From positions 5,056,001 to 5,120,000 of the forward strand of contig OZ244587.1 of assembly GCA_965218095.1 (NCBI GenBank): 64,000 nucleotides of DNA. Reading direction: 5' to 3'. The DNA comes from Candidatus Poribacteria bacterium (lineage in GTDB: Bacteria > Poribacteria > WGA-4E > PCPOR2b). Made by a program: the position numbers and the translations under genes. Shown here in pieces: positions 1-64,000 of the stretch (position 1 is the stretch's first letter; each line of letters starts with the position of its first letter). A model generated the notes under the pieces. It was not told where the DNA came from. It was given only the letters and a program-made list of their open reading frames with translations, and searched no databases.

Positions 1-2
1 TT

Positions 3-266
3 TTCGATCGGCGCCTCTGGCATTCTGCGAGTCCAAATCATTCAAACATCACACGAAAGGTGCTTTTCTACGGCTACAGTTACCGCTGGCTGCGACCGAG
101 AGACAACATGACCGTGGACCGCTATATAGAACGTTCCGATCCGATTCGACGGCAGTTACTGGGCGCCAGCACGGGGGGATTGGGCTATACATCCCCAAGC
201 GACGAAGATGTGCCCCTCCGAGATTGGATTAAGGCGCACCTCGGAGAGGAGGCGGTTGTGCCTTGA
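3..266 (+). CDS. Phytanoyl-CoA dioxygenase (PhyH) family protein, C-terminal part (runs off window start)
   Basis: Frame +3 reads FDRRLWHSASPNHSNITRKVLFYGYSYRW, the distal His and Arg motif of PhyH-type 2OG-Fe(II) dioxygenases. Confidence 0.75.
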   Translation, partial: FDRRLWHSASPNHSNITRKVLFYGYSYRWLRPRDNMTVDRYIERSDPIRRQLLGASTGGLGYTSPSDEDVPLRDWIKAHLGEEAVVP

Positions 267-361
267 GATTTCATCGGATAATTTAGTGTCGGCCATCTTC
301 TTGACTGTTACACCTCCCGTTAAAATTTTGCTAAATTTCGTGGAAGTATAGAGGAAATACC

Positions 362-2116
362 ATGTCGCTAGTCAGATTAGATCGTGTCACAAAATTGTAT
401 GAACCTGATCTCATTCTCGATGAGGTCTCTCTGTCGATTGAACATGGTGACCGTATTGGGTTGATCGGGGTGAACGGGTGTGGCAAAACGACGCTGGTTG
501 CGATTATCGCTGGCTTAATCAAGGATTTCAAAGGCAGCATTGTGTACGCCAGAAGATTACGAATTGGCTATCTTAGTCAAGAACCAGATTTAGGAGCCGA
601 TTGCACACTACGTCAGGAAATGCTCAAGGTTTTTCAAAATCGACGCAACCTTGAGGATGAGATGCTGCTTCTCAGTGAGAGAATGGAAACGGCAGCGGAT
701 AATCTGACGCTTCTGAATGCGTATGCTCGGCTGCAAGAGCGGTACGAGCAGATGGGCGGCTACGATTACGAGCATCAAATCAATCGAACACTGAGCGGAT
801 TAGGATTTCGCGATGTAGATTTTAATTTGAAGATTGGCGTGTTAAGCGGAGGCCAGAAAAGCCGTGCTGCGCTTGCAAAATTGTTGCTTGGGGATGCGGA
901 TCTGTTGCTGCTTGACGAACCCACCAACCATCTGGATATCAAAGCGATTGAGTGGTTGGAGAATTTTCTGAATACGGAGTATCAAGGGGCAGTTATCATC
1001 ATCTCCCACGACCGCTACTTTTTGGATCGCGTTATCCGGAAAATCGTGGAATTGCAGAATCACAGGCTCAAAGAATATCGTGGAAACTACACGAAGTATC
1101 TTGAAACCAAACAAATCGAGTTGCTGACACAGGAACGCGAATATAAAAAGCAGCAGCGGTTCATCGCACACGAGGAGGATTTTATCCGTCGCAACATTGC
1201 CGGACAACGCACACGAGAAGCACAAGGGCGACGGAAGTTGCTCGACCGGCTTGAACGAATCGAAAAACCTCAAACCGTTGAAAAAACAATCAAACTCCAC
1301 TTCACACCGGATGTGCGAGGCGGAAACGACATTTTGCAGTGCCAGAATTTGGAGAGGCGGTATGGCGATAAGCAGATCTTTGAAGGCTTGAATTTTGAGA
1401 TCTACCGTCAAGATATCGTCGGTATCATTGGGGCCAATGGGGTTGGCAAGACGACGTTGTTCCGAATGATTCTCGGAGATGAGCAGCCGACTTCCGGTGA
1501 GTTGAAAATTGGTCAGAATCTCCACTTTGGGTATTATGACCAGGAACTTGCTGGGCTTAACCGCGATAACACAATTATCGATGAAATTTGGAGGTTGCGC
1601 CCGCAACAGACACAGGGCGAGATTCGCAGTTTTCTCGGACGGTTCCTGTTTTCCGATGATAAGGTATTCAAAGTGATTGACGACCTCAGCGGTGGTGAAC
1701 AGAGCCGGGTTATGCTCGCCAAATTGCTCCTGGAAAATGCGAACGTTCTCCTGCTCGATGAGCCAACCAACCATCTGGACATTCCGTCGCGTGAAGTCTT
1801 TGAGGAGGCATTGGCAGAGTATCCGGCAACCATTATGATGATTTCCCACGATCGCTACCTTCTGAACAAGCTTGCTACCAAACTATTGGTCTTTGAGAAT
1901 CGCACGGCAAAACTATTCGTCGGAACTTATGCTGAATACGAAGCCCACGTTCAAGCACAAAAACGACGAGCGATGCAAGAAAAAGAGGCAGATGAGCAGG
2001 CGAAGAAGTTAGAGCGGCAAGAAAAGCAGAAGGGGGAAAGGTTGCGAGTTGCTTCGACTTCAAAGCAGTCGAAGAAAAAGCGGCGGATAAAGGCACAGCG
2101 GGTGGCTAATGTGTGA
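362..2116 (+). CDS. ABC-F family ATP-binding protein (ribosome-associated ATPase)
   Basis: Two ABC domains (GVNGCGKTT/LSGGQ/LLLDEPTNHLD and GANGVGKTT/LSGGE/LLLDEPTNHLD), helical linker, no TM segments; GAGG RBS. Confidence 0.93.
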   Translation: MSLVRLDRVTKLYEPDLILDEVSLSIEHGDRIGLIGVNGCGKTTLVAIIAGLIKDFKGSIVYARRLRIGYLSQEPDLGADCTLRQEMLKVFQNRRNLEDEMLLLSERMETAADNLTLLNAYARLQERYEQMGGYDYEHQINRTLSGLGFRDVDFNLKIGVLSGGQKSRAALAKLLLGDADLLLLDEPTNHLDIKAIEWLENFLNTEYQGAVIIISHDRYFLDRVIRKIVELQNHRLKEYRGNYTKYLETKQIELLTQEREYKKQQRFIAHEEDFIRRNIAGQRTREAQGRRKLLDRLERIEKPQTVEKTIKLHFTPDVRGGNDILQCQNLERRYGDKQIFEGLNFEIYRQDIVGIIGANGVGKTTLFRMILGDEQPTSGELKIGQNLHFGYYDQELAGLNRDNTIIDEIWRLRPQQTQGEIRSFLGRFLFSDDKVFKVIDDLSGGEQSRVMLAKLLLENANVLLLDEPTNHLDIPSREVFEEALAEYPATIMMISHDRYLLNKLATKLLVFENRTAKLFVGTYAEYEAHVQAQKRRAMQEKEADEQAKKLERQEKQKGERLRVASTSKQSKKKRRIKAQRVANV

Positions 2117-2137
2117 TTGGTATCAAAAAAATACGCG

Positions 2138-2383
2138 TCATCCGTACTTCTCCATACGATGTTCGTCAAGCCACTGTTGAACTTCTGCGTCGGACGGTAC
2201 TGACTGGCTTGCCGCCAGGAGGCCTAGAGCTTTTTCCAAGGTATTGCGTTTAGATTGGGAATTTTCCACTTCTGGTACAAGTGTTTTTAGGACATCTTGC
2301 ACGAGTGAAAAGTGGCTGGCAGGCGGCCAGTTGCGAACAATTTCGATAACCGCTTCGTAGCTAGTTGGTTCAGCGGTTTGCAT
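2138..2383 (-). CDS. Small hypothetical protein, putative antitoxin of a decayed PIN-type TA pair
   Basis: 81 aa MQTAEPTSYEAV...WLDEHRMEKYG with AAGGGGG RBS; its TGA overlaps an ATG starting a PIN-like MTRIF(F/L)DTN remnant. Confidence 0.55.
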   Translation of the reverse strand: MQTAEPTSYEAVIEIVRNWPPASHFSLVQDVLKTLVPEVENSQSKRNTLEKALGLLAASQSVPSDAEVQQWLDEHRMEKYG

Positions 2384-2506
2384 AGTTCTTTCCCCCTTCA
2401 GTTGGTTGGATATAAAAGTGACTACTACTATACCATTTTGACTCATGAATCATCAATATCAAGATCCAACTGGAAACCCTTCTAGAATAATAAGGAGATC
2501 GTAGCG

Positions 2507-3550
2507 TTGACATCAAAATTATCGTACAGAGATCTTCATAAAGAAGCCCTCGTCATTGACTCCCACAACGATGCAGTTGTCGGCCACATCCGTCGAGGGA
2601 ATATCAGTATTTCGGGTCGCGAGACGCCCGACCACATGCGACATGATGGGACGGTCGCTCAGTTGCGCGGGCAGTTGGACGCGGCGAGACGGGAGGTTAA
2701 AGTCCAGATTAATCTGCCGAAGATGCGTCAGGGCGGAGTTGACGCCGCGTTTTTCGCAGTTGATGTGACGAGCGCGTGGCAGAATCACCTTTCCTACGCT
2801 TTAGATGCCATCGGCTTTTTTGAGGCGGAAGTCGAGACGCATGCCGACGAAATCATCATTGCCAAAACGGCAGAGGATATTCAGCAGGCAAAAGCGGAAG
2901 GCAAACTTGCCGCGATCCTGGTCATCGAGAATAGCGATGGAGTGGAGCGAAGCCTGAATATTCTGCGGGCGCTTCACCATCTGGGTGTCCGATCCATTGG
3001 ACTGACCCACGACCCAACCTCATGGGCGGCGGCTGGCAACGCTGAGACAAATAGCGGCGGTGGGTTGACGCGATTTGGTGTGCAACTGCTTAAAGAGATG
3101 AATCGGCTGGGGATGCTTGTCGATGTCTCCCATATCAGTGAACGGGGATTTTGGGATGTGCTTGAAACTGCGGAACGCCCGGTCATCGCCTCTCACAGCA
3201 ACTGTAAGGCGCTCTGTGGTCATTCACGGAATCTGACCGACGAACAGATTAAAGGCGTTGCCGAAAACGGCGGCGTCATCGGTGCAACATTTGTACGCTG
3301 GTTCATTGACGAAAATGCGCCCACATTTTCCCGTTATCTGAATCATATCGATCATATCGTCGATCTGGTCGGCGATGATCATGTTGGCATCGGATCCGAT
3401 TTCGATGGCGGCGGCGACATACTCAAGGATGCGACGGAATTTCCTAAGATTACTGAGGGGCTGTTGGAGCGGGGCTATTCGGCGGAGGCAGTCAGGAAGA
3501 TTCTTGGGGAGAATCATCTGCGTGTGTTTGCGAAGGCTTGTCAAGGATGA
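2507..3550 (+). CDS. Membrane dipeptidase (peptidase M19) family
   Basis: IDSHND, LVDVSHIS, IASHSN and HVGIGSDFDGG motifs; AAGGAG RBS. Confidence 0.92.
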   Translation: MTSKLSYRDLHKEALVIDSHNDAVVGHIRRGNISISGRETPDHMRHDGTVAQLRGQLDAARREVKVQINLPKMRQGGVDAAFFAVDVTSAWQNHLSYALDAIGFFEAEVETHADEIIIAKTAEDIQQAKAEGKLAAILVIENSDGVERSLNILRALHHLGVRSIGLTHDPTSWAAAGNAETNSGGGLTRFGVQLLKEMNRLGMLVDVSHISERGFWDVLETAERPVIASHSNCKALCGHSRNLTDEQIKGVAENGGVIGATFVRWFIDENAPTFSRYLNHIDHIVDLVGDDHVGIGSDFDGGGDILKDATEFPKITEGLLERGYSAEAVRKILGENHLRVFAKACQG

Positions 3551-3609
3551 GTGACGCTCATTTTCTTCACCGCCTCCTTGGTTCTTGCATGACCGAACAT
3601 GTTCTCTGA

Positions 3610-4422
3610 TCATACGGATTGCCCGATAAAGGTCACCGTGCAATATCCTCCAACTCCCCACGACTCCCCACGCAACAGCAAATGATCTGTCATCGTCTCC
3701 CCCTTCCCGTTGCGTGTACCGGTTGGCATATAGTGAATGACCATCGCCCGGCGCTCATGGTCTGACCGATTCGGATTCGTCTGATGTAGCATCAGGCAGT
3801 GATGCACCATCGCATGCCCCGCCTTGACTGGAACAGGCGCCGCACGGACTTCATCCACTTTTGCTCTCAGCAGCGCGGGGAGTTTCCCCTTTTCTGACGT
3901 GGCACGGTCGTGATCTGCGGCGTTTTCCAAATGGCTACCGGGGATAACGTTCATGCAGCTGTTCTCTTCATCGGCGTCGTCGAGCGCCATCCAGATACTC
4001 ACCAGGTGGGGCGGCGTACAACGCTAGTATCCGTTGTCCTGATGCCACGGCACTTCGCCGCCGTGACGGGCCGGCTTATAAAGGGCTTGATCGTGGAACA
4101 ACTGGATGTTAGGACCAATCAAGCTCTCGGCGATGTCCAACAACGGCTCGTGATAGAGCAGCTTGCGGTACACCTCATCGTAGTGCCACATTTCCATAAT
4201 CTGCAACATCTCCTCTGAGCGGTCTACGGTTTCGTCCTGCTCTGACTCACCGACGACAGCGAGGTTGCGCAGCCCCTCACCGCTTGTGTCGCATTTTTGT
4301 GCAAACAGCGCGTCGTAACGCTCGCGCAGCAAGGCGAGGTGGTCATCTGCGATGATGCGATGTGGAATTTTGAGATACCCTCTCCGTTGAAACTGTTCGA
4401 CTTGTTGTGGCGTGAGTTTCAT
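3610..4422 (-). pseudogene. PhyH family dioxygenase with in-frame TAG at 4024-4026
   Basis: ORFs 4024-4422 and 3610-4002 share one frame: WHQDNGY*RCTPPHLVSIWMALDD...VIPGSH...LHQT..N.S..ERR; stop sits where Trp is typical. Confidence 0.85.
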
Positions 4423-4444
4423 AGAATCCCCCTTCTAAATAGAT

Positions 4445-5549
4445 GAGGGGTGCTCATAAGTAGACTTGAGTCAGGATAACGGTTATAATCTAATCTAACG
4501 TGCAAGAAAGAGAGGATTATAACATGGGTTATCCTGACAGTACGTATTATATCACATTTTTGTTTGAACAACTTGACCATTTCAACGCTTCCAGCCATGC
4601 ACCGCCACCTGAGAGCCATGGACGTCCGAAATCGTATACAGACGACTGCTTGATTGTCCTTTTTGCCATCTTAACGCTCAAAGGCCTCCATCGCTTTAAG
4701 GCACAACACAGATGGCTCAAGCTACACCCGCAGTGGCTGTGTCGTCTTAAACTGGCATGTGTTCCGTCTCGGGCAACCCTTTGCCGACGCTACAAACAAC
4801 TCGCTTACCAGCTAGAGGCGTTCATCGGGTATCTCGGTGATGTGGGAATGACTTTGATACCTGACTCACCTCCAGAGGTGGTTTACCAAGACAAAAGTCT
4901 GTTTAAGGCAAAAGGAAGCGTCTGGCATCAGAAGGATAGAAATGCCAATCGCATCCCAACTGGCATCCGTGCCATTGACACAGACGCCAGTTGGTCAAAG
5001 AGTCACTATCACGGTTGGGTTTACGGCTATGGGCTTCATCTGACCGTCTCTATAGAGGGATTGCCTCGTATGAGTGCCATTGACACCGCGTGTGTGAGTG
5101 AAAAAGCCGTCCTTGACCGACAACTCGACACACTGCTTGAACAGAACATCGGGTATTTAGTCGCTGATGCCGGCTATACCGACTTGAAACGTACCCAACA
5201 CTTGGCGAACCAGGGACTGTTGCTAATCACTCCCGTCAGAGGCGCAAAGAGTCAGCGGGCACGGCGTTATGTTGAAGCGGTGAATCAATCGGCGCAGTTG
5301 CAGACCTATCAACACAAGCGCAAGGTTGCTATTGAACCTATCTTTGGATTGTTGAGCCAATTACTATCGACCCATACCAATCATAAGCAATTGCCGGTGA
5401 GTCGAAAAGCGAATGTCTCTACCTTTTTGATGCTGGGGGTGGTTTTACTGCAACTGGCTATGTTAGTCAATTCTATTTGGGGAAGACCCCTGAGAAATGT
5501 AACACATCTGATTACACTCTTTCGATAAGGGGACTTATGAGCACCCCTC
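4445..5549 (+). mobile_element. Insertion sequence 'IS-A' copy 1 (1105 bp), DDE transposase
   Basis: Terminal inverted repeats GAGGGGTGCTCATAAGT / ACTTATGAGCACCCCTC; flanks AAATAGAT / AAATATAT; second copy at 16854-17958. Confidence 0.93.
4500..5528 (+). CDS. DDE transposase (DDE_Tnp_1-like; IS982/IS5/ISNCY-like, family uncertain)
   Basis: D(KS)...DTDASWSKS..HGWVYGYGLH...ADAGY...RKVAIEPIFG catalytic triad; start may be ATG 4524. Confidence 0.88.
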   Translation: MQEREDYNMGYPDSTYYITFLFEQLDHFNASSHAPPPESHGRPKSYTDDCLIVLFAILTLKGLHRFKAQHRWLKLHPQWLCRLKLACVPSRATLCRRYKQLAYQLEAFIGYLGDVGMTLIPDSPPEVVYQDKSLFKAKGSVWHQKDRNANRIPTGIRAIDTDASWSKSHYHGWVYGYGLHLTVSIEGLPRMSAIDTACVSEKAVLDRQLDTLLEQNIGYLVADAGYTDLKRTQHLANQGLLLITPVRGAKSQRARRYVEAVNQSAQLQTYQHKRKVAIEPIFGLLSQLLSTHTNHKQLPVSRKANVSTFLMLGVVLLQLAMLVNSIWGRPLRNVTHLITLFR

Positions 5550-5557
5550 AAATATAT

Positions 5558-6666
5558 GAGGGGTGTGCATAGTAGTTCATTGGAAAACAGCCGCCATATG
5601 AGAGATATTGCGAGCAGGTAACTTCCATATGGCATTGGCAATCATAGCCACTTGCACTGATAACACCCCGATAGCTAAACAACAGCGTACATTGAAAAAC
5701 CCCTTGACCGGTAACTGCTTCTGTTGAGGAGTGGTGCCTATCACTTTAGCAATCAAGTCAAACAACGGTTCAACCGAACTGCGACGTTTGCTTAAACAGA
5801 GACGCTGCTTGGGTTGGTTGATAAATCGATGATACGCCTTGGCAAACCGTCCCTTTGTCCATCTAAGTGCCGGGGTAATCAAAGCGACTTGTGCCTTCGC
5901 CCAACGACGGATACGGTCTGCTTGGGTATAGGCATCATCGGCAGTGAGTGTCTGCGGTGAAAGTTGTGTCAGAATCTCAGACGCTTTAGCATCTATCGCC
6001 CAACTTTCGGAGACCGACGCACGGTGCACAGTTATCAGTGTTGGGAACGCACCTTGTGTGCAGATAATGTGAAGTCCGTAGCCATAGACCCAGCCATGAT
6101 AACCACTCTTGCTCCACGTGGCATCGGTGTCGAGGTTGCGTAGATGTTTAGGTACTTTTCCTGCTTTGCGGTCAGTTTGATGCCAGACGGGTCCTCGTGC
6201 CTTAAATAAACTTTTGTCGGCTACCAGATGAGCCAAGTTGAATTGTTGGGACAAGTCAGTGGCATACTGACCGATAAACAATACAAATGCCTCTATCACT
6301 TCATATAATGCCTTATAGCGACGTGCAATCGTGGTTCGATGAGGGGGCTGTTGCCACCCCAGCATTTGTAACACTTCTGGGTGATTGATTAGCCACCGCC
6401 ATTGCGTTTTGAAGCCATAGATGCCGTGAAACTGCATCAACATGAAGAAAATGATAAACGAGGTGGTTGAATATGTCAATGGTTTTGCGTGTGTGACACC
6501 TGGTTTGTCAATACGGTGTTGCATAAACTGCTCAAAGAGTTGCATAATAAGAGTGACATAATCAGCCAACATTGGTCTTTGTACCATATTGGGGCTCCTT
6601 TTGCTATGATAACAATAGGAAACCCTTTTGGCTTGATTATGTCAACTATATTTATGCACACCCCTC
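5558..6666 (-). mobile_element. Insertion sequence 'IS-B' (1109 bp), relative of IS-A
   Basis: Inverted repeats GAGGGGTGTGCATA / TATGCACACCCCTC; right flank AAATAGAT. Confidence 0.9.
5577..6587 (-). CDS. DDE transposase, paralog of 4500-5528
   Basis: ADKSLFKARG.VWHQ.DR...DTDATWSKSGYHGWVYGYGLH...ADDAY...RSSVEPLF; GGAG RBS. Confidence 0.88.
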   Translation of the reverse strand: MVQRPMLADYVTLIMQLFEQFMQHRIDKPGVTHAKPLTYSTTSFIIFFMLMQFHGIYGFKTQWRWLINHPEVLQMLGWQQPPHRTTIARRYKALYEVIEAFVLFIGQYATDLSQQFNLAHLVADKSLFKARGPVWHQTDRKAGKVPKHLRNLDTDATWSKSGYHGWVYGYGLHIICTQGAFPTLITVHRASVSESWAIDAKASEILTQLSPQTLTADDAYTQADRIRRWAKAQVALITPALRWTKGRFAKAYHRFINQPKQRLCLSKRRSSVEPLFDLIAKVIGTTPQQKQLPVKGFFNVRCCLAIGVLSVQVAMIANAIWKLPARNISHMAAVFQ

Positions 6667-6674
6667 AAATAGAT

Positions 6675-6687
6675 TAGGACTTACGCA
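6675..6687. repeat. TAGGACTTACGCA IS-end-like dispersed motif
   Basis: Directly after the IS-B target duplication; related GACTTACGCA near 28767. Confidence 0.45.
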
Positions 6688-6728
6688 TTTGAGCGAAAAT
6701 ATAGCATGGAGGCCGCCAAATAAGCACA

Positions 6729-7715
6729 CTATCCCAACTCAACCGGCGCCCCAATCTCCGCGGACCTCTTCACCGCGCGGCAAATCGCCACCGCTTTCAT
6801 GCCGGCTTCACCGCTTGCGCGAGGTTCGCTTCCCGTCTGAATGCACTCGATGAAGTGCTCGATCTCCGCACGAAAAGAATCAAAGTTCGGGTAGCTTTCC
6901 TCTCGCACAGCCTCCGGATTATTTCGGAAAGCGTAACGCAACGTCTCCGCGCGGTCAAACCCACCTGTCACTTCAGCGACGCCGTTTTCGTTGGCGACGT
7001 AGAAATCCTCAAAACTGAACGCCCCCATCGAAACCATACCGGTGTTGGCAACCCCAATCGCACCGCTTTCAAATCGCAGGGTAAACATCACGCAGTCAAT
7101 CTGTGGCTTCCGATGCGGCGCAAAGAAGGTCCCACCTTCGGCGTAAACCCGCTCGACATCTCCCATCAGAAAGCCGAGAATGTCTGCGGCATGCACGGCG
7201 TTTTCGAGGATAGGCCCGCCGCCATCGTTTTCTGCCCAGAACCAATCTTTGTTCGACATCCCCGGATGCGGATACCGGTGAACCATGTACTGAATCGGGC
7301 CGAATTCGCCTTCCGTCAGTTCCTTCAAACGTAGGAGCGGCGGGATGAACCGTTTCTTGTGCCCGATCTGCAAAACAACACCGGACCCTTTGCACACATC
7401 GATCATCCCCTGACAGTTCGCAACCGTGCTCGCCATCGGCTTCTCACACAGTACGTGAATGCCACGCTCCGCCGCCATGCGTGTTAACGCCAGATGAACC
7501 TTCGGCGGCGTGCAGATGCTGATTGCCGCTAGGTCTTCTGTATCCAGCATCTCCTCTGTAGTGGTATACCCTTTGATGCCGTACTTTGACGCGAAATCGC
7601 CTGCAATTTGTGGGACGATGTCGCATACGCTGACCAACTCGGCGTCGGGGCTGGCAGCCCATCGCTCGACATGAGCCCGGCCAACGCCTGCCAGTCCAAT
7701 CACAGCAACTTGCAT
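6729..7715 (-). CDS. Gfo/Idh/MocA family oxidoreductase
   Basis: VAVIGLAGVG Rossmann motif, HVLCEKPMA, GGGPILENAVH. Confidence 0.92.
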   Translation of the reverse strand: MQVAVIGLAGVGRAHVERWAASPDAELVSVCDIVPQIAGDFASKYGIKGYTTTEEMLDTEDLAAISICTPPKVHLALTRMAAERGIHVLCEKPMASTVANCQGMIDVCKGSGVVLQIGHKKRFIPPLLRLKELTEGEFGPIQYMVHRYPHPGMSNKDWFWAENDGGGPILENAVHAADILGFLMGDVERVYAEGGTFFAPHRKPQIDCVMFTLRFESGAIGVANTGMVSMGAFSFEDFYVANENGVAEVTGGFDRAETLRYAFRNNPEAVREESYPNFDSFRAEIEHFIECIQTGSEPRASGEAGMKAVAICRAVKRSAEIGAPVELG

Positions 7716-7905
7716 ACAGTTCTCCTTTTAAGGGCGAAGTAGGGCCCCGACAGAGCTGTGCTCGTTTTGTAGTTTAGCAAAGGGCGTTTTTAGAGTCAAG
7801 GCAAATGGGAGGCCGTAAAAAAGATAAAACTTGACAAAGAACGATGAATCCCATAAACTAAACCCAATAGCGATTTTGAATTATTAGTCGTAGGAGGCGT
7901 CTACA

Positions 7906-8139
7906 TTGATCTGTCCCCAATGCGGTGCTAAGGTACAAATGCTCAAAAGCGAATCTGCATTCTGTCTCAATTGTGATTGGGATAACCTAGAGCAGATTCC
8001 CCAATCCGGACAACGCAAAGATTGCAGGCATTTGTGGGTTTTACGGGTAAACGAAGTCGATGGCACATCACAATGGTGGTGTGTACACTGCTTTGAACGT
8101 CGTGATTTTCAAATGGCATTGATGTATCTGCGACCATGA
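7906..8139 (+). CDS. Small Cys-rich (zinc-ribbon-like) hypothetical protein
   Basis: GGAGG RBS, TTG start; CPQC, CLNC, CRH and CVHC motifs. Confidence 0.55.
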   Translation: MICPQCGAKVQMLKSESAFCLNCDWDNLEQIPQSGQRKDCRHLWVLRVNEVDGTSQWWCVHCFERRDFQMALMYLRP

Positions 8140-8281
8140 AATCAGCTAGTGAATAGGCTAGGTACTAAGAGTTCATCAGTTCAAGAGTTCAGGAGTGCAA
8201 TGAACCAATGAACGTTTGAACTCGCGTTTTACGCCTTACGCTTGCAAGGAAAATCGGCAAACTATTGAGGAGGCCTCTGAG

Positions 8282-9004
8282 ATGCGTTTTTCACTAAAAG
8301 ATAAGGTTGCTATCGTCGTCGGGAGCAGCAGCGGTATGGGAAAGGCAACAGCCATCACGTTTGCTAAAGCGGGGGCAAAAGTTGTTCTGGCTGCACGTAG
8401 CGCGGATAAACTGGAGGCGTTGGCGGCCGAGATTGGCGAAAATGCGCTCGCCTGCCTGACTGATGTCCAGGACGCGACTGCGGTGGATGCAATGATCGCA
8501 AGGACATTAGATCACTTCGGACGGATCGATATTCTCGTTTACGTCACCGGCACAAATATCCCCGAGCGAAACCTCAAAGTCTTGTCCAACAAGACGTGGA
8601 ATATGATGATCCAAACGAATCTGACGGGCGCGTTTTACTGCACGAAAGCGGTTCTGCCGACGATGCGCGGTCAGAAAAGTGGGTTAATCATCTACGTCTC
8701 AAGCGCCGCGGTGCAGTTGCCCGATACCTCCGGCGTTTCCTATCAGGCAAGCAAACACGGGATGGTTGGGCTTGCTCATGGCACGTTCAAGGAAGAAAAA
8801 GAGAACGGCATCCGCACCTCGATGATTTTCCCCGGTTTGACGGATACGCCACTTGTTCTAAAACGCCCCGTGCCGACGCCGCCTGAAGTTATAGCAAAAG
8901 CCCTGCAACCACAGGATGCCGCCGATGCATGCCTGTTTGTTGCCTTGCTACCGCTACGAGCGTACGTGCCGGAGTTGGTGCTGCTGCCTGCTGGTTTGGC
9001 GTAG
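8282..9004 (+). CDS. SDR family oxidoreductase
   Basis: GSSSGMG, FGRIDIL, catalytic YQASK; GAGGAGG RBS before ATG 8282. Confidence 0.9.
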   Translation: MRFSLKDKVAIVVGSSSGMGKATAITFAKAGAKVVLAARSADKLEALAAEIGENALACLTDVQDATAVDAMIARTLDHFGRIDILVYVTGTNIPERNLKVLSNKTWNMMIQTNLTGAFYCTKAVLPTMRGQKSGLIIYVSSAAVQLPDTSGVSYQASKHGMVGLAHGTFKEEKENGIRTSMIFPGLTDTPLVLKRPVPTPPEVIAKALQPQDAADACLFVALLPLRAYVPELVLLPAGLA

Positions 9005-9081
9005 CAGTTCATATTTCACTAGCTCTATAGATTGCAGCCTCACATAAACTCAAGATCTCTCAACACAACGGGTGGAGCGTA

Positions 9082-9399
9082 ATGATCTACGAATACAGTG
9101 GTTACCTTTGTTTCAGACCATCACCCGATCAAAAGTTGCGAAAGGCTGAGGAACTTGCAGGTAAATTTGGATTAGAGATTGATCCCGGGGCCAACTACAT
9201 CGAATTTGAATATTCTGGGAGAGATAGGAATCGTAAAATTGTACAACTCCTTTTCCAGATGGCTGAGATCATCGGTGACGCCGAAAGAGAAATTGTTTGC
9301 ACTATAGATAGGGAAGGCGCCGATCCCGTCTTCGAGTTCTACTCGATAAGGCATGGCAAGTTGCATCGACAAAAGGGGCGAATATTTAGAGGGTATTGA
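9082..9399 (+). CDS. Hypothetical protein
   Basis: 105-aa ORF with GGAG RBS; no recognised motif. Confidence 0.6.
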   Translation: MIYEYSGYLCFRPSPDQKLRKAEELAGKFGLEIDPGANYIEFEYSGRDRNRKIVQLLFQMAEIIGDAEREIVCTIDREGADPVFEFYSIRHGKLHRQKGRIFRGY

Positions 9400-9495
9400 A
9401 GAAACAGCCAATCTGAAGTCTGATTAATCTTCTTGTCAAGCGTTAACGGCAATCGGTAGAAATCTAATCAGCTAAGCACTGCCACGCGGAACCCA

Positions 9496-10341
9496 TCATT
9501 TTTGCGCTTGAGCCAGCTCTGGCGGCAGGCCCTCCACACCCTGGTGTTGGTGCCCAGCAGACGTTGGCCATGCCTGGCCACCCTTAAATTCAAAATCGCC
9601 AAGGCCACACAACTAGTCAAACAACCGTGCCGGGTCAAGGGCATTCCAATGGTTCTCGTGCACCGAATCGCTGTTGTGGAATTCCACCTGTGTAAAGTCG
9701 AAATCCGGATCAACAATCCAGTCGCGCTTCGGCGAGACCGTCCGACGGTAGTTGTACTTGAGCAAGTTCCGGATGCCACTGCTAGTGGCAGTAGTAGCGC
9801 GGTGCAAAATCGAGTAGTGGGTGATGAAGATTGACCCTGCTGGCGCGGTGGTCAGCACTCCCCGGCGGATGTTTCCGTAGTGCTTCATGAAACGGCGCGC
9901 CCCGCGGAGAAAGTGCGTACCGGGCACCAACCCCGTCGGCCCTATTTCTTTGGGTGTGTCCTGCGGGTAATAGAACACCTGCAAATAGTTGAGATCCCGC
10001 GAAAACATCCCCCCGCCATCGCGGTGCCAACTGCAGGTTACAGTCATCGGACACTCTTTACGATGGTTGCTCATCAGCATCGACAGCTTGAAGTCTTTAC
10101 CCAGAAGTGATCGCACCGCGCCCGCTGCCTGCGGATTCTTGATGACCCCCTCAACAAACCAGTCTTCGGCCAGGATTTCGACCGGTTCCACAGTGGGGTG
10201 CTCATCAAGGAAACTGAGCGTGCGGCGGTTGACTTCGTCTGGTACCACGGCTTCGAGTATCAAGAACCCCTTCTGGCAAAATTCGATTACTTGCAAATCC
10301 GTCAGTGTCGGTTCACAATCGTACGTTTTGTTGATCATCAC
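9496..10341 (-). pseudogene. PhyH family protein with in-frame TAG at 9613-9615
   Basis: WHRD, GLVPGTH, ILHRA motifs; frame continues ARLFD*LCGLGDFEFKGGQAWP... to TGA at 9496-9498. Confidence 0.75.
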
Positions 10342-10365
10342 TAAGTTCCTTTCCTGAATGTGGGT

Positions 10366-10734
10366 TTACTTCGAGAGGACGAATTCGCAGCCAATCCCAT
10401 AGGTCTCGTCGTCAGCCGTCATCATTAGCGCCATCTCAGGGAATTTGATGATGCGCCAGCCATTGCACATCGCTTCGTGCACTGTCTGATACGGCCAGTC
10501 GTCGGAGTCGTCGGGGCCATTACGTACACCGTCACCGTCTACGATTGCCATAGCCTCGACCAACGATGTGACCAGGGTACTCTGGGCTTGAAGGTACAGC
10601 AGGCGTTGGCATTGACCGTTGGCTTTTATTTGACTGTTCACGCTTTCCAAAGTCCGCTGTAAGTCCCCCTTAGTTAGCGTGCCGGAGCAGAACTTGTCCA
10701 GACACTGTTCCAGTTGTTCCTTCACTTCAACCAT
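10366..10734 (-). CDS. Hypothetical protein, upstream partner of the PhyH gene
   Basis: GGAGG RBS before ATG 10734; ...LLYLQA...WPYQTVHEAMCNGWRIIKFP; co-oriented just upstream of the PhyH gene. Confidence 0.7.
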   Translation of the reverse strand: MVEVKEQLEQCLDKFCSGTLTKGDLQRTLESVNSQIKANGQCQRLLYLQAQSTLVTSLVEAMAIVDGDGVRNGPDDSDDWPYQTVHEAMCNGWRIIKFPEMALMMTADDETYGIGCEFVLSK

Positions 10735-10991
10735 AGCTAAACCTCCAATCGCTTGTGCGAATTTTTCGTCATGTAGATGTTCATTGCTTGCAACATCGCT
10801 CAAATAGGTTCCGTGGTGATTATTATACCCACCTAGCAAGTCCTGTCAATACGAAAGCGTTAGAAGTAATCGTTAAAAGAACGGGAAGAAAGGAAGAAAC
10901 GGAAGGATAGGGTATCCAATCTTCCCTCCTTCCTTTCCTGCCAATTTGATGCACATTATACGAAAAATCAAGCCTCAGTCGGTATAAGGGA

Positions 10992-11390
10992 TTATTCCTG
11001 TTGCCTCAGCACTTGCAGCCCAGTTGCTGGGGAATAAAGGAAAGTGATGTTACCGTCAACATCTGTACGAAGGACGTTTTCTGGTGAGCAAACGGTGTGC
11101 AAAAAATGAAGGGCTTTGGGGTGAGGAAATTGATGACGTTCATGTGGAGCAACAGAGATAATCGCATATTCCGGTCGGATACTTCTCAACACTTCCAAAC
11201 TTGTGCCGTAATTACTCCCGTGGTGACTCACCTTCAGCACACGAGAAGAGAGTTGTCCCCCATGATCTAGGATGATCTGCGCTCAACTCTCAAATTGCGC
11301 GTCGGCAGCCAAAAGCAAGCTAAATTGGGGAGTATACTCAGGGCGAAGCACAAGGGAGGCGTTGTTGATGTCGGAGAGGGTGTTTTTCAA
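10992..11390 (-). pseudogene. ComEC-like metallo-beta-lactamase fold protein, C-terminal remnant
   Basis: INNASLVLR...LLAADAQFES*...LKVSHHGS...P.YAIISV...FPHP...RTDVDGNI; internal TGA and frameshift, N-terminus absent. Confidence 0.75.
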
Positions 11391-11416
11391 TGAGGATGGG
11401 TTGAAAACAAGCGAGG

Positions 11417-12427
11417 TTAACACCCCATACTTGACATCGGTTTCTGTGCAGTTATGATAGCCGAGCCATCCGCCAACGTATCACGCTTAAACTTCTCAAA
11501 TCCAGCCTCCACCAGCCAATTGCGATATTCCTTTTCAGTATAAGCCTGCCCCTCGTCGTAGATATTCAGAAAGACGACGTTGAAGATAGCCGACTCGGGC
11601 GGAGAAATCCGTGAATTATCGAGAATGCCAGCCCCCAAGATATAGATTACACCCCCCGGCGTCATTGACGCACTGATATTTCTGAGCGCACGCCGCGCAT
11701 CCTTCGGCGAGAGCACTTGAATGAATGCCTTCAGGACTGCGACATCAAATTGTCCCTTGAGGGGTTGTTCAACAATGTTAGCCGCTGTGACCTTGACCCG
11801 ATCGGACGTGCCTGCCTCAGTGACGAAGCGCTGCGTGATTGGCGTCACATTCGGCACATCCACGACAGTCACCTGGATGTGCGGGCAGATTTCAGTTACG
11901 GCGACGGCGAGCCCGCCCGAGCCCCCGCCGACATCCAATAACGTCCGACAGGACGAGAAATCGTAGTTTGCTGTCAGCGCCTGTCCTGTTTCGACGGCGC
12001 CCGGATGCAGACTCCGAAAGAACAATTCCAAGTCATCTCTGGACATCGTTGCATAATCGTGCCTAGCTTGTGGTTGCTTGGTGCGGATGGATTCCGCCGT
12101 CTGGAGCGCCGCACCCCACAAATCTGTATACAACTCGTGCGCCCCACCCAGGTAAGATGGACTGGTACGAACCAGAAAGTGGTTTGCCTCGTCAGTGTTG
12201 GCAAAGCGATCTCCCTCGATTGTCAGCAACCCTGCCGCCACTAGCGCGTAGAGCAGCGGCTTGAGTTTAGCTGTTCCTACGCCGATGGCATCGGCAATCT
12301 GTTCGGCACGCATGGGACCATCTCTGAGCGGCGTAAATAGATCCAGCCGCATGCCTGCTAGCAGTGCGAAGGAAGGATAGACGTTCATCAGTTCTTGAAT
12401 GGTTTTCGGTTCAGGGAGTGATGTCAT
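11417..12427 (-). CDS. SAM-dependent O-methyltransferase (Methyltransf_2 with dimerisation domain)
   Basis: LLDVGGGSG SAM motif, N-terminal LDLFT..L..GP..AEQIA helix-turn-helix dimerisation region. Confidence 0.9.
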   Translation of the reverse strand: MTSLPEPKTIQELMNVYPSFALLAGMRLDLFTPLRDGPMRAEQIADAIGVGTAKLKPLLYALVAAGLLTIEGDRFANTDEANHFLVRTSPSYLGGAHELYTDLWGAALQTAESIRTKQPQARHDYATMSRDDLELFFRSLHPGAVETGQALTANYDFSSCRTLLDVGGGSGGLAVAVTEICPHIQVTVVDVPNVTPITQRFVTEAGTSDRVKVTAANIVEQPLKGQFDVAVLKAFIQVLSPKDARRALRNISASMTPGGVIYILGAGILDNSRISPPESAIFNVVFLNIYDEGQAYTEKEYRNWLVEAGFEKFKRDTLADGSAIITAQKPMSSMGC

Positions 12428-12668
12428 GTAATTGGTAACCTGTGTAACAAAGTCAAGTTAGATTAAGTGTGAAATGAATACAGATTCTGAGACCGTTTAC
12501 TTAGCGCCTAATTTGTCAAATGTGGTTTCCTTATCCGTTCAGCAAAAATAGGGAAACGCAGGAAGGAAGGGAAGAATGGAAAGGAGGAAAGGAGTAAGTG
12601 GAGAGTCAGGAAATTATCTCATTATTCGTTGAACTTTTGATTACCCAATGCGCACTACGCTTCACATT

Positions 12669-14956
12669 TTACGCATTCGTGTAATAGAGATGGGAATGCT
12701 TTTGCTGATCAAACCATCGTACTGAAAAGTATAATAAATTCTCCATCATGGCTTGATTGATCTGGACATCGGATTCCGTTTCATTTTTTAAGCTAGTTAC
12801 GATGTACAACCCTTTCTGAAATCGCAAGAGCAAAATCACCCCCTCATCGCCGCCATTGGCTTTCGCGAGCAGCGTGTATTTATTTAGCCGATCCTCCCAC
12901 ATATCGTCTAATTTGATCTGCCCCGACTGAATCTTATAGGGTTCTTTGAAGATTCGGCTCTTTTTTCCATCGCCTGTTACCGTAAATTCTAACGTTTCCT
13001 CGTGTTCAACACCGATGAGTGGTTCCGGAATCCACCCGACACTTTGACGCCGGCGACGCATGTTACTTATATCCTGCCCGGAGACAACCACAATTCCGCC
13101 CCGGCTAACGAAATTCTTAATCCGATGCTCGGCATCGATGTTCAGGCGATACCCATCCTTGTAAATCTCTCCATGTCCAATCCAAAGCAGATGGGTTCTG
13201 GCGATTTGATGTGTCCGTAGATCTTTCACCTGTTCACAGATAATGCGGCGATCTCGGATGCGTTCAAACTGTTCAAGCACAGGGAACTCCTCCTGAGTCA
13301 TGTTCCCGGTCAGTGCAAGGACTTTGAAGGGGAGTTCATGTTTTTTATACGGCTTGATACGCGGGACAACGGGCGTATAGATCAGGGGTGCAAACATCTC
13401 CTGTTCTGATTTGCTCTCATTGATTTCACTGGCTAAGACCGCCTGCGCTGCTATGCGTGCGCGATAGGGTGACAAAATTTTCACAGGCGCTGGTCCCATC
13501 TTCCTCAGTTTATCGTCGAGACGGTGAAATGCGTGTTCAACTGACCAACGCCTGCCGTAACTGTGATCAATTGCCTTGAGATCGATCCGATCTTCGTTGA
13601 TGTTCGTGACATAGCCGTGAATGACGTTGATCCCTCTGATGGGCTTGTCATCCTTGTCCTTGATAGCGATGTCTTTCATTTTTCGGGCCAGGATGGCTTC
13701 AGTTAAGCCACCGAGATCGAGTAGTTCTGGCTGATATTTCTCAGCACTCTCGATAATTTTGCAGTATCCACGCGGAAAGACGATATCTGCTTCGCGTAGG
13801 GATCTGAATGTGAGATGGAGCTTCTTAAAGGATTTGTACGTTCGTTGTTCTTGGATGGCAACCCGCTCGAAAGGGGCGATATAGGCACCGGTCGCAGGGT
13901 GAGACGTTGTACACTGAAAGCCGAGATGCGATAACTATATTTGTAGTCGTGCCCAGAGTCTGGGCTGCCTTCCTTAAACGTGAGGGCCCCAAGCAGTATG
14001 TCATAGGGCGCGTTATTTTCAAAAATGAGGTCATTGCCTTCAATCCTGCACCGCAGCCCCCGATCGTCTCGATGGTTCAGATTAGCGATGTCCAATGTGT
14101 ATTTCCACGCGTCCTCATACCCCAAGCCATCAGTTTGTTTGACATCCATCAGGTGCATGTGCTTGTCGTTATACTCTTTAAGCACAGCGATATACTCTCC
14201 CGTATGGGTTTTGATCTTGACGCGCGTTCCGACAAGCCGCTCGATTAACCGCTCATAGCTTTCATCCATCGCATATTGCCACAATTCCTTTTGAACAGTA
14301 TCGATTGTAGGCTCGCCTTCCTCGCCTTCCTCGCCTTCTTGGACTTCAGTAATCGGTCTAATAGGTCTGAAAACAGCGGTTGACTTGATCTTTCCCCAAA
14401 CCATCTCTACGGTTTTGTTGACAGAGTCTTTGAGAGCAATCCCGAAGTTCCGGGTTTTTCGTCGGAGACGTGTGGGAAAACGGGGATGATAGACACGATC
14501 GAGATCCCAATCTCGTTCTAATCGCTCCCGTTCGTTCATCGAATCAAGGTAGCGGATATAAGCGACGATCCCGGCTGTTTCCGCACCTCTGAAAATATAG
14601 CTTGGCGCATCCCCACGCTGCCGGGATTCTTCGGAAATGATCTCTAACCCGTTTGATTCAAGCCGCATCGTTCCACGATACCGTTTCCCATCTTTCATTT
14701 CAAAAACAATGTACTTTTTCAGCAGCTTCTTTAAGATCTTGTCTTTTTTGAAAAGATTAATCGCATAATTGATACTTGCAAATATGAAAAGGGCAGTCAC
14801 TGTGAGAATCAATGTTCTGATCTCCCAAAAACCGGGCGTATCTTCGTCACTTTGAGCAATAGCGGCATTTGGAAGGCAGATCATGGCAAACAGTTGCAAG
14901 ATCAAAATCAAGCGGAGAATACAGAAAACGTATTTACGACACATTATTCCATTCAC
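12669..14956 (-). pseudogene. Large membrane-anchored hypothetical protein split by a frameshift near 13880-13890
   Basis: The frame of 12669-13679 stays open upstream (YIAPFERVAIQEQRTYKSFKKLHLTFRSLREADIVFPRG...) and overlaps the end of 13703-14956; N-terminal signal and TM segment. Confidence 0.7.
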
Positions 14957-14975
14957 CTCATGTCAAATCTTCCAC

Positions 14976-16826
14976 TTATCCTTTATGCTGGGCTTGAAAG
15001 AGATCAAAGACGGCATCAAGCTTTGCCAGCGCTTTCGAATCATCTGCAAATATGTGAGACAGCCGTTCATAAAATCTGAGGAACGCGTAATCGAACTTCT
15101 GTGATTCCTGGGCAGGTTTTTCAGTCTGGACTAACTCTGTAACGCCGTTCCATCCACTTTCTTCGGCCTTCAGATCCTTGTCAGTGTTCAGACGGCTGGA
15201 GAAAACCTGCTCAAATGCACGAAGTGCTTTACGATACTGCCCATTCCGCAAATATGCCCATGCGAGGGTGTCGAGGAAGTTTTTTTCACCGGGGGCTTGC
15301 TTCACCGCGCTGAGGGCCAGTTCAATTGTCTTTTCAGGCTTGGTTTGCTGTTCGACATAGAGCCATGCAAGATTGTTGCTCCATGTCACATGTGCGGGGT
15401 CTTGCTTGACAGCCTTCTGGTAAAGGGTTTCCAACTTTTGAGACCAAAAGGCGCCCTCTTGAGGAGCAAGCCCTTTTGTACGGATATAAAAGTGCTCCAG
15501 GTTTAGATAAAGTGCGCGATGATAACCGTGTGTGCCTGCAACCCTTTCACACAGTTTGATGTAATCTTCCAGTTCCGCTTTCTCATTTGGACGTTCAAAG
15601 ACTGTCCTCTGGTAAACCCAGCGCAGATTATTATTCCAAATGGGATTATCTGGATCGGCTTGAAGCGCCTTTTCATAGAATAATTTGAGTTTATGAATCC
15701 ATGAAGGTTCATCAGGATAGTTTGTTAATGCTTCGATATAAAGTTCCTCAAGGACCGCGTAGGATCTTGGGTCGTAGCCGCGGTTTTGAATCGCCTTTTC
15801 ATAGCGTTCGATATGGGTGGGGAGATCCGCGGAAGGCAGCGATGGAAACGTCGTACCCATGCGCTTTTCAACCGTTTCCGCTGAATCGGTGAAGTAATGC
15901 AGCACGGTTATGAGGCCGCTTGTAATCACCAAACCCGCTAGTGCAGTTGCAAGCCCTGCCACGACCTTTGTCTCGTGTTCACGATCGGTATAAATTTCTG
16001 GCGCAAGGATCATTGCCCCGGCAAACCCCGTGACCAATCCACCAAGATGGGCAGCATTGTTGATTTGTGGAAAAACGACGCCAAGAAGAAGGTCAATGCC
16101 AATAAATGGGAGGAGGCGTAAACCGAAAATCCGCCTTTGCCTGCGGGGGAGATAGTTTTTATAGCGAAGTCCGAGAGCGACAATGACCCCTATTAATCCG
16201 AAGATCGCACCTGATGCGCCGGCCCCGACGACGTCACGGGAGACGAAAGGCAAGCTTGCAAAGCTGCCGCCGATTGCCGGAATCAGATAGAGAATCAAGA
16301 ATCGCCACCTGCCATACAACCCCTCAAGCAAACGACCAACGATGAGGAGTAAGCCCATATTCAATATGAGATGCAATTCGCCGACATGCAAAAAGGTACT
16401 GGTTAGCAGCCGCCAATATTCTCCTGCTTCAACAATCAGACGATAGGAATATGCACCAAATTGAATGAGAGTCTGCTGATCTCGCGAACGTCCCGCAAAT
16501 TGGTCAAGAAAGAGAAAGATCACAATATTCAACGCAATCAGGGTCAGCGTGACCGCCGGGAGTCTTTTTTGGTAAGCGAGAAACTTCTGCTCTGCTTTTA
16601 ATCTGCTTTCGATCTCTCTCACTTTTGTGATGCCTGTGTCCGCTGAACTGCTATTCAGTCCCCACAGACTCTGGATAAGTTCAAGTTCACGAGCAGACTG
16701 CCACCGACCATTGGTAAGCGTTTCAGAAAAAACGAAGGCATCCGGCGAGATACGACCAAGCCTTATCCAGTCGTAAAAGGTTTGCTCATCGATTTCAAAA
16801 AATTGATTTCCGATTCGGATTTTCAT
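14976..16826 (-). CDS. Rhomboid family intramembrane serine protease with C-terminal TPR-like repeats
   Basis: EYWRLLTSTFLH, HLILNM, GASGAIFG (catalytic Ser), AHLGG (His); NNLAW and LDTLAWAY TPR motifs. Confidence 0.92.
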   Translation of the reverse strand: MKIRIGNQFFEIDEQTFYDWIRLGRISPDAFVFSETLTNGRWQSARELELIQSLWGLNSSSADTGITKVREIESRLKAEQKFLAYQKRLPAVTLTLIALNIVIFLFLDQFAGRSRDQQTLIQFGAYSYRLIVEAGEYWRLLTSTFLHVGELHLILNMGLLLIVGRLLEGLYGRWRFLILYLIPAIGGSFASLPFVSRDVVGAGASGAIFGLIGVIVALGLRYKNYLPRRQRRIFGLRLLPFIGIDLLLGVVFPQINNAAHLGGLVTGFAGAMILAPEIYTDREHETKVVAGLATALAGLVITSGLITVLHYFTDSAETVEKRMGTTFPSLPSADLPTHIERYEKAIQNRGYDPRSYAVLEELYIEALTNYPDEPSWIHKLKLFYEKALQADPDNPIWNNNLRWVYQRTVFERPNEKAELEDYIKLCERVAGTHGYHRALYLNLEHFYIRTKGLAPQEGAFWSQKLETLYQKAVKQDPAHVTWSNNLAWLYVEQQTKPEKTIELALSAVKQAPGEKNFLDTLAWAYLRNGQYRKALRAFEQVFSSRLNTDKDLKAEESGWNGVTELVQTEKPAQESQKFDYAFLRFYERLSHIFADDSKALAKLDAVFDLFQAQHKG

Positions 16827-16853
16827 AAGTTATTTTCAGGCTTATAGTTAACT

Positions 16854-17958
16854 GAGGGGTGCTCATAAGTAGACTTGAGTCAGGATAACGGTTATAATCT
16901 AATCTAACGTGCAAGAAAGAGAGGATTATAACATGGGTTATCCTGACAGTACGTATTATATCACATTTTTGTTTGAACAACTTGACCATTTCAACGCTTC
17001 CAGCCATGCACCGCCACCTGAGAGCCATGGACGTCCGAAATCGTATACAGACGACTGCTTGATTGTCCTTTTTGCCATCTTAACGCTCAAAGGCCTCCAT
17101 CGCTTTAAGGCACAACACAGATGGCTCAAGCTACACCCGCAGTGGCTGTGTCGTCTTAAACTGGCATGTGTTCCGTCTCGGGCAACCCTTTGCCGACGCT
17201 ACAAACAACTCGCTTACCAGCTAGAGGCGTTCATCGGGTATCTCGGTGATGTGGGAATGACTTTGATACCTGACTCACCTCCAGAGGTGGTTTACCAAGA
17301 CAAAAGTCTGTTTAAGGCAAAAGGAAGCGTCTGGCATCAGAAGGATAGAAATGCCAATCGCATCCCAACTGGCATCCGTGCCATTGACACAGACGCCAGT
17401 TGGTCAAAGAGTCACTATCACGGTTGGGTTTACGGCTATGGGCTTCATCTGACCGTCTCTATAGAGGGATTGCCTCGTATGAGTGCCATTGACACCGCGT
17501 GTGTGAGTGAAAAAGCCGTCCTTGACCGACAACTCGACACACTGCTTGAACAGAACATCGGGTATTTAGTCGCTGATGCCGGCTATACCGACTTGAAACG
17601 TACCCAACACTTGGCGAACCAGGGACTGTTGCTAATCACTCCCGTCAGAGGCGCAAAGAGTCAGCGGGCACGGCGTTATGTTGAAGCGGTGAATCAATCG
17701 GCGCAGTTGCAGACCTATCAACACAAGCGCAAGGTTGCTATTGAACCTATCTTTGGATTGTTGAGCCAATTACTATCGACCCATACCAATCATAAGCAAT
17801 TGCCGGTGAGTCGAAAAGCGAATGTCTCTACCTTTTTGATGCTGGGGGTGGTTTTACTGCAACTGGCTATGTTAGTCAATTCTATTTGGGGAAGACCCCT
17901 GAGAAATGTAACACATCTGATTACACTCTTTCGATAAGGGGACTTATGAGCACCCCTC
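16854..17958 (+). mobile_element. Insertion sequence 'IS-A' copy 2 (1105 bp)
   Basis: Same termini and identical transposase protein as 4445-5549; flanks AGTTAACT / ATTTAACT; inserted 27 bp upstream of the rhomboid start. Confidence 0.93.
16909..17937 (+). CDS. DDE transposase, identical to 4500-5528
   Basis: Translated sequence identical in the ORF track. Confidence 0.88.
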   Translation: MQEREDYNMGYPDSTYYITFLFEQLDHFNASSHAPPPESHGRPKSYTDDCLIVLFAILTLKGLHRFKAQHRWLKLHPQWLCRLKLACVPSRATLCRRYKQLAYQLEAFIGYLGDVGMTLIPDSPPEVVYQDKSLFKAKGSVWHQKDRNANRIPTGIRAIDTDASWSKSHYHGWVYGYGLHLTVSIEGLPRMSAIDTACVSEKAVLDRQLDTLLEQNIGYLVADAGYTDLKRTQHLANQGLLLITPVRGAKSQRARRYVEAVNQSAQLQTYQHKRKVAIEPIFGLLSQLLSTHTNHKQLPVSRKANVSTFLMLGVVLLQLAMLVNSIWGRPLRNVTHLITLFR

Positions 17959-17966
17959 ATTTAACT

Positions 17967-17987
17967 GAGGGGTGCTCATAAGTCCCC
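17967..17987 (-). repeat. Solo IS-A right end
   Basis: GAGGGGTGCTCATAAGTCCCC is the exact reverse complement of 17938-17958. Confidence 0.85.
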
Positions 17988-18354
17988 GAAAGGACGGGAG
18001 AAACCGAGTTTTTCGGAAAAACTCCATTTCTGATTCCGTAGAAATTTATCATAAATGCCTGCTAATGTCAACGAAAAATCAGAGTAGGTCAAGCATTTCA
18101 ACGCTATCAGCGAAGCTGCGCCAGTTGTCTGACTTGGATTTAATCTGTTCGAGCACCAAACTTGGCCCCTGCCCGATCTTGAACGTTGGCGCCACTGACT
18201 ACCACAGCAATGATTAGACCCATTGTGTCAACCAGCGGATGTTGTTTGCGCCCTTTGACCCGTTTGTGGGCATCGTAACCTTTGGTCCCCTCCGGTGCCG
18301 GTGCTTCGCACCGAGGATCCTCGACCTCTGGTCGGGATCTGCGACCGAGAGTCC

Positions 18355-18734
18355 GAGACCTTTTTCGGTCGTTTTCACCGATTGACTCTCAAGGATGGCG
18401 GTGCCAGGTTCGGAGTCACGTCCGTCCTGTTTCGGGAACTTTTGGTGCAACGTATCACGGATGGCTTTCCAGGTGCCATCTTTCTCCCACTGCCGGAAGT
18501 CAGTATAGACCCCCATGGCGGAAAGTCATGAGAGGAGGAGTGGCCAGGTCTCTAGCGTAGCGAGATCCCGCGCAGCGGGGCACATCCGGTCCGGAGCAGA
18601 TAAAAGATGGCGTTAAGCATGTCGCGCATGTCCGTTTCTCGCAGACGTTGGGCGGGTTTTACCGGTGGGATTAAAGATTCAACAATCTTCGATTCGACAT
18701 CAGCTAAATCGGTAGGATAGGATTCTCGGTTCAT
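18355..18734 (-). pseudogene. Degraded IS5-family (IS1031-like) transposase
   Basis: YPTDL...IFYLLRTGC(AW)...HDFPPW..VY..FRQW.KDGTW...AILESQSVKTTEKG; frameshifts and a 32-nt insertion at 18549-18580. Confidence 0.85.
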
Positions 18735-18788
18735 AGGTTGGCATTTTATTTCAACTGTCCTGTTTTGTCAATCTTTTCAAACACCCTC

Positions 18789-19787
18789 TTAGACACTTGC
18801 GACCTGCCCCTTCGCGGCTGAATCTTCAGCGGCCAGACAGACTCGCACGGCTTCCATGGCTTCATCCGGCGTAATGATCGCAGGTGTCTTCCCATCCAAA
18901 ATACAATTGGCAAAGTAAATGAGTTCCTCCCGAAGCGCACCGGAGCGCAAATTATGCAGCATTGGCCAGTAAGTCGTGTCTGGCGACTCCCAGCCGTTCT
19001 TATCACAAATCGAAAAGTTCGGATGGCTCTGGTGAATGTGTATCGATCCTTCAGTACCAATAATTTCCATCCGCTCATCAATCCGAAATGGCGTCTGCTC
19101 CGGCAGAAACCAGACGTTTTCACACACACCAATGGCGCCGGTGTTGAAACGATACATCGTCCAGCCGATATCTGGGTAGCGTAACTCCCGCACAGACAAC
19201 GTTTGTGCGTAAACCGTCTCAACCCTGGCGCCTGTATACCATAGCATCAGGTCGGTATCATGGATGCCATCTCCGATGATTGGCCCAATCTTGCTCAGGA
19301 CGCTTTCGCTCACAGAGGCCGGAATATTGCGTCGAGCCGATATAGAAACAATCTTGCCAATCCTGCCGACCTCAATCTCTCGCTTTGCCGCAGCGTAGCG
19401 GGAATTGAATCGGCAGATGTGTCCAACCATGAAGCACTTATCGGATGCGTTTGCCGCGCTAACGATCTCCTCGCACTCGGCGACTGTAGAAGCCATTGGT
19501 TTTTCAACGAAAACATGTTTCCCTGCCAACAGCGCCGCCAATGTTGGACCGACATGCTGGTTCCACATTGTCACAATGCTTACCGCCTCGACCTCAGTGT
19601 TAGCCAGCAAATCATTATAGTCAGTGTAGGTATATGACACACCAAAGCGCTTCGCCAATGCCTCTAATCGTGATTCAGTACGTGTACACAGGGCGAACAA
19701 CTCCGCCTGTGGAATCCCAGAAAGCGCCTCACAGTGGATCTCGCCAAACCGTCCCAAACCAATAACGCCAAACTTGACTTTGCTCAT
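18789..19787 (-). CDS. Gfo/Idh/MocA family oxidoreductase
   Basis: GVIGLGRFG, HVFVEKPMA, DGIHDTD; close paralog of 44549-45559. Confidence 0.92.
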   Translation of the reverse strand: MSKVKFGVIGLGRFGEIHCEALSGIPQAELFALCTRTESRLEALAKRFGVSYTYTDYNDLLANTEVEAVSIVTMWNQHVGPTLAALLAGKHVFVEKPMASTVAECEEIVSAANASDKCFMVGHICRFNSRYAAAKREIEVGRIGKIVSISARRNIPASVSESVLSKIGPIIGDGIHDTDLMLWYTGARVETVYAQTLSVRELRYPDIGWTMYRFNTGAIGVCENVWFLPEQTPFRIDERMEIIGTEGSIHIHQSHPNFSICDKNGWESPDTTYWPMLHNLRSGALREELIYFANCILDGKTPAIITPDEAMEAVRVCLAAEDSAAKGQVASV

Positions 19788-19789
19788 AG

Positions 19790-19833
19790 CTGGTACTTCT
19801 CCTTAGTATTACTGGTACTTCTCCTTAGTATTA
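19790..19833. repeat. Perfect 22-bp tandem duplication spanning an RBS
   Basis: CTGGTACTTCTCCTTAGTATTA x2. Confidence 0.9.
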
Positions 19834-19902
19834 AACGAGACTGGCTGTCGTAGAGCATGCAGTGCTCGTCCGAGAATCGGACCCTGATAGATCGCTCTTT
19901 CT

Positions 19903-20965
19903 TCACCAACTCGACACCCAACGCTCCCGATTCGGAATCGGCGGGCGGACGGGGAGGCCGCCTTGCAGATGTGATTCATAGATGCCAAATCCGATTTCCG
20001 TGCTCAACATCGTTGCGCGTAGGTTGCTAACCCCCGGTTTGCCAGTGCTGATAGATGCCACCAGTTCACGGATTTTGCACTCCGTGCCGCTCCAGGGGGT
20101 TACGGTTTCAACTTCGATGGGGTCATAGGCGCGGTACTGCCCATCCTTTTTACGCACATAGAGGGACTCGCCATCGTTCTGGATGCGGATGATGCCTTCT
20201 TCGCAGACTACCTTGATGTCATAGCCCATCCCTGTGCCCGCCACATGCAGGGTGGTACCACTGCCAAATTCGACCAACGCACTCCGGATGGATGTATCCC
20301 TGATGAACCACATGTTTGAAGTATCTCCCTCGGCAGGGTGGAGTTCGCCTAACGTGCCGCGAATGGAGACTACCGGCTCAGGGTCGCCTAAGAGACAGAG
20401 CAGGGTGTCGAGGAAATGCCCACCGATGCTGTTGCCCGAAAAGCCGACTACCGACTTGAGTGCGCCTAACGCTCCGCTAGTGACAATCTCCCGCGCCTGT
20501 CGATAGACCGCCCAGTTTCGCCTCGGAGGCCCAAACTCTAGGAAAACGCCATTGCGCTCAAAGGCATCTCTGATCGCGTCTGCCTCGACCAATGAACAGC
20601 AGAACCAATGAACAGCAGAGGGGTTTCTCTGTGAACATCCCCTGAATACCGTGCTCGGCGCCATAAATCATCGCCTCCGCATGCTGCTCTGGACGGGTGG
20701 TGATGCTGAGAATATCGGGCTGTTCCACGTCAATTAACTCTCGAAAATCGAGATAACCACGTGAAACGCCCCAACGTTCTTGGAAAGCCCTGAGTTTCTC
20801 CTCCACGATGTCGCATGCAGCAACCATCTCCGTCTCCTCAACGAGTGCATAGCTGCCCGCGTGGCACAACGGCAGCACGATGCCTCCACGTCGTGGTCCC
20901 TGCAACTCGTCGTCAATGGTGCTAGCGATGCGCCCGCAGCCAATGATACCGATCCGAAATGTCAT
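19903..20965 (-). pseudogene. Gfo/Idh/MocA oxidoreductase frameshifted by a 16-bp tandem duplication
   Basis: GIIGCGRIA...EKPLCCSLV continues in another frame as CCSLVEADAI; ACCAATGAACAGCAGA x2 at 20588-20619. Confidence 0.88.
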
Positions 20966-21121
20966 GTTGACCTCCTCTCATACCCTGCATCGAATTGTAG
21001 ATGCGGTAAGGACAGCCGTCTCAGAAGCCAATTGGCAGGGAATCCACTTCTCGTTTACAAAATTAACGACTTGTGCTAGTTTTTCTCAATGCAGATGCAG
21101 TATGGTTTATAATGGTTTATA

Positions 21122-21183
21122 GTAGTAGCGTAATTCATTGCGCGTTTGTTCCTAACGTGCGATGAATCGCACGACTATGAACG
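21122..21183. repeat. REP-like inverted doublet (GTAG-type REPIN)
   Basis: GTAGTAGCGTAATTCATTGCGCG...ACGTGCGATGAATCGCACGACTATGAACG; second copy at 63763-63902. Confidence 0.7.
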
Positions 21184-21692
21184 TAATCAGCACAAGTCGT
21201 AAAATTAGTAATATGGGGGGGGCTTTTCATTAAGGAATGGCTTTCAGCTTACAGTGGGGTTCACCAGCGGAGCAGGTTGGGTTGAGAAACAAAACCCAAC
21301 AAGTCCAAGTGAGATGAAGTTGGGTTTAACGAGTGTTCAAAACCGACTCGTGTTGAAGGCTAATCCGCCAGTTTTTTTGGAGAATTAAATCGCCCTGCTG
21401 TGCCAGTTTCCCGGTTGCGTCTTCAGTCGTGTGTGTGATAGAATATTCCTGTGCATCATGCGATAGACCGAAAAGAGGAATATTTTGCGCTTGCACTTTA
21501 TTCCATGTAGTGGTATGCTCACTCGGATACCTTCTCTCCGAGTGAGTAATTTGAGTCGCTTAATAGCGCGGATTAACAGAATGTTACAGATCTCTGCTCA
21601 AAAAATCCGCGACGTTCTGACGGACTGTGCTATTTCCTCTCATATGTGGGAACTTAGGTCCTTACATAACAACAATATTTAAGGAGAAATTT

Positions 21693-23105
21693 ATGCATCG
21701 AAATAAGCAGTTCGCTATTTGGATAGGAATTTTATTGTTTGCCTTTAGCCTGACGATTTATGGACAGGCTGAACAAGCCGAAATCCCACAGAGTGGAACA
21801 GCAAAAGCACTTTTATACGGCGGCCCACCTGACCCGGAAGAACTGGCGTTGAGTAAAGCAGGTCTTTCAGGGCTTGGATTAACTTTCATTGATGGTGACC
21901 CGTTCTTCCGATTCCAATTGCAGCCGGATATAGATCTCGGCAAAGTTGGGCTTGGACTGGATGTTGTGCTACTTTACAACCCAGAACCCGATCCGAAGCC
22001 TGATGGCACCGAGGGAGATAAAATTCTCGCCGAAGATGGCGAAGAGTGGGATAACATAAGTACCATCCTGCGAGTTGTTCGCTATGTGCGGTATGGGCAT
22101 CTTGGTGAGCCGTTTTATGCCCGCTTTGGTGAGTTAGACTATGTCACTATTGGTCATGGATTCATCATGTCCGGCTACTCGAACTACGATCGGCGAGGTT
22201 TGCGCCTGAACCTCAGCACGAAAACGAAGAAGGTTGGCATAGAAACGGTTATCAACAACCTCGGCGATCCAACCGTCTTTGGCGGGCGAGTGTTTGTTCG
22301 ACCCTTGCAAGAGGAGGAGGGCGGCACGCAAATCCTCAACAGCCTTGAATTCGGCGCAACCTATTTGACGGACATCGATCCGCAGCCGCTCGTTGAAGGC
22401 GAGGATCTGCTTATCGCATTGGGCGCCGATGTCGGCCTCCCGCTCATTAACAACAAGCTCCTGCGCGTAGACCTGTACGATGACGTGGCTTTCCTGAACA
22501 CAAAATCGAAGGTGGATGGATCTGGGGAAACCGAAATCGCGACGGGAAACGCCGTCGGACTCGGTGCGTCGATCTCTAAAGCCTTGTTCAAGGTGGAGTA
22601 TCGTATCTTTGGCGAAGGATTCCAGCCAACCATTTTTGACTACACCTACGATTCTGCCAAGCCCGACTTTCTGGGAATGAATGACGATGATGACGGCGAA
22701 GCAAAACAGGGCTACTTCTCAATGCTTGCCGTGAAGCCGATCTCAAAGGTCGATTTCCTGGCGACTTTTGAGGACTATACGACCACAGAGCCGAAGCTAT
22801 ACGCCGGCATTACGGAATCCGGTTTAGTAGACAAGCTGTCATTCCGGGCATTTTACGTCAAGCGCAACATCGGCGAGCCAGATAAAAAAGGGAGTGAAGA
22901 CCCAGGCTTTTTCAAAGATCTCTTCCGCCTCGATAATAAATCCGCGTTCATCGTGCGACTCGGATATGAGATCATTCCCAGGTTTGAAGTTGCTATTATT
23001 CGTGAATACCGTTTCCAGCAGGTGGAAGATATAGACAGAGGGACACACTTCAAACCAATCCACAAGACCTCGGTTGAGGCTGGTTTCAATCTCAATTTTC
23101 GATAG
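21693..23105 (+). CDS. Exported hypothetical protein, probable outer-membrane beta-barrel
   Basis: AAGGAG RBS, signal peptide, alternating amphipathic beta strands, C-terminal ...EAGFNLNFR. Confidence 0.7.
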   Translation: MHRNKQFAIWIGILLFAFSLTIYGQAEQAEIPQSGTAKALLYGGPPDPEELALSKAGLSGLGLTFIDGDPFFRFQLQPDIDLGKVGLGLDVVLLYNPEPDPKPDGTEGDKILAEDGEEWDNISTILRVVRYVRYGHLGEPFYARFGELDYVTIGHGFIMSGYSNYDRRGLRLNLSTKTKKVGIETVINNLGDPTVFGGRVFVRPLQEEEGGTQILNSLEFGATYLTDIDPQPLVEGEDLLIALGADVGLPLINNKLLRVDLYDDVAFLNTKSKVDGSGETEIATGNAVGLGASISKALFKVEYRIFGEGFQPTIFDYTYDSAKPDFLGMNDDDDGEAKQGYFSMLAVKPISKVDFLATFEDYTTTEPKLYAGITESGLVDKLSFRAFYVKRNIGEPDKKGSEDPGFFKDLFRLDNKSAFIVRLGYEIIPRFEVAIIREYRFQQVEDIDRGTHFKPIHKTSVEAGFNLNFR

Positions 23106-23302
23106 TTCGTAGATTCTAAACAACCCCAGATAAATGGATGTTTCCTTATCCATTTTGTAATGCCACTTTTATGGAAGTATGAAAGGAAAAGAGGGAGAGG
23201 AAGGAATGGAAGGAGAGAAGTAAGATTCTGTCTTCCTTCCTTTTCTTTCCGTCTTCTGGCAAAAATAGACCTCTACGGATTGCCAAATTAGCAATTCTAA
23301 CA

Positions 23303-24061
23303 ATGAACGGATGGCTAGAACCCCTGATCACGTTTATCTACCCTACGAAATGCCGACGCTGTGAGATGCCGATGGGCGTTGGTCAGGTTCGCTACCTTTG
23401 CGATGACTGTTGGCAACAGATTGAATTTCTCAAAACCCCGTGGTGTGAAATCTGTGGAACGCCTCTCAGCCTTCCACGTCACTCGCCTCAACACCGTAAT
23501 CTGATCTGTACCGATTGTCGAGAGCAACCACCGTTGTATGGCAAATTTCGCACGATTGCTTTTTACGAACCCACCCTGCGCGAAGCCATCCATCTTTTGA
23601 AATATAACAAAAAACAGATCTTCGCAAAGCATCTGATCCAATTGCTGCAAGCGCATTTCCCAGAAGATCTCGCTAACATAGCCTACGATGCTCTAATCCC
23701 AATTCCCCTCCACTCCAACCGTTTCCGCGACAGAGGATTTAACCAATCGGAGCAAATTGCTCAAGGCGTCGCACAAGTTTGGGGTATACCAATCCGCACC
23801 GATATTCTCGTCCGTATCAGGGATACGGCCCCACAAAGCAGTCTAAGCTCTCGCGAAGAACGTATGAAAAATACCGCGGGGGCTTTTGAGATTCGTTTGC
23901 CGTATTTAATCCAAGATCGAAAAATCTTACTAATCGACGATATTTTTACGACAGGGACAACGATCAATGAGGCGTTGAAGGTTCTGCGGACAGCGAACCC
24001 TGAGTGTGTTGATGTGTTGACGCTTACCCGCACAAAGCCAAACAGCGTAAAAAAGGATTGA
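23303..24061 (+). CDS. comF: ComF family protein (double zinc ribbon + phosphoribosyltransferase)
   Basis: CxxC motifs, IPIPLH..R..DRGFNQSE, LLIDDIFTTGTT. Confidence 0.9.
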   Translation: MNGWLEPLITFIYPTKCRRCEMPMGVGQVRYLCDDCWQQIEFLKTPWCEICGTPLSLPRHSPQHRNLICTDCREQPPLYGKFRTIAFYEPTLREAIHLLKYNKKQIFAKHLIQLLQAHFPEDLANIAYDALIPIPLHSNRFRDRGFNQSEQIAQGVAQVWGIPIRTDILVRIRDTAPQSSLSSREERMKNTAGAFEIRLPYLIQDRKILLIDDIFTTGTTINEALKVLRTANPECVDVLTLTRTKPNSVKKD

Positions 24062-24086
24062 TCAAAAACAGGTCTTGTGATATAAT
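24058..24086 (+). promoter_or_regulatory. Sigma70-like promoter, now separated from the downstream gene by an IS5 element
   Basis: TTGATC-17 nt-TATAAT with extended TG. Confidence 0.5.
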
Positions 24087-24106
24087 GCTAAACCATTATC
24101 AAACTA

Positions 24107-24926
24107 GGTTCTGTTGACATTTGAGTATAAGGTTGTGGCATAATAGAAGAATGATGCCAATAACCTTACCCGATGACCAATGGAAAAAGATATACTCGTT
24201 TCTTCTAACTTGTCCCACCATCTATGTTGGCAACGAAGCGACAACACGCCGCTTTATCGAAACTGTTCTCTGGGCGACCCGTAGCGGTGCTCAATGGAGA
24301 CTTCTGCCAGACACCTATGGTAAATCGAACACCCTCTATAAGCGGTTTGCTCGGTGGTGCGACAAAGGGGTCTTCACACAGATCCACCCCCACTTCGCCG
24401 CCGACCCCGATATCGAGTCGCTTATTGTGGACAGTACAATCATTCGAGCGCACCCGTGTGCGGCGGGTGCCGAAAAAAAAAGGGTGGCACTGAAAATCAA
24501 GCGTTAGGCTGCTCTCGCGGGGGATTCAGTACAAAAATTCACATCACAGTTGACGGCCTGGGTAATCCCCTAAGAATACATCTGACGCCCGGTCAAAGAA
24601 ACGACATAGCGGAAGCAGAAGGGTTGATACTTGGATATAAAAGCGAGTATGTGATTGGAGACAAGGGATATGACTCCGACAATTTTATCGCTGTTATTGA
24701 GGCGAATGGAGCGATTGCGGTGATACCGCCCAAAAGTCATCGTGTGGATCAAAGAGATTACGACAAACATCTGTACAAAGAGAGACATCGGGTTGAATGT
24801 TTCATTAACAAGATAAAATGGTATCGCCGCATCTTCTCTCGGTTCGAGAAGTTAGCTATCCGTTATTTTGGATTTCTCAGCTTTGTCTCCACTCTTATAT
24901 GGCTCCCTTGAAATGTCAACAGAACC
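24107..24926 (+). mobile_element. IS5-family element (IS427-like), 820 bp
   Basis: Inverted repeats GGTTCTGTTGACATTT / AAATGTCAACAGAACC in CTAG context (TA duplication); two-ORF transposase. Confidence 0.92.
24151..24911 (+). CDS. IS5-family transposase, OrfA/OrfB joined by probable -1 programmed frameshift
   Basis: OrfA W..RSGAQWRLLP..YG, VDSTIIRAH; A9G at 24473-24482; OrfB SRGGFSTKIH, GDKGYDSD, RHRVECFINKIK. Confidence 0.88.
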
Positions 24927-25156
24927 TAGCACCATTAGTTATTAAGGAGCCTCTTGCAGCAACGATCAATGACGGGGCGTCCAAGATGGGCTCGTCTTCC
25001 GCTACCTCGATTTTAGGATTGGTTACAACCGGCGACGCGAGCATAGATGCGGCTGCAAAGGCTGGTGGAATTACCAAAATCCACCACGTTGATTTCCAAA
25101 TGAAAAGCATCCTGTTCTTTTATATGAAGGCGACTGTCACCGTATATGGGGAGTAA
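24926..25156 (+). pseudogene. TRL-like family protein, N-terminus missing
   Basis: SKMGSSSATSILGLVTTGDASIDAAAKAGGITKIHHVD...TVTVYGE; no signal peptide upstream in frame. Confidence 0.65.
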
Positions 25157-25210
25157 ACGAATCGCCAAAGAAACGTATACGGTCGATGGCGATCTATCAG
25201 ATATAATCTC

Positions 25211-25251
25211 AAGCCCTTGCATGGTTCATCTCCATGCGAGGGCTTCTTTTT
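25211..25251 (+). terminator. Intrinsic terminator
   Basis: AAGCCCTTGCATGG / CCATGCGAGGGCTT stem followed by CTTTTT, between convergent genes. Confidence 0.7.
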
Positions 25252-25291
25252 GATTATAAAAATCTGGGATGGTTCAAACACATATCACATC

Positions 25292-26074
25292 CTATACCTC
25301 AATCGCCCCATCAAACTCCCGATCAATCTTAATCATCCCTTTCGCTGCGAAACTGCGGATGAGGCTCACGATTGATTGTTTCGCCGTGTCAGCAACCTGT
25401 GTTTGTTTAAAAGTCAACTGACCCATTTTCGTTTCCACATCGGCTGCTGATTCCGCCGATAGGTTGCGCAGGGATTTGTCTCGAATCGTTGACGGGGCAT
25501 CATGAAGCGCTAGAGCAATCGTGCTTGCATCCAGCACCTGCAAGATCGCGCGGACGGCAGAATCGTTCAAAGTTGCCAGATCTTTGAAGGTAAAGATCTG
25601 CTCGTGAATCTGGTTGACCAAATCAGGTTGCCTTTCCGCCAGGGATTCCAACAACCGATTTTGTTCATCGATTTTCATCTGAGACATCAGTCTGACGAGG
25701 TTCGACGCCCCATCACCAAAAACAGTGGTGTGCTTCGCCGCCGTGACGATTCGCTCCGTCAAGCGAGTATAGATCTCCTGAACTCTTTCTGACGTTGCGA
25801 TTTCGGTCGTTGCAGCATTTTCAGCGACTGTGGTCTGTTTGGCGGGAGGGAGGTCAACGAGAATTTGGGAGGCATGTTTGGCGAGGGTCCGGGAGGCGTG
25901 TTCAAGCGCCAGCAAAAAAATAGCAAGATCTGCATCATCTTCGTCTTTGAGTGCGAGACGGACAATCCGTGCATCCGTTTTTTCGAGAAGGTCGGTCAAC
26001 TCCTCAACGGGTATGCCTTCTAAGGTTTCTTCAAACAATTCGTGCCCTCCTTTCTCCGGGAACAATTGTGCCAA
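25292..26074 (-). CDS. FliG middle/C-terminal domain protein
   Basis: G....LVRLM......E..LL..L....PDL...I...IFTFKDL..L.D..VR.IL...D..TIALAL pattern of FliG_C. Confidence 0.75.
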   Translation of the reverse strand: MAQLFPEKGGHELFEETLEGIPVEELTDLLEKTDARIVRLALKDEDDADLAIFLLALEHASRTLAKHASQILVDLPPAKQTTVAENAATTEIATSERVQEIYTRLTERIVTAAKHTTVFGDGASNLVRLMSQMKIDEQNRLLESLAERQPDLVNQIHEQIFTFKDLATLNDSAVRAILQVLDASTIALALHDAPSTIRDKSLRNLSAESAADVETKMGQLTFKQTQVADTAKQSIVSLIRSFAAKGMIKIDREFDGAIEV

Positions 26075-26112
26075 TCAAGGAAACGCCGGCGCTGGCATAC
26101 GTCAATCCCTGT

Positions 26113-26472
26113 TCAGTCATCCGAGTTATTGGATCCCTTTCGTTTTTCCATGCACTGATTGAAGGATGCTAAACGCCGGTTGTCGATTGCAGCCATGATC
26201 GTATCCATCTTTAAAAGGGAAGCGACCAATAACACGACGCAAACCCCGACAGTGATTAACATTGCTTGCTCTGCAGCAGCCTGTGGAGACACCGTGGAGC
26301 TGACTTTTTGAACGAGAAAGATCATCGGTTGATACAGGATCATGCCGAGGATTGCGCAGATGACAATGGCATAAAAAGTGAACCTCCCCTGTGATGTTGA
26401 CATGTGTCTTCTGGCGCTCTGAAAAGGGTGGGAAGGCCCAGCTCGCCTTTCTCTTCTTAATCTGTTTTGCAT
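26113..26472 (-). CDS. Small membrane protein (2 TM)
   Basis: Two hydrophobic segments; GAGG RBS; follows purF. Confidence 0.65.
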   Translation of the reverse strand: MQNRLRRERRAGPSHPFQSARRHMSTSQGRFTFYAIVICAILGMILYQPMIFLVQKVSSTVSPQAAAEQAMLITVGVCVVLLVASLLKMDTIMAAIDNRRLASFNQCMEKRKGSNNSDD

Positions 26473-26558
26473 TGGATTTCCTCATGTATTGCGGATTGCG
26501 CAAAACGTAGAGCGGGCACATCTTTTGGACGCATATTTCTCGGTTTACGTTTTGCGCA

Positions 26559-28019
26559 TCACGTTTCACGTCCCGGTTCAGTCGTAAAATCAAGAGGAAG
26601 TTGTGGAGTTGGTTGTCCACTAAATTCAACAGGATAGTTTCCGTCAAAGCAAGCTGTGCAAAAATCCTTGGGTGATTTCGTGCACTTGAGCATGCCTTCA
26701 ATGCTGAGGTATCCCAAACTATCCGCACGAACGTATTTACAGGTTTCTTCAATTGTGTGTGAGCTGGCGATTAATTCTTTGCGTGTGGGTGTATCGATGC
26801 CGTAGAAGCAGGGAAATTTATTCGGTGGGGAGGCGATACGGACGTGAACCTCCGTGGCGCCGCCCTGGCGGACCATCTTCACAAATTTTCGGCTTTCGGT
26901 GCCCCGCATAATCGAATCATCAACCACCACAACGCGCTTGCCTTCAAGCACATCGCGAATCGGGTTCAATTTCACCTTGACCATCAGTTCACGAATCTCT
27001 TGCGAGGGGTTCATGAAGGCTCGTCCCACATAAGAATTCCGATATAGTCCGATGTCAAACGGAATGCCAGATTCCTTTGAATATCCCAATGCGGAGAGCA
27101 TCGCCGAATCCGGTACAGGAATTACGATGTCCGCATCCGCAGGGCACTCACGCGCGAGTTGCCTGCCGAGTTCACGTCTCGGACGGTTGACGAGCTCACC
27201 GAACACAACACTATCTGGGCGCGAGAGATAAATATACTCAAAAATACATTGCGCTAGATAAGGCTGTGTCTGACCAAATATGAACGATTGCGGTTCTCCA
27301 GCCGTGCTGGTAATAATAACCATTTCGCCGGGAGTAATCTCACGGATCGGCTCCGCTTCAATGACATCGAAAGCACAGGTTTCAGAAGCGAGAACGTACG
27401 CATCATCAGCACGGCCCAACCAGAGTGGACGGAAACCGTAAACATCCCGGACGCCAATCAGGATAGATTTTCCCATACAGATGAGTGAGTAAGCGCCACG
27501 AACCTCTTTCAGGGCATCCATGATCCGATCTTCCAGCAACATCTGTTGAGAGCGGGCAATGAGGTGGGCGATAACTTCTGTATCGGAAGTGGATCTAAAG
27601 ATTGAACCTATGTCTTCGAGGTCATTGCGGATGCGCTGGGCGTTAACAAGATTTCCGTTGTGTGCAATTGCGAGGGGACCTCGCTTGTATTCCCAAATCA
27701 TCGGCTGTGCGTTCTGGAGATTGCTTGCTCCCATTGTCGAATACCGATTGTGCCCGATTGCAATGTTTCCCTCCAGATTTGCCAACGTATCCGAATCAAA
27801 GATGTTCGCAACAAGCCCCATGCCATGACGATGAGAAAACAAATGACCATCTGAAGCGACGATTCCAGCACTTTCCTGACCACGATGCTGAAGGGCGCGT
27901 AAGCCCAGGTAAGTGAATTCGACTGCTTTTGGGTGTCCCAAAATGCCGAAAACCCCACACTCCTCCTTTGGCTTATCATCAAATGCATCAAAATATTCCA
28001 TATTTGGATGATTCTCCAA
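26559..28019 (-). CDS. purF: Amidophosphoribosyltransferase
   Basis: EECGVFG, LQHRGQESAG, GHNRYST, HNGNL, CIFEYIY, VDDSIMRG, CFYGID, CTACF. Confidence 0.97.
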   Translation of the reverse strand: MENHPNMEYFDAFDDKPKEECGVFGILGHPKAVEFTYLGLRALQHRGQESAGIVASDGHLFSHRHGMGLVANIFDSDTLANLEGNIAIGHNRYSTMGASNLQNAQPMIWEYKRGPLAIAHNGNLVNAQRIRNDLEDIGSIFRSTSDTEVIAHLIARSQQMLLEDRIMDALKEVRGAYSLICMGKSILIGVRDVYGFRPLWLGRADDAYVLASETCAFDVIEAEPIREITPGEMVIITSTAGEPQSFIFGQTQPYLAQCIFEYIYLSRPDSVVFGELVNRPRRELGRQLARECPADADIVIPVPDSAMLSALGYSKESGIPFDIGLYRNSYVGRAFMNPSQEIRELMVKVKLNPIRDVLEGKRVVVVDDSIMRGTESRKFVKMVRQGGATEVHVRIASPPNKFPCFYGIDTPTRKELIASSHTIEETCKYVRADSLGYLSIEGMLKCTKSPKDFCTACFDGNYPVEFSGQPTPQLPLDFTTEPGRET

Positions 28020-28020
28020 T

Positions 28021-28641
28021 TTATCGAGTTTTCCGCCATCGCATGGCGGCTGAAAATCTTGATAATGCTGGGATTTGGGTTAGATCTGATCTGACGATGT
28101 TCGCGTCCGTTCCGACGAGTCTATAGCCAAGAATTGCCCCAATCGGCGCAGCAACGATGTACAATAGTTCGGGAGGACATTTTATCGCTAGCAGTATGCG
28201 AAGTGGTAGAGATACAATAAAGGCAAGCAACTGCGCTATAGCTAACAGCAGGTAAAACAGTAAGTTCGAGGCAACCAGCGTTTCCCAATGAATATTCAGC
28301 AGTAACATCAACGCAACTATGGCTGGTGCGCCAAGAAAAGTGCCTTGATAGGTGCTCTTGCGACCTATGCTAACGCCAAACCGGCGTCCGGCAAATATGA
28401 CGCCTTCAGCAACACCGGCAATGGCGCTCCCGTAGGTCACACCAAAGGAGATGAGCAGGACTAAACCCACCCAAAAACCGGACTGTACGCGATCGCCGAT
28501 TAAGCCTTTCCAGACGAGCTGTTCTACTAGGAAGAAGCAGAGCCAGCCGCTCACTAACCCGATAAAACTACCTGATACAATCTGGCTTGCTGTAAGAGCA
28601 ATTGTGTTTTTTCGAAGCATACAAATCTCCTGAGAGATCAA
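28021..28641 (-). CDS. Hypothetical multi-pass membrane protein
   Basis: Several hydrophobic helices; stop codon directly precedes the purF start. Confidence 0.7.
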   Translation of the reverse strand: MISQEICMLRKNTIALTASQIVSGSFIGLVSGWLCFFLVEQLVWKGLIGDRVQSGFWVGLVLLISFGVTYGSAIAGVAEGVIFAGRRFGVSIGRKSTYQGTFLGAPAIVALMLLLNIHWETLVASNLLFYLLLAIAQLLAFIVSLPLRILLAIKCPPELLYIVAAPIGAILGYRLVGTDANIVRSDLTQIPALSRFSAAMRWRKTR

Positions 28642-28972
28642 GATTTTATGGGGAGATTATATCATGGTGTTGTACTTCTGTCAACCTGAAGTGGGAACGT
28701 GAAACGTAAAACGTGAAGATGGCGCCTGCCCGCTTACTCACTTTGCAGGGCAATTTTGCAAATGCAGACTTACGCAGTTCATTATCGTACCAACCGCGTA
28801 ATTTCTAAGATTATTGCATCCTAAAGACCTTACAAACCTCAACGATTGGCATTTAAGATCCCTCCTTACCAAAAAGTGACTTTATTATACCAGACGGGTG
28901 AAGTCGGTAGCAAATCTCTTGATTTCCGTTCAAAGATCTGTTAAGATACATCGCTGAATTCCAAAATGAGAG

Positions 28973-29779
28973 ATGCGAATTATTTCGGTCCCATGCAAAC
29001 CTTTTCAAGGGTTAAATAGGTTAGAAATGGAAACCTGCTGCATCGATCTTGAAATTGCACCAATTGGCAAAATCCCGATTTTCCTCAAGAAGTGGGGACG
29101 TGGGCCCAAAGTGTTGCTCGTGCACGGCTGGCTGTCCAGCAGTCGGAGATGGCATCATTTTGGTGAGCATTTTGCACGACACTACGAAGTATGGGCGCTG
29201 GATCTGCCCGCGTCTGGAGAAACACCGGCACTTCCACAACATCATACAACACTAGAGACTTACGCAGAAATTCTCGCCAGACTCATCAACCACCTTACGG
29301 ATGGAAAAAGATTACACAGTTTAGTGGGACATTCGATGGGCGGGCTGCTCTCACTCCTCTCGATTCAGAATCACCCTAGCTTCTGCACGTGCGTGATCGT
29401 ATGTGGCGCCCCTGTGGTAGGGGTTAGATACCTCAAGCCCCTCACAGATCTCGAAGACTTTGTCGCAAAGTGTCTTCTTACAGCGCAATCGCTGCCGATA
29501 GTGCGAAAGTGTATCGGAGATGCCAATGTACATGCTGCGGCAGTCCTTCTGAAGCAGCTTTGTGCATGTAATGTTTTGAACCAACTCAAGCCAAGCCCAG
29601 CGAACGTACTTGTTGCCCGTGGAGAACATGATCCTTATCTTTCTCCCACAGCCGCCGAGCAGTTAGCCGAAAAGCTCGGCGGATTATTTTACGAATTTCA
29701 GGGGGCGTATCACTCCCCAATGACTGAACAACCGGACGATTTTCATCGGGTGGCTGGAGGTTTCTTGGATAAAGCGTAA
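28973..29779 (+). CDS. Alpha/beta fold hydrolase
   Basis: LVHGW, GHSMGG nucleophile elbow, GEHD, AYHSP. Confidence 0.88.
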   Translation: MRIISVPCKPFQGLNRLEMETCCIDLEIAPIGKIPIFLKKWGRGPKVLLVHGWLSSSRRWHHFGEHFARHYEVWALDLPASGETPALPQHHTTLETYAEILARLINHLTDGKRLHSLVGHSMGGLLSLLSIQNHPSFCTCVIVCGAPVVGVRYLKPLTDLEDFVAKCLLTAQSLPIVRKCIGDANVHAAAVLLKQLCACNVLNQLKPSPANVLVARGEHDPYLSPTAAEQLAEKLGGLFYEFQGAYHSPMTEQPDDFHRVAGGFLDKA

Positions 29780-29886
29780 TGGAATTTCATGGAGTACAGA
29801 TCGTTCGGCTTCACTCAGGAGGTCATTACTTGCTTCGCGGATTCGCCTGTTTTTAACCGCAATCTTCCCGATGAAAGGAGTATCTA

Positions 29887-30521
29887 TGGATGATCTACTG
29901 TTTCAATCTGGTGAAAAAGTGCTTTTTATTGGCGACAGCATTACCGACTGCGGGCGTCGCGGCGACCATGCCCCCCTTGGCAATGGCTATGTGAGACGTA
30001 TAACTGAGCTAATCACCGCGAAGTATCCTGAACGTCGAATCGAATATGTCAACAGAGGCATTGGCGGCGATGTTGTTGAAGGGTTGGAAGCGCGGTGGGA
30101 AGCGGACGTAATCGCCGAAAAACCGAACTGGCTTTCGGTCAAGATCGGCATTAACAACGCTAGCCGACAACTGAATGCCGGTATTCCAAACGAAGAATAT
30201 CTCCCGGAGTGGGAGGCGTGCTATCGACGCATCCTGGCGCGTGCGCGAGATGAATTGAATGCAGAACTTTTTATGTTCGAGCTCTTTTATATTGAGGAAG
30301 ATGTCGAGGCGCCACGCCCGTTGGCTGTCGATGCCTACAATGAGATTATTCATCGACTCGCTGACGAATTTAACGCGCGATCGATCCGGACCAACGAAGC
30401 GTTTGATCGCGCTGTGGCTGTATGTCCGGGCGCATTGTGGACGACGCAGGATGGCGTTCACCCCAATCCGGAGGGTCATACACTGATGGCGTTGGAGTTT
30501 CTCAAACAGGTGGGCTGGTAG
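29887..30521 (+). CDS. SGNH/GDSL hydrolase
   Basis: FIGDSITD, NRGIGG, IGINN, DGVHP; AAGGAG RBS before ATG 29887. Confidence 0.92.
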
Positions 30522-30628
30522 AGCGTGAAACGTGATGCGTAACAGGGATTCAAATGGCATCCCCGCCTCCCTATATCCTCGTATCACAGCTAGCTTTCAA
30601 ACAACAATGGAGAAGGTGAGAAACGGAT

Positions 30629-33331
30629 ATGCTTGAACAAAATGACACTAGGCAATTGATAATCATTGACGGAACAGCGTTTGTCTATCGCGCCTTTTTT
30701 GGCGTGCAACAGCCGCTGACTAACTCAAAGGGGCAGCCTACACATGCGATTCTTAGCTTCATAAGAACACTGCTGAAGTTGCTGCGGGAAGAAACTGAGT
30801 ATATGGCGATTTGCTTCGATCGGGGCGGCAGGAGCAAAAGGGAGGAACTTTATGCCGAGTACAAAGCAGACCGCCCCGAGATGCCGGATGCGCTTGTTTC
30901 CCAGTTTCCGTATATGCGAAAAATTGTCGAAGCGTGTGGCGTTCCGATAGTCGAAATGGATGAGTATGAAGCCGATGATGTCGTGGGGACTTTGGCGAAG
31001 CGGGCGGAGGCAGAGGGCTTTGATGTCCTGATTATGACCAACGATAAGGATATGCTTCAGTTAATCTCCCCCAAGATCAAGGTGCATCGCGTCAACCCAC
31101 GGGGTGGATACGAGATCTACGACGCAGCGGCGTGCAAAGCGCGCTACGGCGTCGAGCCAGTGCAGATCCCCGATTATCTTGCACTTGCAGGGGATAAGGT
31201 CGATCAGATCCCTGGTGTGAGCGGCGTCGGCGAAAAAACTATCCCCAAAATACTTGCTGAATTCGGCACGGTTGAAAACCTGCTGGATCGCCTCGACGAA
31301 GTGCCGAACCGTTGGCGCACGAAGCTGGAGGCAGGAGATGAACTTGCACGACTGAGCAAGAAGCTGGCAACCCTCCAGACAGCACTCGATCTCCCCATCA
31401 CGCCGGAGGCATGCAAAATCGGAGTGACCGACAACGATAAGCTGCTGGCGCTCTTCCGGGAACTAGAATTCCATAGTTTGCTCGATCAAATCACGGTTCA
31501 TCAGACAAGCGATAAGCCAAAAACCAACTATCAAACGATTACGGACGAAACAGAACTGAACCTGTTGATTGAAGAGCTAAAGGAGGCCGAAGAAATCTCT
31601 GTTGACCTGGAGACGACATCAACCAACCCAATCCAGGCGAAGATCGTCGGGATTTCCATCAGCACGACGCCGGACGAGGGATACTACATCCCTGTTCTGT
31701 ATACCGCCCTTGACACCCCCGATCTGCTCCCTCAAGAGAAGGTTCTGGATAATCTGCGCCCCATCCTTGAAGACCCAAACTATCGCAAGGTTGGCCAAAA
31801 CATCAAGTACGATCTCAAGGTGTTCAATCGCCACGGCGTAGACCTGAAAGGAATTTCGTTCGACACGATGATCGCCTCTGCGCTGTTGCATCCCGCGTCA
31901 TCGAGCCACAGTCTGGATGACCTTGCCTTCACCCACCTGAACCACCAAACGATTCCGATTAAAGAACTCATCGGCACAGGCTCGAAACAGATCTCGATGG
32001 ATCTCGTCCCACTCTCACAGATCACCGAGTACGCCTGCGAAGATGCGGACATCACGTTGCAACTTAAACGAAAGTTTGAACAAGAGCTAGAAGCAGAGGG
32101 GCTAACGGATATTTTCCGCGATATTGAGATTTCGTTGATTTCTGTGCTTGCCGATATGGAACTTACAGGGATTAAGGTTGATGGCGACTATTTGAAAGCA
32201 TTGTCCAACGAATTCCAGTTGCGTCTGGATGGGTACATGGATGGAATCTACGAAGCCGCAGGGCGCGAGTTCAACATCAATTCCCCCAAGCAGCTTGGGG
32301 GAATTCTGTTTGAGGAGCTGAATCTGCCGAAAAATCTGACGCGCCGGACGAAAACTGGCTACTCAACCAACGTCAGGGTATTAGAAAGGTTAGCGCCTCA
32401 CCACCTATTGCCGGGGTTGATTTTGGAGTATCGATCCTTTGCCAAGCTCAAATCCACTTATACCGATGCGCTGTCAGAGCTAATCGATCCTGACACAGGA
32501 CGCATCCACACATCGTTTCATCAAGCGGGCGTTCGGACGGGTCGCCTCAGCAGCAGCAATCCGAATCTGCAAAATATCCCCGTGCGAACAGCCGAAGGGC
32601 GAGAGATCCGTCGGGCATTCGTCGCCGGCGACGATGAACATCTGCTAATCGTTGCGGATTACTCACAGATCGAGTTACGAATCCTCGCCCATCTGTCTGG
32701 CGACGATCGCCTCCGCGAAGCTTTCCAGCAGGATCTCGACATCCACGCGCAAGCTGCCTCTCTCATCTTTGGGACGCCGCCGGACGAGATCGACGCCGAT
32801 ATGCGTCGTCAGGCAAAGACGATGAACTACGGCATCGTCTACGGCATCGGCGCGTTTCGCCTGTCTAGCGAACTGGGAATCGAATTTGATGAAGCCCAGC
32901 AGTTAATCGACAACTACTTTGAGACCTATGCGGGTGTCAGGGGATATTTTGACCGCATCGTTGCGGAAGCACAGGAGAACGGCTACGTCACGACGCTGCT
33001 CGGACGACGCTGCTATGTGCCGGAGATTCACGCGCGGGATTGGAACACACTGGAATTTGGCAAGCGCGTGGCAATTAATGCGCCCATGCAAGGCGCCGCC
33101 GCGGAGCTCATCAAACTCGCAATGCTTGGGATTCATGACTATCTGACCCAGAGCAGCAAAAAAACGAAGATGCTGCTGCAAGTCCACGACGAGCTGGTGT
33201 TTGAAGCACCGAAATCTGAACAGGAAGAAATTATAGCAGAGGTTAAACGCTTGATGGAAAACGCCTGTCAGATCGATGTGCCGGTGAAGGTTGATATTCA
33301 CGCGGGGCCAAATTGGCTGGAGGCGAAGTGA
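30629..33331 (+). CDS. polA: DNA polymerase I
   Basis: 5'-3' exonuclease (IIDG, EADD), 3'-5' exonuclease (DLET, NIKYD, YACED), polymerase motifs ADYSQIELR, RQAKTMNYGIVYG, QVHDELVFE. Confidence 0.98.
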   Translation: MLEQNDTRQLIIIDGTAFVYRAFFGVQQPLTNSKGQPTHAILSFIRTLLKLLREETEYMAICFDRGGRSKREELYAEYKADRPEMPDALVSQFPYMRKIVEACGVPIVEMDEYEADDVVGTLAKRAEAEGFDVLIMTNDKDMLQLISPKIKVHRVNPRGGYEIYDAAACKARYGVEPVQIPDYLALAGDKVDQIPGVSGVGEKTIPKILAEFGTVENLLDRLDEVPNRWRTKLEAGDELARLSKKLATLQTALDLPITPEACKIGVTDNDKLLALFRELEFHSLLDQITVHQTSDKPKTNYQTITDETELNLLIEELKEAEEISVDLETTSTNPIQAKIVGISISTTPDEGYYIPVLYTALDTPDLLPQEKVLDNLRPILEDPNYRKVGQNIKYDLKVFNRHGVDLKGISFDTMIASALLHPASSSHSLDDLAFTHLNHQTIPIKELIGTGSKQISMDLVPLSQITEYACEDADITLQLKRKFEQELEAEGLTDIFRDIEISLISVLADMELTGIKVDGDYLKALSNEFQLRLDGYMDGIYEAAGREFNINSPKQLGGILFEELNLPKNLTRRTKTGYSTNVRVLERLAPHHLLPGLILEYRSFAKLKSTYTDALSELIDPDTGRIHTSFHQAGVRTGRLSSSNPNLQNIPVRTAEGREIRRAFVAGDDEHLLIVADYSQIELRILAHLSGDDRLREAFQQDLDIHAQAASLIFGTPPDEIDADMRRQAKTMNYGIVYGIGAFRLSSELGIEFDEAQQLIDNYFETYAGVRGYFDRIVAEAQENGYVTTLLGRRCYVPEIHARDWNTLEFGKRVAINAPMQGAAAELIKLAMLGIHDYLTQSSKKTKMLLQVHDELVFEAPKSEQEEIIAEVKRLMENACQIDVPVKVDIHAGPNWLEAK

Positions 33332-33487
33332 GGCTACAGGTCGAAGCGAAGCGGAGCCTCCGTGAAACGGAGAGACAAGATGCAGGATACAAAGCAAGCA
33401 AGATAAAAGATAGGACTTTTACCTGTCCGAGAAGTTTCAGACAGTAGCACGAAAGCGTGCAACACCCCAAAAAGAGGCATCCACAAA

Positions 33488-35203
33488 ATGACAAATGACG
33501 AAGTTAGCGACGTGCTTAGAAATATCGGCAATCTGATCCAGATTAAAGACGACGATACCTTCCGCGCAAGGATTTATGATCGAGCGGCGGATGCGATTGA
33601 TGAACTTTCGGTAGACCTCCATCAGTTGGCTGAAGAAGGACGGATACGCTCGATTCCAGGCATCGGCAAAGCCATTGAAGGGAAGATTATCGAAATGCTG
33701 GAAACGGGGAGATGCCGCTTCTGTGATGACTTAATTCAGGAGATGGGAGCGGAGTCCCTGGATCTGCTGGCGATTCGCGGCGTTGGGGCGAAAACGGCGG
33801 GGCGATTTTACCAGGAGTTGGGCGTGAAAAGTCTCAGCGACCTTCGAGGAGCAATTGATACCGGTCGGCTCAAGGAGATGAAGCGGATGGGTGCGAAGAC
33901 CATCGTATCAATTGATAAGAGTTTGCGGTTCCTCGAAACGCAAAGGAAGATGCGTCCACTCCGGCAGATTTTACCGATAGCACAGACTATCTTTGATGCA
34001 CTGAAGAGCTGCCCTGATGTCAAGCAACTGGATTTCACCGGGGATCTCCGAAGGCACGAGGAGGTGTTGCGAAGCCTTGAACTGATCGCTGAATGTGCGC
34101 AGACGGAGGCGATCGTCGAAGGGTTGTCTGAGGTGGCAGGTGTAGCATCCCCAACGATACAGAATGATGTTCATGTTGCTGCTTCTGTCGATTCGGGATT
34201 TCCATTGCATGTCTACTGTGTCAGTGCAGAAGCATACGAGGCGACGTTATTGGCAACGACCGGCGCTGATTCGCACTTGACTCGACTCAACCAAATCGCT
34301 GCTGCACGGGAACTTGGGGCGATTTGCGAATCGCTGCCCGATTGGCCAAAGAATAAGGCGGAATCTGATATTTACAGTCAACTTGGATTGCCGTTCATCG
34401 TTCCTGAATTGCGGGGGGACGCCGATTCGATCGAGGCGGCTTTGGCGGGCAATCTACCGACGCTTATTGAGCTTGGTGCTCTCCGTTCTGATCTCCACAT
34501 GCACACCGATTGGAGCGATGGACGGAGCTCGATTCGTGAGATGGCAGAAGCGGCAAAAGTGATTGGGCATGAATACATCGCTATTACTGACCACTCCCAA
34601 TCCTCGCGGGTTGCCAATGGTTTGACTCCTGAGCGGTTGCTGGCGCAGATTCAACAGGTTCGTGAGATTAACGCGGAGATTGACGGCATCGAAGTGCTTG
34701 CTGGCTCTGAGGTTGATATTCTCAGAGATGGCAGCCTCGACTTTCCCGACGAAATTTTGGCACAACTGGACATTGCTGTGGCGAGTGTTCACGCTGGCTT
34801 TTCGATGAGTGAGGTGGAAATGACTGTCCGCGTCATCCGGGCAATCGAAAACCCGTTTGTCACGATTATCGGACACCCGACAGGGCGCTTGCTGGGTCGG
34901 CGTCCTGGGTATGCGATTAACCTTGATGAGGTCATTGATGCAGCGGCAGCGCACTGTGTCGCGTTAGAGATCAACGCATCTCCAAGCCGATTAGACCTTG
35001 AACCGAATGCCGTGCGAAAAGCGCGTGCGTGCGGCGTCTTGCTGTCGATTAACACCGATGCCCACGCAATCTCCCAACTTAAGCATGGCATATTTGGAGT
35101 CAACGTCGCCCGGCGTGGCTGGTTGGAAAAAAGAGATGTCCTCAATACCCATTCGCTGGGTGCGTTGAAGGATATAGGGATGCCCTTAACGCGGGGCGAA
35201 TGA
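33488..35203 (+). CDS. polX: DNA polymerase X family / PHP domain protein (non-canonical polymerase site)
   Basis: HhH motifs IPGIG and IRGVG, thumb IVPELR, PHP motifs DLHMHTDWSDG, TDHS, GHPTGR, NTDAH. Confidence 0.93.
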   Translation: MTNDEVSDVLRNIGNLIQIKDDDTFRARIYDRAADAIDELSVDLHQLAEEGRIRSIPGIGKAIEGKIIEMLETGRCRFCDDLIQEMGAESLDLLAIRGVGAKTAGRFYQELGVKSLSDLRGAIDTGRLKEMKRMGAKTIVSIDKSLRFLETQRKMRPLRQILPIAQTIFDALKSCPDVKQLDFTGDLRRHEEVLRSLELIAECAQTEAIVEGLSEVAGVASPTIQNDVHVAASVDSGFPLHVYCVSAEAYEATLLATTGADSHLTRLNQIAAARELGAICESLPDWPKNKAESDIYSQLGLPFIVPELRGDADSIEAALAGNLPTLIELGALRSDLHMHTDWSDGRSSIREMAEAAKVIGHEYIAITDHSQSSRVANGLTPERLLAQIQQVREINAEIDGIEVLAGSEVDILRDGSLDFPDEILAQLDIAVASVHAGFSMSEVEMTVRVIRAIENPFVTIIGHPTGRLLGRRPGYAINLDEVIDAAAAHCVALEINASPSRLDLEPNAVRKARACGVLLSINTDAHAISQLKHGIFGVNVARRGWLEKRDVLNTHSLGALKDIGMPLTRGE

Positions 35204-35787
35204 TGAAAGTAAAAGGAAAAATTCATCAGGATAATAAATCACATCGTTACTGCCCTGAATGTTGGAGTGAAAGTATCCATCCTTATGAGGCTGAGGGTAG
35301 GGAATACTACAAATGCGAGCGTTGTGGGTATGATGAGAGTCGCCTCATTATGATTTACCCACAAATGCGTTATCGTATTTTACCCGACGATGAATTGCTC
35401 CACTATTCCGTTGGAGCCGTCATCGAATGGGAGGGAAGGGTTCTTTTGTTTCACCGGAAGCTATTTCCATTTCAATACACAATCATTGCCGGGCATTGGG
35501 ACTTGAACGATCTCACACCTGAGTCCGCTATTGTTCGTGAAGTCAGAGAGGAGGCGGGAGTTGAAATCGAGCCTGAAAAGTCTGAAATTGTGGCGATGTT
35601 AAAGGAACCTTGCCGGCGAGGAGCGGACTTCCATGAGTGGCGATTATACCAAGTAAAGGTGGCCCACCATACGGTAACAATGTCCGAAGAAGCTGATATC
35701 ATCGGGTGGTACTCTCCTGCGGAGATACGGGAGCTTGATTTAACGATTCCTACCGAATATTTTCTGAAGAAACTGGAGATTATCTAA
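35200..35787 (+). CDS. NUDIX hydrolase with N-terminal zinc ribbon
   Basis: CPEC..CERC; AGHWD...PESAIVREVREEAG Nudix box; overlaps the polX stop. Confidence 0.88.
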   Translation: MMKVKGKIHQDNKSHRYCPECWSESIHPYEAEGREYYKCERCGYDESRLIMIYPQMRYRILPDDELLHYSVGAVIEWEGRVLLFHRKLFPFQYTIIAGHWDLNDLTPESAIVREVREEAGVEIEPEKSEIVAMLKEPCRRGADFHEWRLYQVKVAHHTVTMSEEADIIGWYSPAEIRELDLTIPTEYFLKKLEII

Positions 35788-35928
35788 GGGAAAAAATTTG
35801 CAACGGTAACTCAACAAAAACCCTACCTTAAAATGCGACGAGCGCAGCGAAAAATCTCAGCACCAATGTGCTGGCACCCTTTCGCTGCACTCGGGCTGAC
35901 AGGAATGACTTGTACCGAATGGTGCTGT

Positions 35929-36813
35929 TCATACAGGCATGGTTCTGCGGGTGTGGCCCCGTCCGGCAGACGCGACCTCGCCGGATTGACCCGAGCCCAT
36001 GATTCTTACCCCTTCATCGATCTTTTCTCCCACAGTCTCCGGCAGTGAACTTTCCAAAAATGCGACTCCGGCGGCTTTGCACGCTGCAAACACCCGGTTT
36101 CTCGCTTCCACCAATTCGGAAGGCAACGGCGAAGGTCTTCGCTGGTAGCCGAACGACATGCCCATGTCAGAAGGTCCCGATTCAGCGAAGGCAATACCGG
36201 GCACTCTTATCGTCATCTCAACATTGGCTAGTGCTCGCCGGTTCTCGATTTTTAGCCCCAGTAGTAACTCACCGTTCGGATTGAGCGGCCAGGGGTCGGC
36301 TTTTTCCAAGTACTCATCCACAGAAACACCCCAAATCGGTGCTGCGGAACCCTGTCCCGCTGAACCCCGTCGTCCAACGTCCAGTTGCGTACCAACGCCT
36401 ATTGTCTGAAACGGATAACGGCAGGCTTCGACGAATGCCCTCACTGCTTCTGGCGACTCCGCATGGCACAGGAGGAGGCCGTGCACACCTCTCGCCAATA
36501 TCTGCCTGAACTGCCACGCATTCGCTCGGATGACGTCGGCGCTGGAGCCATCTACTGGCAATTCCACGATGACCGCCGGTGTCTGATGACTGCTGTTGGT
36601 CGGGCCTCCGTCAACCAGCCCTCGCATAAAATTATCCAGCCCGGCCATATCAAACGCACCGTGTTCCATGCCGATGTTGATGTAGTCTGCCCATGTTTTC
36701 GCCATCGCCTTCCCCGCCTGATAGGTGAGGTCGGCTCCAGTATGTCCGCCCGTGTAGTAGACGGGTTGGTCTTGCTCAAGTAACTTAATCGCTTTGTTGA
36801 TTCGCTTCGGCAT
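35929..36813 (-). CDS. HpcH/HpaI aldolase/citrate lyase family protein
   Basis: MEHG, ILARGVHG, LKIE, ESGPSDMG motifs; start MPKRINK. Confidence 0.82.
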   Translation of the reverse strand: MPKRINKAIKLLEQDQPVYYTGGHTGADLTYQAGKAMAKTWADYINIGMEHGAFDMAGLDNFMRGLVDGGPTNSSHQTPAVIVELPVDGSSADVIRANAWQFRQILARGVHGLLLCHAESPEAVRAFVEACRYPFQTIGVGTQLDVGRRGSAGQGSAAPIWGVSVDEYLEKADPWPLNPNGELLLGLKIENRRALANVEMTIRVPGIAFAESGPSDMGMSFGYQRRPSPLPSELVEARNRVFAACKAAGVAFLESSLPETVGEKIDEGVRIMGSGQSGEVASAGRGHTRRTMPV

Positions 36814-37131
36814 AACTTTCCTCTCTTTACTAAAGCATCCTAGGGCGCTTTTCGACGCCCTCCGGAGGCATATGAACAAAAAAATAGATACTTGGTGAGG
36901 AAATTATAGCATGGTCGATGGCTTGAGTCAAATAGTGAAGTCAGAACGCCGTCCGTCTCCTTTCGTACCGACAGCGTTTTTCGTTGTTAAGTATGCGGGC
37001 ACACGCACACTAGACCCCGATCAAAGATCGGGGTCTGCAGCTACAAAAACTTGGCTCATGTCAAAAGAAAGTGCAAAAGTGTTAGAGAAGCCGCGAAATC
37101 ATCGGTGTGAATTTTGCCTTTGCATGAAGTC

Positions 37132-37461
37132 TTAACATGAGCCGACCAATTGATCCGGTATATCAATCGAAACATGGGCGTACTCCCCCAGTAACTCGAA
37201 CCGGTTCCACCAGAACTCTCCATCCAGAGCCAGAATCGTCAGGCTCCGCATCTTATCCACATCGAGCCCCTCGATAGTGTACACATTATAGTAGTCCGAA
37301 TGGGCCGAAACGTCAACTTCCAGGGATGGATGTGGGCTAACAGCAACCCGACCGACAAAGGCGGGACTCTGAGTGAAAATCACCAATTTACACGCTGAAT
37401 CTTGAATCCAGTATCTTGCATCGATATAGGATTCAAGATGCCAGATGCAAAGTAGCAGCAA
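37132..37461 (-). other. Possible gene fragment
   Basis: Plausible coding 3' portion with no convincing start or RBS. Confidence 0.25.
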
Positions 37462-37667
37462 TGTAAATTATGACCTGTGGCGGTATACCAGTGGGATGGC
37501 ACTTTTCAAAATCAGGTGCGTAACCCCTGACCAATTCGTCTTTTGTGCTTGACGCAGTTAATCTTTTGTGCTAAACTCGACAATATTAGATTTGCATCCA
37601 CAGTTAACCATCACTTCAATCAAACGAATACTTTTTACGAGTTTTTCAGGTATAGTAGAGCGAGCAG

Positions 37668-37696
37668 CCCCGCTGTACGGGATCTCGCTACGCTAG
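37668..37696 (+). repeat. ~30-nt small dispersed palindromic repeat
   Basis: CCCCGCTGTACGGGATCTCGCTACGCTAG matches the reverse complement of 18552-18580 at 27/29 nt. Confidence 0.8.
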
Positions 37697-37869
37697 TTGC
37701 TTTGAATCCCGATGCAATTGGGGAGACTTGCTCGTTCCGGGTATGGGTAAATCGTCAAAGCAAGTTGGCAGCCCCGATAGCTCGGGGCTGGCTCTATATC
37801 CTATATCTTGTCTGTATCTTGCCTTCTGCCATTTCTGTTTAAGATGAATGAATGTAAGGAACAAAGATC

Positions 37870-38976
37870 ATGAAAACGAAAGCTGCTGTTGTCTATGAAC
37901 ACGATAAACCCGTTGTTGTTGATGATTTGGAATTGGATGACCCGAAAGCCAACGAGGTTCTCGTCTGCATGGCGGCAAGTGGGGTGTGCCATTCGGATCT
38001 CTCCGTTGTCAATGGGACAATCTACTACGACCCGCCCATTTCGCTTGGGCATGAAGGCGCAGGCGTGATTGAGGATGTGGGTGAGGACGTCAGTTACGCC
38101 CGCCCCGGCGATCACGTTTTGCTCTCATTCGTTAGCTACTGTGGGGCGTGCCGAATGTGCCAAATGGGGCGCGTGACTTTGTGTGAAGGTTTCTCCACCA
38201 GACGTGGCTATCTGCTTGATGACACCTGCCGTCGCCACGATAAAGCGGGCCAATCCATACCCCAGCAGGCACGTATCGGCACGATGTCTGAATATTCCGT
38301 TGTTCCAGAGCGGAGCTTGGTCAAAATCAAGCCGTGCTATCCACTCGAAAAAGCGGTTTTAGTTGGGTGCAGCGTGACAACTGGCGTTGGTGCGGTGTTG
38401 AATACGGCGAAAGTTGAGCCGGGGAGTTGGGTTGCGGTGATCGGAACGGGAGGCGTTGGACTGAACGTCATCCAAGGCGCCGTGATAGCTGGAGCAGAAC
38501 GAATCTTCGCCGTGGATGTTGTCCCGAAGAAACTCGACTTCGCCAGGAGTTTCGGTGCGACAGACCTAGTGAATGCGTCAGATTGCGATCCGGTCGAGGC
38601 GATTCAGGATTTGACAGGCGGCGAGGGCGTCGATTACGCCTTTGAAGTGATCGGTAATCCCAAGACGATCGAGCAGGCTTACGCAATGGTGCGTCGCGCG
38701 GGAACGGCTGTCGCCATTGGGGTTTGCCGTCAAGATGCCCAGGTAAGCCTACCGGCGCAGGAACTGATCATGGCGGAGAAACGGTTAATGGGCTCGTTCT
38801 ACGGTTCTTCTGCACCGCGCGTCGATATGCCCAAGCTGCTCAAATTCTACGACGAAGGGAAACTCAAGCTCGACGAACTGATTACGCGAAACTATCGCCT
38901 TGAGGAGATCAACGAAGCCTTTGCGGACATGGAGGCCGGGAAGAATGCGAGGGGAGTGATCTTGTTCGATCAATAG
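37870..38976 (+). CDS. Zn-dependent alcohol dehydrogenase (class III-like MDR)
   Basis: GVCHSD, GHEGAG, structural-Zn CGACRMC...C, GCSVTTG, GTGGVG. Confidence 0.95.
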   Translation: MKTKAAVVYEHDKPVVVDDLELDDPKANEVLVCMAASGVCHSDLSVVNGTIYYDPPISLGHEGAGVIEDVGEDVSYARPGDHVLLSFVSYCGACRMCQMGRVTLCEGFSTRRGYLLDDTCRRHDKAGQSIPQQARIGTMSEYSVVPERSLVKIKPCYPLEKAVLVGCSVTTGVGAVLNTAKVEPGSWVAVIGTGGVGLNVIQGAVIAGAERIFAVDVVPKKLDFARSFGATDLVNASDCDPVEAIQDLTGGEGVDYAFEVIGNPKTIEQAYAMVRRAGTAVAIGVCRQDAQVSLPAQELIMAEKRLMGSFYGSSAPRVDMPKLLKFYDEGKLKLDELITRNYRLEEINEAFADMEAGKNARGVILFDQ

Positions 38977-38995
38977 TACAATAATGCGCCCTAAT

Positions 38996-39033
38996 AAAAA
39001 AGCCCGTGGCAGATACAGCATCTACCACGGGCC
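38996..39033. terminator. Intrinsic terminator (U-tract on minus strand, possibly bidirectional)
   Basis: AAAAAA GCCCGTGGCAGAT...ATCTACCACGGGC. Confidence 0.65.
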
Positions 39034-39060
39034 TTCAGTTAGGTTGAGGTGAGGGCGCAC

Positions 39061-39112
39061 TTATTTCAGAGTCAGCATCTTCCGCGTGGCTGAGCAATCT
39101 TCTGCTTTGATA
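39061..39112 (-). pseudogene. Orphan C-terminal tail of a secreted protein (T9SS-A-like/FlgD-Ig sorting tail)
   Basis: IKAEDCSATRKMLTLK* followed by a terminator; the rest is replaced by an IS remnant. Confidence 0.55.
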
Positions 39113-39302
39113 ATGGGCGACCTCTTTTCGATTTCTTGGGTCGCCCGCGGGTTTGTTCGATGGCTTGTGTCATTACCAGTTTGATATTTGTGAAGAGTCG
39201 TCGTATTCTATTGATGGCGGGTTGCTTTCTTGAATTTTGCAAGAGATTAGAATACCCGAATCCTTATGGAACCCGCAATCTCTTTTATTTGTTGCCAATA
39301 CT
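39113..39302 (-). mobile_element. Truncated IS left end with transposase N-terminus (copy 1)
   Basis: Begins AGTATTGGCAACAAAT; MQNSRKQPAINR...KKSKRGRP; homologous to 53015-53194. Confidence 0.65.
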
Positions 39303-39619
39303 AACAAATTTTTTGAGCCGCAATGAAAGGGGGTGAAACAGAAAAGTTGGAAGGAGCGCTGGGAAGAAAATAGATCGAAGAAAAAATATGCTTGAACTTT
39401 TCTCTGGCGTGGAATATACTTTGACTTTGTCACATTTGGGTGACTGAATAATACTTCCGAAATGTGGCCGATGACCGAAGTCATCCTAGGCTGTGTTATG
39501 CTTGGAGGTCTCACCTGCCTCTTTGCGAATAAATTAGCACGGAGACGTCGTGTTATAATCAGTAGTTGGGAAAAGTGAGATTCAATCCAATTTGTAAAAC
39601 GCGCCTAATAGATTAAGGC

Positions 39620-39648
39620 TTGAAAAAACTTTGTAAATCAGGTATAAT
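39620..39648 (+). promoter_or_regulatory. Transposase promoter starting in the left IR
   Basis: TTGAAA-17 nt-TATAAT, then AAGGAG RBS. Confidence 0.7.
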
Positions 39649-39684
39649 AATAGCGTCAAACCCTGATGAATAAAGGAGTTAATC

Positions 39685-40567
39685 ATGAATCTGTTCAACA
39701 TAATGGAGCATTTTTCAACCCACGAAAGTTGCATTGAGCATCTCGAAACTATTCGCTGGGGTGAACAACCAGAGTGCCCCCATTGTGAGAGTGAAAAGGT
39801 TGCTCGCAAGCGTGAAGGTGATAAAATTGGACGTTGGAATTGTCATCTTTGCAAGTCTAGTTTCAATGTTTTATCCGGCACCCTGTTTCAAGGGACGAAA
39901 ATCTCCCTAACGAAATGGTTCGTTGGAATCGCTTTAATGGCAAACGCGAAAAAGAGTCTCTCCAGTTGTCAACTTGCTCGACATTTAGGCTTGAATCAAA
40001 TGTCTGCATGGTACATGATGCAGCGGATAAGGCAGGAAATGAATCGAAAAGGGGAAACCTTGCTCAAGGGCATAATTGAGATCGATGAGACCTACGTCGG
40101 CGGCAAGCCGCGCAGACGGAAAGACAAGGACGGAAACCTACCTCCGCCGAGCAAGCGAGGCAGAGGAACGAAGAAAACGCCCGTAATTGGTGCTGTTGAA
40201 CGGGCTGGGAATGTTGTAGCGCGTGTAGCTACGAGCCTAACTCGTAAGGGCGTTTTGGGGTTCATCAAAGGCATTATCGAGAAGCCCAAAGATTCAGTGC
40301 TGATGACAGAATGAGTTCTCGTCATACGAAGCCGTTGATGGTATGATGCCCCACCATGTCATCAAACACAAGAAATGGCAGTATGTGGACGGTGAGACAC
40401 ACACAAACACGATTGAAGGGTTCTGGTTACTGGTGAAACGTGCTTTTCATGGGACACATCACCACTACAAGCATGTCTCGCTCTACATCGCTGAGGCGTG
40501 TTATAAGTACAACAATCGGAAGAACCGAAACATCTTCAAGAAGTTTATCAGGGAGTGTTTTGTATAA
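39685..40567 (+). pseudogene. IS1595-family transposase with an apparent 1-nt insertion near 40310
   Basis: Zn ribbon CPHC..CHLC, GTLFQGTKI.L.KWF, EIDETYVGG, KRGRGTKK; removing one A restores LMTDEFSSY...HTNTIEGFW...Y.AE..YKYN. Confidence 0.9.
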
Positions 40568-40779
40568 TGGACTGGACACAAACTATCACTATTGTTGCTT
40601 CCATCTTAGCTGCTAGCGGATTAGTTGTCACGGTCGTATTATCAATGGGCAAGCGAATTGATGATATGGGTAAGCGAATTGATGATGTCATGTTGCAACT
40701 TTCTGAACTACGACAAGCAATCCTGAATCTCCTTCCGCCTTACCCATCAGGGGCTGATGACGATGATGATGATGAGTAA
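40567..40779 (+). CDS. Passenger: 70-aa protein with N-terminal TM helix, coiled coil and acidic tail
   Basis: TAATG overlap with the transposase stop; MGKRIDD repeated twice. Confidence 0.65.
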   Translation: MDWTQTITIVASILAASGLVVTVVLSMGKRIDDMGKRIDDVMLQLSELRQAILNLLPPYPSGADDDDDDE

Positions 40780-40792
40780 GGAGGTATAAGGT

Positions 40793-41044
40793 TTGTTTAT
40801 CAGCAATGTTGACTGTGATGATTTTTGTGATGTTGACATCATTGTCCGTCTACAGAAAAAGCGGGATAGAGATGGAACATTTTCTGTTCATGCTTATTTA
40901 AAGGATAACTCTTGGGAGTCCATTATCCTTTTGTCTGGCGCCTCTGAGGACAAAGCAAAGGATTTAATTCATCGTGTCGGGGAATTAAAAGACAGAAAAG
41001 GCGCTGGCTCTGACCGGGTTATCTACTATCCTGCCAAATCCTGA
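40793..41044 (+). CDS. Passenger: 83-aa hypothetical protein 'orfA', copy 1
   Basis: GGAGG RBS, TTG start; duplicated at 42044-42295 with mostly silent changes. Confidence 0.72.
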   Translation: MFISNVDCDDFCDVDIIVRLQKKRDRDGTFSVHAYLKDNSWESIILLSGASEDKAKDLIHRVGELKDRKGAGSDRVIYYPAKS

Positions 41045-41148
41045 CAGAAAACATTTTGACTATATTGGCATGGCATGACATAATAGATAGGCGATAGCGA
41101 TTTTTACTCAAACACGGTTCATACGAATCGTCTAAAGGAGGAATCACA

Positions 41149-42030
41149 ATGAAACGCCTATTTGTTGTTGCTATACTGCTTGTATCGCTGGGATTACCAT
41201 GTTCCGCGTTCTCGGAATTAACACACTCGGATATTGAGAAGGTTCGAGAAGTGATCAAGTCTGAAAACGCGATAATCCAGTCGGAAATGACGGCACTTAA
41301 ACTTCGGCTTGTCCAAAAGATTCAGGAGTCCGAAAACCGGCTACAGTCTGAGTTGAATACTCAATTAAGTGCTCGAATGAATGATTTCACGCTTATTTTC
41401 GGCATCACTGCTGGGGGCTTTTTCTTGCTATTTGCAACGCTTATAGTAGCCAATGCTTTGAAGGGGCGCGTAAATAAGAGGTTGACAGTATTTCTGATCG
41501 CAGCCTTATGTTGCACTTTGTTCAGCCATTCTCAACTCATAGCCGTTGATAAGACTACAGTTTTTGATGAGATTGAGTGTACAAAGCTAACAGTTTTTGA
41601 TAAGACAGGGAAAACAGCAATTCGCTTATACGCTACTGAATCAGAGAATCATGTTCTTATCCATGGCAAAGCGAAAGAATCGGGAATCCAATTATCCGCT
41701 TCTCAATCGAGGAATGATATAATTGTCCACGGCAAAGAAAAATCAGGGGTAAGTTTATCTGCCACTGAATTAGGGAGTGGTTTGGCTGTCTTTGATGAAG
41801 TGAGGAAAAGGGCAATTCAAATACTCGGCACTGAATCAGAGAATTTTGTGGCTGTTTACGATAAAATGGGGAAAGTGGCATCTCAATTAACTGCCGATGA
41901 ATCAGGGAATGGTGTAATTGTCCATGATAAGACAGAGGGCACGGCAGCGGTTTTCTTATCTTCCCTTGAATCGAATAATGGTATAGTTGTCATGGATAAG
42001 ACAGGAAACGTAACGTGGCGGGCACCTTAG
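41149..42030 (+). CDS. Passenger: exported/membrane protein with coiled coil, 2 TM and ~22-aa beta repeats
   Basis: Own promoter (TTGACT...CATAAT, ~41056-41084) and AAGGAGG RBS; repeats such as LTVFDKTGKTAIRLYATESENH / VAVYDKMGKVASQLTADESGNG. Confidence 0.8.
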   Translation: MKRLFVVAILLVSLGLPCSAFSELTHSDIEKVREVIKSENAIIQSEMTALKLRLVQKIQESENRLQSELNTQLSARMNDFTLIFGITAGGFFLLFATLIVANALKGRVNKRLTVFLIAALCCTLFSHSQLIAVDKTTVFDEIECTKLTVFDKTGKTAIRLYATESENHVLIHGKAKESGIQLSASQSRNDIIVHGKEKSGVSLSATELGSGLAVFDEVRKRAIQILGTESENFVAVYDKMGKVASQLTADESGNGVIVHDKTEGTAAVFLSSLESNNGIVVMDKTGNVTWRAP

Positions 42031-42043
42031 GGAGGTATAAGGT

Positions 42044-42295
42044 TTGTTTATCAGCAATGTTGATGATGATGATTTTTGTGATGTTGACATCATTGTCCGT
42101 CTACAGAAAAAGCGGGATAGAGATGGAACATTTTCTGTTCATGCTTACTTAAAGGATAACTCTTGGGAGTCCATTATCCTTTTGTCTGATGCCTCTGAGG
42201 ATGAAGCAAGGGATTTAATTCATCGTGTTGGGGAATTAAAAGACAGAAAAGGTGCTGGCTCTGACCGGGTTATCTACTATCCTGCCAAGTCTTGA
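42044..42295 (+). CDS. Passenger: 83-aa hypothetical protein 'orfA', copy 2
   Basis: 267-bp direct repeat 42031-42297 vs 40780-41046, about 13 mismatches by eye, 4 aa changes. Confidence 0.72.
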   Translation: MFISNVDDDDFCDVDIIVRLQKKRDRDGTFSVHAYLKDNSWESIILLSDASEDEARDLIHRVGELKDRKGAGSDRVIYYPAKS

Positions 42296-42332
42296 CATAT
42301 TTGAGAAGTTTATCAGGGAATGCTTTGTATAA
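42295..42332 (+). repeat. Second copy of the transposase 3' end (38 bp)
   Basis: ACATATTTGAGAAGTTTATCAGGGAATGCTTTGTATAA vs 40530-40567 ACATCTTCAAGAAGTTTATCAGGGAGTGTTTTGTATAA. Confidence 0.85.
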
Positions 42333-42601
42333 GCACCCCCTGAGTGCCTAAGCATTATTGCTTAGGAAATGTGACAGGTGACAATGAAGCGGCACCTTGT
42401 CCCATTCCCGGCTTATGCCGGTTTGCAATACGCTGAAACGTTGCAGCGTGTTGCTTTTCAGCTTTAGTGGGATAAAGCAACTGTCTTACCATTGCTTTAA
42501 CACCATCGTTGCTGTTTGAACAACGCATGAGGACTCACCTCCTTTCTGTGTTGTGACGTGAGAGGGTGTCCGGTGGTTAGACCGGGCACCCTACTTCTTT
42601 T
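42333..42601 (+). ncRNA. Candidate structured RNA ending in an intrinsic terminator
   Basis: Run of hairpins (CCTAAGCA/TGCTTAGG, CCGGC/GCCGG, GCAATACGCTG/CAGCGTGTTGC, TAAAGCAA/TTGCTTTA, AGGGTGTCCGGT/ACCGGGCACCCT + U-tract); G-U pairs favour the + strand. Confidence 0.4.
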
Positions 42602-42803
42602 ACTTGTTAGATTTTGTTCTAAAATGATTGATAATTCCATACCCAATCAACCAGATTACCAAAAACATACCAGAAGCAACAAGGTAAAGTGGCCATACAG
42701 GCATATTCACGATTGCCCCAATTAACCATGTAACAACTACAATTGATCGCATCCATGGTTTGTTATAGAACAGAAGCAGGATTGAAGCGGCTAAGAATAT
42801 CAT
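42600..42803 (-). CDS. Passenger: 67-aa very hydrophobic small protein
   Basis: AAAGGA RBS; MIFLAASILLLFY...basic C-terminus RTKSNK. Confidence 0.55.
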   Translation of the reverse strand: MIFLAASILLLFYNKPWMRSIVVVTWLIGAIVNMPVWPLYLVASGMFLVIWLIGYGIINHFRTKSNK

Positions 42804-43071
42804 CTTGGGGTGTTCCTTTCTGTAGTGAGTGAAAGTTAAAACAAGCCTAAAGTTTATAACCGCGTAATGGTATATCTCTCTTCGATGAAAAGGGACAGAC
42901 AGGGGTTGCCTTATATACTTATGGAAGAAATGGTATGTATATCTGCGATAAAACAGGAGAGGCGATATGGGATGCGCCTTGATGAATGGCTTACTGTACT
43001 TGATATAGGAGGTGATTATCATAGCAACTCAAGAACTTACTCAAGAAGAAAGAGAAGAGAAACATCAAGAA

Positions 43072-43413
43072 TTAGTCGAGATAGCGGAGGCTTCTAAACT
43101 CGTCCTCAAGCGAACTCGCCAATTCCTTGATGGCATCAATCCGCATATCAGAAGTTTTGGCGAGTTCATTCATCCCCCCATTGATAAGGGCATGTCCGTC
43201 TAATACTTGCTTATAGCCCCACGCAATCATAGCAATTCCCTTGTTATAGGTTGCTAATGGATGCTGTGGATCAAAGCGGAGTGCCGCGTCAAAATCGGCA
43301 ATACCTTCTTTATAGTCGTGTTTATGGCATTTGTCAACGCCATTATTGGTAATGAGATTTGCATTTGTCCTGGCAGTATTAACGCGCTTGTAGTCGGGCA
43401 GTTGGTAGTTCAT
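43072..43413 (-). CDS. Passenger: small TPR-repeat protein
   Basis: NNG...DYKEGIADFDAALRFDPQHPLATYNKGIA TPR; AAGGAGG RBS; inward promoter TTGACA...TGATATATT in the right IR. Confidence 0.72.
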   Translation of the reverse strand: MNYQLPDYKRVNTARTNANLITNNGVDKCHKHDYKEGIADFDAALRFDPQHPLATYNKGIAMIAWGYKQVLDGHALINGGMNELAKTSDMRIDAIKELASSLEDEFRSLRYLD

Positions 43414-43677
43414 AATAATCCTCCTTTGGTGAGGGTTGAAATTAAAGTCTGCTACTATTAATAATTAGCGGACTGTACACCCTTAATATATCATACAAAA
43501 AGGCGAATTGTCAAGCCTTAATCTATTAAATGCGTTTGTAAAATAAGGTCAGACAGTGTTCAAAACTCCAAACAGTGAGACTCCTAGAATCTTCCATCAC
43601 AGGTTGCTCTGAATCCTCGACGCTTCGTCGGGATGCAATCAGGGAAGGATTCCGGGAATCTCAGGGAATACCGCACC

Positions 43678-44556
43678 ATGAAACTGACAAAGGAACAGAT
43701 CGAGCAGTTCGATACCGAAGGCTGGGTGCTGCTGCCTGACCAGTTCAGTCAGGAAGAAATTGACGTCCTCAACGATGAACTGCCGAAGATTTTCGCGATG
43801 CGTCGCGAGGAGGTCTGGCGCGAAAAGGACGGACAAGCGGTTCGCACCGCCTTCGCCGTACATACCTACAACGAGGCGTTCTCCTGCCTGGGACGCCATC
43901 CGCGCCTAATCGAGCCGGTCATGCAACTCCTCGGCGGACCGGTGTACATGCACCAGTACAAGATTAACGGGAAGGCCGCCTTCAGCGGCGACGTCTGGCA
44001 GTGGCACCAGGACTACGGCACCTGGGCACGCGACGACCGGATGCCACAACCGCGGGCGATGAACATCGCGCTGTTCATTGACGAGGTAACCGAGTTCAAC
44101 GGTCCCCTCTATCTCATCCCACGCAGCCACAAGCAGGGCGTGATAGAGGCAGGCCATGACACGTTGACCACGTCCTATCCGCTGTGGACACTCGACAAGG
44201 AAACGGTAAGCCGTTTGGCAAACGAAGGCGGCATCGTCGCGCCCAAGGGCAAGCCGGGCGCCGTGCTGCTGTTCCACTCCAACATGGTGCACGCATCGGC
44301 GCCCAACATCAGCCCATGGGGCCGGGTGATTGTATATCTGAGCCTCTGTCATGTGGACAACCACATCCAAAAGTTCAAGCGCCCGGAGTGGATCGCCCAC
44401 CGCAACTTCACGCCGATTGAGCCGCTGGATGACGATTGTCTGCTGGAACTCGCCCAGGCGAATAGACGAATGGGCGCAGTACTACTAGAGTCAGGTAGAA
44501 AATCCAGTTGTGATACGGCTTCAGAGGCTATGATCAAGGAGGTAAACAATGAGTAA
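43678..44556 (+). CDS. PhyH family dioxygenase (ectoine/proline hydroxylase-like)
   Basis: YMHQYKINGKAAFSGDVWQWHQDYGTW, NGPL..IPRSH, MVHAS..N. Confidence 0.9.
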   Translation: MKLTKEQIEQFDTEGWVLLPDQFSQEEIDVLNDELPKIFAMRREEVWREKDGQAVRTAFAVHTYNEAFSCLGRHPRLIEPVMQLLGGPVYMHQYKINGKAAFSGDVWQWHQDYGTWARDDRMPQPRAMNIALFIDEVTEFNGPLYLIPRSHKQGVIEAGHDTLTTSYPLWTLDKETVSRLANEGGIVAPKGKPGAVLLFHSNMVHASAPNISPWGRVIVYLSLCHVDNHIQKFKRPEWIAHRNFTPIEPLDDDCLLELAQANRRMGAVLLESGRKSSCDTASEAMIKEVNNE

Positions 44557-45559
44557 GGTCAAATATGCCGTCATCGGCTTGGGGTGGTTTGGTGAAAAGC
44601 ATTGTGAGGTGCTGGCTGGCCTCCCAAACGTGGAACTGTATGCACTCTGCACAAGAACAGAGTCAAGACTTAAACAACTCGCCGACGGATTCGATGTGAA
44701 GCACGCATACACAGACTACAACGAACTTCTAGCGAATCCGGAGGTCTCTGCCGTTAGCATCACGACCATGTGGGACCAGCACACGGCGCCGACGCTGGCT
44801 GCTCTCAAAGCCGGTAAACATGTCTTCTTGGAGAAACCCATGGCCTCGACGATTGTTGACTGCCAGTCCATCGTAGAGGCAGCCAACGCATCGAATAAGT
44901 TTTTCATGGTAGGCCACATTTGCCGTTTCAATCCCCGTTATGCAGCAGCAAAACAAGAAATCGAGGCGGGAAACATCGGCAAAATCGTGTCGATCTATGC
45001 TAGGCGAAATATTCCCGCGGCCGTTGGTAAGCAGGTCCTGGGTAAGATTGGACCGATTATTGGCGATGGGGTGCACGACACGGATCTCATGCTATGGTAC
45101 ACTGACGCTAAGATTGAGACGGCTTACGCTCAAACCGTCAGCGTGCGCGGTTTGAAATACCCGGACATCGGCTGGACCATGTATCGCTTCGATTCGGGTG
45201 CGGTTGGTGTCTGCGAGAACGTGTGGTTCTTGCCGGATAAGACGGCGTTTCAGATAGATGAGCGTATGGAAATCATCGGTACTGAAGGCGCGATCCACAT
45301 CCACGAGACCCACCCCAATTTCTCCGTCGTCGACGAAAACGGTTGGCGTTCGCCGGACACGACCTATTGGCCTGAATTACATGGTGTACGGGCTGGCGCT
45401 TTGCGTACCGAACTCGATTACTTTGTTACATGCATCTCCGCAGGCAAGCCACCAACGGTGATCCGTTCTGAAGAATCCATGGCGGCTGTACAAGCTTGTC
45501 TTGCCGCTGAAGCGTCCGCTGCAACAGGCGAGATTGTACGGGTCGAGGACATGCGCTAG
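44549..45559 (+). CDS. Gfo/Idh/MocA family oxidoreductase
   Basis: AVIGLGWFG, HVFLEKPMA; AGGAGG RBS. Confidence 0.92.
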   Translation: MSKVKYAVIGLGWFGEKHCEVLAGLPNVELYALCTRTESRLKQLADGFDVKHAYTDYNELLANPEVSAVSITTMWDQHTAPTLAALKAGKHVFLEKPMASTIVDCQSIVEAANASNKFFMVGHICRFNPRYAAAKQEIEAGNIGKIVSIYARRNIPAAVGKQVLGKIGPIIGDGVHDTDLMLWYTDAKIETAYAQTVSVRGLKYPDIGWTMYRFDSGAVGVCENVWFLPDKTAFQIDERMEIIGTEGAIHIHETHPNFSVVDENGWRSPDTTYWPELHGVRAGALRTELDYFVTCISAGKPPTVIRSEESMAAVQACLAAEASAATGEIVRVEDMR

Positions 45560-45623
45560 CACCTTTCGGAGAGAACGTAAGATGGTAAGAATACCCTGAA
45601 CCACCCCGGAAGGAGCTAAAAAC

Positions 45624-45971
45624 ATGCGAGAGTTTGATCACATGGGTCTTCCTACGGATGACAGACAACCTGACGAAATGTACGTTCCAGATACAAAGGT
45701 GTGGGTGACTGATCCGTTAGCGCACCCTTACAAAGTTGAATACTTGCGCTATGAACCTGACAGTCTGGTGACAGGGCCCGTACGAGATCTACCACACATC
45801 GCTTTTCGGGTTGATGATCTTGATAAAGTGATTGAGGGGGAGGAAGTCTTGCTGGGCCCCTTCTTTCCTACAGATACGCTGCGTGTGGTCTTTATTTTGA
45901 AAGACGGTGCGGTTTATGAGTTTATGGAGAGTTCAGAGTCTGGCCACTGGTTCCGGGGCAGAGATAATTAA
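45624..45971 (+). CDS. Hypothetical protein (VOC/glyoxalase-like)
   Basis: FDHMG...PHIAFRVDDL...VYEF; AAGGAG RBS. Confidence 0.7.
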   Translation: MREFDHMGLPTDDRQPDEMYVPDTKVWVTDPLAHPYKVEYLRYEPDSLVTGPVRDLPHIAFRVDDLDKVIEGEEVLLGPFFPTDTLRVVFILKDGAVYEFMESSESGHWFRGRDN

Positions 45972-45977
45972 ACGCTT

Positions 45978-46011
45978 GGTGTGAATTCGTTCTAGGTGTG
46001 AATTCGTTCTA
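45978..46011. repeat. Perfect 17-bp tandem duplication
   Basis: GGTGTGAATTCGTTCTA x2. Confidence 0.9.
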
Positions 46012-46082
46012 ATTGATAACGGATCAAAATCAAGGTTTTCGTCCACACTGATAATATGAATCGAATTCCTTAACGGGAGTTT

Positions 46083-47669
46083 TTGTTCTATTGCGACCCG
46101 GACGCCAAAATCAGATGCAGAGACTTTTCAAACACCCCCTCAGAACAAGTAAGGAGCAAGACATTGACAGCAGAAGGGTTCAGAACGGTATACGCCGATA
46201 CCGGCATCTATCCTGCGGTGACCTATTTGTTCATCGATGACCTGTTCATCTCGCGAATGGAGAATCTGCAGCGGTCTCCATGTCAGCCAACTAAAATAGA
46301 TGGACCAATTCTTCAAGCCAAAGAACCCTGGGAAGGCAATCACATCCATCTTTCCAATGGCTTTATGTATGACTCCGACGAGAATGTGTTCAAGCTGTGG
46401 TATGGCACCGACGACCCGCAGCACAATAAAGAGAAATACCCTGACCTGAACGCGACTGCCCAGATTGCTTACGCTGTCTCGTCCGACGGTCTGTGCTGGG
46501 AACGTCCTGATCTTGGCGTCAACCAATGGAACGGAAGCAAAAAGAACAATCTGATTTGTGTGCCACCATCCGCGGGTGATGGTATGACTCACAACATCAT
46601 TAAAGACACGCAAACGCAAGACCCAGACAAAAGATATGTCGCCCTGGGGGTGGAACGCCGCCCTCGCCAAGCTGACGACCCCCAGCAGATATGGAGCCAC
46701 CTGAACGAATCATTGCCCCTGATCTGTGGAATATCGCTGGGGTATTCTGCTGATGGTGTCCGATGGCGCCGGGAGGCTGGTCCGCCGCTGATGCCTATCC
46801 TGCTTATGCTCGATCAGGTTGTGCTTCATGGCTGGGACAAACAGCGTTGTAAATGGATGCTGTTTATTCGGGCGCGTTCGGAAACAGATGTTCCCACGGT
46901 TGGTTGGACCAAGTATCGAACGCTCGGGGTCAGTTTTACGGACGATCTTAAGGAGATCCCCTATCCGCAACTGGTCTTGGTGCCTGATGAGGTGGATCCG
47001 CCTTCTGTGCAGTTTGATCGCGTTTCTACCATCGAGGTCCCTGGCGGCTACGTGGGCCTGCTTGTGGTTTTAAAGGGTTCATCACAGCAAGGCTACCCAA
47101 TGGAGGTACAGCTCGCTTTCAGCCGCGACGGATATCTGTGGGATCGGCCAGCAGGACGGAAGACTTACTTTCCTATAGGCGAGCCGGGTCAATGGGACGA
47201 CCGTCGTATAATCCCCGCCAGGATGGCGTGTGTGGACGATACGATCTATATTTCCTATCGCGGGGATTGTGTGGGGAGCGATGCACGCCCCGCGACCAGC
47301 GCGATCGGCATGGCAACCTTGAAGAGGGATCGCTGGGCTGCCATTGAGCCGGTTGCAGACTCGGGCTTGCTGCACACCCGAGCGACCTATTTTGCCCAGA
47401 ATTTCCTGAAGGTGAACGCAGACGCCAGCAAGGGCAGCCTTCGCGCCGAGCTTCTCGACGCCCTGGGCAATCCCGTCGAAGGATTCTCCGTAGCGGAGTC
47501 GGATCCGTTTTGTGGGGATTGCTTAGCCCACGCGATGACCTGGAAGGGCATATCCGACTTGACTGAGTTGGTCGGCACTGCAACCCACCAGGGCCGGCCA
47601 AATCCAGGCCGGATCATGAAGGTGCGATTTTATCTGGAACGGAGCAAGCTTTTTAGCTTTTCGTGTTAG
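46083..47669 (+). CDS. Glycoside-hydrolase-like beta-propeller protein (GH32/43-like fold); start uncertain
   Basis: LFIDD, PWE, FKLWY, Asp-box-like S.DG..W repeats, C-terminal VNADA..G.LRAELLD..G.PVEGFS. Confidence 0.7.
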   Translation: MFYCDPDAKIRCRDFSNTPSEQVRSKTLTAEGFRTVYADTGIYPAVTYLFIDDLFISRMENLQRSPCQPTKIDGPILQAKEPWEGNHIHLSNGFMYDSDENVFKLWYGTDDPQHNKEKYPDLNATAQIAYAVSSDGLCWERPDLGVNQWNGSKKNNLICVPPSAGDGMTHNIIKDTQTQDPDKRYVALGVERRPRQADDPQQIWSHLNESLPLICGISLGYSADGVRWRREAGPPLMPILLMLDQVVLHGWDKQRCKWMLFIRARSETDVPTVGWTKYRTLGVSFTDDLKEIPYPQLVLVPDEVDPPSVQFDRVSTIEVPGGYVGLLVVLKGSSQQGYPMEVQLAFSRDGYLWDRPAGRKTYFPIGEPGQWDDRRIIPARMACVDDTIYISYRGDCVGSDARPATSAIGMATLKRDRWAAIEPVADSGLLHTRATYFAQNFLKVNADASKGSLRAELLDALGNPVEGFSVAESDPFCGDCLAHAMTWKGISDLTELVGTATHQGRPNPGRIMKVRFYLERSKLFSFSC

Positions 47670-48214
47670 TTGTACGGCAAGGCGAAATTGTTACATGAGG
47701 AAATGATAGCTGTTTGATAAGCGCCGAAAGCGGCGGGTCGTATACAACGAGGACGCTGATCAACAGTACAAGAACGCGGAATCGAACCACAATCTTTTTG
47801 CGTAATTCAGCGCGACACGTCACTTTTAGCTGATTGAAAAACGAACACCGGGGATTTTTTTGTTGCGTCACAGTATCGTTTTGGGGTACAAAGTACGACA
47901 AGTCCTTAGGGAAATCAGGTTTTTGTACGAAGGCAGAGACGGTGCCGATTTGACGGTTTCATCAAGTCACCGCGTCCTTTTTTGCACGTTTCGTTACCGC
48001 TATTGGTCACCAGACCGTGCCGAAATCAACAATCCTGTCGTGGTGCGGGTTCGTCATTGAGATGAATTACGAAAATTTGTTGAGGGTATCAATTTACACC
48101 GATCTGATCGCTACCTGGCTGGTTGGTTGGCAACGGCTCAGGTCCCGAGGCCGTGTGGGACGCACGCCGGGGCCCGGCCGGATGGGCAAGCCACAAATGA
48201 CGAGGAGGCTGGGG

Positions 48215-49991
48215 GTGAGCGAGTTTAGAAACGATTACTTCACGGACCGATGGCTCAGCGGTGAGTCGACCTATTTGACCGACCTGGACCGCTGCCAGCC
48301 GTCGGCGGCGCTGACCCGCGATGCCCGGCGCGGGCAGTGGCGGATGCTCGACTATGAGACCGACACGTTGGCGGGTGTAATGTTGCTGGCGGGACCGGAG
48401 ACCGCCGCACCGGAGATTCGTTACCCGCTGCGTACCGCCGGCTGGCGTGCCATCTCGATTGGCTTCTACACGCAGCCTGGCGTCAGTTTACGGCTGCTGG
48501 TGAAACTTAGTGGCGAGGGGGCGTTCTGCAATCTGGTGATGCCCCAGCTTGAGGCAGACTGGACCACCCACTCAGCGGAAGCGGAGCAGATCCGCGAGAT
48601 CTTCTGGAAAGTCGCTGATCTCACCGGCCAGGAGCTCGTACTGGGCCAGGTGTCTTGGCAGGCGAGCGCCGGGGATGCGCCCGGCTCGGTGGTGGGCCTG
48701 GATGCCGCCATCGCCTATGTGAAGCTGACGCCGTTGAACGAGGCCGAGCGGACAGCGCATCGGGCCGACCAGCACGGCAGCGATACGCGTCATCTGTTCG
48801 CGCACAACGATGCACACGGACTGCACTGGATGTACCGTCTGACCGACGCCGACGGCATCCGGCGAGAGTTGGAGCCCTACCGTGACACCAAATTTCGCGC
48901 GGATCTACTGGGAAGCCGGCGCGGGCGATGTGATGAACTACCCTACCCAGATCGGCGAGATCCCCACCAGCGACAGCGCCGAGGATTTTGGGCGTCAGGG
49001 CAACCGGATGGTTGCGGAGAGCTGGCGCATTTTCCGCGAGAAAAGCATTGACCCGTTAGGGGTCGCGATCGAGTATGCGCATGGGTTCGGCTTGGAGCTG
49101 CACGCCAGCTACCGGGTGGCCGGATTCATGACCCCACCGCCACTGCCGGATTGGCATCAAAAGACATCCTTCTACCACCGGCATCCGGAGTTGCGTGGCG
49201 TGGATCGGGGCGGTGATTGGACGCCGCAGATCGCCTACACGTACCCGGAGACTCGCGAGTTCGTGCTATCGTTGCTGCGGGAAATTGCTGCGTACCCGGT
49301 GGATGGCATCTGCATCTTCTACAACCGGCGGCTGCCGCTGGTGGAGTACGAGCCCCCGCTGGTTGAGGGGTTCAAGGCGGAGTATGGCGTAGATGCGCGG
49401 GAGATCGACGCAAATGATCCGCGCTGGTTGGCCTTCCGGGCGCGGATCTTGACGGGCTTCATGTGTGACGTGTGCCGCACGATGGATGAGACAACCCAGG
49501 AACAAGGTCGCACCAAGCGGATCCAGGTCTCGGCAATCGTAATGGGCATCGAGGCGGAGAACCTCTTCAACGGAATCGACGCCAAGACATGGGTGAACGA
49601 GGACCTGGTCGACACCCTGATTCCCTACTCGTCGCATCCGAAGCGGGGCAGCAACTGTGAATCATGGACTGAGCAGCGCGATGTGGACTACTGGGTATCG
49701 CTGACGAAGGGGATGCCGTGCCTGCTGGCGCTGAACATCATGCCGCGGAACTTGAGTGCCGAGGGCTACCGGCGCCGAGCGGCGGCGCTGTACGATGCAG
49801 AGGTAGAGCACTTTTACTTCTGGGACACGGGCCCGTTCCATCCCGGATCCTGGGAGGCCCTGCGGCGGCTGGGTCATCTCGAGGAGATAAAGGCGTAGAT
49901 CGAGTCTGGCCAGCCAAGTCTTACACCGCCCAGCATGGTGGTGCGCAAGCTGGACAAGTGGCGGTTCGACGTTTATGGGACGGGGGAATAG
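48215..49991 (+). pseudogene. GHL10/DUF187-like TIM-barrel glycoside hydrolase with a frameshift (~48891) and an in-frame TAG (49896-49898)
   Basis: GAGGAGG RBS before GTG 48215; removing one A gives RDTNFARIYWE; AHGFGLELHASYR, HPE, YPVDGI; frame continues past TAG to 49991. Confidence 0.75.
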
Positions 49992-50051
49992 GGCTTAGGG
50001 GTAGCGGAACCATATTCTGTTACCCCTAATAGACTTCTAGGAGGAGAGGCA

Positions 50052-52715
50052 ATGTTCAATCTAAGGAAGGTAGGGATCGCCCTTGCCGCATGCGCTGTGC
50101 CCCTTGCCGGTGTGAAGGCCGACGGTTCGTGGCGAGACCCGGTTCATCGTATCAGTCTTGACAACGATGCACTGCACGCCGAGTTTCAATCTGGAATCTT
50201 GTTCCGGGTGGCCGATAAGAAGTCAGGTAGTGCCTTGATGTCGATGGATCCGGCGCGATTGAAGTCAATCGTACCGATCTTTGCCACGACCGGAATCAAT
50301 CTTGATGAGTGCGCCAGGTCTCAGCAAACAACCGCTGATTCCGTGGTCAGCCGGTTTCGAGCGCCGGATGGGACGCGGTGGGAACTGCACTGGTCGATTG
50401 AACCCGGTGACGGTGACCTTGTCTTGCACACATCAGTTCGCGCTACGGCGCCGATCGCCCAGTTTCGGCTGATCCTACCCGGGTTGGACATTACCGGGCA
50501 CAAGATCGTGCTGATCAACGGCACGGGCTCAGGCATAGAACGGACAGCGCCCTGGAGCGAAACGTTGGGCGGTTCGGTGCCAGTCGTGCTGTTTGAGGGA
50601 AAAGAATCCGGCTGGTTTGTCGAAGCACGGGAATTGGACGCCGGCACCGCCTCTGTGTCGGCGGTGGGCCATGGCGGAATGGTGGATGTGACGATGGTGC
50701 GGGCGTACCCGGCCATCACGCGCGCACCCGGACCTGTTGAAATACGTTTGCGCCGTTATGACACTAACTGGCCGGATGCAGTGGATCCCTACCTAGCGTG
50801 GATGGCCGAAGAAGCGAGGTATGTTCCGATTGAGGCGAAGCAGCCTTCCTGGGTAAAACAGATTCGTGCGCAGGCATATCTCTATCCCTGGGAGTTCGAG
50901 GGACTCGAACTGCTCGCCAAGCGGGTGGATCCCTCCAAGACGCTGCTCGGCCGCGTCACAGACTTCAACCGACTGCCTTTTCCCTTCTATGAACCTTCGG
51001 AGACTTCCAAGCAATGGTTCAAACGCGCCCGCGAGCTTGGATTCCACGTTGGCGCCCATGTAAACACCACCGGTGTTGTTCCTGACAATCGGGAACTGGT
51101 CGCCCGCTTTCATCGGGGCTTCTTGGAAATCTGGACTGACGCGGACGGCAAGGAGAAATGGGAGACAGCGCCTCCCCATGCCGGACGGGTGATGGCCAAG
51201 ACACCCGACGGTGACAAGATCGTTTCAGGCGTCGGCGCCCACGCCTACTGTTCGCCGGCGTTGAAGGATTTCCGTGATTTCTTCGTTGAGCAGTTGCGGC
51301 CGCTGGTGGACGCGGGGGTGGATCTGATCTACCTTGATGAGTGTGGCGGCACCGGCCGGGCTTTTATTGATGGGATGACATCCACGCAAGGGGTCATGCT
51401 CATGATGAAGCAGATCGCCGAGGCGTACCCGCATGTCGCACTTATGACCGAGCAGTTCAATCCCGTCATCTGCAAGTATGCGAGTTTTGCCCTCACAACG
51501 TTGGATCCTGGCCATCCGCTGAGCGGTTATATCTTCAGCCGCTTCATTAAGGTTGTCCCGGAATGGTCATACTACGAGCCGACGAACGAGAAGCAGATGG
51601 ATGAGCACCAGGCCTGGGGATTCATGGTTCCGGGCGCAAGCTGGAATGCTTCCTGGCTGCAAATCGCCAAAGCTTTCACAACCTACAACTTTGTGCCCGA
51701 CGCACGTATGCCGCTTGGGCCCGACCAACTCTTCGGCTATATGGGTTCCGGCGGGGTGAAGGCTTACTACGAAAAGCAGGACAAGAAGCGGGGACTCGTG
51801 GTTTACGAAGCGGGGAAGGATCCCACGTGGCACGGCACCCGGGCGACCGGCATCACCTCCTGGCCGGGGCCCGGCGCGTTGGAAGACTGGCCGTTGTACG
51901 ACGGCAACACGTTAATCTCTCTCAATCCCAAGCACACCTACGGATTCGATGAAAACGTGACGCTGCGGCCGGATCGTTTTCACGTGACGTCGGTGCCTTC
52001 TGACTTCGTGCTCTACGCCAGCGAAAAGCAGCGCAAGCGCACGATTCCCATCGAAGTGGGTCGGGACGGGGCGTACTTCAGGATCACCTTTACGGGCAAT
52101 GGTGAACTGGAAATGAACGTCCCCGATGAGTGGATCGTGTGTCTGGACGATTCGGTGGTGGCAGTTGACCCGAAAACGCGAAGAGCAATCGCCTGGATTG
52201 CAGCGCCGAAAGATCAGCCTAGCGTGTTGCTCGCCTTTGTCAAATCGGATCGGGAACTGGCGGGGGAGGCGACCTCGCTGCCGTGGCAGATTCCGACGAA
52301 GCAGCAGATGAACCACTACACCCAATGCTACACGGAAAACACTCACTATGCCCACAGGAGCGAATACGCCGGCATTCTTATTGGCCGTGTGCCGCGGGCA
52401 TCGAAGGTCCTGTTGCAGACCGCGGGCGAGGGTGTGGTCCGCGTCAATGGCAAGCCGATTCTGCAACTGCCCGGCGGGGAGCGGTTGGAGGCGGATCTCA
52501 CACCCTACGCCGGACAACATGCGATCATCGAGTTTTCGGCCGATGGCGGGGGTTGGGCGGCGTACCGGCGCCCGGCGTTTTGGCAGTCGCTCTGGCCCGG
52601 TATCACGGCGGAAGAGAAAAAGGGGTTCGGGATTGGCTGTTTCATCGCGGAGAAAGATGGATTTGAATGGTGGCTGCAAGGCGGGTGGGCGCCGCGGATC
52701 ACGGTTGTGCGGTAA
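50052..52715 (+). CDS. Large secreted glycoside-hydrolase-like protein (DUF6259-like)
   Basis: AGGAGGAG RBS, signal peptide, ARELGFHVGAHVN, GVDLIYLDE TIM-barrel motifs. Confidence 0.65.
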   Translation: MFNLRKVGIALAACAVPLAGVKADGSWRDPVHRISLDNDALHAEFQSGILFRVADKKSGSALMSMDPARLKSIVPIFATTGINLDECARSQQTTADSVVSRFRAPDGTRWELHWSIEPGDGDLVLHTSVRATAPIAQFRLILPGLDITGHKIVLINGTGSGIERTAPWSETLGGSVPVVLFEGKESGWFVEARELDAGTASVSAVGHGGMVDVTMVRAYPAITRAPGPVEIRLRRYDTNWPDAVDPYLAWMAEEARYVPIEAKQPSWVKQIRAQAYLYPWEFEGLELLAKRVDPSKTLLGRVTDFNRLPFPFYEPSETSKQWFKRARELGFHVGAHVNTTGVVPDNRELVARFHRGFLEIWTDADGKEKWETAPPHAGRVMAKTPDGDKIVSGVGAHAYCSPALKDFRDFFVEQLRPLVDAGVDLIYLDECGGTGRAFIDGMTSTQGVMLMMKQIAEAYPHVALMTEQFNPVICKYASFALTTLDPGHPLSGYIFSRFIKVVPEWSYYEPTNEKQMDEHQAWGFMVPGASWNASWLQIAKAFTTYNFVPDARMPLGPDQLFGYMGSGGVKAYYEKQDKKRGLVVYEAGKDPTWHGTRATGITSWPGPGALEDWPLYDGNTLISLNPKHTYGFDENVTLRPDRFHVTSVPSDFVLYASEKQRKRTIPIEVGRDGAYFRITFTGNGELEMNVPDEWIVCLDDSVVAVDPKTRRAIAWIAAPKDQPSVLLAFVKSDRELAGEATSLPWQIPTKQQMNHYTQCYTENTHYAHRSEYAGILIGRVPRASKVLLQTAGEGVVRVNGKPILQLPGGERLEADLTPYAGQHAIIEFSADGGGWAAYRRPAFWQSLWPGITAEEKKGFGIGCFIAEKDGFEWWLQGGWAPRITVVR

Positions 52716-53014
52716 GCGCCTGATATCGGATGAAAGGATGGCGGGCAAATCTATGAACACCTCATCATCCAAATCCATTTTGATGTTGCACACCCACCGT
52801 TCGCTTATTTTTTCCGAACCCACATCAATTCTGGGTTCGGGCGATCGCCCGTGTTCATCTCGATGTGAGAATGTGCACCTTGATCTGAGAATCTACCATT
52901 TTCAGGGTCAAAATTTATGTGTCATTGTATCTGTCCATACCGTATCTTGTGGGCCTTCCCAAATTTCAAAAACTCACGATCCAAATGAGCGAAAGATGGG
53001 TTGATAGTGCAGCT

Positions 53015-53194
53015 TCTTTTCGATTTTTCGAATCGCCTGCGGGTTTGTTCGATGGCTTGTGTTATTACCGGTTTGACATCTGTGAAGAGTTGTGGTGTTC
53101 TATTGATGGTGGGTTGCTTTCTTGAATGTTGCAAGGAATTAGAATACCCGAATCCTTATGGAACCCGCAATCTCTTTTATTTGTTGCCAATACT
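53015..53194 (-). mobile_element. Truncated IS left end with transposase N-terminus (copy 2)
   Basis: Homologous to 39113-39302 with the same terminal sequence AGTATTGGCAACAAATAAAAGAG. Confidence 0.65.
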
Positions 53195-53268
53195 CCAAAG
53201 GCACCAAAACTGCCAGAGACTTATATCACCTGAGAATACCCACAATGCTTTTGCTTGATGGCGTCAAT

Positions 53269-56200
53269 ATGCCCGAACGTCTTTCTCTTTATGCCCTTCT
53301 ATTGTTGTGCGTCGCCAAGTCAGTGAGCACGGACGTGCTGGCAGGTCGCCACGACGGCGCCTACCTGCACAAGGTGAGCACGGAAGTCCGCACCCCGCAC
53401 ACCAGGTGGCTCAGGCCCAGTGCCAGACCCGGGCCGCGGGTGCTCTTCATGGTCCGCCGGTCTGACCGGCACCGGGAGTTGGCCGCCCGTGACATCGTCG
53501 AGGTGTGGCAGCGGATGGACATCAACTTCGAGGCCTACATCTTAGATGTTCGCACAGTCGAGCAAGCGGCATACACCGCGACATACTTGGGCAACATCGA
53601 AGGCTCGCGGCCCGAAGAGAAAATGCATGAGGCCGTCCAGCGTCTCTCGGCGGACTACGATGCCATGGTGCTAATCGGCTTCGATGTAGCGTGGCTTCCG
53701 GAGGAGGCCCAGACCCTCTTTCTGCGAAAGCTCGAAGCTGGTTGCGGTTTGGTGCTGGCCGAGTCCCCAGTTCCCGCGAAGCTAAAGCTGAAGTTGGCAC
53801 CCACGGGAGCGGACTTTCTCGCGGGACTGCCCCTGACGCAGATCCCTGGGTACGGCGGCGAAGAGCGTGCTCTGGGCGTGGAGGTGCCGAACTGGCCTGA
53901 GGCGGCCCGCCAGGCGGGGATGGCCCATCTGCTTTCCGGCACGCGGGTGGCCGTCGTCAACCCCAACGGCTACGGCGTTGATCCCGAAGACGAAGTCTAC
54001 CATGACTACTGCGCGGCCATCTACATCCGCGCGCTCCAGTGGGTGGTGCCGAGCCTGTCACCGGAGTTCGTCTGGTCGAACCTGCCGGAGGGTGCCTTGC
54101 TGCCGCGCGCCACCCTCCCGGCCGCGCTCACTCTCGGCCTGCGCTCGAGGTGACAGCAGGCCGCTGCGGTCGCGGTGGAGTACTGCATCCGCAACCAATA
54201 CGAGGAGGTCCAGCAGCAGGGCGTCCTGGACCTAACCCTCAATCCGGGCGAGGGCAGGGTCTTGATATCCGTGCCCGTATTGCCGGCCGGCCGCCATTTC
54301 CTGGATGTCTGGATCAAGACTGAGGGGAAGATCGAGCAGTTCGGCAGCGTGGGCTTCACGGTGACGGACCCGGTGCGGATTACCGCCGTGGAGTTCGACA
54401 CGCCGTTCCATCGCCTGGGTGACGTATCTGCCGAGGTGATGGTAAAGTTCAGCGCGCCGCCGGTTCCGGGCTCAGCAATGCGCATCATGGCGACCGACAC
54501 CTACGGGCGGCGCATTGCCGACGTGAGGGCGCCGGTGGTGGAGGGAGCGCAGGAGGCGAAGGCGACGCTGCCCATGGCCCACTGGGTGTGGGCCGAGTTG
54601 ACACTCGAGGACACGGTGCTCGACCAAGACCAGGAACTGCTCATCACAGCCCGTTCTCATCCGCCGGAGTATCCTGCCCTGCTGTGGGAAGCTGCGAGAG
54701 GGGGGCTGCATGGGCTACGCCTGCTGCGGCGCCAGCGCGACATCGGCTTCAACCTGACGCTCACGGGCGCGGGCTCCCAAAAAGCCCGGTTCGCGGCCCT
54801 GGCCGACATGCAGCTGGTCATCTACGCCACGCGCATCGGGGGTGTCAGCGATGGCCAGGATGGCTGGGCCACCAACCCGGACTACATGGCAAACCTGGCC
54901 GAGGAAATCGTCAATGGGTGCCGTGTGAACGCGCAGTACGGCCCCTACGTCTACTCCCTCGGTGACGAGTGCAGCATGGGATCTCCCGGGCAGAGAATGG
55001 CGCCCACCGACGTGGCGGCCTACCGGGAGTTTCTGGAGGGCCGCTACGCCGATATCGGCGAGTTGAACCGGGCGTGGCAGACGACCTACGGGTCGTTCCG
55101 CGAGATCGAGCCGATCGACTGGGCGAAGGCGGAGGGAGCCCACAACTACCCGCGCAAGCACGAGCGCATGGCGTTCTTCGAAATGCTCTACGCGAAGATG
55201 ATGCATGCCCTGGACGACGCGCTCACGCGGATGGACCCGGGGGCCAGGGTCGGCGCGGAGGGCTCGCATCCAGGCGACCTAGAGCTGACGCTCGAGGGGC
55301 TGGAAATGTGGGGGCCTTACCATAACCGGCGGATCGCCGTGCTGCTAGCCTCGCTGGCCGACAAGGACGTGGTGCGTGGCATGTGGTGGGGTGGGTACCA
55401 TGGCGCCTTTTTTGACCGTTGGACTGTAACCGATCGGTTCTGGACGCCGGTGTTCGAGGGGGTGTGCAACACCAACTACTTCTTCAACGGGCAAACCGGG
55501 AATCACGAAGCCAATTGCGCGTCCGACATGAGCTGGGCCGACTACTTCGAGCGCGGCATCCCGGAGCTGCACACGATCTACGAAACGCCCGGGCCGCTGA
55601 TCGCAGCGGCAGAGCCGGCGGACATGGGGGTGGTGCTCCTGTGGTCGCAGGCTTCCGAGCACATGGCGCGCTTGTACATGCCCTTCGCTGCGGGCAAACC
55701 GGCGGACGACGCTGTTGGCGTGGAGCGTCGGGGCGAGATGGGGGCTCAGTTCGCGATGCTCCACGCCAACGGCATCAGCTACCAAATTGTGACCGACCGC
55801 CAGGTGGATCGAGACGGACTAGACCCCGCCAGGGTTCGCCTGCTGCTCCTGCCCATGACAACGGCCCTCCGCACCCGGACAGCAGAGCGCCTAGCCGAGT
55901 ATGTCCGGGGCGGTGGTGTGCTCCTGTCCACGGGATCCACCGGTCTAATGGACGGCCATTGCTCCCTCCAAGCGAAGGGCCAGTTGGACGAGCTTCTGGG
56001 GGTCCGGCGCGCGGGCGGGCCGAACGTAACGCGCGTCCGGGCAGCCGGGCGCTGCAACGTGTTCGGGACTGAGATCGAGCTGCAAGTCGAAGACATGCAG
56101 GCCGATGCATCACTCCAGGCGGCGGAAGGTCAGACTGTACTGGCGGCCGGCCATGTCCCGCTTATCGTGGCTCGCGAGCTAGGTCGGGGCGCCGTGGTTC

Positions 56201-56814
56201 ACCTGAATGGATGCTACGGAGACCTCATCACCCGGGGCGCGGAAGGGGTGGCAGCGGCGCGCGCGCTGACAGCGGCCCTGCTAGGGCGCGCCGGTGTGCC
56301 CCAGCCCTTCACGTTGTTGCCGCCGGGTGGCGCCCGCGTGTACATGTTTACACTAGGCAAGGTGCGCCTGTTGTCCGTGATTCGCACTTCCGCGGGGCCG
56401 CTCTCCATCAAGCTCGCCTCCACCGCATACGTCTATGACGCGATGCGGGCGAAGTCTCTCGGCCGGCGCGACACGATCATCGTACCCGAGGACAGCCGGG
56501 GCTACGAGCTCTTCTGTTTGGCGAATGTGGAGCTGGCAGCCCCGGCGTTGCAGTGCCCACCGAAAGCGCGGCGGGGGACGCGAGTTGTGGTTCATGCGAA
56601 GCTGCCGAACAGCGCCGGCCGCCTGTTGCAGATGGACGTCTACGACCCCGAAGGCGAGTGGCGGCGCCCCTATCGCCGCTTCGCCGAGGTCGGTGGGGGC
56701 GCCGCGGCGTTCAGCGTGCCTGTGGCATTCAACGATCCGCCCGGCGCATGGACCGTGCGCGTAACCGACCTTGCGTCGGGCGGCGTAGCCCAGGCCCAAG
56801 TGCGGGTCAAGTAG
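53269..56814 (+). pseudogene. Large secreted GH42-like (beta-galactosidase trimerisation domain) protein with in-frame TGA at 54151-54153
   Basis: Two ORFs in one frame (GLRSR*QQAAAVAVEY); YSLGDE, FLEGRYADIGELNRAWQTTYGSF, AEYVRGGG, PVAFNDPPGAW motifs. Confidence 0.72.
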
Positions 56815-57125
56815 AGGTAGCCCGGCTCGTTCGGGGGATGGAACGCGACCTGCGCGTGAGGTTGCTCGCCCGGGGCGTTTGCGGATTCGGTCGAGCATTC
56901 CCGCGTCCCGCGCACGGCTCTTCAGTGGATCTGCAGCCCATTAACGTAAACCGATGGCCTGCTGCTGGCAGCCGCGCCCACCAGGGCTCTTGGGCTGGCG
57001 CGCCAGAAGAGATCAATGAGCAAGATTTCTGGGATTTTCAACACCCCGACCTTCCCAGGAGGCTACGTTGCCCTGAGGAAAACGGGGAAGTCGGGTCACT
57101 AAAATCAAGCGAAGGAGGATCAGAA

Positions 57126-57944
57126 ATGCTGCAACTGTCGGTATGCATCGAGTGGATCTTCGAGGATCGGGATTTCCCGGCACGGATTGATGCCGTGGCA
57201 GAGGCCGGTCTGCCGGCTATCGAATTCTGGGGGTGGCAGGACAAAGACCTGCCGGCGATCATTGAACGTAAAGAGCATCATGGGCTGGCAGTGGCGACGG
57301 TGAGTCTGGATCCACCTGTGTATTTACTTGATGGCGATGCCATCCCGGCCTTTGTCCAAGGGGTGCGTGAATCCTGCCGAATCGCACAGCAACTGGATTG
57401 CGAGACGTTGACGACGGATTTGCAGGACATACCGTTCGGCGCCGGCCAGCCCTGGTACAGTTTCTTGGCCAACGAAGGGCAAAGGGCACTTCGCCAGATC
57501 CAACGCGACAACATTGTGCGTGCCTTCAAAGCGGTGGCGCCCATCGCCGAAGGTGAAGGCATCACGCTTCTGCTGGAGCCACTGAACACGCTGGATCACG
57601 GTGGCTACTTTCTGGCGTCTTCGCAGGAAGGCTTCGAAATTATCCAGGAAGTCGGTAGTCCGGCGGTCCGATTGCTCTTCGACGTCTATCATCAGCAGAT
57701 CACTGAGGGCAATCTGATAAACAACCTCACTCGCCACATTGACCTGGTCGCACATCTGCATGTGGCAGATGTCCCTGACCGCCGCGTGCCAGGGACCGGG
57801 GAGATCAACTTCCTGAACGTGTTGGAGGCGGCCAAACACGCTGGTTACGACGGGTACGTGGGCTTGGAATACATGCCTCGCGGCGATGACAGCGCCTCGC
57901 TGGAACCCATCCGCCAAATCGTTGATCAAGTCAATCGTGGCTAA
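57126..57944 (+). CDS. Hydroxypyruvate isomerase-like sugar isomerase/epimerase (xylose isomerase-like TIM barrel)
   Basis: AAGGAGG RBS; AIEFW, LLEPLN, FDVYHQQ, HLHVADVP.R..PGTGEIN, VGLEY. Confidence 0.88.
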   Translation: MLQLSVCIEWIFEDRDFPARIDAVAEAGLPAIEFWGWQDKDLPAIIERKEHHGLAVATVSLDPPVYLLDGDAIPAFVQGVRESCRIAQQLDCETLTTDLQDIPFGAGQPWYSFLANEGQRALRQIQRDNIVRAFKAVAPIAEGEGITLLLEPLNTLDHGGYFLASSQEGFEIIQEVGSPAVRLLFDVYHQQITEGNLINNLTRHIDLVAHLHVADVPDRRVPGTGEINFLNVLEAAKHAGYDGYVGLEYMPRGDDSASLEPIRQIVDQVNRG

Positions 57945-57960
57945 AATGAGGAGGTAAACT

Positions 57961-59010
57961 ATGGACAAGGTCAGAATCGGAATCTTGGGGACAGGCGTCA
58001 TCATCCGTGGTTCCCATCTGCTAACATTGCAAAACCATCCCCAGGCAGAGGTGGTGGCTGCGGGAAACCTGCATGCTGAGTCTTTAAGCCGTCTGGCTGC
58101 GGACTTTAATATTCCCAAGACGTATACTGACTTTGCCGAGATGGCCGCCGACCCCAACATTGATGCGGTCGTCAACGGGTTGCCTAACTACCTCCACGCG
58201 CCGGTGACGATCCGGATGCTGGAGGCGGGTAAGCATGTGCTCTGCGAGAAGCCGATGGCTATGACGGTTGCCGAGGGGGGAAAAATGATAGAGGCCACCC
58301 GTCAAGCTGAGCGCAAACTGATGATTGGCCACATTTGGCGCTTCGACCGAGAGATTGTCTGGTTGCGTAACGTGGTGACCAGCGGCAAATTGGGTAAAAT
58401 CTTCAAGGTGAAGTCTCACGAAGTCCTGATTTATGATGTTTTGGGTGAAGACCCTCCGACGACGAGCTGGTTCGTCAAGCGCGAACTCGCCGGGGGGGGT
58501 GCCCTCACTGATATGGGTGTCCACTCTTTCGATACGCTACGCTTTGTGCTGGGAGACGCTCGTCCAACAAAGGTATTTGCCAGGGTTGGCACCTACTTCA
58601 CGGATATTGAGCTAGAGGATACGGCTACGTTGTTCCTTGAATTTGAGGGCGGTATTGCCGCCCTGATTGAGGCCGGCTGGTATAACCTTTACGCCGATGA
58701 AATGCAGGGATACACCCAGGTATTTGGTACGAAGGGTTACGCCCGGGCCGTGCCATCGGAACTTCGCATGTCCGTCGAAGGGGAGTGGAGTGTCATCCAT
58801 CCGAAGGTGCCACAGCGCCAGCGACAGGAAGACTTACCGGCATTTCAAGCGCAGATGGATCATTTTCTGGATTGTGTCCTGAACGATAAAGAGCCGACCC
58901 CAGGCGGCATTGATGGGTTGTGGACCATGCGGGTGTTGGAAGCGGCCTATCGCTCTGCCGATATAGGCGAAGCAGTGACGATAGAGGAGAATAGCAACTA
59001 TGAAGGGTAA
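57961..59010 (+). CDS. Gfo/Idh/MocA family oxidoreductase
   Basis: GILGTG, HVLCEKPMA, GGGALTDMGVH. Confidence 0.93.
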   Translation: MDKVRIGILGTGVIIRGSHLLTLQNHPQAEVVAAGNLHAESLSRLAADFNIPKTYTDFAEMAADPNIDAVVNGLPNYLHAPVTIRMLEAGKHVLCEKPMAMTVAEGGKMIEATRQAERKLMIGHIWRFDREIVWLRNVVTSGKLGKIFKVKSHEVLIYDVLGEDPPTTSWFVKRELAGGGALTDMGVHSFDTLRFVLGDARPTKVFARVGTYFTDIELEDTATLFLEFEGGIAALIEAGWYNLYADEMQGYTQVFGTKGYARAVPSELRMSVEGEWSVIHPKVPQRQRQEDLPAFQAQMDHFLDCVLNDKEPTPGGIDGLWTMRVLEAAYRSADIGEAVTIEENSNYEG

Positions 59011-60289
59011 ATTGGCAATCAACGACGGGCCACGTGCCGTTCCGGAAGGGTTGAAGAAACAATGGCCCAATATCACCCAGGCGGACAAAGATGCCGTCAT
59101 GGCGGTGCTGGATCGCAACGTTCTCACCGGCCACGACCACGGTCCGGAGACGGCTGCTTTTGAGAAGGAATGGGGTGAATTCACCGGCAGCAAACACGCC
59201 CTGGCTTTCAACAGCGGTACGGCGTCGATACACACCGCCCTATTCGCAGCTGGCGTACAGCCCGGCAACGAGGTCATCACCACGGCCTTCTCTTTCTCGG
59301 GTAGTTTCCAACCCATTTTGCAACAGCATGCGATCCCGATCTTTGTGGACATCGACCCACGCACCTACAACATTGATGTGAGCCAGATAGAGGCTAAGAT
59401 TACGGATCTGACCAAGGTGCTGCTGCCGGTCCATATCCACGGACTGCCGGCCGATATGGACGCTGTCCTAGCTCTGGCCGAAAAGTACAACCTCATCGTC
59501 GTCGAGGATGCCTGTCAGGCCCATGGGGCGACTTACCAGGGGAAGATGGCGGGGACGATTGGGGACATGGGCTGCTTTAGCCTGAATGCGACCAAGAACC
59601 TCGCTGGTGGTGAGGGTGGGTTCCTCCTGACCGATAACGAGGAATTCGCTGAGCGGGCGAAGTTGCTACGTACCTTTGGCGAGAAGGTCGGGCAGGAGAA
59701 AGAGAAGTTTCGGCCCTACTACTGCTACACCATCGGCTGGAACTACCGTCTCCAGGAGCTGCCGGCCGCCTTCGCCCGCAGCCAGTTGAAACGATTGCCG
59801 CAGTACAACGCCATCGCTCAGCGCAACGGCGAGTACCTGAGCCAAGAATTGGGCAAGATCGAGGGGCTGCTCCCGCCCCACGTGCCGGGAGACCGGACGA
59901 CGGTGTATCACAAATATCGCCTCCGCTTCGATCCGGATGGGTTAGGGTTGAAGATGCCGGCCGTCAAATTTCGGGACAAGCTGCTGGACGCATTGGATGC
60001 TGAGGGCGTGGCGGTGGGGCTTTGGCACTACACCCCGATGCCCTCGTTCCCTATCTTCCAAAACCTCGATATTGGGTACAGCAACGGCTATCCCTGGCGC
60101 TCTCCATACTACGACAGGGAGATCACTTACAATCCGGAAGACTATCCGGAGGCAATTCGCCTGCTGGAGACGTCTCTGGTCGTCAACGACGAGCAGTATT
60201 CCATCTTTATCCAAGATATGGAATTGATGGAGTGCTACGTGACTGCCTTCCGCAAAGTCTTCGACAACCTGGATGAGCTGCTGGTATGA
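59000..60289 (+). CDS. DegT/DnrJ/EryC1/StrS family aminotransferase
   Basis: NSGTASIH, VEDACQAHG, FSLNATKNL (PLP lysine), GEGG, GWNYR. Confidence 0.93.
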   Translation: MKGKLAINDGPRAVPEGLKKQWPNITQADKDAVMAVLDRNVLTGHDHGPETAAFEKEWGEFTGSKHALAFNSGTASIHTALFAAGVQPGNEVITTAFSFSGSFQPILQQHAIPIFVDIDPRTYNIDVSQIEAKITDLTKVLLPVHIHGLPADMDAVLALAEKYNLIVVEDACQAHGATYQGKMAGTIGDMGCFSLNATKNLAGGEGGFLLTDNEEFAERAKLLRTFGEKVGQEKEKFRPYYCYTIGWNYRLQELPAAFARSQLKRLPQYNAIAQRNGEYLSQELGKIEGLLPPHVPGDRTTVYHKYRLRFDPDGLGLKMPAVKFRDKLLDALDAEGVAVGLWHYTPMPSFPIFQNLDIGYSNGYPWRSPYYDREITYNPEDYPEAIRLLETSLVVNDEQYSIFIQDMELMECYVTAFRKVFDNLDELLV

Positions 60290-60631
60290 TATGAGAGGGG
60301 TATTATCCGCCATCTTCACAGCGAATTTAAGGCTTGCCCTGAGCGTGTCGAAGGGATTAAACGAATTTTGCCCGACAATTTCACAGGCTTACGAGCTTGC
60401 CCTGGCGCGCAAGCTGATCGCTTGTCTGCGGGAGGACTGCTTCACGCCGGAGGGCGGATTTCTGTGTCTCTCGAACCTGCCGGCGTGCGCACACTTCCAC
60501 GCCCGCGCGAACAGGGGGCACCTGGATCGCCTTGAATCGGGCTTCGCAACTCGATCCCTCGACTCTGCAAAACGGAGACCACCTCATCGATAGGTTGGCT
60601 GACACTAAACCCGACAGAAAAGGAGAAGCAG

Positions 60632-61342
60632 ATGGCAAGACCAATCGAGAAGTTATTCCGCGCTCCCTACGCGGTACCCAATGGGCTACAGGTGACGGAT
60701 GAAGGCCTGTGGATTGTAGACCAGATTACCGACCGGGTAGCTCTGGTAGAGATCTCCGATCCCTCGGATTACGGAGTGACCAAACTGATCCGGGATATTC
60801 CGAGTGAATCCTCCAATACCAGCGGCCTCGCCTATGGCGGTGGGGCGCTCTGGTTAGCGGCGAATGGCCAAGGAGGCGGGTGGCGACTGGCACGGCCGAC
60901 CGATGCCAAGCCGAGCCTGGGAGAGATCATCAAAATCCATCCACAAACTGGGGAGACCTTGCAACGGTATCCGATACCGGATGGCGGCGGCACACACGGT
61001 GTAGAATACGACCACTATGAAGAGGGTTATCTCTGGGTTGAAACGCTCAAACATCAGATCTTGCACAAGGTGCGGATTTCGGACTGGTCTGTGCAGCATT
61101 CGATTTCCTTGCCGTATGGACGAGCGCACGGTGTGGTACGGGTGGAAGACGGTATCTGGGTGGTACATACGTCCGACCGAGTCATCGTCAAGCTGGATCT
61201 GGAAGATGGCTCAGAATTGGACCGAATCGTCGTGCCGGCGTCAGATCCGGAACCGCACGGACTGTCCATTTTTGGCGAGGATTTTCTCTACTGCGACGCG
61301 AGCTCCGGGTGGGTGACGAAGATTATACTTAGCACCGCATGA
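60632..61342 (+). CDS. Hypothetical beta-propeller protein
   Basis: Repeated PNGL/TSGL/THGV/AHGV/PHGL...(L/I)W blades; AAGGAG RBS. Confidence 0.75.
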   Translation: MARPIEKLFRAPYAVPNGLQVTDEGLWIVDQITDRVALVEISDPSDYGVTKLIRDIPSESSNTSGLAYGGGALWLAANGQGGGWRLARPTDAKPSLGEIIKIHPQTGETLQRYPIPDGGGTHGVEYDHYEEGYLWVETLKHQILHKVRISDWSVQHSISLPYGRAHGVVRVEDGIWVVHTSDRVIVKLDLEDGSELDRIVVPASDPEPHGLSIFGEDFLYCDASSGWVTKIILSTA

Positions 61343-61484
61343 AATTGCGCTTTGAAACCTTCGCAAGGGTCGGCCCCTAAAAAAGCTCAATTTCTGGCGG
61401 CGGGCAGTATAATTGATCGAACGGCGTATCATTCACGGTATGCGCTCCTAAATAGTGCTATTCAGTAATTGATTCGATAAACCG

Positions 61485-62387
61485 CTACAGTGGGCGCAGT
61501 TCGACCAGCCGGTACTCGCCAGCGTAGCCAGGCGCCGCCACGTACTGCACAGCTTGCAGGCTGATGGCGTCCACATGCGGGAAGTGGATATGCCCACAGA
61601 GAATTGCCACTAAGTTCTCCGCGTTGGCAACAAGCCGCACGAACTCCAGCGTCGCCGGTGCGTCTTCGCCGATACCCAACCGCCGGCGATCTGCCAGCGG
61701 CCAATCCGGATCGCCAAGCAGAACTGGGGACTGCATTTTCTCGATCGTCGGATCGCGCAGCGTTGGAAGACTCAAAGGGATGTGCGTCAGGATGATCGTC
61801 GGCAGCCCGGCTGCCAGGCCCTTGCGTGTGAATTCCAGTTGGTCTTCACTGATCTGGTAGGTCGAATCGTCAACAGCCAAGAAACGAACCCCGCTGATGT
61901 CTCTGATTGAGTAGTCTGCCTGGCCTGCATGCAACCATGCCAATGCCGGCAACCATGCTTCTCGTAAAATCGCAGGAGGAGCGGTTCCGTCCACTGTTGG
62001 GAATATCCAATCGTGATTGCCGGCGGTGTAGAGCATCGGTGCGCCGGCAATCTCTACCCCTGCGATAACGCCACCCACATTCGCCTGAGATGGAAAATCG
62101 ATGATGTCGCCGGTCAGGGCAATCAGATCCAACGCCTGAGAACTCGCGGCGACCATCATATCGGTAAACGCCTTCTCTGGGGTGATAGGCTTGCCCTGCG
62201 CGTCCCGGTTCTGGTGACGATGGCCAAAGCGATTGCTACGCCCGCGACAGGTCGCAACGTGCTCCGCGTCCCGGTCGTCAATTAGAGCCATATGTGTGTC
62301 TGCTACATGCAGGACACGCACCGGCTGAGTCAATCCTTCGACACCTATGGTGGCGCTGAGATCTGTCCATGAATGGACTATACGCAT
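61485..62387 (-). CDS. Calcineurin-like metallophosphoesterase
   Basis: ADTH, TGDIID, GNHD, THIP, GHIH. Confidence 0.92.
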   Translation of the reverse strand: MRIVHSWTDLSATIGVEGLTQPVRVLHVADTHMALIDDRDAEHVATCRGRSNRFGHRHQNRDAQGKPITPEKAFTDMMVAASSQALDLIALTGDIIDFPSQANVGGVIAGVEIAGAPMLYTAGNHDWIFPTVDGTAPPAILREAWLPALAWLHAGQADYSIRDISGVRFLAVDDSTYQISEDQLEFTRKGLAAGLPTIILTHIPLSLPTLRDPTIEKMQSPVLLGDPDWPLADRRRLGIGEDAPATLEFVRLVANAENLVAILCGHIHFPHVDAISLQAVQYVAAPGYAGEYRLVELRPL

Positions 62388-62469
62388 TCTCGATTCTCCT
62401 ATAGTCTCGAATATGTTCTTTTCACTTTCGGGCTGGTTCCTGACAAAAGTGGCTCAAATGGGGGTCATC

Positions 62470-63615
62470 TCACCTGCCCGGTTCTACCTCTACTCTCCGA
62501 GGACTGGAATTGGTATCAGATCTCTCGCTGAACTGACCCACCCGACGCAGCATCCCCACACCGGATTCTCGTAGGGAGATCGGGAATCGAACCGGCTGAT
62601 TGCCCTGCTGTTGAGATTGGTAGATGGCCATGACCATCTCCAATGAGCGGCGGCCGACCCGGCCATCGCTGCGCAATTCTCCCTGGCCTTCCATGGCTGT
62701 GATGAGTTCATCCAAGGCGGCGACGTAGGTGGAAGTCGGGGCAGGATGGATGGCTTCCTTGGATTGCAGGGAACTCCACTGGAAGCCGCTGTCCGGTTCG
62801 TAGACATCCTGTTCTGCTTGGAAAAGATGGACGCAGTCTTGGTCAAAGCGGATGATGCCTTGAGCGCCGCGGAGTTCAAACGTGCTGTCTGTGTACTCAG
62901 TTAGTTCGGTGGCATGAATCACACCCGTGACACCATTTTTGAATTTCATGAACGCGGCGCTGAAGTCCTCGACCGCCCAGGGCCGCATGCGCTGCTCGGC
63001 CATACCGCAAAGCCAGTCTACCTCGCCGGCGTACATATCCATCAGGTCGAAGTAGTGGGTGAAGTCGTGGAGCAGGGGGCCTTCGTTCTCGCTGCGCCAC
63101 CAGGGGGCGGGTTTGCCTCCATCTATGTAGCAGTACACATGGTTTAGATCGCCGATGGCGCCGTCTGCCAACAAATCCAGGCCGAGGTTCCACTCTGGAT
63201 GCCAGCGACGGTTGTGGTTAATTTGCAGGAGAACGCCAGCGGTATCACAAGCGTCAATCATGCGATCACATTCATCCAGAGAAAGGGCCATCGGCTTTTC
63301 ACAGATGATTGCTTTGGTGGAGGGAGCTGCGGCACAACCGAGGACCATATCACAGTGCAGTTCGGGGTGGGTGGCGACGATGCAAATATCCGGTTTGATC
63401 GCCTCCAGCATCTGGTGGTAGTCGTGATACAGGGCTTGGACATGATAGCGTTTGCCAAAATCTTCAAGTTTGTCGCGTCCCCGATTGACGCCCGTTGCCA
63501 GTTCGCAGTGTTCGCTTTGCTGAGCTGCATCCGCGTGGTTGTCGGGTAGGTCGCCGAAGCTAAACTGGTACGCCACTCGCCCGGTGCCAATCAGCGCAAC
63601 GCGGTATTTTTTCAT
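62470..63615 (-). CDS. Gfo/Idh/MocA family oxidoreductase
   Basis: ALIGTGRVA, IICEKPMA, HDFTHYFD; AAGGAG RBS. Confidence 0.92.
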   Translation of the reverse strand: MKKYRVALIGTGRVAYQFSFGDLPDNHADAAQQSEHCELATGVNRGRDKLEDFGKRYHVQALYHDYHQMLEAIKPDICIVATHPELHCDMVLGCAAAPSTKAIICEKPMALSLDECDRMIDACDTAGVLLQINHNRRWHPEWNLGLDLLADGAIGDLNHVYCYIDGGKPAPWWRSENEGPLLHDFTHYFDLMDMYAGEVDWLCGMAEQRMRPWAVEDFSAAFMKFKNGVTGVIHATELTEYTDSTFELRGAQGIIRFDQDCVHLFQAEQDVYEPDSGFQWSSLQSKEAIHPAPTSTYVAALDELITAMEGQGELRSDGRVGRRSLEMVMAIYQSQQQGNQPVRFPISLRESGVGMLRRVGQFSERSDTNSSPRRVEVEPGR

Positions 63616-63762
63616 GGTTTACTCCTTGGTTAGTTTAGGCGCTTACGTACTTCATATTGAAACAGTGTCGTGTTACCTGAATCGTAGATTGATCGGAATC
63701 AAGTGCGTAATTCCTATTATGGACTTATGCTAGTTTTTTAGGATGTAGATGTCATGTGATTT

Positions 63763-63902
63763 GTAGTAGCGCAATTGCCCTGCTACGCGGGATTCAAAAC
63801 TTCTTAGTCCTTGATGCTTCATCGGGAGCAACTTGCATCCCGATCCATCGGGGTCATTGCGCGCCTCCCCGTGACGTGCGATGAATCGCACGACTACGAA
63901 CG
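63763..63902. repeat. REP-like doublet interrupted by a 78-nt insertion
   Basis: Same arms as 21122-21183; insert 63777-63854 splits AATT|CATTGCGCG. Confidence 0.7.
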
Positions 63903-64000
63903 AAACTAAGATCCTATTGGTGTTGAGTTTGTTGATCAGTATCACCACCTTGATACCGACTGCTATGGTATCCGAGCGATTGCCAATTGGAGAACCCCTT

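Follow-up and report, generated by a model that had tools for sequence, protein, structure and literature searches.

A palindrome across the transposase stop codon marks a recurrent cargo site in a Poribacteria subgroup of IS1595-family elements

How transporter insertion sequences (IS) acquire their passenger genes is poorly understood. The question is raised here by ISa, an element of a sponge-symbiont bacterium, Candidatus Poribacteria, in which cargo genes lie between two copies of the 3′ end of the transposase gene. ISa spans positions 39600-43534 of the window (the whole 64,000-nucleotide stretch of DNA that was analysed, to which all positions refer) and is present in one copy in the genome.

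ISa is a mosaic, non-autonomous IS1595-family element

The features that define the element are listed below, with the strand where one applies.

39591-39599: target-site duplication, left copy, TTTGTAAAA
39600-39626, plus strand: left terminal inverted repeat, carrying the −35 of the inward promoter-like site
39620-39648: inward promoter-like site of the left end, TTGAAA-17-TATAAT
39685-40567, plus strand: IS1595-family transposase gene, with Zn_ribbon_IS1595 and both halves of DDE_Tnp_IS1595
42842-42864, minus strand: internal right-end inverted repeat of the ISb type, 3 mismatches in 23 against the ISb left end
43508-43534, minus strand: right terminal inverted repeat, from the repeat search
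43535-43543: target-site duplication, right copy, TTTGTAAAA

The bounds, inverted repeats and 9-bp duplication given in an initial annotation of this DNA were upheld, with 39590-39626 and 43508-43544 being 81% complementary and TTTGTAAAA flanking the element on each side. Target duplications of 8 to 9 bp were found for ISa and for eight of the nine copies of a related element, ISb. The catalytic domain PF12762 (DDE_Tnp_IS1595) matched both halves of the transposase (E values, 2e−12 for profile positions 2-82 and 9e−12 for 96-153), and an N-terminal zinc ribbon, PF12760, was identified (E value, 4.9e−9). Catalytic domain, zinc ribbon, inverted repeats and target duplication thus all place ISa in the IS1595 family, but its reading frame is not intact. 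A 1-base frameshift near 40308-40312 divides the gene into open reading frames (ORFs) at 39685-40314 and 40343-40567; the ISb homologue has an intact frame, making ISa a defective member. The frameshift was also present in a contig from another sample (X9, 40243-40381, 0 differences). The internal repeat at 42842-42864 represents a right end from another (sister) IS lineage, so that ISa is a mosaic, non-autonomous transporter IS with a frameshifted transposase. Rfam gave no credible match in ISa and none in five related loci. The frameshift, this internal repeat and the palindrome over the stop codon described below were absent from the initial annotation.

Cargo genes of ISa

The features of the cargo region are as follows.

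40567-40779, plus strand: 70-aa protein, membrane helix at the N terminus plus a coiled coil; start codon ATG overlapping the TAA of the transposase gene
40777-41046, plus strand: repeat D1 copy 1, ribosome-binding site and orfA1 (40793-41044)
41056-41084: promoter-like site upstream of the 293-aa gene
41149-42030, plus strand: 293-aa protein; it has a signal peptide and two hydrophobic segments, and a 22-aa unit is repeated about six times (66-nt period)
42028-42297, plus strand: repeat D1 copy 2, ribosome-binding site and orfA2 (42044-42295)
42355-42528, minus strand: 57-aa ORF, with an 85% identical copy in a truncated sister locus
42600-42803, minus strand: ORF for a small two-helix membrane protein
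43072-43413, minus strand: 113-aa ORF, weak TPR signal; 43514-43485 form an inward promoter-like site

For the six cargo proteins scanned, PHROGs and PADLOC returned nothing and Pfam nothing above cut-off. The 70-aa protein has a 62% identical homologue in G018, with a decayed stretch resembling a transposase end upstream of it; the 113-aa ORF has a homologue in G007 (70% identical) that is not part of an IS, and the 293-aa protein has paralogues elsewhere in the genome. At 41079-41093, ahead of the 293-aa gene, an 8-mer resembling IRL was discarded, with approximately one to two chance matches expected by estimate.

The initial annotation read the 70-aa and 293-aa genes, each followed by the same orfA, as cassette-like modules. 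Both genes were found, and the D1 copies are as similar as described (270 nt, 95% identical, with an 83-aa ORF in each; orfA1 and orfA2 differ at seven synonymous and six non-synonymous positions). However, the two units of gene plus orfA are not cassettes. The repeated motif does not bound them individually: no palindromic site lies between the two gene pairs, and a single full palindrome follows the whole cargo. Nor is orfA a constant component of modules, a proposal that was to be judged by its linkage to this junction elsewhere and is refuted: among transposase 3′-end junctions, orfA was found only in ISa and, as a decayed remnant, in the truncated sister locus, and its homologues in G018 and in the source genome sit at sites without a junction. 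The supposed core GTTTATCAG does occur four times in the element and five times in the 64-kb window (0.41 expected), but these four copies amount to two separate sites, each of them present twice on account of the repeats, and codons explain the supposed core; at the start of orfA, GTTTATCAG encodes the N terminus MFIxD, common to all five distant homologues. The supposed degenerate junction, ACATTTTGA, is present at 41051-41059, but the 9-mer needs an indel and an offset to match and could not be distinguished from chance.

A full HMMER search identified those five orfA homologues, all small; a word-indexed search returned orfA itself only, and no named cluster came from the Atlas. One G018 locus has a membrane coiled-coil gene followed by two orfA-like genes, without the stop-codon palindrome described below. 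In the structure check that the initial annotation had proposed, Foldseek found nothing at an E value of ≤0.001 for the model (pLDDT 80), and the best 50 matches of a wide structure search were all PH, PTB or FERM-F3 domains at Z scores of 5.1 to 6.5, below the trusted level. A PH-like fold consists of a beta sandwich of seven strands, with a C-terminal helix as its cap. Putatively PH-like going by this model, orfA is otherwise an ordinary small accessory gene that normally stands behind a membrane coiled-coil gene and was duplicated within the cargo.

A palindrome spans the transposase stop codon

The repeated transposase end and the palindromes around it are as follows.

40530-40567, plus strand: transposase 3′ end copy 1; 40547-40567 equal the hpA left arm and loop, a half site
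42295-42332, plus strand: transposase 3′ end copy 2, a non-coding remnant
42313-42343: palindrome hpA; copy 2 supplies the left arm and loop, and 42333-42343 form the right arm
42347-42366: second hairpin hp2, directly after hpA
42563-42592: palindrome hpB, GTGTCCGG..CCGGGCAC, with a T-rich tail next on the plus strand

The two 38-nt copies are 87% identical, and their five mismatches, in the transposase frame, comprise four synonymous changes, as originally noted, and one K>E substitution. Palindrome hpA has a 12-8-12 (or 14-6-14) layout, with arms beginning ..TTTATC and ending GATAAA... The final 21 nt of the transposase gene make up its left arm and its loop, with the stop codon in the loop. 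In ISa, the cargo lies between the stop codon and copy 2, which completes hpA. Folding at 42313-42343 was strong on both strands (z, −5.4 on plus and −6.8 on minus); at copy 1, where the right arm is absent, no hairpin folds (z, +1.4). Compared with the ISb outgroup, the hairpin part of copy 1 has changed at synonymous sites only, whereas that of copy 2 is unchanged, its changes sitting upstream of the hairpin part.

Across 10 aligned sites from eight genomes, hpA positions were paired in 84% of cells, against 37 to 46% in slid controls. Covariation in this alignment did not exceed that of shuffles, and compensation is seen at two additional sites, read by eye, where hpA is kept despite a differing sequence (copy 1 of G024:C71 and copy 1 of G011). 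The hp2 stem is likewise kept in relatives though its sequence differs (ISb, G088 and G011 compared), and 11 of the 13 genome matches to hpB fall in ISa, ISb or the truncated sister locus. A search of viral contigs with the hpA pattern gave 0 matches.

Related elements carry unrelated cargo at the same position

Elements whose transposase ends in ..FIRECFV* form a subgroup seen in Poribacteria only, with hpA followed by hp2 and then by minus-strand cargo genes. The initial annotation had named relatives with varying cargo and empty versions as support for its reading, and both kinds were found. The same footprint with unrelated cargo was identified in ISb, G022a and G017, which have a transposase, and in several transposase-less remnants. 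The two 3′-end copies are 1,765 nt apart in ISa (duplicate of 38 nt), 341 nt in ISb (21 nt, exactly the hpA left arm and loop; nine copies in the genome that carries ISa), 407 nt in G022a (∼47 nt, with two mismatches in the loop, or spacer) and 375 nt in G017 (degenerate duplicate). The three short inserts of ISb, G022a and G017 share no significant similarity with one another. In the empty relatives G021 and G088, the end of the transposase gene directly adjoins the sequence that stands behind copy 2 in filled elements. The filled ISb stands next to the empty G088 in the transposase tree, and the filled G022a next to the hairpin-less G022b; the footprint is thus present in at least four transposase-bearing lineages, interleaved with empty relatives.

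Cargo begins immediately behind the stop codon, with no base between, in all four filled transposase-bearing elements, and the second copy retains ∼21 to 53 nt of the 880-nt gene in seven of seven cases (ISa, ISb, G022a, G018, G011, G024:C71 and the sister locus). Copy 1 lacks the right arm in four of six arrays, and ISa, ISb, G022a and G017 each have a half site as copy 1. A complete hairpin of its own is retained by copy 1 in G011 and G024:C71, where copy 2 is of a different lineage from the resident transposase remnant; these arrays read site-cargo-site with two full palindromes. The G018 array has three gene units, paralogues of one another, with the motif at the end of each. The loops of the non-coding second copies vary mostly at would-be third codon positions, a pattern in the sequences which suggests that second copies were repeatedly re-derived from coding ends. 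Transposase remnants truncated at the 5′ or 3′ end are common.

Outside the subgroup, a second 3′-end copy was found in 0 of 53 elements, and among 60 distinct transposase ends it occurs in ISa, ISb and G022a only. A metagenome scan returned no close subgroup member (best match, 58% identical) and serves as a control only: in none of its 72 IS1595 elements did the terminal 24 nt recur, with ≤5 mismatches allowed. Nested insertion of another IS was rejected, as no inner inverted repeat adjoins copy 2 in ISa, ISb or G022a. In G017, a 12-nt match to the inverted-repeat core directly precedes copy 2, which is a lead only.

Taken together, comparison of these sequences supports the transposase 3′ end as a site of recurrent cargo gain. 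The earlier proposal that cargo is added there therefore stands as far as different cargo right after the stop codon, ending in a second copy, is concerned; it fails for the orfA units.

Possible routes of cargo gain

The reading we favour, at a probability of roughly 45%, is that ISa is a mosaic, non-autonomous transporter IS whose cargo was gained when family members recombined at the hairpin joint. Cargo would enter by recombination of family members and transposase-less derivatives at or near this joint; joining would be illegitimate or via short homology, possibly aided by the palindrome, and dedicated capture machinery would not be involved. Selection would then retain only products in which gene end and palindrome are both intact. 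Because these overlap, cargo DNA between them would survive only with the 3′ end present twice, one copy completing the reading frame and the other the palindrome, which would produce the duplicated transposase end. Signs of mosaicism speak for this account, namely the internal right end of ISa, the second copies of another lineage in G011 and G024:C71 and the common truncated remnants, as does the way in which the two ISa copies diverge from ISb. The minus-strand cargo genes may be driven from the right end of the element.

Several observations sit uneasily with this account. No intermediate of the proposed recombination was seen. Random breakpoints do not easily explain that all seven second copies are short, and do not explain why cargo starts right after the stop codon. 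Nor can the short remnants of G011 and G024:C71, whose two copies differ in lineage, be put down to selection against long direct repeats. Short second copies, the fixed cargo start and third-position loop variation fit better with a directed process.

One such process would be site-specific cassette capture, with hpA as an attachment site (inverted arms around a 6- to 8-nt spacer) served in trans by a recombinase such as an Xer-like tyrosine recombinase. Small modules would integrate at the boundary of loop and right arm, bringing a replacement left arm, in an integron-like or dif-module-like manner. The left junction fixed at the stop codon in the four filled elements agrees with this, as do the short direct repeats that flank each insert like att sites, the ISa and ISb repeat mismatches, which fall in the arm and not in the spacer, and the two-palindrome arrays of G024:C71 and G011. 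The 12-8-12 layout of hpA also fits that of tyrosine recombinase core sites. The three G018 units each end in the motif, but paralogous units are also expected from tandem duplication. An Xer-like recombinase gene adjoins the G024:C71 remnant and three paralogues occur in the source genome, but these paralogues are found in other islands, away from any hpA, and a homologue in G021 lies ∼4 kb beyond the 1.1-kb minimal IS, which removes it as a candidate for IS cargo. As the initial annotation observed for ISa, no recombinase was found in any of the elements. Against a fixed-site recombinase also count the varying duplication length (21 to ∼50 nt), the two loop mismatches of G022a, the copies 1 without a right arm and the failure of any cassette to appear in two backbones: in 176 Poribacteria genomes, the ISa cargo and the ISb insert each turned up in their own backbone only. 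On balance this mechanism is doubtful, and its stronger form, in which the stop-codon palindrome is an attachment site where a recombinase in trans captures or exchanges small modules and the transposase 3′ end is a portable half site, seems unlikely.

Template switching, in which replication or repair stalls at hpA and the nascent strand copies foreign DNA before returning upstream of the stall, would leave an insert with a variable short duplication and require no recombinase. The strong palindrome, and one junction fixed at the hairpin while the other varies, are as it predicts. We nevertheless consider it improbable: no microhomology was found at the junctions read, and second copies of a different lineage and the internal right end would be left unexplained.

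Least credible by a wide margin, and largely refuted, is an artefact or one-off event: two strain variants fused in the assembly, the caveat attached to the initial annotation, or a single local duplication without wider meaning. ISa is single-copy in the source genome and short-read contigs end within the 270-nt repeat, but copy-specific contigs from the runs of three studies cover every junction (40538-40809, 40780-41037, 41008-42060 and 42259-43633), and other genomes show the same footprint with other cargo. None of the contigs listed spans the whole of ISa. A Logan contig from run X5 joins 39590 to 43535, with nine letters fitting either side and only 21 letters on the shorter side, and looks like an empty site. 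Joints 40565 to 42801, 40567 to 43503 and 39680 to 42307, with sides of 22 to 37 letters and unknown letters between, were left out of the evidence and may derive from relatives. Regions of ISa without RNA-library contigs in X9 were treated as uninformative.

Implications

The ISa subgroup has one preferred entry point for cargo, a structural landmark (the stop-codon palindrome) and a recognisable footprint (the duplicated gene end), which together make cargo acquisition testable in sponge-symbiont metagenomes. The footprint is also a practical marker of cargo boundaries for IS annotation. If hpA were an attachment site, this IS1595 subgroup would constitute a self-mobile cassette platform, integron-like or dif-module-like, inside an IS. 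A recombinase-driven process would be a new coupling of cassette capture to transposition; otherwise, the subgroup would offer a clear example of overlapping functions forcing duplications as mobile elements grow.

Comparison with known systems

Some integrative elements, kilobases in length and with an integrase gene of their own, insert into a tRNA or tmRNA gene at its 3′ end and rebuild it. The inserts described here are likewise flanked by a short direct repeat that rebuilds the 3′ end of the gene they interrupt, but the smallest of them is 320 bp and recombinase-free.

As in integrons, a single site beside a fixed gene gathers small genes of unknown function, most of them lacking a promoter, with a hairpin-forming site at the distal end of the cargo. 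No tyrosine recombinase was found between the inverted repeats of ISa, and matches to the integron integrase model TIGR02249 in the genome were all below cut-off, being broken IntI fragments (the best has seven stops). An attC site has an inverse core ending in AAC and a core beginning with GTT, the core being 7 nt. By that definition, hpA lacks the AAC...GTT layout; the ISa subgroup has a single hairpin for a whole array instead of one for every gene, and its duplicate is 21 to 50 nt rather than a 7-nt core.

Three reports on Acinetobacter plasmids describe dif modules as accessory modules bounded by short imperfect palindromes, carrying no recombinase and thought to be moved by host Xer recombinases (PMC13141974, PMC6449649, PMC7399989). 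The ISa subgroup similarly has palindrome-linked accessory modules without a recombinase of their own. Xer-like genes are present in the source genome, though not near hpA. dif modules have full 11-6-11 Xer sites in alternating orientation, with arms that match the host dif. Sites of the ISa subgroup, in contrast, are direct, usually include one half site and are 12-8-12.

Members of the IS1595 family have terminal inverted repeats and an 8-bp target duplication, and transporter ISs of this family with passenger genes were reportedly described by Siguier, Gagnevin and Chandler in 2009 (cited in PMC3129680). ISa resembles these in its DDE transposase with an N-terminal zinc ribbon, its inverted repeats and target duplication, and its passengers downstream inside the ends. 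A literature search found no stop-codon palindrome or duplicated-gene-end cargo site, and Siguier et al. 2009 may describe related cases. Unlike the transporter ISs in the literature searched, the ISa subgroup combines a palindrome over the transposase stop codon with repeated gain of cargo at that point, each time with a duplicated gene end.

Boundaries and integrity of ISa

The IS1595-family element under study, ISa, spans window positions 39600-43534. A repeat search of the window identified terminal inverted repeats of 27-37 nt, and TTTGTAAAA flanks the element on the left and right, confirming the bounds proposed in the initial annotation. Promoter-like sites face inward at both ends. The first gene encodes both Pfam domains of IS1595 transposases and is split by one extra base into 39685-40314 and 40343-40567; the position of the break was read off a sister element, ISb, whose 293-aa gene is unbroken, and the identical break is present in an RNA-library contig from a further study. 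ISa is present once in the 6.35-Mb genome. It is a defective IS1595-family member and a transporter IS, a known kind of element (PMC3129680, citing Siguier et al. 2009).

An assembly chimera, named earlier as a possible refutation, left no sign, since every junction is crossed by contigs bearing copy-specific letters, taken from runs of three studies (40538-40809, 40780-41037, 41008-42060, and 42259-43633), none of those listed reaching across the whole of ISa. A contig from run X5, of another sample, joined 39590 to 43535 (9 letters fit either side) as would an empty target site, its shorter side being only 21 letters. One X5 contig skips 92 nt at 41902-41995, within the 22-aa repeat region of the 293-aa cargo protein (side of 51 letters), and may reflect a repeat-number variant between samples.

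A palindrome across the transposase stop codon

Both repeats were as first described. The 38-nt transposase 3′ end (copy 1) recurs beyond the cargo (copy 2) with 87% identity, four of the five differences being synonymous, and the 270-nt repeat (95% identity) carries in each copy a ribosome-binding site and an 83-aa ORF, orfA. The last 21 nt of copy 2 pair with the next 11 nt to form a palindrome, hpA, followed by a second hairpin, hp2:

window 42313-42343, hpA, across the transposase stop codon
window 42347-42366, hp2, 3′ of hpA

The 12-nt left arm of hpA lies within the I-R-E-C codons, the 8-nt loop contains F-V-stop, and a 12-nt right arm follows. Folding gave z scores of −5.4 (plus strand) and −6.8 (minus strand); no hairpin was obtained on folding copy 1 of ISa. 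Across 10 sites from 8 genomes, 84% of alignment cells were paired, compared with 37 to 46% with the partner slid, and covariation did not exceed that of shuffles, variation in this set being too low. Perfect stems are formed from different sequences at two further sites, copy 1 of the relatives G024:C71 and G011, the latter with a changed peptide end. As judged from these sites, the conserved feature of hpA is structure rather than sequence.

ISb and the mosaic composition of ISa

ISb (2,211 bp) probably spread in a recent burst, as its nine copies in the genome of ISa are 99.9-100% identical; AT-rich target duplications of 8 bp flank 8/9 of them.

L240:101-2311 (genome of ISa, C1:3216657-3218867, and eight other places), ISb, with an intact 293-aa transposase of the IS1595 family

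The transposase regions of ISb and ISa share 78% DNA identity. Beyond its stop codon ISb carries 320 bp of unrelated DNA, comprising a minus-strand 64-aa ORF and a second palindrome, hpB; its copy 2 is 21 nt, exactly the left arm and loop, and is followed by the right arm and hp2. Only the transposase region, ∼56 nt around hpA/hp2, and ∼57 nt near the right end are common to both elements, and all else differs.

Given a right-end repeat at 42842-42864 that matches the ISb left end at 20 of 23 positions, 42295-42864 looks like the right part of an ISb-type element in which only the last 38 nt of the transposase remain. Positions 42865-43534 are a further piece, whose terminal repeat matches the left end of ISa itself. 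A relative, G088, has the ISb architecture with unrelated cargo. Hence, to the left and right of the hairpin joint alike, family members exchange their cargo.

The conserved hpB palindrome (GTGTCCGG, loop, CCGGACAC) lies at cargo gene boundaries in ISa, ISb, a truncated sister locus of ISa, G018, and G024; 11 of its 13 matches in the ISa genome are inside ISa, ISb, or the sister locus. In three related elements a long stem, TTATGG.GGCAGC ... CTGCCATAAG around 60-130 nt, recurs close to the right end; it had no Rfam match.

window 42563-42592; L240 ∼1350-1378; L113; L028, hpB
L024 ∼2940-3030 (reverse strand); L025 ∼1360-1560; L036 ∼9010-9120, long stem

Filled, empty, and remnant relatives

Two further transposase-bearing elements are filled, that is, have cargo between the gene-end copies: G022a (407 nt copy to copy, ∼47 nt duplicated) and G017 (375 nt, copy 2 degenerate with an enlarged loop). 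Comparison of the three short inserts (ISb, G022a, and G017) found no significant similarity. Cargo between the gene-end copies is variable, as anticipated; orfA is in none of these inserts. The empty versions sought are represented by G021 (minimal IS, ∼1.1 kb) and G088 (complete, 1.69 kb), in which the right arm directly follows the stop codon. A tree of the N-terminal 208 transposase residues pairs filled ISb with empty G088 and filled G022a with G022b, which lacks both right arm and second copy, so that a minimum of three or four independent events is required.

Copies also persist in transposase-less remnants and arrays:

contig position 2552369-2553745, truncated ISa sister, transposase-less, orfA decayed to 12 codons
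L113 ∼700-3250 (reverse strand), G018 lipoprotein-like array among WD40-repeat genes, no transposase nearby

The G018 array comprises three tandem paralogous genes (227-251 aa), each followed by a transposase 3′-end copy and hpB, with the full hairpin after the last only. G024:C71 and G011 each have two full hairpins ∼0.9-1.1 kb apart, the second gene-end copy being from a different transposase lineage. In G021, a long tandem array of ∼300-400-bp repeats lies directly 3′ of the minimal element (L021 ∼1600-3300), and a MITE-like derivative (L034:3394-3569; ∼78 nt of left end fused to ∼103 nt of right part) lies inverted 3.3 kb upstream of a full copy.

A control search (≤5 mismatches, 5-6.5 kb downstream of each gene) asked whether the last 24 nt recur; a second copy was present only in ISa, ISb, and G022a among 60 distinct gene ends (genome contigs plus three additions), in 0/53 ends outside the subgroup, and in 0/72 metagenome IS1595 elements. 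The wider clade commonly has a passenger gene tightly coupled to the transposase stop: in many outsiders, a methyltransferase-like gene begins in overlap with the stop codon. The overlap is ATGA (L045, L046, L047, L065, L077, L085, L094, L102, L105, L107, L153, L157, L160-L165, and others), in MAGs of several phyla, many with sponge-associated names. The passenger begins MNRLYYGDCL, resembling a DNA methyltransferase start.

The orfA family

Because orfA is unlinked to the junction in every other element, its proposed role as a constant module component was rejected. Its family is small: a search of 1.84 billion representatives identified 5 distant homologues, to which G018 adds two tandem copies and the genome of ISa one paralogue. 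The five library homologues all begin MFIxD, as does one G018 copy of the two, itself almost identical to a library homologue; F-I-(S/R) codons thus account for GTTTATCAG, previously read as a shared core, where it lies at the orfA start, and the likeness to ..FIRE.. of the transposase end may be coincidence. The suggested ACATTTTGA junction, a 9-mer whose match needs an indel and an offset, was not counted.

The two orfA-like genes of G018 stand behind a membrane coiled-coil gene that resembles the 70-aa cargo gene in kind, with no hpA near; at another G018 locus, a decayed transposase-end-like stretch lies before a homologue of the 70-aa gene (62% identity). The two ISa copies of orfA differ by 7 synonymous and 6 nonsynonymous changes, as would be expected under purifying selection. 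Structure prediction (pLDDT 80) gave a small beta sandwich plus a C-terminal helix; the top rows of a wide structure search were all PH, PTB, or FERM-F3 domains (Z of 5.1-6.5, below the trust level of the tool), and Foldseek gave no match at an E value of ≤0.001. Nothing here suggests a recombination protein.

How cargo may arrive

Gene end and palindrome overlap, every filled element has a duplicated end, filling recurred independently, and the elements are mosaics. Given the overlap, only products carrying it twice would keep both functions. After duplication, copy 1 drifts at synonymous sites freed from pairing, as at GAG TGT in ISa and at a CGA codon shared by G022a and G022b, and copy 2 keeps the pairing part and decays upstream of it; such change alone could shorten the recognizable duplication towards 21 nt.

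Our tentative preference (probability of about 0.45) is that family members and their truncated derivatives recombine at the hairpin or close to it and that selection then filters the products. Duplication length varies, the G022a loop differs, and searches for a recombinase and for a cassette common to two backbones found neither; these points favor recombination and tell against site-specific capture by a recombinase supplied in trans. Second copies of another lineage and the internal end in ISa also favor recombination. Two regularities count against it and keep a directed mechanism in play: all seven second copies retain only ∼21-53 nt of the 880-nt gene, and cargo begins at the first base past the stop in 4/4 filled elements. 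Such a mechanism could be site-specific capture, which we consider less likely than recombination, or template switching at the palindrome, less likely again.

Immediately beyond the right end of the G024:C71 remnant lies a gene for a Xer-like recombinase, of a tyrosine recombinase family whose members are 44-51% identical to one another. It is a lead only, because the paralogues in the ISa genome are in other islands without hpA; one of them, within a low-GC island, adjoins a gene paralogous to that of the 293-aa repeat protein.

L028:1340-2239 (+), Xer-like gene, G024:C71
C1:1165346-1166317, 3072921-3073904, and 5390074-5390844, Xer-like paralogues, ISa genome

Comparison with known systems

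In searches of the open-access literature, we found no account of a stop codon spanned by a palindrome, nor of cargo that repeatedly enters at such a point with the gene end duplicated; were capture recombinase-driven, interest would be high. The ISa genome contains integron-integrase fragments, all broken, which look like integron relics in a Poribacteria genome; the best scores 216 bits and has 7 in-frame stops.

C1:1536854-1537808, 2745024-2745251, and 1055430-1055824, integron-integrase-like fragments, none above the family cutoff

Unlike integron sites, hpA lacks the attC layout. Although without the defining features of these systems, ISa resembles in single features integron arrays, dif modules, and islands that restore tRNA ends.
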